IMG/VR virus record: IMGVR_UViG_3300032301_000382 | Coordinates: 1 to 25,082 of that record | Direction: 5' to 3' (one strand) | Length of the DNA stretch: 25,082 nucleotides | From: a virus | Lineage: Duplodnaviria; Caudoviricetes | In this document: piece after piece, positions 1-25,082 of the stretch | Position numbering within the stretch: position 1 is the first letter of the stretch | Layout of the letters: every line of letters starts with the position of its first letter | Made by a program: the position numbers and the translations under genes | The notes under the pieces: generated by a model | What the model saw: only the letters and a program-made list of their open reading frames with translations | Told to the model about the DNA's origin: nothing | Databases searched by the model: none

Positions 1-203
1 CCACCTGCATTAACATACACTCCGGTTGGCGTGAGATAGGTATCTCCGCATTTAATTACCGCACCGCCGGGGCCAACCGCAATACCTCCTCCGCAATCCG
101 CATAAAAACCTTCATTCTGATAGACCCCACCGATGAAGTCTTCCATCTCTCCACCCATCACCGGTGCCACCAGCACCGCCATTAGGAATAGTATTGCTTT
201 CAT
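1..203 (-). CDS. Secreted/exported hypothetical protein, N-terminal part (runs off the window edge)
   Basis: Hand translation from ATG at 203: MKAILFLMAVLVAPVMGGEMEDFIGGVYQNEGFYADCGGGIAVGPGG..., open to position 1. It has a signal-peptide-like N-terminus and is not in the ORF track. Confidence 0.7.
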   Translation of the reverse strand, partial: MKAILFLMAVLVAPVMGGEMEDFIGGVYQNEGFYADCGGGIAVGPGGAVIKCGDTYLTPTGVYVNAG

Positions 204-209
204 GCGTAA

Positions 210-238
210 AATGTCGATGATCGCGCCAGCCTAGTCAA
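210..238 (-). promoter_or_regulatory. Sigma70-like promoter, probably giving a leaderless mRNA
   Basis: Minus strand: TTGACT (238-233), 17 nt, GACATT (215-210), 6 nt, ATG (203). Confidence 0.55.
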
Positions 239-240
239 GC

Positions 241-621
241 ATGAAATTATCCGCCAGACAAATCGGTGCAGTCGGCGTGGCCCGTGTGGCCGGTGCGCTT
301 TTCCGCAACGGGTACAGCGTGCTGACCCCGATGGAGGATTTTTCCAGCTACGACCTGGTGGCCGAGCGCAACGGAAAATTTCACCGAATCCAGATCAAGA
401 CCACCAGCAAGCCGGAACACGACAAACTTCATTATCGTTTTATGACGAGTTCCGGGCATCAGGGGAAGGTGATGTACACCAAGGCCAAGGTTGATTATAT
501 TATCTGCTGGGCGATGGATGAGGATTTATTCTGGATTTTAAAGCCGCACGAATGTCGCACCACCACCAAGAAATTTTACCCAAATTCAGGTTCCTCATGG
601 CGAATCATAAACGACCTCTGA
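241..621 (+). CDS. PD-(D/E)XK endonuclease (I-Ssp6803I/PDDEXK_5-like), free-standing
   Basis: GYSVLTP..D...YDLVAE.NGKFHRIQIKT motif followed by YT...VDYI; 126 aa. Confidence 0.8.
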   Translation: MKLSARQIGAVGVARVAGALFRNGYSVLTPMEDFSSYDLVAERNGKFHRIQIKTTSKPEHDKLHYRFMTSSGHQGKVMYTKAKVDYIICWAMDEDLFWILKPHECRTTTKKFYPNSGSSWRIINDL

Positions 622-779
622 CCCCCAAGCAGGCTTGGCGGCTGTTCGAAAAGTATATACAAAATGTATATACAATCGAAGAGGCCGCCGAGTGGTTGCG
701 CCAGAACCCCCATGTGGCCAAGAAGATGACCGGTGCTGGGTTATTAGCCTGCTTTGACGAAGACATAAAAAAGTATTGA
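597..779 (+). CDS. Hypothetical protein, 60 aa
   Basis: ATG at 597 (MANHKRPLTPKQAW...) overlaps the end of the upstream gene and fills the gap. Confidence 0.55.
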   Translation: MANHKRPLTPKQAWRLFEKYIQNVYTIEEAAEWLRQNPHVAKKMTGAGLLACFDEDIKKY

Positions 780-804
780 CTCATTTTTGACACGCCCCCA
801 ATGT
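776..804 (+). promoter_or_regulatory. Sigma70-like promoter of the replication operon, probably leaderless
   Basis: TTGACT (776-781), 17 nt, CAATGT (799-804), 5 nt, ATG (810). No SD is visible. Confidence 0.4.
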
Positions 805-809
805 GGGGC

Positions 810-1244
810 ATGGCAATCAATTCAAGACGCAAAGGCGCGGCTGGCGAGCGGGAGTTTGCCTCTTACCTAAGAGAGCAAGGCTGGCAGAAAGCACGGCGCA
901 CCCAACAATACGCCGGTGATCCAGAAGGCGGTTCAGGGGATGTGGTCTGCGCGAACTTTCCATTTCACTGCGAGGTCAAGCGTTGCCAGCAGATCAAGCC
1001 GGAACAATGGATGGCGCAGGCCAAATGCGATGCGCCGGAGGGCAAGATCCCGGCGGTGTTCTTTCGCCGCAACGGAGAGAAGAAGTGGCTGGCCATCATT
1101 GAAGCCGACGACCTTTGCGAAATCGCCCGTCATATCGCCCCTCCCAATTTCACGGTCGATGTCATCCATACCGCACCAGTTGCCACGACCGTAGCCCAAG
1201 GATTTGTAATGCCTTCCACCCCACTAAACCCAAACCAAATATAG
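810..1244 (+). CDS. Holliday junction resolvase-like PD-(D/E)XK nuclease
   Basis: N-terminal INSRRKGAAGERE, then ARRTQQYAG...SGDV...HCEVKR and W.AQA..DA...P.VFFRRN. This is the common phage Hjc-like pattern. Confidence 0.8.
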   Translation: MAINSRRKGAAGEREFASYLREQGWQKARRTQQYAGDPEGGSGDVVCANFPFHCEVKRCQQIKPEQWMAQAKCDAPEGKIPAVFFRRNGEKKWLAIIEADDLCEIARHIAPPNFTVDVIHTAPVATTVAQGFVMPSTPLNPNQI

Positions 1245-1258
1245 AAAGGTAAAATAAC

Positions 1259-1906
1259 ATGAGCCTAACCATCAGTGAAACATCCAAAAACACGGAACGT
1301 CAGTTGCCCGAAGCCGGAGCGACCGTGGGCGTTCTATTCAGCTTGGTCGATCTCGGCACTCAGGAAGTGACTTGGGACGGAGAGACCAAGTGGACCCCAA
1401 AACTCCGCTTGGCTTTCGAGTTGCCCGAACAGGTGATCGAAGGCGAGGTGACGGAGAACGGCAAGACGACCAAGGTGACGAAGCCGATGGTCGTTTCCAT
1501 CGAACTCACCCGCAGCCTTGGCGAGCGCGCGACCTTGCGGAAGCACCTTGAGACTTGGCGCGGTCAGGCGTTCACCAGCAAGGAGCTTGCCAGCTTCAGC
1601 CTCAAGAACCTCTTGGGCAAGGCTTGCTTGCTCACCTTGGTTCACAAGACCAGCCAAGCCGGACGCAACTACTGCGCGATCCAAGGCATCGCCAAGTTGC
1701 CCAAGTCGATGAAGGCTCCGGCCACCACCCAAAACAGCCAGGTCTTTTACGAGATCGAGCAGGGTGATGGCGGTCAGTTCAGCGAACTGCCGGAATGGCT
1801 TCAAGAGAAGATCCGTTCCAGCAAGGAGTTGTCCGGTGCGTCTTCGGCACCGCAGGTCAAGGCTGCCACCAGCACTGACGCAGACGGCAACCCGATGCCG
1901 TTCTAA
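1259..1906 (+). CDS. Phage replication protein, probable ssDNA-binding protein (NGO0469-like)
   Basis: VDLGTQ, FELP, SLGERATLRKHLETWRG, F.LKNLLGK.C and LPEWLQEKI motifs; SSB-like tail DADGNPMPF; AGAAAGG RBS. Confidence 0.7.
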   Translation: MSLTISETSKNTERQLPEAGATVGVLFSLVDLGTQEVTWDGETKWTPKLRLAFELPEQVIEGEVTENGKTTKVTKPMVVSIELTRSLGERATLRKHLETWRGQAFTSKELASFSLKNLLGKACLLTLVHKTSQAGRNYCAIQGIAKLPKSMKAPATTQNSQVFYEIEQGDGGQFSELPEWLQEKIRSSKELSGASSAPQVKAATSTDADGNPMPF

Positions 1907-1910
1907 TCAG

Positions 1911-2729
1911 ATGGCTCTTACCCTAACCCAGAAAGAGCCTAGCCAATCCCGTCTGGTCCAAACGGACCAGGCGGGACATTGGTATACACAGGAAGGCGAG
2001 TCCGCCCACGTTGTCATAGGAAAGAACGGCAACGAGCGCAACACCACGGTTACGGACGCGCGCAAGATGGGTTTGCTCCCATCGGTCACAAGCGTTCTGA
2101 GTGTGGCGGCAAAGCCCCAGCTTCAAAGCTGGAAAGAAGAACAAATCATAAGAGCTTGCATAAAGTTTCCAATACTTGAGGAGGAAAGCGATGAAGAGTA
2201 CGCAAAAAGAATTTTGCTTGAATCAAAGAAGGTCACAACAGAAGCGGCGTTGCACGGGAGCCTCATGCACGAACAAATGGAGCATATCCTACTTGGACGT
2301 GATTGTTCCAAGGACCAGAAACTACAACCGTATATCAAGACGTTTAGAGAGTGGGCTGAAGACAATATCGAAAGAACCTATTGGTGCGAAAAAGCACTGG
2401 TTGGTGCTGGTTACGCTGGACGATGCGATGCCTACGTCAAGCTGAAGGGAATAGGTGACGCGATCATCGACCTCAAAAACCGCAAGGTAAACCCGAAGTA
2501 CGATCCGTTCTACGATAGCGACTGCGCCCAACTTTGGGCCTATCGCATAGCCTCGGATAACCCCCAAGCTGCGTGCGTCTCGGTGGTCCTGGCGGCCAAC
2601 GATCCCGAAACGCTGGTGATCCACCAGTGGAGCGAGGAGGAACTGCACGAAGCCGGAATCGCCTTCAGTGCCATGCTCAAGGTCTGGGCGTGGTCAAAGA
2701 AGTACAACCCACCGGGGATGAAGCTATGA
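1911..2729 (+). CDS. PD-(D/E)XK exonuclease (phage recombination nuclease)
   Basis: HWY...DARKMGLLPSVTSVL, GS.MH, E...GYAGRCD...IIDLK, QLWAY. Start placed at ATG 1911, just after the upstream stop. Confidence 0.8.
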   Translation: MALTLTQKEPSQSRLVQTDQAGHWYTQEGESAHVVIGKNGNERNTTVTDARKMGLLPSVTSVLSVAAKPQLQSWKEEQIIRACIKFPILEEESDEEYAKRILLESKKVTTEAALHGSLMHEQMEHILLGRDCSKDQKLQPYIKTFREWAEDNIERTYWCEKALVGAGYAGRCDAYVKLKGIGDAIIDLKNRKVNPKYDPFYDSDCAQLWAYRIASDNPQAACVSVVLAANDPETLVIHQWSEEELHEAGIAFSAMLKVWAWSKKYNPPGMKL

Positions 2730-3022
2730 AGCCACCAACCATCGAGGAACTTGGCAAAGCCGCCGAGGATATAACGTGGCGCGTTATGGGCAAAGGCTCG
2801 GAGAAATCCGCCTACGGAGAATGGTTTCATGTTGACAAGCCGGTGCATGATTACCATATAGGTCGTGCTATGCGTCACTTGTCCACGGCCATGTTGCAGT
2901 TGCAGAAGTCAACGCCTTGCCCGGACAACAACGGTGAAACGGCTGCGGATCACCTCGAAAGGGCGTTGGTCCGCGCCTTGTTTGCCTGGGCGCAAATCAA
3001 AAAGGAAGTACCACGACTATGA
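2726..3022 (+). CDS. dATP/dGTP diphosphohydrolase-like protein (DUF5664-like)
   Basis: ATGA-coupled start. VMGKG.EK....W...YH..RAMRHL...D..GE...DHLERA resembles this helical family; the match is divergent. Confidence 0.55.
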   Translation: MKPPTIEELGKAAEDITWRVMGKGSEKSAYGEWFHVDKPVHDYHIGRAMRHLSTAMLQLQKSTPCPDNNGETAADHLERALVRALFAWAQIKKEVPRL

Positions 3023-3294
3023 GGAAAATAGAGGACATCAAAGTAACATTCATCTGGGGAGGCCGCGAAGTCACGGCATGGGGCGATTGCGATTACAAGA
3101 CGCACCGCATTGACATCGGGCCGCAGGGCTACCGAGAACACGTCATGGCGGACGTGCCTTACGATATGTCAATCTCGCGCATCACGGTTTGCCACGGTGA
3201 CGCAGACATCGCCAACCCCGAGCCGGAACTGCTGGAATTTGCCGAGCAGCTTCTCATGGAGGAAGCCGACGAACAACTTTGCGAGGTGGCATGA
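3019..3294 (+). CDS. Hypothetical acidic protein
   Basis: ATGA overlaps at both ends; 91 aa. Confidence 0.75.
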   Translation: MRKIEDIKVTFIWGGREVTAWGDCDYKTHRIDIGPQGYREHVMADVPYDMSISRITVCHGDADIANPEPELLEFAEQLLMEEADEQLCEVA

Positions 3295-3956
3295 AGAAAG
3301 TTGTGGTCACGCAGGCTTTCGGGGACGATTGGCTGGAGGTTCTCAAGCTGACCAAGCCGCGCATGGAGGAGTATTGCCGCAGGCACGAACAGGACTTTAT
3401 CTCCATCGAGAAGCCGCTGGCGCATCCGGTTCAGTACAGCAAGCTTATCATCCCGCACCTGATGACGACCAAGGGCTACGATGTCGTAACCTTCCTTGAC
3501 GCTGATGTGCTGGTCGCTCTGGACTGCCCTGACATCTCCAAGGATGTCGAGAAGTTCTGCGCCTTTGACGAAGGTGCCTACCTTGACCGCAAGCCGGGAA
3601 TGACGGCACTGGCCAAGGCTTTTGGTTACAAGATCGAGCCAAGGTTCTACGTTAACACGGGTGTCTTTGTGGTTACGAAAAGCTTTGCCGGGATCTTCGC
3701 ACAGCCGCCCATAGGATTGTTCCCCAATCACTTTGCCGAACAGACCTGGATGAACATCATGGCGCACCTGTGCGACCTGGACCTTCAGGAGCTTGACCCG
3801 TCCTTTAACTGCATGACCAGCGTGGAAGAACACTTCGGGCTGAACCGATATATGGATGCCCAGATGATCCACTATGCCGGACAATCCAACGACATGGCCA
3901 AGCTTCGCGGCCAGATTGAGTCTGACATCAAGAAGCTGGAAGAGGAGATCCGATGA
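3291..3956 (+). CDS. GT-A fold glycosyltransferase (GT34/GT8-like)
   Basis: YSKL, FLDADV (DxD), NTGVFVV, EQT..N, FN and IHYAG motifs; start at ATG 3291. Confidence 0.8.
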   Translation: MKKVVVTQAFGDDWLEVLKLTKPRMEEYCRRHEQDFISIEKPLAHPVQYSKLIIPHLMTTKGYDVVTFLDADVLVALDCPDISKDVEKFCAFDEGAYLDRKPGMTALAKAFGYKIEPRFYVNTGVFVVTKSFAGIFAQPPIGLFPNHFAEQTWMNIMAHLCDLDLQELDPSFNCMTSVEEHFGLNRYMDAQMIHYAGQSNDMAKLRGQIESDIKKLEEEIR

Positions 3957-4198
3957 CTCCTGTCAAGGTAATCCCGCATGGAGACAAGTGGCGGGTAGTG
4001 ACGGAGGCTATGGAGAACCCGATTGGTCCGCGCCTATGGGGTGCCGAGCCGCCCAACGGATTGCCGCCAGCCGACGATGTGTTTGATGACAAGCAGAACG
4101 CTCTGGATGCGGCGCGACTATGGAACTCCTATTCGGCTTGGGCCGAGGATCGTTCTGGAAAGAGGAAGAAATGGTCAAAGCTGAAGCGAACCGCCTAA
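3953..4198 (+). CDS. Hypothetical protein
   Basis: ATGA coupling; GAGGAG RBS. Confidence 0.7.
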   Translation: MTPVKVIPHGDKWRVVTEAMENPIGPRLWGAEPPNGLPPADDVFDDKQNALDAARLWNSYSAWAEDRSGKRKKWSKLKRTA

Positions 4199-4500
4199 GC
4201 CAGGAGGAGCGTGTGAAGCTCCTTGCCAGCGAGATTGCCATCCGGGCGATCTACGACCTGCGCCTATTGCAACGCCGCAAGGTATTGGTCGGGGACGAAC
4301 TGACCCCGGCGAACAAGCGTCCTGGCCTGAAAGACTGTTGCTGTTACCGCGAGGAAGACAACATCAAGAACCTGCTTGACGATTTCAGGGACGGCACCGT
4401 ACTCTTCTGGTGCAGGATGGGCGGGGCGAACATCGACCAATCCACCCTGAACAAAATGCTTAAAAGGAGACAAGATGATGGACTATCTGAAGTTCTTTAG
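4171..4500 (+). CDS. Hypothetical protein
   Basis: ATG 4171 (MVKAEANRL...) after a purine-rich RBS; operon tiling. Confidence 0.65.
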   Translation: MVKAEANRLSQEERVKLLASEIAIRAIYDLRLLQRRKVLVGDELTPANKRPGLKDCCCYREEDNIKNLLDDFRDGTVLFWCRMGGANIDQSTLNKMLKRRQDDGLSEVL

Positions 4501-4642
4501 CGAGGTGAGCGCACACGTCATCTTGTTCGCCCTGCTTGCGGGCGCAGGGTTGATGTTGCTGGTGTTCGCCGGAAGCTTCATGGCATGGCTGATTGCAAAA
4601 TCAAGAGAGGAGAAATCACAATGGATGAATTGGGACAAATAA
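4475..4642 (+). CDS. Small single-pass membrane protein, 55 aa
   Basis: AAGGAGA RBS; hand translation MMDYLKFFSEVSAHVILFALLAGAGLMLLVFAGSFMAWLIAKSREEKSQWMNWDK. Not in the ORF track. Confidence 0.65.
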   Translation: MMDYLKFFSEVSAHVILFALLAGAGLMLLVFAGSFMAWLIAKSREEKSQWMNWDK

Positions 4643-4887
4643 AAATCATCGCAGAGCGCAAGGTCCAGATGGTCGAACTTGATTTGGACATAGACGACAA
4701 GGCATCTGAAATGCTTGCCAAAGTAGGTTTGAGTCTTATCAGGGATGACAAGAATGAACTTGCCGCCTATGCCTTCAAGAAGGCATTGGAGGCATACGCA
4801 AAAGGAGAAAAGGAATGCACACTGCAAATCAAGAAAAGCCGTTCAAGCAAAAAATCCTCACGGCGGTCACGGTCCCGCAAGTCCTGA
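4621..4887 (+). CDS. Hypothetical protein with basic SR-rich tail
   Basis: GAGGAG RBS before ATG 4621; the tail overlaps the next gene. Confidence 0.65.
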   Translation: MDELGQIKIIAERKVQMVELDLDIDDKASEMLAKVGLSLIRDDKNELAAYAFKKALEAYAKGEKECTLQIKKSRSSKKSSRRSRSRKS

Positions 4888-5396
4888 CCCGCTCGCAGTG
4901 CGAGATGGTCATCCGCGATGCGGAGGTCATCGGGATGACGCGCGCGCCGGTGTTGTCGAAGGACGGCACGCACGTTGCCAGCCGCACCCGGACCTGCTCG
5001 TCATGCTGGATACCCAAGGCACCTCACTTCCAGTGGCTTTACAATTACCTGGCCGCAGTGGTGGACCAGGTCAACACGGAACACTATCGCTTCGACATAA
5101 TGGATATGCAGCAGCTTCAGGTGCTGAGGTATCGTCCACTCCAGAAGTTCAAGTGGCACTTCGACACCTATGACGGCAGCGACCGCAAGCTGACCTGCGT
5201 GGTGAACCTATCCAGGCCGGAAGAGTATGTGGGCGGCGGTTTGCGCGTCGAGGCCGATTGGCATGGGGTGGAGAAGTCCACGCACCAGGGGGCGGCAAAC
5301 TTCTTCCCTTCATGGATCAAGCACAAGGCCAAGGCACCCCTGTTCGGAACACGCTGGGCGTTGGTCGCATGGATCACGGGGCCACAATGGAAGTAG
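4815..5396 (+). CDS. 2OG-Fe(II) oxygenase (prolyl-4-hydroxylase/PKHD-like)
   Basis: Q.LRY....F.WHFD (HxD), RKLT.VVNLS...EY.GG.L, FFPSW..H, and GTRWALVAW. Confidence 0.9.
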   Translation: MHTANQEKPFKQKILTAVTVPQVLTRSQCEMVIRDAEVIGMTRAPVLSKDGTHVASRTRTCSSCWIPKAPHFQWLYNYLAAVVDQVNTEHYRFDIMDMQQLQVLRYRPLQKFKWHFDTYDGSDRKLTCVVNLSRPEEYVGGGLRVEADWHGVEKSTHQGAANFFPSWIKHKAKAPLFGTRWALVAWITGPQWK

Positions 5397-5464
5397 GCCC
5401 AACCGAGATGCTGATGTTTGCCGTGGGCATTGCGCTCATGGCAATGTGGATGGATCGCAAGTGA
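5387..5464 (+). CDS. 25-aa hydrophobic peptide
   Basis: MEVGPTEMLMFAVGIALMAMWMDRK exactly bridges two genes; its stop overlaps the next GTG (GTGA). Confidence 0.5.
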   Translation: MEVGPTEMLMFAVGIALMAMWMDRK

Positions 5465-6057
5465 CCTTCGCCGCCAACCTTCCGCGCCACCAGTACGTCA
5501 TGGTGAACCGCAAGTTTATCTCACAGGGCAACGAGAACGGCTGGGAGGATGCTGTCTGGTTCGGGCTGTACTCGGTGCCGCACCGGGCATGGGGTTGCAC
5601 GGTCATGCTTAAGTGCGGGGCGTTGTACCGTGGATTGCCGCTGCACGCATTGGCGTTCCCAAGCGGGACAGGCGAGCCGTGGACCCTGGGAGACGCACAG
5701 CGGTGGGACTGTTTCGGCTGGAACTTCACGACCATCGAGTACGACTATCTGCGGGAACTGGATTGCCAGGTGTGGCTGGCTGGTAAGCAGACTTGGATGC
5801 GTGGAGCCTATATGTTCACCGCAGAGCCGTATGGTGACGGGTATAGTCTTGAGCCGAGCCAAACCAAGTCGCATCACTTCATTGAGCTTGCCAATGGACG
5901 GATCGCCTGTGTTCCCGGCAACAACGTCTTATTCACAGAGGCATCATTCACAGGCAAGAATGGAGTTGCCAAGCCGACATGGCTCAAGGTACAAACACAG
6001 GTATTCCACGCCGAAGAACAGGCGTTTGACGGCGTGGTCGGAGAGGAGACAGCGTGA
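5461..6057 (+). CDS. Conserved phage hypothetical protein
   Basis: GTG start; ANLP...GALYRGLPLHA...AQRWDCFG...Y.FT...K..HFIEL.NG....P.N pattern, which I recall from environmental phages. Confidence 0.75.
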   Translation: MTFAANLPRHQYVMVNRKFISQGNENGWEDAVWFGLYSVPHRAWGCTVMLKCGALYRGLPLHALAFPSGTGEPWTLGDAQRWDCFGWNFTTIEYDYLRELDCQVWLAGKQTWMRGAYMFTAEPYGDGYSLEPSQTKSHHFIELANGRIACVPGNNVLFTEASFTGKNGVAKPTWLKVQTQVFHAEEQAFDGVVGEETA

Positions 6058-6260
6058 CAATATACCAAGTAGCAAGACTGGAGATCGAGGCTCTCAAAGA
6101 GTTCCTCGACATGGACAACTGCCACCCAGGAAACCTAATGGACTCAAGCTGCTCGCCGCTCTACTGGATTATGAACCAAATGCTGTACGACAAATTTCAT
6201 GGGCACGGTTGGGAGTTGGATCTCTTGGCCGGTAGATTCGTGAAAACAAAAGGAGAGTGA
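6054..6260 (+). CDS. Hypothetical protein
   Basis: GTGA coupling; GAGGAG RBS. Confidence 0.65.
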   Translation: MTIYQVARLEIEALKEFLDMDNCHPGNLMDSSCSPLYWIMNQMLYDKFHGHGWELDLLAGRFVKTKGE

Positions 6261-6261
6261 T

Positions 6262-6447
6262 ATGCCACTAGGTAAAGACATCGGAAAGAACATTCGTGAA
6301 CTACGCGCTGACAACAAGCGCAAGGGCAAGGCTCGCGGGGCTGGCGGCAAGCCGCGCTCGCAGAAGCAGATCCTGGCCATTGCGCTTCGGTCTGCCGGGG
6401 TTCCGCCCAAAGGTGGTCCTCGCCGGTTCCGTATGCGGAGTCGGTAA
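6262..6447 (+). CDS. Small basic protein (DUF6496-like)
   Basis: AAGGAG RBS; K/R-rich with a KQILAIALRSAG motif. Confidence 0.7.
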   Translation: MPLGKDIGKNIRELRADNKRKGKARGAGGKPRSQKQILAIALRSAGVPPKGGPRRFRMRSR

Positions 6448-6644
6448 TGTCGGAAGATCGCATGGCGTGGCTGGCCGAGATTCTGGCGCGGGTACGCCGG
6501 AGTCTGGCCAGCCACCGGGACAAGATAAACCACGCCGAGGCGCACAAGGTTCGCGAGGTAATCGCGGACGTTGACGCGGCGGCTTTAATCACAAAGGAGA
6601 TAAGGAATGAACACACAGGAAGCAGTAGCGCAGGTACTAACTGA
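6447..6644 (+). CDS. Hypothetical helical protein
   Basis: TAATG coupling with the upstream gene. Confidence 0.65.
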   Translation: MSEDRMAWLAEILARVRRSLASHRDKINHAEAHKVREVIADVDAAALITKEIRNEHTGSSSAGTN

Positions 6645-7038
6645 CAGGGTCAGCACGACCGAGACAAACATCAAGGTGCTGGAGGCGAGGCTTGTCGCCG
6701 CAGTCCAGACCATCCAGCAGATGCGCCACGAAATCAGCATTGGGCGTATCGAGCGGACCAAGGCAAACGAAAATGATGCGGCGCGGGTCGTGGCTGGGAT
6801 TCGTGACGAGCGGGAGATCGTGGTGCCGGAGTCACTGAAGATCGCCAAGCCAAAGATCAGGAAGGGAAAGATGAAAAGCGGAGGCGGTAACAGGACAAGG
6901 CAGATGGTCCTGAAACGCTGGGGGCTGTGGCGCATCCAGTACGAGCAGGGCTACACCACCAGGCAGATTGCCTCTGCATGGAAGTGCAACCGCTCTTCGA
7001 TTGATTATGCCCGCGAGCATAACTGGGGGGCGGAATAG
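6607..7038 (+). CDS. Coiled-coil protein with C-terminal helix-turn-helix (possible regulator)
   Basis: AAGGAG RBS; GYTTRQIASAWKCNRSSIDYA is HTH-like. Confidence 0.7.
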   Translation: MNTQEAVAQVLTDRVSTTETNIKVLEARLVAAVQTIQQMRHEISIGRIERTKANENDAARVVAGIRDEREIVVPESLKIAKPKIRKGKMKSGGGNRTRQMVLKRWGLWRIQYEQGYTTRQIASAWKCNRSSIDYAREHNWGAE

Positions 7039-7074
7039 TTTGACTCTAAATAGATTCACAATAGAAAGGACACC

Positions 7075-8175
7075 ATGAAACTCTGGACCAACCAAACCAA
7101 CTCAATCCACAAGGTCGACGACTCGATGCTTTTCCCGCGCAACACCTATGTGTTGCCGGACGAACTGACGGGGCCGACTTGGGACGACTCCATACCCTGT
7201 CCGCACAAGATCAAGCCGTACTATCCAGGCCGAGCAACCGGCGGTGCCACGGCGGTGTACCGGGCGGGGGCATTGGGTGATGCCATCATAACGACCGCAT
7301 TCGTGCATTACCTGGTCAACGAATCGGGCGGCTGCGTGGATGTGTACGCACCGGCTAGGAACCTACCGCTCTATGCCGGGCTGGGAGCCAAGCTGTTCCC
7401 GCTTCCGCCTACGCTGGAAGCCTGGGATAGCTATGACGCTCATCTGCCGACCGATGACTTGTTCTCCGGCCAGGTTGGCAATACCAAGCTGGGTACTGGT
7501 CCAGGCAACTGCTACGACCGCATCTACACCTGGATGAATGCCGGTGATGTTGATCCCAAGTACAAGCGTCCGCATCTGTACCTAATCGAGCCGGATCACA
7601 AGGAGCTTATGGAGATGGGCAAGTGGCCGATCAAGGGTGACTACTTTGCCTACCATGTATCCAGTTCCGGGCCGACCCGCACCTACCCGCCCAAGCAGGG
7701 GCAGGATGCGGTCTTGGCGTTGCTTGAAGCATTTCCAAACCACAAAGCGGTCATCATCGGGCTGGATAACTCCAATAACTTCAAGGTGGATCATCCCAGG
7801 GTGATCGACCTGTTCAATGTAACCAAGCAGTTCCGCTCGCTGTTCCCGATTGTGAGCGGAGCGGACTTTGTCGTGGCACCGGACAGCAGTGTCAACCATG
7901 TGGCCGCCGCCTTCGACACGCCTTGTGTGTCGCTATGGGGTTCGTATTCCCCAGAAGACAGAATGACTTATTATAGTAAGAACGTATCGGTATTCAAACC
8001 CGATACCTGCCCACACGCTCCGTGCCGCCCTCATGCGGGTCTACCGCAGCAGAAGTGCAAGGACGCGACCAACAAGACACCGAAGACGCAGATGTGGTGC
8101 AATGCGCTTCGCAACATCAGCGCCCAGGACATCGTCGAGGCGGCGAAGAAGGCGATGGAGTTGGGGGAGAAATAA
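7075..8175 (+). CDS. GT9 glycosyltransferase (ADP-heptose:LPS heptosyltransferase-like, GT-B fold)
   Basis: RAGALGDAII, H.SSS...RTYP, ADFVVAPDSSVNHVAAAFDTPCVSLWG and a C-terminal C..PC...C...C cluster; AGAAAGG RBS. Confidence 0.9.
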   Translation: MKLWTNQTNSIHKVDDSMLFPRNTYVLPDELTGPTWDDSIPCPHKIKPYYPGRATGGATAVYRAGALGDAIITTAFVHYLVNESGGCVDVYAPARNLPLYAGLGAKLFPLPPTLEAWDSYDAHLPTDDLFSGQVGNTKLGTGPGNCYDRIYTWMNAGDVDPKYKRPHLYLIEPDHKELMEMGKWPIKGDYFAYHVSSSGPTRTYPPKQGQDAVLALLEAFPNHKAVIIGLDNSNNFKVDHPRVIDLFNVTKQFRSLFPIVSGADFVVAPDSSVNHVAAAFDTPCVSLWGSYSPEDRMTYYSKNVSVFKPDTCPHAPCRPHAGLPQQKCKDATNKTPKTQMWCNALRNISAQDIVEAAKKAMELGEK

Positions 8176-8176
8176 A

Positions 8177-8317
8177 ATGACAAAAGAACAAATGATGAAA
8201 AAACTTGAGGAAAGCCTGAAGAAGGCTGGAGATCTATACGAGCATATGTCAGAACAGCAATCCAAGATGAGGGATGTGATCCTTATGATAATGGATACCA
8301 TGTCAAAACTGAAATGA
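8177..8317 (+). CDS. Hypothetical protein, 46 aa
   Basis: GGGAG RBS, ATG 8177 (MTKEQMMKKLEESL...); AT-rich. Confidence 0.55.
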   Translation: MTKEQMMKKLEESLKKAGDLYEHMSEQQSKMRDVILMIMDTMSKLK

Positions 8318-8529
8318 GCGCGATAATTGAACTAGAATTAAAAGAACTTAATGATGGCGGAACTTCAATGTTTATTAAATTTTATAATAAAAATGCTACC
8401 AAGGTGGAGTTTAAGGCTGCCACAAATTTAATCAATTTCATTAGCACCGGGGCGGTTGATTCTGGTGCAGAAGAAGTTTTTAGCCAGGACTTGGTCCGAA
8501 CAAATCCAGTTACTAATGGTAAAAACTAA
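8314..8529 (+). CDS. Hypothetical protein, AT-rich
   Basis: ATGA coupling; visibly lower GC than its neighbours. Confidence 0.6.
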   Translation: MSAIIELELKELNDGGTSMFIKFYNKNATKVEFKAATNLINFISTGAVDSGAEEVFSQDLVRTNPVTNGKN

Positions 8530-8533
8530 GCCA

Positions 8534-8611
8534 ATGCCGGAGTGGTGCGCAGGGAGATCCTGCGACGGGTTGTCCTCCTGAGAGTGTGTTCACCCCTTGA
8601 ATCACCGGCAT
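8534..8611 (+). ncRNA. Putative structured RNA (three-way junction) upstream of the primase
   Basis: Closing stem ATGCCG-(GA)-GTGGT / ATCAC-CGGCAT; hairpin CGCAGGG-AGA-TCCTGCG (8548-8564); second arm GGG...CTC-CTGA-GAG...CCC. Confidence 0.5.
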
Positions 8612-8622
8612 GAATTTCTGAT

Positions 8623-9549
8623 ATGAACGAGAACCAACGCAAGGCCGAAGCCATCGTGGGTCAGGTGGATTGGCAGTCCGAGAACCACGGACTGTGCCAC
8701 TGCCCAGGTGAAGCCACGCATACCAGCCATACCAGGCTGCGCGACACCACCGTGTTCGTGGACGGAGTGCCGACTATCTTCTGCTGGCACACCTCCTGCA
8801 TGGCATACCGCGACGAGGCCAACCGCAAGCTGCGCCGGGCGATCCTGCACGACAGCATGGGCAGGCCGATACAGCAGTTGGATAATCCGGTGAAACTGGT
8901 GATCGAGAAAGATCCTGAGAGCGAGATAATTGATCGAATCAAGACGATTGCCGAGTCGAACAAGAGCCGGTATCTGACCCACTACAACTGGGACCCGGCG
9001 GATATGTACGAGGAGAGTCCGGTCAAGCTGGACGATCCGGCGCAGGATTACCACCGCTTCCTGACCTTGTGGCAGCCGAGCGATCTGATCTGGATCGGGG
9101 ACGTGAAGGACAGCGGCAGGCATCCGCAGAATTTCCGCAGGGCGGATGAGTGGATGGGCTTGCCATCGCCGGTGGGCAACTACACGACCGGCGCGGTGTT
9201 TGTGCCGGGGTCGGTCAGCCGCGCCAACGAGAACGTGGACACCAGGGTCTACCTGGTGGTGGAGTCCGACACGCTGACCAAGCCGCAGATGGGCGCGGTG
9301 TTCCAAGCCATGCGCGATCTATTCAAGATGAGGATGTATGCCGTGGTCGACACTGGCGGGAGGAGTCTGCACGGCTGGTTTGAGAACCCGCCAAAGAAAG
9401 AATGGATGGAGCAACTAAAAGCTTTCCTTGTTCCGCTCGGGTGCGATCCTGCGACTTTCAAGCCAAGCCAACCGGTGAGAATTCCGGGGGCAAAAAGAAA
9501 CGACACAACCTACCAGAACTTTCTCTGGTTTTGCAAGGAGGGGAAATGA
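8623..9549 (+). CDS. AEP-superfamily primase(-polymerase) with N-terminal Zn-binding domain
   Basis: CHCPG...H and CWHTSC; LVVESD, VVDTGGRSLHGWF and R.PG catalytic-type motifs. Confidence 0.8.
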   Translation: MNENQRKAEAIVGQVDWQSENHGLCHCPGEATHTSHTRLRDTTVFVDGVPTIFCWHTSCMAYRDEANRKLRRAILHDSMGRPIQQLDNPVKLVIEKDPESEIIDRIKTIAESNKSRYLTHYNWDPADMYEESPVKLDDPAQDYHRFLTLWQPSDLIWIGDVKDSGRHPQNFRRADEWMGLPSPVGNYTTGAVFVPGSVSRANENVDTRVYLVVESDTLTKPQMGAVFQAMRDLFKMRMYAVVDTGGRSLHGWFENPPKKEWMEQLKAFLVPLGCDPATFKPSQPVRIPGAKRNDTTYQNFLWFCKEGK

Positions 9550-10562
9550 TAGAGCCAGCCGTAGGATTGGGGGTGAAACAGCCGGTGGACCAGTGGCCGC
9601 CGATCAAGAGGTACGAGGATCTGGCCAAGGAGAAGTTGCCGGAGCCGGAGGTGCTGATCGAGGGGATGCTGCACCAAGGGGGCAAGTTGCTCCTGGGCGG
9701 TGGCAGCAAGGCTTTCAAAAGCTGGAGCCTGATCGACCTGTCACTCAGTCTGCACACCGGCACGGATTGGTGGGGCAACAAGTGCCGCAAGAGCCGGGTG
9801 CTGTTTATTAACTTTGAGATTCAGGAATGGAGCTTCAGGAACCGCCTGAGCGATGTCATCAAGGCAAAGAACCTGACATCCGAACAGGTCAAAGACTTCG
9901 ATGTCTGGACGCTCCGGGGCTATGCCGCCGACCTTACCTTCATCCGCCCGATCATCGAGAAGCATATCCAGGGCAGGGGCTACCAGGCTATCGTCCTAGA
10001 TCCGAACTATATGCTCATGGGCGACCGCGATGAAAACAGCGCGGGGGACATGGCCAGCCTGATGAACGAACTGGAGGCACTGGCAACCAAGCACAAACTA
10101 TCGGTCATCCTGTCCCACCATTTCGCCAAGGGCAATGCGTCATCGAAGGAAGCCATCGACCGCTTCTCCGGGTCAGGGGTGTTCGCTAGGAACCCTGACA
10201 GTCTAGTCGTACTGACACCCCATGAGGAGGACGAGCGTACCTTCACCTGTGACGTGACACTCCGCAACTTCAGCCCGATGGACCCCTTTGTCATCCAGTG
10301 GCACTACCCCCTATTCCGACCCAACTACGCCCTTAACCCTGACAACCTAAAGAGGCCGGGAGCCAAACCTGTCATAGGTGACGAGCGGTTCCTTGGAGAG
10401 ATGGGGTGCAAGGGCTGGCAGGCATCTGACCTATGCCGTCACATCATGGACAAGTGCAAGATTTCAGAGAGAACCTTCTATCGGCACCTGAAACGGCTGA
10501 CAAAGGCTGGCAAGATACTGTTGGAGAAGGATTTATATACTGCCAACCAGTCCAGCTTCTAG
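9546..10562 (+). CDS. RecA-family/AAA_25 (RepA-like) helicase with C-terminal HTH
   Basis: Walker A variant GGSKAFKS, VLFINFE, Walker B IVLDP, HH.AK, R.SGS; C-terminal ISERTFYRHLKRL; ATGA-coupled to the primase. Confidence 0.85.
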   Translation: MIEPAVGLGVKQPVDQWPPIKRYEDLAKEKLPEPEVLIEGMLHQGGKLLLGGGSKAFKSWSLIDLSLSLHTGTDWWGNKCRKSRVLFINFEIQEWSFRNRLSDVIKAKNLTSEQVKDFDVWTLRGYAADLTFIRPIIEKHIQGRGYQAIVLDPNYMLMGDRDENSAGDMASLMNELEALATKHKLSVILSHHFAKGNASSKEAIDRFSGSGVFARNPDSLVVLTPHEEDERTFTCDVTLRNFSPMDPFVIQWHYPLFRPNYALNPDNLKRPGAKPVIGDERFLGEMGCKGWQASDLCRHIMDKCKISERTFYRHLKRLTKAGKILLEKDLYTANQSSF

Positions 10563-10710
10563 CTGTCAGTTCAGCCTGTCATTTTCCTGCCATTTACACT
10601 ACTGCCATACCCTTATATATAATAAGGCAAAAGACAGTTCCGAGGAACCAGGGGGAGGGGTAACTCCTATGTCGTTACCCTCCCCTCCCCTGACGGCAGG
10701 TTCCGAGGAA
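10540..10710. other. Putative replication origin
   Basis: Five CTGYCA repeats (10540, 10563, 10576, 10587, 10602); AT palindrome CCTTAT-ATATA-ATAAGG (10611-10627); GC hairpin 10649-10692 bracketed by two GTTCCGAGGAA copies. Confidence 0.55.
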
Positions 10711-10798
10711 AATCCACTGCCTGAGTGTTCCCAAGGGAAGAAAAGCTGGCAGCCGCAGGGACACGCGCAGGGCTGCTATAAACGTCCGACACGCGCCC

Positions 10799-10827
10799 TT
10801 GGGCGTGCAGGGAGGGTGTGGTATATT
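10799..10827 (+). promoter_or_regulatory. Extended -10 promoter, leaderless
   Basis: TTGGGC, 17 nt, TATATT (preceded by TGTGG), 6 nt, ATG 10834. Confidence 0.6.
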
Positions 10828-10833
10828 GGGGGA

Positions 10834-10980
10834 ATGAAACGCCCCGGCCTCTACGCTAATATCAACGCTCGCCGTAAGGCTGGCACATCCCGCCCTAAAT
10901 CCCAATCTACCATTTCACCCCGCACTTGGCGTTTAATGAAGGCCAAGAAGGGCGGCTTTCGTGAAAAGCCCAAGGGTTGA
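10834..10980 (+). CDS. Small basic protein (GLYANI-type)
   Basis: MKRPGLYANINARRKAGTSRPK...; 48 aa. Confidence 0.7.
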   Translation: MKRPGLYANINARRKAGTSRPKSQSTISPRTWRLMKAKKGGFREKPKG

Positions 10981-11203
10981 CCTAGCCTGGGCGTATATCG
11001 AGCTTCTCCTGACAGAGAACTCCCGCCTGCATCAGACCATAGGCAAGGTGGACCGACTCTGTGGTGACATATTAGCTGACTGCTCCCGCGAGGTGTACGA
11101 GGCGAACATGGTAAGCCTGACAGATGACCTGGAGGACCTGGGAAAGTTCCTTGAAGTACACCAGGAAAAGATTAAGCTACTGGCAGGAGCATTAAACCAA
11201 TGA
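10961..11203 (+). CDS. Hypothetical coiled-coil protein
   Basis: Tiles between its two neighbours; ATGA coupling at the 3' end. Confidence 0.6.
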   Translation: MKSPRVDLAWAYIELLLTENSRLHQTIGKVDRLCGDILADCSREVYEANMVSLTDDLEDLGKFLEVHQEKIKLLAGALNQ

Positions 11204-11430
11204 GACAATCCCCATGCAACAGGCCAGTGCGTACACCTGGAGAATCTAAGAAATTTCGGGTGCGTGCTTGTTCCGGTGGCAAGTCCAAGACCATCCGCTT
11301 TGGCGATCCCAAAATGACCATTAAGAAGTCCATACCCGGACGGCGCAAGAGCTTTAGGGCTAGGCATCGGTGTGATAGCAACCCGCCTAGCAAGCTGACG
11401 GCTAGGTATTGGTCGTGCCGCAAGTGGTAG
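11200..11430 (+). CDS. Small basic phage protein (RFGD/RRKSFRARH family)
   Basis: KTIRFGDP.M.IKK..P.RRKSFRARH.C.....K.TARYWSCRKW; AGGAG RBS. Confidence 0.8.
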   Translation: MRQSPCNRPVRTPGESKKFRVRACSGGKSKTIRFGDPKMTIKKSIPGRRKSFRARHRCDSNPPSKLTARYWSCRKW

Positions 11431-11576
11431 TCAGTTGAAAAGCAAAAAGGCTTTAAAATCGACGTATTGCCACCCAGAAGCCTCGCCACGGGGTCAGGTA
11501 TCTGGAATCAATAAAACGGCTGAGGATAAAGAAGCACCCCCACGTTTGCGTTTAAATGCGGAATCCTATCGCCAAG

Positions 11577-11896
11577 CTACCGTTCTTGCGGCTCCTTTAG
11601 GCAACCGAGCGTGCTGTATTTCAATAGGCTGAACTACCGTTCGTATCCCTTATAGGACATAGCGTTCTTATAGCGTCCTTATAGAGTCGCCAGCCTACCG
11701 TTTGTTCTGCTCCCGCCACTTGGCCCAACGCTCCCGCTGAACCTGGCTAACCTTGGCGTAATGCTCCCGAGATAGTTTCCGGGCTTTCTGCGGACCTTTC
11801 ACGCTCCCGCCTTTTCTACCCTGGGCAGATAGGTATTCTTTTATGATTTGCTCTTTATTCATTCCTTATAGGCTCCTTATAGGCCGTGCTACCGTT
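11577..11896. repeat. Interspersed short repeat field (CTTATAG x5, CTACCGTT x4)
   Basis: CTTATAG at 11649, 11667, 11678, 11865, 11876; CTACCGTT at 11577, 11634, 11695, 11889. Confidence 0.75.
11695..11862 (-). CDS. Small basic GRKGG-motif protein, 55 aa
   Basis: Hand translation MNKEQIIKEYLSAQGRKGGSVKGPQKARKLSREHYAKVSQVQRERWAKWREQNKR; AAGGAG RBS. Not in the ORF track. Confidence 0.75.
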   Translation of the reverse strand: MNKEQIIKEYLSAQGRKGGSVKGPQKARKLSREHYAKVSQVQRERWAKWREQNKR

Positions 11897-11987
11897 TATA
11901 AGTCAAACCAAATCGCCCCGCTTCCGTTTATGGGCGGATGGCGGATTAGGTGAACCGGCCAAGGGGTGGAACCTTGGCGGGGGTTGA

Positions 11988-12158
11988 CTAAACTTTTTCG
12001 GTGCTTTCCTCGTCAATTCTAAATGATGTCCCGTCAAGCTCCTCCCATCTCTCCAGCCCTATGCCATCGGCAATTAAATGGGCTTCTTTTTCGCTTTCTG
12101 CATTTATTTCAATTTGATAATACTCCGTCCTTTCGCCTATTATCTTATACTTTTTCAT
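11988..12158 (-). CDS. Small early protein (DpnD/PcfM-like), 56 aa
   Basis: AGAAAGG RBS; MKKYKIIGERTEYYQIEINAESEKEAHLIADGIGLERWEELDG... Confidence 0.7.
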   Translation of the reverse strand: MKKYKIIGERTEYYQIEINAESEKEAHLIADGIGLERWEELDGTSFRIDEESTEKV

Positions 12159-12283
12159 TATGTGTTACCTTTCTTAATCATCCCCACCGCCAGGATTGCC
12201 CGTGGCCATGGTTCCGTTTGCTAGGTTGATTCTATCGAATCTCACCTCCGTCCCCCTCCGTGACGAGGGGGAACGAGGGAAGA

Positions 12284-12466
12284 CTACGGCTTATAGAATC
12301 TGAAAGAATAACCACCATCTTTCGGAGTAAAAAACCCGAAAGCATCGTCATCAAAATCCTTTGCAATTTCAATTCTTCCGCCCCCGATTCCCTCGGTGGG
12401 GGTAAAATTAAAGTTTTTGCATATCTCTTGAATCTGTTTGAGTGTGTATTTTTTGCCTTGGTTCAT
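12284..12466 (-). CDS. Small early protein, 60 aa
   Basis: AGAAAGG RBS before ATG 12466 (MNQGKKYTLKQ...). Confidence 0.7.
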   Translation of the reverse strand: MNQGKKYTLKQIQEICKNFNFTPTEGIGGGRIEIAKDFDDDAFGFFTPKDGGYSFRFYKP

Positions 12467-12489
12467 ATGTTTCCTTTCTTTTATTGTTT

Positions 12490-12585
12490 TTATTTCCGCC
12501 CGATAAACATTGCGAAAGCCACCAAGATCCCGCCCAAAATCAAACCATGGGCGAAGTAAACGGCTCCGTGTATTCCTGCGATCAT
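12490..12585 (-). CDS. 31-aa membrane peptide
   Basis: AAGGAG RBS, ATGA coupling; MIAGIHGAVYFAHGLILGGILVAFAMFIGRK. Confidence 0.65.
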   Translation of the reverse strand: MIAGIHGAVYFAHGLILGGILVAFAMFIGRK

Positions 12586-12713
12586 CGCCAAATCTCCTTT
12601 CGTATTGTGTAGTTTTCGACTCCTCTTTCCCTTCTCCACGCCTCGGCACGCTCAAACGATTCGAAGCGAAGGAGGAAGGAGCCTGCGCGCGAATAAATGC
12701 ACCAGCAGATCAT
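12582..12713 (-). CDS. Small early protein, 43 aa
   Basis: ATGA coupling at both ends; MICWCIYSRAGSFLLRFESFERAEAWRRERGVENYTIRKEIWR. Confidence 0.65.
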   Translation of the reverse strand: MICWCIYSRAGSFLLRFESFERAEAWRRERGVENYTIRKEIWR

Positions 12714-12862
12714 GACGCGCTTTCCATAGTCATATAAACACCTAGGCTTTCCATGACTATTTCATGCGCCTCTTTTTCGCTTGTCGCCTCAAACTGAAGT
12801 ACCGGCATGGATAGCCCGTGACTATCTTTTTTGTCAAAAACTTCGACTAAGTAGGTTTTCAA
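12710..12862 (-). CDS. Small early protein, 50 aa
   Basis: TTG start overlaps the ardC stop (TTGA); AAGGAG RBS; MKTYLVEVFDKKDSHGLSMPVLQFEATSEKEAHEIV... Confidence 0.65.
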   Translation of the reverse strand: MKTYLVEVFDKKDSHGLSMPVLQFEATSEKEAHEIVMESLGVYMTMESAS

Positions 12863-13710
12863 GCCTTCTCCTTTCTCATGATATAATCATGCGCCGCTTG
12901 TGCCTTGGCGGCGGCGTAGAAAATCATTTTAGGATCATTCTTAAGGACGCGGGACCAGTTTTGACAATAGGCCACAGCGTTTTCCTCAACTTCAGCGCGA
13001 TTGATGCCCGATGATTGACACAAAAATTGCGCGCCAATCTCAGCGACCAACTCTTCCTTGGCATACTTTTCGCTGCCAAAACTTCCGCCCAAATCACGCT
13101 CTAGTCGCGACTCGTGGCCTGTTGAGTGTGTCAACTCATGGAACAGAGTGTCATAATATGCGCTTCCACTTGTCCAGTGCGCTGTTTTTGGCGGCATGTT
13201 TACAATGTCCTGACTTGGGACATAGCAAGCGCGCGATCCATCGACTATCCTTGGCGCGCGCGGCATGCGTTTAATTATCTCATCAGCCTCCACAATTTGA
13301 GCCACCGGTGCGGCGGCTGCCTCACGCTCAGGCATGCCATCGCACTGAGAAGCGTTAAACACTGTATAGTGTTTCATAAACCGAAAAGTTTTAGCCTTTT
13401 CGTTTCCTGTGCTTTCTCCTCCTTCATTCTCTCCATCCTTTTTTATGGTGGAATAGAATATCACTGGCCATCCTTTCTCCCCCTTTCTTACTTGCGCACC
13501 AAGTGCGGTGGCCTGTTTGTAAGTTAAAAAGCGCGGGTCAGGATAATGACTCGCCAAGTTTAACACCAGCGCGTTCACTCCTCTATATTCTGATCCGCTG
13601 ATTGCATTATGCGCGGCAACACTGCGCCAAGGCTTGCGCCAAGGTATCTCGCCTTTGCCTAGTGCTTCCACGATCTTCTCTACTATTCTGTTTGTGTCCT
13701 CTGTTTTCAT
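12859..13710 (-). CDS. ardC: ArdC antirestriction protein (ssDNA-binding plus zincin-like domain)
   Basis: IPWRKPW, Y.GVN.L.L, F.TYKQA...G.QVRKGEKG, YTVFNASQCDG, HELTHSTGH.SRL.R and FGS..YAKEELVAE. Confidence 0.95.
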   Translation of the reverse strand: MKTEDTNRIVEKIVEALGKGEIPWRKPWRSVAAHNAISGSEYRGVNALVLNLASHYPDPRFLTYKQATALGAQVRKGEKGWPVIFYSTIKKDGENEGGESTGNEKAKTFRFMKHYTVFNASQCDGMPEREAAAAPVAQIVEADEIIKRMPRAPRIVDGSRACYVPSQDIVNMPPKTAHWTSGSAYYDTLFHELTHSTGHESRLERDLGGSFGSEKYAKEELVAEIGAQFLCQSSGINRAEVEENAVAYCQNWSRVLKNDPKMIFYAAAKAQAAHDYIMRKEKA

Positions 13711-13729
13711 TGTGCGTTTCCTTTCTTTA

Positions 13730-13799
13730 GTTTGCCTTGGCTCGCCTAGCGGTTTGCCTTGGTAAATGGAGCCTAGTCCAAGCGGGTTGGTTGTGTCAA
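13730..13799 (-). promoter_or_regulatory. Sigma70 promoter of the ardC operon, with a leader direct repeat
   Basis: TTGACA (13799-13794), 18 nt, TAGGCT (13775-13770), with an AT-rich upstream tract; CCAAGGCAAAC twice, 22 bp apart. Confidence 0.65.
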
Positions 13800-13837
13800 C
13801 AATTATTTTTTAGAATCTTTTATGGTAGGTTGTGCGA

Positions 13838-14482
13838 GTGGAAAACCCGCCCGACAATCTCCCCGCAAAATCAAAGAATGGTAAGGTAGCATTTACCAAG
13901 GAGATTGAGGAAAAGTGCCTTTCGGCTTGTTCCTCTGGATTCACTCTCGAAAAGTGTGCTGGTTTGGTAGGCGTTCCAGTTGGAACCATTAAAACTTGGG
14001 TGCATAGAAACCCGGCTTTCGGCAGAAAGATGGAAACCGCAAGAAAAAATCACGAGCTTGGCCTATTAAGGTCAATAGAACTAGCAGGCGAGAAGTCATG
14101 GCAGGCGAAAGCATGGATGGCGGAGAGGGTTTATTCCTATGCTCAACCATCGGCTAGGTTGCAAGTCTCTGGTGGCGTAGAACATACAGCTGGAGGATCA
14201 TTCGCCGCCCTGCTTGCTGGCCTTGCATCCCGAAGGGCGGAAAAGAAGGCTCAAGTGATTGAGGCGAAAGAAGTTAAAACGATTGAAGATGTCAATAGTA
14301 AATACAATAGCTATTGTGCGACAGATAATCCGCAACCTATTGCAACCACAATGCCAAAAAATTCTGGCAAGCCTCGAGCCTTGAGGATGAGGAGACGCAA
14401 GCCAAGGCAAGAAAGCCTCAAGAAGTGGCCGGTACACGACACCCCCACCCCTACGCCCCCCGCCACCGATTCACACGCATAA
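13838..14482 (+). CDS. terS: Terminase small subunit (probable)
   Basis: N-terminal HTH (TLEKCAGLVGVPVGTIKTW...P.F) and WQAKAWMAER motif; lies directly before terL. Start GTG 13838 is 6 nt after TGG-TAGGTT. Confidence 0.75.
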   Translation: MENPPDNLPAKSKNGKVAFTKEIEEKCLSACSSGFTLEKCAGLVGVPVGTIKTWVHRNPAFGRKMETARKNHELGLLRSIELAGEKSWQAKAWMAERVYSYAQPSARLQVSGGVEHTAGGSFAALLAGLASRRAEKKAQVIEAKEVKTIEDVNSKYNSYCATDNPQPIATTMPKNSGKPRALRMRRRKPRQESLKKWPVHDTPTPTPPATDSHA

Positions 14483-14521
14483 TACCCCCCAAATAATTGC
14501 GCCACAAAACAAAAAGAGGTT

Positions 14522-15958
14522 ATGCCTAAGCGTATTCCCAAGTCAGCCCAAAAGGCACCTGAAGAGGTTTTAGAGCAACTGCTAAACCCTGCGTATTTCG
14601 CAGATAAGGTATTGGGCATCAATCTCTACAAATGGCAAAAGGATGTATTGTCAGATATTGAGCCAGTTGACGCTAGGGTGGCTCTACGCGCCGCCAACGG
14701 TTCCGGCAAGACTTCCACGGTTATTTCCGGCGTTTTGATATGGCACGCGCTCGTCTACAAGCGTTCTATTGCGGTCACGACCGCTGGGGTCTTCCGCCAA
14801 GTTGAGTCACAGCTTTGGCCTAGCCTTCGCTCCCACATCGCCAAGCTTGGCGGCCCCTGGGAGGTCACATCCGGCGAGATCCGCTACCTGCACCCTGACG
14901 GCAACACATCGCGCATTATAGGCTATTCTGCGACCGATCCTGGCCGTGCTGAAGGCTGGCACGCCGAGAACCACGAAACCGCGCCCCTGCTCATGGTGGT
15001 GGACGAAGCCAAGACCGTTGCCGACCCCCTCTTCGAGGCAATCAGTCGGTGCCAACCAACGCGACTGCTAATCGCCTCAAGTCCTGGGGGGTCAAGCGGT
15101 GCCTTCTATCGAGCCTTTACCAAGGAGGCCGATATGTGGAAGAAGCACGCCGTGACCGCCTTCGACTGCCCTCATATCACCCAGAAGCAGATCGACGAGG
15201 TTATCCAGCGGTACGGAGAGAAGCACCCACTGACCCGCTCCATGATCTATGGCGAGTTCGTGGACATCGGCAGCAAGAGCCTGATTATTAACTTGAACCA
15301 GCTTCAGAACTGCCTTACCAGCCCGCCGGACTTCAAGCCTGGCACAAAGATCGCCGGTGTAGACTTTGCGGCTGGTGGCGACTGCAACGTGCTTTGCGTG
15401 CGGGATGGGAACAAGGTTCTACCCATCACGGCATGGCGCGAAAGGGACACCATGTCTGCGGTAGGCCGTTTTATCGTCGAGTTCAAGAAGCACGGCTTGA
15501 AAGCCGAAGACATCTATGCTGACGCAAGCGGCCTGGGTATGCCCATGTGCGATGCCTTGTCGGAAGCCGGATGGGAAGTGCAGCGGGTCAACTTTGGCTC
15601 CACCGCTTACGACACCGATGCCTATACCAACCGCGCTGCTGAGATGTGGTATGGGATGGCAAAGAAGATCGAGGCGGCTGAAATCATCCTGCCCGAAGAC
15701 GACGAACTGACAGCGCAACTGACCTGCCGCCGTAGCTTGGTTAACTCCAAGGGCAAGTTGGGTGTTGAATCCAAGGATTCGATGCGAGCCAGGGGACTCG
15801 CCAGCCCAGACCGAGCCGATGCCCTTGCCCTCTGCCTTGATGGTGGTAATATCAGTTTCGACTTGACCTTCCCGGTGGAAAAGCCAACGTGGAGGTCATT
15901 GCAAGCCTTGATGGAATCGAGTGATCCCGTTATGGCTGGCTTCGACGCAGGAGGTTAA
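14522..15958 (+). CDS. terL: Terminase large subunit
   Basis: Walker A AANGSGKT, Walker B MVVDEA, YGEF, nuclease motif GVDFA and ESK..MRARGLASPDRADA. Confidence 0.95.
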   Translation: MPKRIPKSAQKAPEEVLEQLLNPAYFADKVLGINLYKWQKDVLSDIEPVDARVALRAANGSGKTSTVISGVLIWHALVYKRSIAVTTAGVFRQVESQLWPSLRSHIAKLGGPWEVTSGEIRYLHPDGNTSRIIGYSATDPGRAEGWHAENHETAPLLMVVDEAKTVADPLFEAISRCQPTRLLIASSPGGSSGAFYRAFTKEADMWKKHAVTAFDCPHITQKQIDEVIQRYGEKHPLTRSMIYGEFVDIGSKSLIINLNQLQNCLTSPPDFKPGTKIAGVDFAAGGDCNVLCVRDGNKVLPITAWRERDTMSAVGRFIVEFKKHGLKAEDIYADASGLGMPMCDALSEAGWEVQRVNFGSTAYDTDAYTNRAAEMWYGMAKKIEAAEIILPEDDELTAQLTCRRSLVNSKGKLGVESKDSMRARGLASPDRADALALCLDGGNISFDLTFPVEKPTWRSLQALMESSDPVMAGFDAGG

Positions 15959-15959
15959 T

Positions 15960-16130
15960 ATGAATATCTGGAACTGGATCACTGCAAATTGGACTGAGAT
16001 TGTTGCCGCCCTGGGTGGCATCGTGCTTGCCGCGCGTATCATTGTGAAGCTGACCCCGACCCCCGCCGACGATTCGGCGTTGGAGAAGGTTGTCAACTTC
16101 CTCAAGACGCTCGGGCTTCACATTAAATAA
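15960..16130 (+). CDS. Holin-like small membrane protein
   Basis: AGGAGG RBS; TM segment followed by LTPTPADD; precedes the spanin-like pair. Confidence 0.6.
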   Translation: MNIWNWITANWTEIVAALGGIVLAARIIVKLTPTPADDSALEKVVNFLKTLGLHIK

Positions 16131-16136
16131 CTTTAA

Positions 16137-16325
16137 GTGATCGGTGCGATTCTCAACATCATCGCGTCGATCCTTCGCCTCATTCCTGGTTGGAAAGAGA
16201 AACGCATTGACCGCGCCGAGGGCGAGTGGCGCAACAACCGTGATTCCATTGATCGCGATCTTGGCACTGTTGCTTGGTGGGTGCGCGACAACCAATCCCA
16301 CGACGAACACGACCGGGGCCGTTGA
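16137..16325 (+). CDS. Putative i-spanin-like protein
   Basis: Hydrophobic N-terminal anchor plus charged helix; overlaps the lipoprotein ORF. Confidence 0.5.
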   Translation: MIGAILNIIASILRLIPGWKEKRIDRAEGEWRNNRDSIDRDLGTVAWWVRDNQSHDEHDRGR

Positions 16326-16455
16326 GGCTCTGATGCGCGATGAGAACTACCCGGCTGTTCGCGATTCTTCTCCTGCCGCCCGCGCATGGGCAAAACGCGC
16401 TTTGCATTATATCAACGATTTTCAATTTGAACTGAACAGGGAGCGAGAGAAATGA
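16240..16455 (+). CDS. Lipoprotein, putative o-spanin
   Basis: VIPLIAILALLLGGC lipobox in the +1 frame; stop coupled to the portal ATG. Exact start uncertain. Confidence 0.6.
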   Translation: MIPLIAILALLLGGCATTNPTTNTTGAVEALMRDENYPAVRDSSPAARAWAKRALHYINDFQFELNREREK

Positions 16456-18323
16456 ACGCCAAAGACACACGCCGTAACGATTACTACGTCAGGATTATCG
16501 AAGCTCTCAACCAGCGCGAGACCTGGGAGAACCGGCAACGGCTGTTCTATCAGGCCCGGTACTTCGGTGTCCGCCGGAAGGTCAAGCCTTGGCCGACTGC
16601 CGCCGATCTGCACGTTCAGTTGATCGACACGGCCATTGAGAAGCTAAAGCCTTCCTTCGTCAATTCCGCCATCGGCAACGACATCCTTTCCAGCTTTGTC
16701 CCGATGCGCCAGCAGTTGACCCCTCTGACCGTTTCCGCCGAGCGTTGGTTTGACTATCAGATGCGCGAGAAGTCCAACTTCCAGAAGGAGATCGTTTCCG
16801 TCATCGACAATATCCTTCTCTATGGACGCGGGGTTTCCAAGGTGATCTGGAACGAGGACAAGAAGCGTATTGACTTCGAGGCGATTGATCCCTTCCATAT
16901 TATCGTACCTTCGTACACCAAAGAATTCAAAGATGCCGATTTCATTGTTCACATCATCTCCACGAGCGTCGATTCCTATAAGGCTAATCCCCTTTACAAG
17001 CAGGACGAAAACTTTATCAAGATCATTTCGGGTAAGCCGTCCAAATCGGTGGGCCTACGAAGTGAGATTCAGGACGAGATTTACCGCCGTGAGGGAATTA
17101 CCCAAGAAGCTGAGAATGATCGCATCATTCTTTGGGAAATGTATACGCCCTCCGAGGACGGATGGAGGGTCGAAACTTATAGTCCGCTGGTTGTCACCGA
17201 GGATGTAAGGAAACCGTTCATCCTTCCCTACCGCCACGGCGAACCTCCTTTCGTTGATTTCCCCTATGAAGTGACAGGGGGCGGTTGGTACAGTCCACGG
17301 GGAGTTGCAGAAATTCTCCTCCCTGGAGAGAATCTACTCAACAAGCTGAAGAATAGCCTGAGTGATTACGTTGAACTGGCCAACCGACCCGTTTTCGAAG
17401 CTCAGAATCCGATCAGCCTCAACACTGCCAACCTCAAGATGCAGCCCGGCCAGATCCTTCCGCAAGGTCTCAAGCCGGTGCAATTCAGCCAACCTCCCTT
17501 CGACTTCCAGCGTTTGATGCTGGAGGAGCGGATGCTTGCCGAAGCCCGTATGGGCAATCCCGATTTCGGGGCTGGTTCGCAGTACCAGGTTTCCGACCGC
17601 AAGACCGCCACCGAGATTTCGGCATTGCAGGCTCAAGCCGCTGCTTCAGGCGATCTTCGTAACCGCATTTTCCGAATGGGATTGTCCCATCTCTTCAAGC
17701 AGTGCTGGTCGCTTTATGTCCAGTACAACAAGCGTGACCTTATGTTCCGCTATGCCGAGGAGACCGGTGCGATGCCGCCCGAAGGTATCCACGAGGAATA
17801 CTCGATTGAGCCGAAGGGTGGACTGGACTTTATCAACCGCCAGTTTTCGCTCCAGAAGGCTGTCGCCCGGATGCAGATGTTCCAGGGCAATCCTTTCGTC
17901 AATCAGGGCGAACTGGTCAAGTCTGTCATCGAACAGGACGACCCCAGCCTTGTGCGCCGTCTGTTCCAAGACCCTCAAGCCGGAATGGGCGACCAGGGCG
18001 AGGATCAGGCGACTGAGATTGCGACCATGCTCGCCACCGGATTCCCAGTCCAGATCAAGCCTTCCGACGATCACAAGATCCATATCCAAGTTCTCTTCCA
18101 GTTCAACCAGGCAGCCCAAGCTCGCCAGCAACCCGTAGACCAAGTTGCCATGCAGGCGATCATGCAGCACCTCCAGCAGCACTTGGCTGCCTTGGAGCAG
18201 GTTGACCCCAACACATCCCGCGCCATCCAGAAACAGCTTCGTGATGCGGCCAAACAGGAAATGCGTGCTGCCGAGCAGATTGCTCCGCAGGCCGCACAAC
18301 CCGCCGCTCCGATGCCTGGATGA
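16452..18323 (+). CDS. Portal protein
   Basis: 623 aa after terL; YGRGVSKVIW, IDPF, WYSPRGVAE, KTATEI and DDH.IH motifs; Q-rich tail. Confidence 0.9.
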   Translation: MNAKDTRRNDYYVRIIEALNQRETWENRQRLFYQARYFGVRRKVKPWPTAADLHVQLIDTAIEKLKPSFVNSAIGNDILSSFVPMRQQLTPLTVSAERWFDYQMREKSNFQKEIVSVIDNILLYGRGVSKVIWNEDKKRIDFEAIDPFHIIVPSYTKEFKDADFIVHIISTSVDSYKANPLYKQDENFIKIISGKPSKSVGLRSEIQDEIYRREGITQEAENDRIILWEMYTPSEDGWRVETYSPLVVTEDVRKPFILPYRHGEPPFVDFPYEVTGGGWYSPRGVAEILLPGENLLNKLKNSLSDYVELANRPVFEAQNPISLNTANLKMQPGQILPQGLKPVQFSQPPFDFQRLMLEERMLAEARMGNPDFGAGSQYQVSDRKTATEISALQAQAAASGDLRNRIFRMGLSHLFKQCWSLYVQYNKRDLMFRYAEETGAMPPEGIHEEYSIEPKGGLDFINRQFSLQKAVARMQMFQGNPFVNQGELVKSVIEQDDPSLVRRLFQDPQAGMGDQGEDQATEIATMLATGFPVQIKPSDDHKIHIQVLFQFNQAAQARQQPVDQVAMQAIMQHLQQHLAALEQVDPNTSRAIQKQLRDAAKQEMRAAEQIAPQAAQPAAPMPG

Positions 18324-18838
18324 TTACTCTTCTAAGCGGGGAAAAAATAGAGTCTATTTTGGCTCATTGCCGAAAAAAGACGGACGGCTTGTTTGGAGAG
18401 GTGGGTGTATTTAACGGCGGATTTACCTGCATTCTTTCAGATATGTTTACTGATGCAAGAATTTTTGCCTATGACACATTTGAGGGTATGCCGGAAGAAT
18501 GCTGGGAAAAATCAGAGCATCATGTTGTTGGTGAATTTAAGCCCCAGTTTGATGTGCTTAAAATTCTTGGAAACAGAAAGAATGTTACAACCAGAAAGGG
18601 AATATTTCCAGAAACAATTGGAAATGAAAGCGGGTTTTGGATGGTGCATCTGGATGTTGATTTTTACCTGTCAACGCTTAATTCTCTTGTTAAATTGCGC
18701 GAGCGCATGATGCCAGGAGGTGCAATATTTCTTGATGATTGGGATTGGCCGCATTGCCCAGGAGTTAGGAGGGCGGTTGAGGAACTTGATATGAAAGCAA
18801 TTCAAACTGCGCCAAATCAGGCTATTATACAATTCTAA
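18320..18838 (+). CDS. TylF/MycF-family SAM-dependent O-methyltransferase
   Basis: EVGVFNG, YDTFEGMP, KG.F.ET, VHLDVDFY.ST, PGG.I.LDD and PGVRRAV; low GC. Confidence 0.9.
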   Translation: MITLLSGEKIESILAHCRKKTDGLFGEVGVFNGGFTCILSDMFTDARIFAYDTFEGMPEECWEKSEHHVVGEFKPQFDVLKILGNRKNVTTRKGIFPETIGNESGFWMVHLDVDFYLSTLNSLVKLRERMMPGGAIFLDDWDWPHCPGVRRAVEELDMKAIQTAPNQAIIQF

Positions 18839-19161
18839 TGAGAAAGATCAAAGCTATCCTAGCCTTCATCCGAAACCAGGAATGGGTGGACGAACCCAAG
18901 TGGGAGGATGAGGACGAGAAGGCTTGGACTGCCTTCCTTGGCACACCCACCGGCAGGCGTATCAGCCTTATTTTGCTTAATCTAACCCTGCGCCAAAACT
19001 CATCTGCAGTTATGAAAGAAGGACAGAAACTTGCAGAGGCTTGTGGTTATGCTAAAGGGTTTAGAGGTTGTGTCGCGGTTCTCGAATCGCTCGCAACCCA
19101 AAAACTAAACTCCGCCATCTCAGGCTATGGGGATGGATCGGATGAACCAGTAGCCGATTAA
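18838..19161 (+). CDS. Hypothetical head-module protein
   Basis: TAATG coupling; sits between portal and scaffold; FL.TPTG motif. Confidence 0.75.
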   Translation: MRKIKAILAFIRNQEWVDEPKWEDEDEKAWTAFLGTPTGRRISLILLNLTLRQNSSAVMKEGQKLAEACGYAKGFRGCVAVLESLATQKLNSAISGYGDGSDEPVAD

Positions 19162-19208
19162 CCTCACCGCCGAATGACTCCCGGCGAATGGGTGTAAGAA
19201 AGGGTCAA

Positions 19209-20186
19209 ATGGCTGATTCGAATAACCTGACGGAGACGGATATTCTGGCAATGGCGCAGGCGGCTGACGAGGGACGGGACTTCAATCCCATTCCCAAGGA
19301 AGACGAAAAAGCCAAAGCTGAAACACCCGCACCCGAAAAGGCCAGCGGAGATACCGAGCAGAACCCCGCGCCTGCCGAGGAAGCCGAAACCAAACAGGAA
19401 GCTTCGAGTGAAGTTTCCGCCACTGAGGAGAAATCCGAAGAGGCAAAAAGTTCTTTAACAACGCAACCTTCAGAAGACAAGTCGGAGTCGGCTTCCGAAC
19501 AAAAGAAGCCGTCCCGATACGAGAAGGCCAAGGGCAGACTCGAAAAAGAGTGGGAAGATGTCCGAGCGGAAAAAGCAAGACTCAAGGCAGAGCGTGAAGC
19601 CATCGAGCAGGCGAAAGCCCAGCGGGAGGCTTCGCAGCCTGGTTCTGAGACGCCGAAAACTGGAAATCGACGCTTTAGCGCGGACGATTACCGGGAGGCG
19701 GCAAAGAGCTATCGTGAAGAAGGCCGCGACGATCTTGCAAAGCTCGCTGAGACAAAAGCCACCGAAGTCGAGACTGAGGAGCGCAAGGAAATCGAGCAGA
19801 AAACCCAAACCGAACTAAAGTCGGCCTGGGACAAAAACCTGCTTGAGGAGGTCGAGGCCAACCCCGATCTCAAGGATTCCAATAGCTCGCTCTACAAGGC
19901 CGTCTCCGAAATGCTGCAAAACCACGCGATCCTCCGCAATTACCCTGCGGGAATCAAGGATGCGGTTGGGATTGCCAAGATCAGGCTCCAGGCGGAAACC
20001 GCCTCCGACTTGAAGAAGAAGGTTGCAGAGTATGAGCGAGAACTCGCTCAACTCAGAAAAGCGACGACACCGGCTTCCAGCCAACCGTCAGGCCCGGCCA
20101 AGACCAAATCTTTCAGCGAACTCTCGCTAGACGAGCAGGAACGCGAATTGATGAGGATGGCAGGCGAGGTTGATCGGAACGGCTAG
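19209..20186 (+). CDS. Capsid scaffolding protein (probable)
   Basis: Acidic disordered N-terminus, coiled coils and a short C-terminal helix; directly before the capsid gene; AGAAAGG RBS. Confidence 0.75.
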   Translation: MADSNNLTETDILAMAQAADEGRDFNPIPKEDEKAKAETPAPEKASGDTEQNPAPAEEAETKQEASSEVSATEEKSEEAKSSLTTQPSEDKSESASEQKKPSRYEKAKGRLEKEWEDVRAEKARLKAEREAIEQAKAQREASQPGSETPKTGNRRFSADDYREAAKSYREEGRDDLAKLAETKATEVETEERKEIEQKTQTELKSAWDKNLLEEVEANPDLKDSNSSLYKAVSEMLQNHAILRNYPAGIKDAVGIAKIRLQAETASDLKKKVAEYERELAQLRKATTPASSQPSGPAKTKSFSELSLDEQERELMRMAGEVDRNG

Positions 20187-20209
20187 TCACAACAAAGGAT
20201 ATAACTAAA

Positions 20210-21229
20210 ATGGTCACTACTGGTTCAGTAACCGCGCAGTTCCAGACGTACTTCTCGAAGGCGTTGCTGGAGCGTGCGCTCCCCTTGCTCCAGATGGAGC
20301 AGTTTGCTATGAAAACCCCCTACCCGACCAAAACGGGTGGGAACAAGACGATCCGGTTCTTCCGGTTCTCAGACCCGAGCATCAGCGCTATCGCCAACCT
20401 CTCCGAAGGCACCACGCCTTCCAGCGGTGACGAGCGCGATCTGACGCTCTCCTCGGTCGAAGCGACCCTGGTTCAGTACGGCTCCAAAATCATCCTCACC
20501 GATGTTTTGCTCGCCACTGAGCTTTTCTCGCACCTCGCCCAGGCCACCAAGCAACTCGGCGAAGACGCCGCGCTGCACGCCGACACCCTCTGCCACCGCG
20601 CTCTGGTTCAGGATTCCTCGACCAGCACTGGCACTGGCGTTGCCGTGAAGTCCTACGCTCGTTATGCCCAGAACGGCACCAACGGCACGACCTTCGGCAC
20701 GGCCTCCACCCCCAACAGCAGCATGACCGCCACCGACCTTCTGGACGGTGCGACCAGCCTGTTCATCGCCCGCGCTCCCAAGATCAAGGACGGCTACGCC
20801 CTCGTGGCGCACCCTGCCGTTATCCGCGATCTCCAGCAGGACGACGATTGGCTGAAGGTCTCCAGCTACTCCGCCCCGGATCAAATCTTCAAGGGCGAGA
20901 CTGGCAAACTGTTCGGCGTGAGCGTGATTAGCTCCACCAACGTCCAGACGTTCAACACCTCCGCCTCCGGCGTGGGTGAAGCCACGGTCAGCACCGGCGC
21001 GGTCTACGCGAATGTGTTGCTCGGTGGTGGTGCGTTTGGCGTTCCGAGCCTGTCCTCGGTCGCCGCTTCCGGCTCGCCCTTCGCTCCGAAGGTCACGATT
21101 CTGGACGCAGCCGACAAGTCCGACCCCTACGGCCAGCGCGTTGTTGCGTCCTTCAAGACGTTCTACGCCGCCAAGCAGCTCGACCCTCGGTTCTTCCGGG
21201 TGTTGTTCAGCAAGTCGAACTACTCGTAA
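20210..21229 (+). CDS. Major capsid protein (N4-gp56-like)
   Basis: G.KTIRF.R, LSEGTTP, QYG.....TD, Y..V.HP....DL..D, GE.GKL.GV and DKSDPYGQR; strong codon bias. Confidence 0.92.
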   Translation: MVTTGSVTAQFQTYFSKALLERALPLLQMEQFAMKTPYPTKTGGNKTIRFFRFSDPSISAIANLSEGTTPSSGDERDLTLSSVEATLVQYGSKIILTDVLLATELFSHLAQATKQLGEDAALHADTLCHRALVQDSSTSTGTGVAVKSYARYAQNGTNGTTFGTASTPNSSMTATDLLDGATSLFIARAPKIKDGYALVAHPAVIRDLQQDDDWLKVSSYSAPDQIFKGETGKLFGVSVISSTNVQTFNTSASGVGEATVSTGAVYANVLLGGGAFGVPSLSSVAASGSPFAPKVTILDAADKSDPYGQRVVASFKTFYAAKQLDPRFFRVLFSKSNYS

Positions 21230-21234
21230 TTCTA

Positions 21235-21579
21235 ATGGGAGCCATGCTGATTATCGGTATGGGTCCCCGGAAGGCGGGGGAGGGTAAAACCTCCCCCGCT
21301 CCTTCCACCAAGGAGAAGTCGATGAAAGAAGGTATGGTTAAACTTCCTCTGTCCATGTTCGAACTCGGTGAGGGCGAGGAAAACGCCAACCCCGAAGTCG
21401 GCGACATGGTGGAACTCGAAGGCAAGGTTGAACGGATTGACGGCGATATGGCCATCGTGAGCGTGAGCAATGCGATGTCCGAGGAGCCTGAATCCGAAGA
21501 ATCCAACAAGCCCGAGATGTCCGAGGAAGACCGGATGATGAAGATGGCCGAGGAGTCTGACAAGGAGAACTACGCCTAA
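21235..21579 (+). CDS. Hypothetical acidic, Met-rich virion-module protein
   Basis: Follows the capsid gene; TAATG-coupled to the next gene. Confidence 0.75.
   Translation: MGAMLIIGMGPRKAGEGKTSPAPSTKEKSMKEGMVKLPLSMFELGEGEENANPEVGDMVELEGKVERIDGDMAIVSVSNAMSEEPESEESNKPEMSEEDRMMKMAEESDKENYA
21274..21299 (+). terminator. Perfect 10-bp hairpin shortly after the capsid gene (attenuator or mRNA 3' stabiliser)
   Basis: GCGGGGGAGG-GTAAAA-CCTCCCCCGC; only TCCTT follows and it lies inside a CDS. Confidence 0.4.
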
Positions 21580-21869
21580 TGCCGATCTACCAGTACGAAG
21601 ACACCCGCAACGGATCTGTCGTCGAACTGGAGAAACCGGTGGCGGAACGGGACTCAGTCCCGCGTTACCTTAAAAGGTTCCAAGTGCCACAAAGATTGAG
21701 CCTAGTGGGGGTTGGCGAACCCCTCGACAACCCGCTGGGAGTCAATCAAACAAATCTTATGAAGGGGTATTACCGCCAGGAACAAAAACTTGGCAGTAGA
21801 TTCAAAAGTCAGTACACGCCAGATAGCATCAAACGTGAAACGCTAAGGAGAAAAAAATATGTCAAATGA
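21579..21869 (+). CDS. FmdB-like protein lacking the Zn cysteines
   Basis: MPIYQYED N-terminus; AAGGAG RBS. Confidence 0.7.
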   Translation: MPIYQYEDTRNGSVVELEKPVAERDSVPRYLKRFQVPQRLSLVGVGEPLDNPLGVNQTNLMKGYYRQEQKLGSRFKSQYTPDSIKRETLRRKKYVK

Positions 21870-22053
21870 GTTATTTCGCAGCCCGATTAAGGCTAAGAAT
21901 AAAACTGTAAGAATCGTGAGTACGCCCTTTGAGAACGTAATTGAGTTTACGGCAAGCTCCAGCGGTGGCACTGTTAACACCGTTGCGACCGCTCCGGCTT
22001 CGCTCAACGTGACCCTCAACGGCACTTCCTACCGCATCGCGTTGCACAGCTAA
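21859..22053 (+). CDS. Small structural protein
   Basis: AAGGAG RBS; C-terminal VTLNGTSYRIAL resembles a fibre or decoration tip. Confidence 0.7.
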   Translation: MSNELFRSPIKAKNKTVRIVSTPFENVIEFTASSSGGTVNTVATAPASLNVTLNGTSYRIALHS

Positions 22054-22295
22054 TGCGCCTTTTATCCAGACTTACTCTGGGTGAAGCGGGGACGACCATT
22101 GCAACCTCTGCTTCCACCAATGATGGATCTTTCGATGGCGTGACGGCTCTCTCGGCTGGAACCATCGGGCTGACCATCAGTGGCGTGACGCACACAGGAC
22201 TCGCCATGGCTGGCGGGGCAACGGTTGTTGGGGATATTTCCCAAGTGATCCTGTCGTCCGGTGGGCCTATCGCAATCTACGTCCGCAAGGACTAA
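22053..22295 (+). CDS. Small beta-rich structural protein
   Basis: TAATG coupling; G/T/S-rich. Confidence 0.7.
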   Translation: MRLLSRLTLGEAGTTIATSASTNDGSFDGVTALSAGTIGLTISGVTHTGLAMAGGATVVGDISQVILSSGGPIAIYVRKD

Positions 22296-22299
22296 ATTT

Positions 22300-22434
22300 G
22301 TGGTTAGGGCGTTGACGCTCTGCCTTCTGCTTGCCGGGTGCAAGCCGGAGCAGAGCGTTGACGACTTCCCAGAAACCATCTACCCTAATACCCCAACGAT
22401 GCAGAGCGCAGTTGACGCAATGGAGACAAAATAA
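22300..22434 (+). CDS. Small lipoprotein, 44 aa
   Basis: Hand translation MVRALTLCLLLAGCKPEQSVDDFPETIYPNTPTMQSAVDAMETK; AAGGA RBS; TAATG coupling. Not in the ORF track. Confidence 0.7.
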   Translation: MVRALTLCLLLAGCKPEQSVDDFPETIYPNTPTMQSAVDAMETK

Positions 22435-22838
22435 TGGGCCGCCAGTGGAACACGATTATTGAGAGCTTGGGACCGCTTTCCGGCGGGACCATGTCGATTA
22501 ACGCCAATCTTACTGAGATTGAGGCGTTGCTTACCACGCTTCAGGCGGATGTGGCCGATGGGATTCCGCCCATTCGTGGCACCACCAGTACCGGAACTCT
22601 GACTGCTGGCACGACCAACGGAACCCTGTTCGCCACCAACTCCACCCGCAACTATCTTCTGGTGCAATGCACCAGCGGAACTGTGTTTATTGACACCAAC
22701 GGCACGGCCAGCGCGACCGATGACATCCAGCTTACCGCTGGTCAGGGCATTACTTGGGAGGGATCATTCATCCCAACCGGTGCGATTGCGGCGATTACTT
22801 CCACGGGAACTGCCAGAGTCATCGGAGTGCAGGGTTAG
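22434..22838 (+). CDS. Structural protein (coiled coil plus beta-sandwich)
   Basis: Thr/Gly-rich; N.TR.YLLVQ and P.GAI.AI segments. Confidence 0.75.
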   Translation: MGRQWNTIIESLGPLSGGTMSINANLTEIEALLTTLQADVADGIPPIRGTTSTGTLTAGTTNGTLFATNSTRNYLLVQCTSGTVFIDTNGTASATDDIQLTAGQGITWEGSFIPTGAIAAITSTGTARVIGVQG

Positions 22839-22841
22839 TTT

Positions 22842-23585
22842 ATGGGCTTCTTCGGCGGCGGCGGCAGTAGCGTGGATCTGGCCAGTCCTCCGGCCATCGG
22901 TTCCACCACGCCGAACACGGGGGCGTTTACCACGCTGTCGGCAAACAATGGAACGCTAACCTCAAGCTCTCCAGCCTTTACCCTTGCCCAGACATGGAAC
23001 AATGCAGGTGTGGTGTTTACGGCCTTGCGAGCCAATGTAACCGATACGGCCAGCAATTCTGCGAGCTTGCTGATGGATTTGCAGGTTGGGGGAAGTAGTA
23101 GGGCATATATAAACAAGTCTGGACATATTATTGGTACCTCATTCATCTCGCTTGCAAGTGGGTTTGGTGGAATAAGCGACCAAGGAACTGAAAAAGGCCC
23201 GTTTTGTGCTTCAAGTGGGGCTATGTGTTTTGGAGGAAACGGAGGTGCGCCATTTCTAAGGTATGATGGAGCAGCAAATATCCTTGCCCAACGCAACGGA
23301 ACCAACGCCCAAACCTTCCGCCTCTATCGCACTTACACCGATGCCTCAAATTACGAGCGGCTTGGTTTCCTAGCTACTAACACAACCCGCTACACCATCA
23401 CATCCGAAAACGCTGGAACTGGTTCGGCTAGGTCTTTGGAGGTTTCTTTTTATACAGCGGCCTCTGATCCGACCAGCACTGGCATTACCTCTGGTTGCTT
23501 TTCCGTCTGGAAAAACTCCGGCACAGGCACGATCAAGCTCTGGGCCAATGACGGAGGCACGATGAAATCCGTGGCACTCGCCTAA
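22842..23585 (+). CDS. Fibre/spike-like structural protein
   Basis: PPAIGSTTPNTGAFTTL, AQTWNNAGVVFT, LAQRNGTNAQTFRLY.TYTDASNYER and LWANDGGT.KSVAL. Confidence 0.75.
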   Translation: MGFFGGGGSSVDLASPPAIGSTTPNTGAFTTLSANNGTLTSSSPAFTLAQTWNNAGVVFTALRANVTDTASNSASLLMDLQVGGSSRAYINKSGHIIGTSFISLASGFGGISDQGTEKGPFCASSGAMCFGGNGGAPFLRYDGAANILAQRNGTNAQTFRLYRTYTDASNYERLGFLATNTTRYTITSENAGTGSARSLEVSFYTAASDPTSTGITSGCFSVWKNSGTGTIKLWANDGGTMKSVALA

Positions 23586-23588
23586 TTT

Positions 23589-23741
23589 ATGAAACAAATC
23601 CACCTCACCGAAGAACAGGCCAAAAACACCATGCAACTCCTCGACCTCGCCGTGAAGGCGGGAGGTCTGAACGCCTCCGTCTTGGCTTTGCCGATTGCAC
23701 AGGCGATTGAGGAACAGCTAACGAAAGAGGAATCGAAATGA
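23589..23741 (+). CDS. Putative fibre assembly chaperone, 50 aa
   Basis: Hand translation MKQIHLTEEQAKNTMQLLDLAVKAGGLNASVLALPIAQAIEEQLTKEESK. Confidence 0.7.
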   Translation: MKQIHLTEEQAKNTMQLLDLAVKAGGLNASVLALPIAQAIEEQLTKEESK

Positions 23742-23917
23742 CATTTACAATCGAAATCACAGACCCATCACATCTTTCTGGAATCACCGCCGCCCGTGAG
23801 GCAAGGAACGCATCCTTGCCTGATGATTCAGGCGAGAGGCTCACTACGGATGCCGAATACGTGCAGTTCGTCATGGCCTCGGCGGCAGAGAGCTATTCCA
23901 AGCAGTATAGTGCATGA
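23738..23917 (+). CDS. Putative fibre-associated small protein, 59 aa
   Basis: ATGA coupling, GAGG RBS; MTFTIEITDPSHLSGITAAREARNASLP...DAEYVQFVMASAAESYSKQYSA. Confidence 0.7.
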   Translation: MTFTIEITDPSHLSGITAAREARNASLPDDSGERLTTDAEYVQFVMASAAESYSKQYSA

Positions 23918-23968
23918 GTGATGCCGTCCAGTTTGTCGCCCCGCCCGTGCCGGAGGGGATGTGAATTT

Positions 23969-24038
23969 GAAAACCCGCAGTAGCTTCGGCGAAACGGCCC
24001 CCCTCCCGCAGGGTGAGGGTGTGTTTTTCGGGGAGGGG
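23969..24038 (+). ncRNA. Putative cis-regulatory RNA (bulged-G/loop-E hairpin plus SD-sequestering stem)
   Basis: CCG-C-AGUA-GC-UUCG-GC-GAA-A-CGG (23975-23997); CCCCUCCCG can pair with CGGGGAGGGG, which contains the SD. Confidence 0.55.
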
Positions 24039-24047
24039 ATCTAGTCC

Positions 24048-24329
24048 ATGTGGAAAACCGTCGCCATCTGGCTCACCAATTTGAGTTTGCGTTTCTTGAT
24101 GACGCAAAAGGAGTACGCCTGTTTCAGGGAGGCGTTGAGGTTTGCAGGGGAGAACAACACGGTGGCGAGGGAAACGAAGTACATCGGGAAGGTGAAGCAC
24201 CTGCTATCCGTCAACCGCTCGATCAAGCGCATTGTGGAGGAGGGTCGGGATCGGGACGAGATTGTGGACGCTGTCGTGCATCTGGCCGTTGCGTTAAAGT
24301 ATCTGGAGGGTAGGGGTCGTGAGTCTTGA
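24048..24329 (+). CDS. Hypothetical protein
   Basis: GGAGG RBS; 93 aa, helical. Confidence 0.7.
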   Translation: MWKTVAIWLTNLSLRFLMTQKEYACFREALRFAGENNTVARETKYIGKVKHLLSVNRSIKRIVEEGRDRDEIVDAVVHLAVALKYLEGRGRES

Positions 24330-24573
24330 TGAGATCCATGAACTTCGGGAAAAATTCGGGTCGATGGCCGAGCGGCTGGCTAGGATGGAAGAACGTCAAG
24401 TTACCCTGATCGGCATGGTGGAACGCTCCCTATCCAACTTTGGCGACCTGTCCAATAGGGTGACTTCCCTAGAACACCTTAAAACCAAGATGCTCCTTGT
24501 GGCAGGCTCCATAGGTGCTATAGTCAGTGTGGTTTGGGATGCGATCCGCTCCCGGCTCACCCACGGAGGATAA
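24319..24573 (+). CDS. Coiled-coil protein with C-terminal TM (XhlA/holin-like)
   Basis: ERLARMEER and RVTSLE followed by MLLVAGSIGAIVSVVW. Confidence 0.7.
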   Translation: MSLDEIHELREKFGSMAERLARMEERQVTLIGMVERSLSNFGDLSNRVTSLEHLKTKMLLVAGSIGAIVSVVWDAIRSRLTHGG

Positions 24574-25082
24574 ATGCCCACTTTAGGTACACAGAACATT
24601 TCGACTAGCTATCCGCAGCTTCTTAAGACTTTTGGTACGAGCGGCCTGCCATCGGCTGGTGCTGTTGAAGTTATCACAGACGGAGACAATACATCATCGG
24701 CTCTTTCGATTGGAATTGATGCCGTACAAAGCACCGGATCATTCACAGTTTCAAGCAATAGCAGTCTTCTTGGGCCTGTCACATTCGGAACCAGCCTAAC
24801 CGCATCCACTGGAACCGCCACCATCGGAACTCTTTCCGTTGGCACGGCCACCATCAGCACGGCCACCATCAGCACGGCCACCATCAGCACGGCCACCATC
24901 CCTTCCGTAACGCTTTCCACGGCCACCATTTCGACGGCCTCCATCAGCACAGCAACAATACCCCTTCAGCTTGGGGCAATCACTTTCGGATCAAACATCA
25001 CATCCTCTACTGGTACGGCAACGATTGGAACGGCTACATTTAGCACAGCAACAATCAGCAGTGCGACAATTCCAAGAATCAA
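24574..25082 (+). CDS. Ser/Thr-rich fibre-like protein, N-terminal part (runs off the window)
   Basis: GGAGGA RBS, ATG 24574: MPTLGTQNISTSYPQLLKTFG...; many (S/G)TATI pentapeptides; open to the window end. Confidence 0.85.
   Translation, partial: MPTLGTQNISTSYPQLLKTFGTSGLPSAGAVEVITDGDNTSSALSIGIDAVQSTGSFTVSSNSSLLGPVTFGTSLTASTGTATIGTLSVGTATISTATISTATISTATIPSVTLSTATISTASISTATIPLQLGAITFGSNITSSTGTATIGTATFSTATISSATIPRI
24842..24900 (+). repeat. 15-bp coding tandem repeat, about 4 copies
   Basis: GCACGGCCACCATCA at 24842, 24857 and 24872, plus a 14-nt copy at 24887. Confidence 0.9.

What the first reader, a model, noticed from the sequence alone, without database searches (positions are those of the whole stretch)
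23969..24050. Riboswitch-like late-region RNA: sarcin-ricin-type bulged-G hairpin coupled to an anti-SD switch
Seen: CCG-C-AGUA-GC-UUCG-GC-GAA-A-CGG has the AGUA/GAA geometry of a bulged-G (loop E/sarcin-ricin) motif, capped by a C(UUCG)G tetraloop. Directly after it, the C-rich tract at about 23998-24008 has two mutually exclusive partners. One is a local hairpin with GAGGG (24015-24019), with GAAAAC at 23969 able to pair with the GUUUUUC tract. The other is CGGGGAGGGG (24029-24038), which holds the SD of the gene at 24048. Inference: a protein- or ligand-sensing translational switch in front of the holin-like and fibre genes. A ribosomal-loop decoy is a more speculative alternative. I do not recognise it as a named Rfam family.
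Basis: partly seen in the sequence, partly recalled or inferred. Interest (0 to 1): 0.7.

Follow-up and report, generated by a model that had tools for sequence, protein, structure and literature searches.

The report
New small RNA of freshwater phages
The stretch is a copy of an undescribed, roughly 65-base folded RNA carried by several unrelated freshwater phages; one arm resembles a hairpin of ribosomal RNA, it is probably not a switch for the gene beside it, and its job is still untested.

Summary
The hairpin is real; the riboswitch reading is mostly not supported. Window 23968-24030 belongs to an RNA family that Rfam lacks: a bulged-G (AGUA/GAA) hairpin, a variable second hairpin and a U-tract. 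The 2-bp cap is Watson-Crick in all 65 distinct copies, in four pair types; the second hairpin covaries at 8 of 8 pairs. The RNA is an accessory insert (2 of 80 relatives of the next gene carry it). It precedes many unrelated genes, with an SD-like word in only 10 of 85 contexts. In two AT-rich phage groups it lies between a promoter-like motif and, mostly, a new promoter, like a stand-alone small RNA. In this ~37-kb phage group a short reading frame, in either of two frames, runs through it and preserves translational coupling (48 of 73). Its geometry matches 23S rRNA helix 13 and the 457 hairpin, not the sarcin-ricin loop. Best reading: a terminator-ended small RNA that binds a host protein; expression and partner are unshown. 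The scan's earlier notes hold no look-alike.

The parts
23968..24030 (+). Whole RNA element (class A of the new family)
   Evidence: Covariance model R1 hit, 65.9 bits (the window copy was in the training set); single copy in the 25-kb record
23972..23974 (+). AAC, 5' strand of a possible 2-3 bp closing helix P1 (extends to 23969 only in some copies)
23975..23997 (+). P2: CCG/CGG stem, C-A mismatch, AGUA/GAA bulged-G loop, 2-bp cap, UUCG loop
   Evidence: Cap pairs WC in 65 of 65 distinct copies, four types; loops all Y-U-N-G; outer stem invariant in 61 of 61
24001..24019 (+). P3: variable hairpin (terminator-like stem); C-rich subtype in this genome
   Evidence: 8 of 8 pairs with changes on both sides; 47 of 52 distinct P3 segments fold with z < -2
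24020..24028 (+). U-tract with an invariant G (24023), also 3' strand of P1
   Evidence: GTTTT follows in 91 of 97 core matches although the search did not ask for it; not listed by the simple terminator scan in this genome
23952..23960 (+). First copy of GGAGGGGAT (ancestral gene end); left edge of the 80-nt insert
   Evidence: Most close relatives run from this word straight into the stop and the ATG of the 24048 gene
24032..24040 (+). Second copy of GGAGGGGAT: SD-like word and end of the spanning short frame; can pair with the C-tract
23914..23964 (+). Relay frame 1 (16 codons), remnant of an upstream gene end; start overlaps the stop of ORF 23738-23917
23961..24044 (+). Relay frame 2 (27 codons) running through the RNA; GTG overlaps the stop of frame 1, stop lies 3 nt before ATG 24048
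24048..24329 (+). 93-aa ORF of unknown function, translationally coupled to its upstream frame
   Evidence: No Pfam or PHROG family; 157 unnamed homologues; coupled in 51 of 52 distinct junctions
24319..24573 (+). 84-aa ORF, XhlA/holin look-alike
   Evidence: Atlas feature score 0.93 to an XhlA cluster, a lead only; no Pfam hit

Best explanation
An accessory small RNA of about 60-70 nt, shared by several freshwater phage lineages that probably infect Verrucomicrobiota. SHOWN (by comparison): the fold is a bulged-G hairpin with a covarying 2-bp cap, a variable second hairpin and a U-tract; it is independent of the neighbouring gene; in the small phages a short frame of free sequence keeps ribosomes running across it. 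INFERRED: the second hairpin plus U-tract ends transcription; in the AT-rich phages the RNA is made from its own promoter, starting 2-3 nt before AAC; in this phage it sits inside the late mRNA, where a coupled ribosome on the spanning frame melts the terminator and any anti-SD helix so that downstream genes are still made, while uncoupled transcripts stop and leave the element at a 3' end. GUESSED: the invariant arm binds a host protein that recognises bulged-G hairpins of the 23S helix 13 / 457 type (a ribosomal or assembly protein, or an RNA-sensing defence enzyme) and so acts as a decoy or scaffold. Odds: conserved RNA structure 0.97; made as or processed to a small RNA 0.7; protein-binding arm acting in trans 0.55; specifically an rRNA mimic 0.25.
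For: Cap WC in 65 of 65 distinct copies (GC/GC 38, CC/GG 20, CT/AG 5, GA/TC 2); 91 of 91 core matches with the U-tract are WC. A longer class B (5 distinct) adds one pair, C-G in four and U-A in one, and has GNRA loops. P3 covaries. Promoter-like ATAAATA ends 7-8 nt (4 loci) and GTGTAA 10-11 nt (8 loci) before AAC, and the same words precede start codons elsewhere in those loci; a TTGAC(A/T)-N16-TANNNT-N6-start follows in 11 distinct contexts. One contig has two copies 1 kb apart, each with its own motif upstream and promoter downstream; one copy is followed directly by tRNA-His. Spanning frame in 69 of 73 contexts without promoter motif, coupled at both ends in 48 (42 in one frame, 6 in another; 23.1 expected after shuffling the interior), and in 0 of 12 promoter-bearing contexts. 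Accessory: 2 of 80 loci, 1 of 43 long contigs, 0 of 5 near-complete ones. E. coli 23S has AGUA, 2 bp, loop, GAA at 241 and 457; the SRL at 2654 has 1 bp, GAGA, GAC. Helix 13 is a bulged-G motif (PMC4227780, passages); the motif is a protein recognition site (PMC5737476, PMC7247131, passages). Terminase's three best hits are Akkermansia phages, 35-38%.
Against: No expression data: the three runs found gave only 150-350-nt contigs, and the one covering the element is probably DNA. No partner protein is linked: flanking genes vary. The promoter groups were picked because I saw the motifs, so their counts are not a blind test; only one of those contigs is long (148 kb), the others are 0.3-3-kb loci. 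The window has no promoter before the element and the terminator scan does not list it. P1 and the outer P2 stem never covary, and class B breaks the outer P1 pair in 3 of 5. Strand of P3 cannot be told from energy (27 of 52). Copies are related and recombine, so counts overstate independence. R1 finds no match above 11 bits in five 23S loci: likeness to rRNA is limited to a ~20-nt hairpin that also recurs in RAGATH-18 and may simply be the smallest stable cap for this motif. Host is not proven (one search found no prophage).
Confidence: 0.55

Rival explanations
1. A cis-acting terminator or attenuator module: the bulged-G hairpin binds a protein or pauses RNA polymerase and tunes read-through at P3; in small phages the spanning frame makes termination depend on translation.
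For: Always on the sense strand just after a stop codon or promoter; followed by new promoters or, for class B in L552, by a convergent gene; U-tract slightly longer in promoter-bearing copies (median 8 versus 7 of 9); read-through is needed for tRNA-His in L432.
Against: A terminator placed directly after a promoter and before a second promoter controls nothing downstream; no conserved antiterminator; downstream genes unrelated; P3 energy does not differ between groups (p = 0.12).
Confidence: 0.2
2. One reading: a ligand- or protein-sensing translational switch in which the C-tract hides the SD of gene 24048.
For: Anti-SD fold is 2.3 kcal/mol more stable than the three-way fold in the window; 8 of 10 SD-bearing contexts are in the C-rich subtype; L300 shows one change on each side that would keep this helix (seen by eye).
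Against: 75 of 85 contexts have no SD-like word; 44 of 85 have the ATG within 8 nt of the U-tract; 78 of 80 relatives express the same gene without the element; P2 is compatible with both folds, so nothing couples it to the switch; 12 of 20 C-rich contexts with an ATG lack the SD word.
Confidence: 0.07
3. A processing site or small ribozyme whose cut leaves a leaderless message for the next gene.
For: These phages use leaderless-type promoters; ATG often lies 3-8 nt behind the U-tract; compact invariant core.
Against: The short spacing is explained by the relay frame's stop overlapping the ATG; no Rfam ribozyme match; stand-alone copies have nothing to release.
Confidence: 0.07
4. A strict sarcin-ricin loop decoy for elongation factors or SRL-cutting nucleases.
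For: Shares the bulged-G motif that SRL-cutting toxins recognise (PMC5737476, PMC4227780, passages); class B has a GNRA loop.
Against: Four bacterial SRLs have 1 bp, GAGA and GAC; the phage RNA has 2 bp, GAA and, in all 65 class A copies, a YUNG loop.
Confidence: 0.07
5. The conserved unit is a leader or arrest peptide encoded by the spanning frame.
For: Same frame in 61 of 69 spanning frames; the loop's Y-U-N reads as Phe/Leu codons.
Against: 8 contexts use another frame with an unrelated peptide; the usual frame is closed by a stop in 11 of 12 promoter-bearing contexts; cap changes alter residues but keep pairs; class B shifts the frame.
Confidence: 0.03

Closest known systems
23S rRNA helix 13 (E. 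coli 241 hairpin) and the hairpin at E. coli 457
   Same: AGUA, two base pairs, apical loop, GAA; helix 13 also has the 5x4 internal loop on a C-rich stem. Class A GC/GC equals the 241 cap; CC/GG and class B (GNRA loop) equal the 457 cap.
   Different: Apical loop is YUNG or GNRA instead of the GGCGA pentaloop; free-standing RNA with a terminator; no wider rRNA similarity. That bL35 and uL15 contact helix 13 is recalled and was not found in print.
Sarcin-ricin loop (23S helix 95)
   Same: Bulged-G / S-turn motif.
   Different: 1 bp plus GAGA and GAC in four bacteria versus 2 bp plus YUNG and GAA.
RAGATH-18 RNA (RF03064)
   Same: Lysinibacillus members hold the identical 19-nt hairpin.
   Different: There it caps a long interrupted stem; the phage RNA scores no RAGATH-18 hit. 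Its link to IS607 TnpB is recalled.
Ribosomal-protein leaders that mimic rRNA (e.g. eL15 leader with a bulged-G-like module; PMC7247131, passages)
   Same: Possible rRNA mimicry through a bulged-G module, sometimes with a U-tract.
   Different: No ribosomal-protein gene seen downstream; not tied to one gene class; phage-borne.
Bacterial Y RNAs (YrlA; PMC4201824, PMC12135203, passages)
   Same: Small phage-borne RNAs; CGAA word in 40 of 65 copies.
   Different: CGAA lost in 25 of 65; shorter than 80 nt; no tRNA-like module; no Ro60 gene in two complete carrier genomes.
Translation-coupled attenuators and intrinsic terminators
   Same: Hairpin plus U-tract crossed by a short reading frame.
   Different: Peptide is free to change frame; no antiterminator; an invariant structured arm precedes the terminator.

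Membership tests
Bulged-G (loop E / S-turn) motif | AGUA opposite GAA between two helices | tested here: met
   inner helix covaries, outer helix invariant
Bulged-G (loop E / S-turn) motif | GUA base triple and S-turn in three dimensions | not testable with these tools
   Needs probing or a structure
Sarcin-ricin loop | One C-G pair and a GAGA tetraloop above the motif | tested here: not met
   2 bp and YUNG (65 of 65) or GAAA/GCAA (5 class B)
23S helix 13 mimic (works-like claim) | 5x4 loop, 2-bp cap on a C/G stem | tested here: met
23S helix 13 mimic (works-like claim) | GGCGA apical loop | tested here: not met
23S helix 13 mimic (works-like claim) | Binds the proteins that bind helix 13 | not testable with these tools
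   No binding data
Translational riboswitch | Conserved position before a functionally coherent gene class | tested here: not met
   Many unrelated downstream genes, a tRNA, or promoters
Translational riboswitch | Conserved SD-sequestering alternative helix | tested here: not met
   SD-like word in 10 of 85 contexts; possible only in the C-rich subtype
Translational riboswitch | Ligand binding changes the fold | not testable with these tools
   Needs in-line probing
Intrinsic terminator (P3 part) | Stable hairpin followed by a U-tract | tested here: met
   Family; the window copy is weak and was not listed
Intrinsic terminator (P3 part) | Transcripts end in the U-tract | tested here: inconclusive
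   Only short contigs available
Bacterial Y RNA | GNCGAAN0-1G motif | tested here: not met
   CGAA absent in 25 of 65; two bases, not 0-1, before the final G (motif from PMC4201824)
Bacterial Y RNA | Ro60/TROVE gene nearby | tested here: not met
   0 of 2 complete carrier genomes; the 148-kb contig could not be searched
RAGATH-18 or any Rfam 15 family | Reaches the family's gathering score | tested here: not met

The most novel reading that the evidence does not exclude
Unrelated phages of one freshwater host group trade a minimal RNA gene that copies a bulged-G hairpin of the large ribosomal RNA (helix 13 / 457 type) and use it as a decoy for a host ribosomal, assembly or defence protein; small phages can carry it inside the late operon only because a throw-away reading frame relays ribosomes across its terminator. 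A second phage family found here puts the same hairpin in place of a tRNA anticodon arm, which hints at a wider class of rRNA-hairpin decoys.
Probability: 0.22. Interest if true: 0.88.

Novelty: new variant of a known kind. Interest (0 to 1): 0.62.

Why it matters
It is a well-supported, unnamed phage RNA family that moves between phages of very different size and base composition, which is how counter-defence and host-takeover genes behave. At 65 nt with a 17-nt invariant core and natural compensatory variants it can be made and tested directly. If it binds a protein that normally reads an rRNA hairpin, it would be a new way for phages to act on the host translation or defence machinery. The relay frame shows how a non-coding module with a terminator can be tolerated in an operon that depends on translational coupling, and explains the apparent switch without a ligand.

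Tried and rejected
Rfam at gathering score on the window and 25 loci, and at E <= 10 on 23850-24120: only a 12-bit sX5 match on the other strand. Energy folding alone: uninformative for P2. RNA runs: three runs with shares 0.05-0.07, contigs only; no conclusion on expression, ends or habitat. Cultured-phage DNA search: none for the window copy; eight weak hits for L237, of which the best, read, is a P3-like terminator without AGUA. Relaxed patterns for covariation in the outer stem or P1 gave no new member. Cellular genomes: five scans; only L452, a 4-kb portal-bearing contig in an Omnitrophota bin, scores as a distant member (38 bits). L089 (40 bits) is a second outlier without AAC and GTTTT. 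My early guess that the Lysinibacillus hits were T-boxes was wrong: they are RAGATH-18. Y RNA idea tested and dropped. attC-like DNA hairpin considered for the AAC...GTT ends and rejected by inspection: the 3' box does not fit and loops are RNA-type. Strand test by P3 energy failed. An RNase E-type cut in the U-rich 5' flank was considered; T is enriched at -3 to -6 but no test was possible. Host search by capsid protein failed. R1 finds nothing in Akkermansia phage Chambord. Literature: ten searches found no description; none found print support for bL35/uL15 at helix 13. Six of 97 core matches lacking the U-tract were dropped as non-members before the family counts; contexts with short flanks were dropped.

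Full report
Setting. The window is a 25-kb piece (67% complete) of a phage with terminase, portal and major capsid genes on the + strand; two complete relatives are 36-37 kb. The three best terminase hits among cultured phages infect Akkermansia (35-38% identity), so the host is probably a verrucomicrobium; no prophage was found. The finding lies between ORF 23738-23917 and ORF 24048-24329.

Observation. The letters are as described. In the window alone they do not stand out: the loose motif occurs 3 times against 1.53 expected and the region folds with z = -0.22. The energy model does not form the bulged-G hairpin, as expected for non-canonical pairs (established knowledge), so the case rests on comparison.

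It is an insert. Of 80 loci with a relative of the 24048 gene, two carry the element. Most close relatives run from GGAGGG(G/C)AT through a stop codon to the ATG; the window has 80 extra bases between two copies of that word. Whole-record searches gave 1 carrier among 43 long contigs and 0 among the 5 that are at least 90% complete. Complete carriers hold one copy.

It is a family. Sixty-five distinct copies all have a Watson-Crick 2-bp cap, in four types, although the expression did not ask for pairing (the pattern did force G or C at the first pair). All loops are Y-U-N-G. Of 97 distinct core matches with flanks, 91 are followed by GTTTT and all 91 are paired; the other 6 were dropped. The second hairpin differs freely in sequence and folds in nearly all cases (47 of 52 with z < -2). 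On the plain alignment 81.7% of cells pair; on the model-fitted one, which leans to the structure, 90.8%, with changes on both sides at 8 of 8 P3 pairs and 2 of 2 cap pairs. The CCG/CGG stem and AAC/GUU never covary, so P1 is unproven; the longer GAAAAC pairing is not conserved. A class B of 5 distinct sequences adds a pair (C-G four times, U-A once) and has GAAA or GCAA loops. The copies are related and mosaic, so these counts are not independent events; at least three double changes are needed to link the four cap types (inference). Rfam has no match.

Not an anti-SD switch in general. Downstream genes are many and unrelated. An SD-like 4-mer lies between U-tract and ATG in 10 of 85 contexts with an ATG (95 examined), and 44 of 85 have the ATG within 8 nt. 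Against my reading: 8 of those 10 are in the C-rich P3 subtype, and in the window the anti-SD fold is 2.3 kcal/mol more stable than the three-way fold. The helix may therefore form in this subtype.

Stand-alone copies. In two AT-rich groups (30-42% G+C) whose held flanks share no homologue with 26 window ORFs, a fixed word precedes the element: ATAAATA 7-8 nt before AAC in 4 loci and GTGTAA 10-11 nt before in 8; the same words precede start codons at matching distances elsewhere in those loci, and several GTGTAA copies also read as TTGACT-N17-TAA(G/T)AT. I chose these groups after seeing the words. That ATAAATA is a T4-type late promoter is recalled. A promoter of the form TTGAC(A/T)-N16-TANNNT-N6-start follows in 11 distinct contexts. 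L349 holds a class A and a class B copy 1 kb apart, each framed this way. L432 continues into tRNA-His; the 148-kb contig has four tRNAs 2.7-3.5 kb downstream. This is the layout of a small RNA gene starting 2-3 nt before AAC (inference). One gene beside the element in L340 is 49% identical to one beside the class B copy in a small phage, which suggests a shared gene pool. In small phages class B lies at another locus, after the replication genes and facing a convergent gene.

The relay. In the window a 16-codon frame (23914-23964) overlaps the stop of the upstream gene, a 27-codon frame (23961-24044) overlaps its stop, crosses the whole element and stops 3 nt before ATG 24048. Among 73 class A contexts without promoter word, 69 have a spanning frame, 59 start at the stop of an upstream frame and 48 are coupled at both ends, against 23.1 when the interior is shuffled; 0 of 12 promoter-bearing contexts are coupled. 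Eight spanning frames use a second reading frame with an unrelated peptide, so the peptide is not the conserved unit. Coupling is the rule for this gene: 51 of 52 distinct junctions. The duplicated purine word is thus the retained gene end. Ribosomes on this frame would melt P3 and the anti-SD helix, allowing read-through and re-initiation without a ligand (inference from established coupling and attenuation mechanisms).

What the arm resembles. A class B pattern hit an archaeal 23S rRNA. In E. coli 23S the hairpins at 241 and 457 have AGUA, two pairs, a loop and GAA; the sarcin-ricin loop at 2654 has one pair, GAGA and GAC, as in three other bacteria. Helix 13 is described as a bulged-G, S-turn motif (PMC4227780, passages), and the motif as a protein recognition site (PMC5737476, PMC7247131, passages). 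The two commonest caps, GC/GC and CC/GG (58 of 65), are those of the 241 and 457 hairpins. But the model finds no larger likeness to rRNA, the helix 13 pentaloop is replaced, and the same hairpin recurs in RAGATH-18, so convergence on a small stable motif is a fair alternative. Contacts of bL35 and uL15 with helix 13 are recalled only (searches found no source). Y RNA membership fails.

What is not shown. Expression, ends and partner: the runs found were uninformative. The window copy has no promoter and is not listed as a terminator.

Novelty. Ten literature searches found no description. PMC10690425 (seen: listing, supplement list, word searches of 4 of 6 held files) gave no hit, but its alignment archives and three large files could not be read and may hold the motif as an anonymous candidate. 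PMC5737381 (two passages; supplements not searched), PMC4201824 and PMC12135203 (passages) describe nothing that fits. The scan's notes hold no look-alike; one note on another phage describes a different, 420-base RNA with loop-E-like arms (unchecked).

Verdict. Observation confirmed; interpretation partly supported. A new phage small-RNA family built on a known motif: structure 0.97, small RNA 0.7, protein-binding role in trans 0.55, rRNA mimic 0.25. Interest 0.62.

Noticed in passing
L091:962-1088 and 19 other viral loci (L092, L093, L101, L105, L109, L112, L113, L115, L118, L121-L123, L125, L128, L129, L133, L136, L141, L143): A second unnamed family: about 110-nt tRNA-like cloverleaf with CCA end, T-arm and long variable arm whose anticodon arm is replaced by a helix-13-like bulged-G hairpin with UUCG loop; strong TTGACA/TATAAT-type promoter right upstream; 9 of 31 pairs covary. 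No ARAGORN call in 7 tested, no Rfam hit in 3 tested, carries the GNCGAAN0-1G Y-RNA word but no TROVE gene in two records. One host contig is 345 kb. Worth its own study.
   Followed up: partly
window 23914-24047 and L001-L080: The late operon is mosaic at this junction: many different upstream genes end in the same short remnant (DAVQFVAPPVPEG) that keeps coupling to the 24048 gene.
   Followed up: yes
L237, L349, L356, L358, L368, L369, L373, L382, L439, L444, L450: Promoters of fixed geometry TTGAC(A/T)-N16-TANNNT-N6-start point to leaderless mRNAs in both AT-rich phage groups; one literature search found nothing on this for Verrucomicrobia.
   Followed up: partly
window 11430-12000: About 570 nt with few long ORFs between converging early and middle modules, with repeated words (CTTATAGG, ACGCTCCCGC, CTACCGTT); class B copies sit at the equivalent place in L539, L552, L567. 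Possible origin or RNA region.
   Followed up: no
window 12862-13710 (-): ArdC-like anti-restriction gene.
   Followed up: no
L452 and L450: Further structured-looking stretches beside the element: a tRNA-like 3' half downstream in L452 and a nested hairpin upstream in L450 (by eye); no Rfam hit in L452.
   Followed up: no
L110, L111, L149, L156: The same AGUA-GC-UUCG-GC-GAA word lies in a conserved stretch before an ATG in gut-type viral loci; no Rfam hit in two tested.
   Followed up: no
L532:701-743 (Enterococcus phage VRE9_1): A terminator nearly identical to one P3 type, without the bulged-G arm.
   Followed up: partly
L575:2990-3035: Class-B-like bulged-G hairpin with GAGA loop on a longer stem followed by a U-run in a 125-kb viral contig; not scored by R1.
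   Followed up: no
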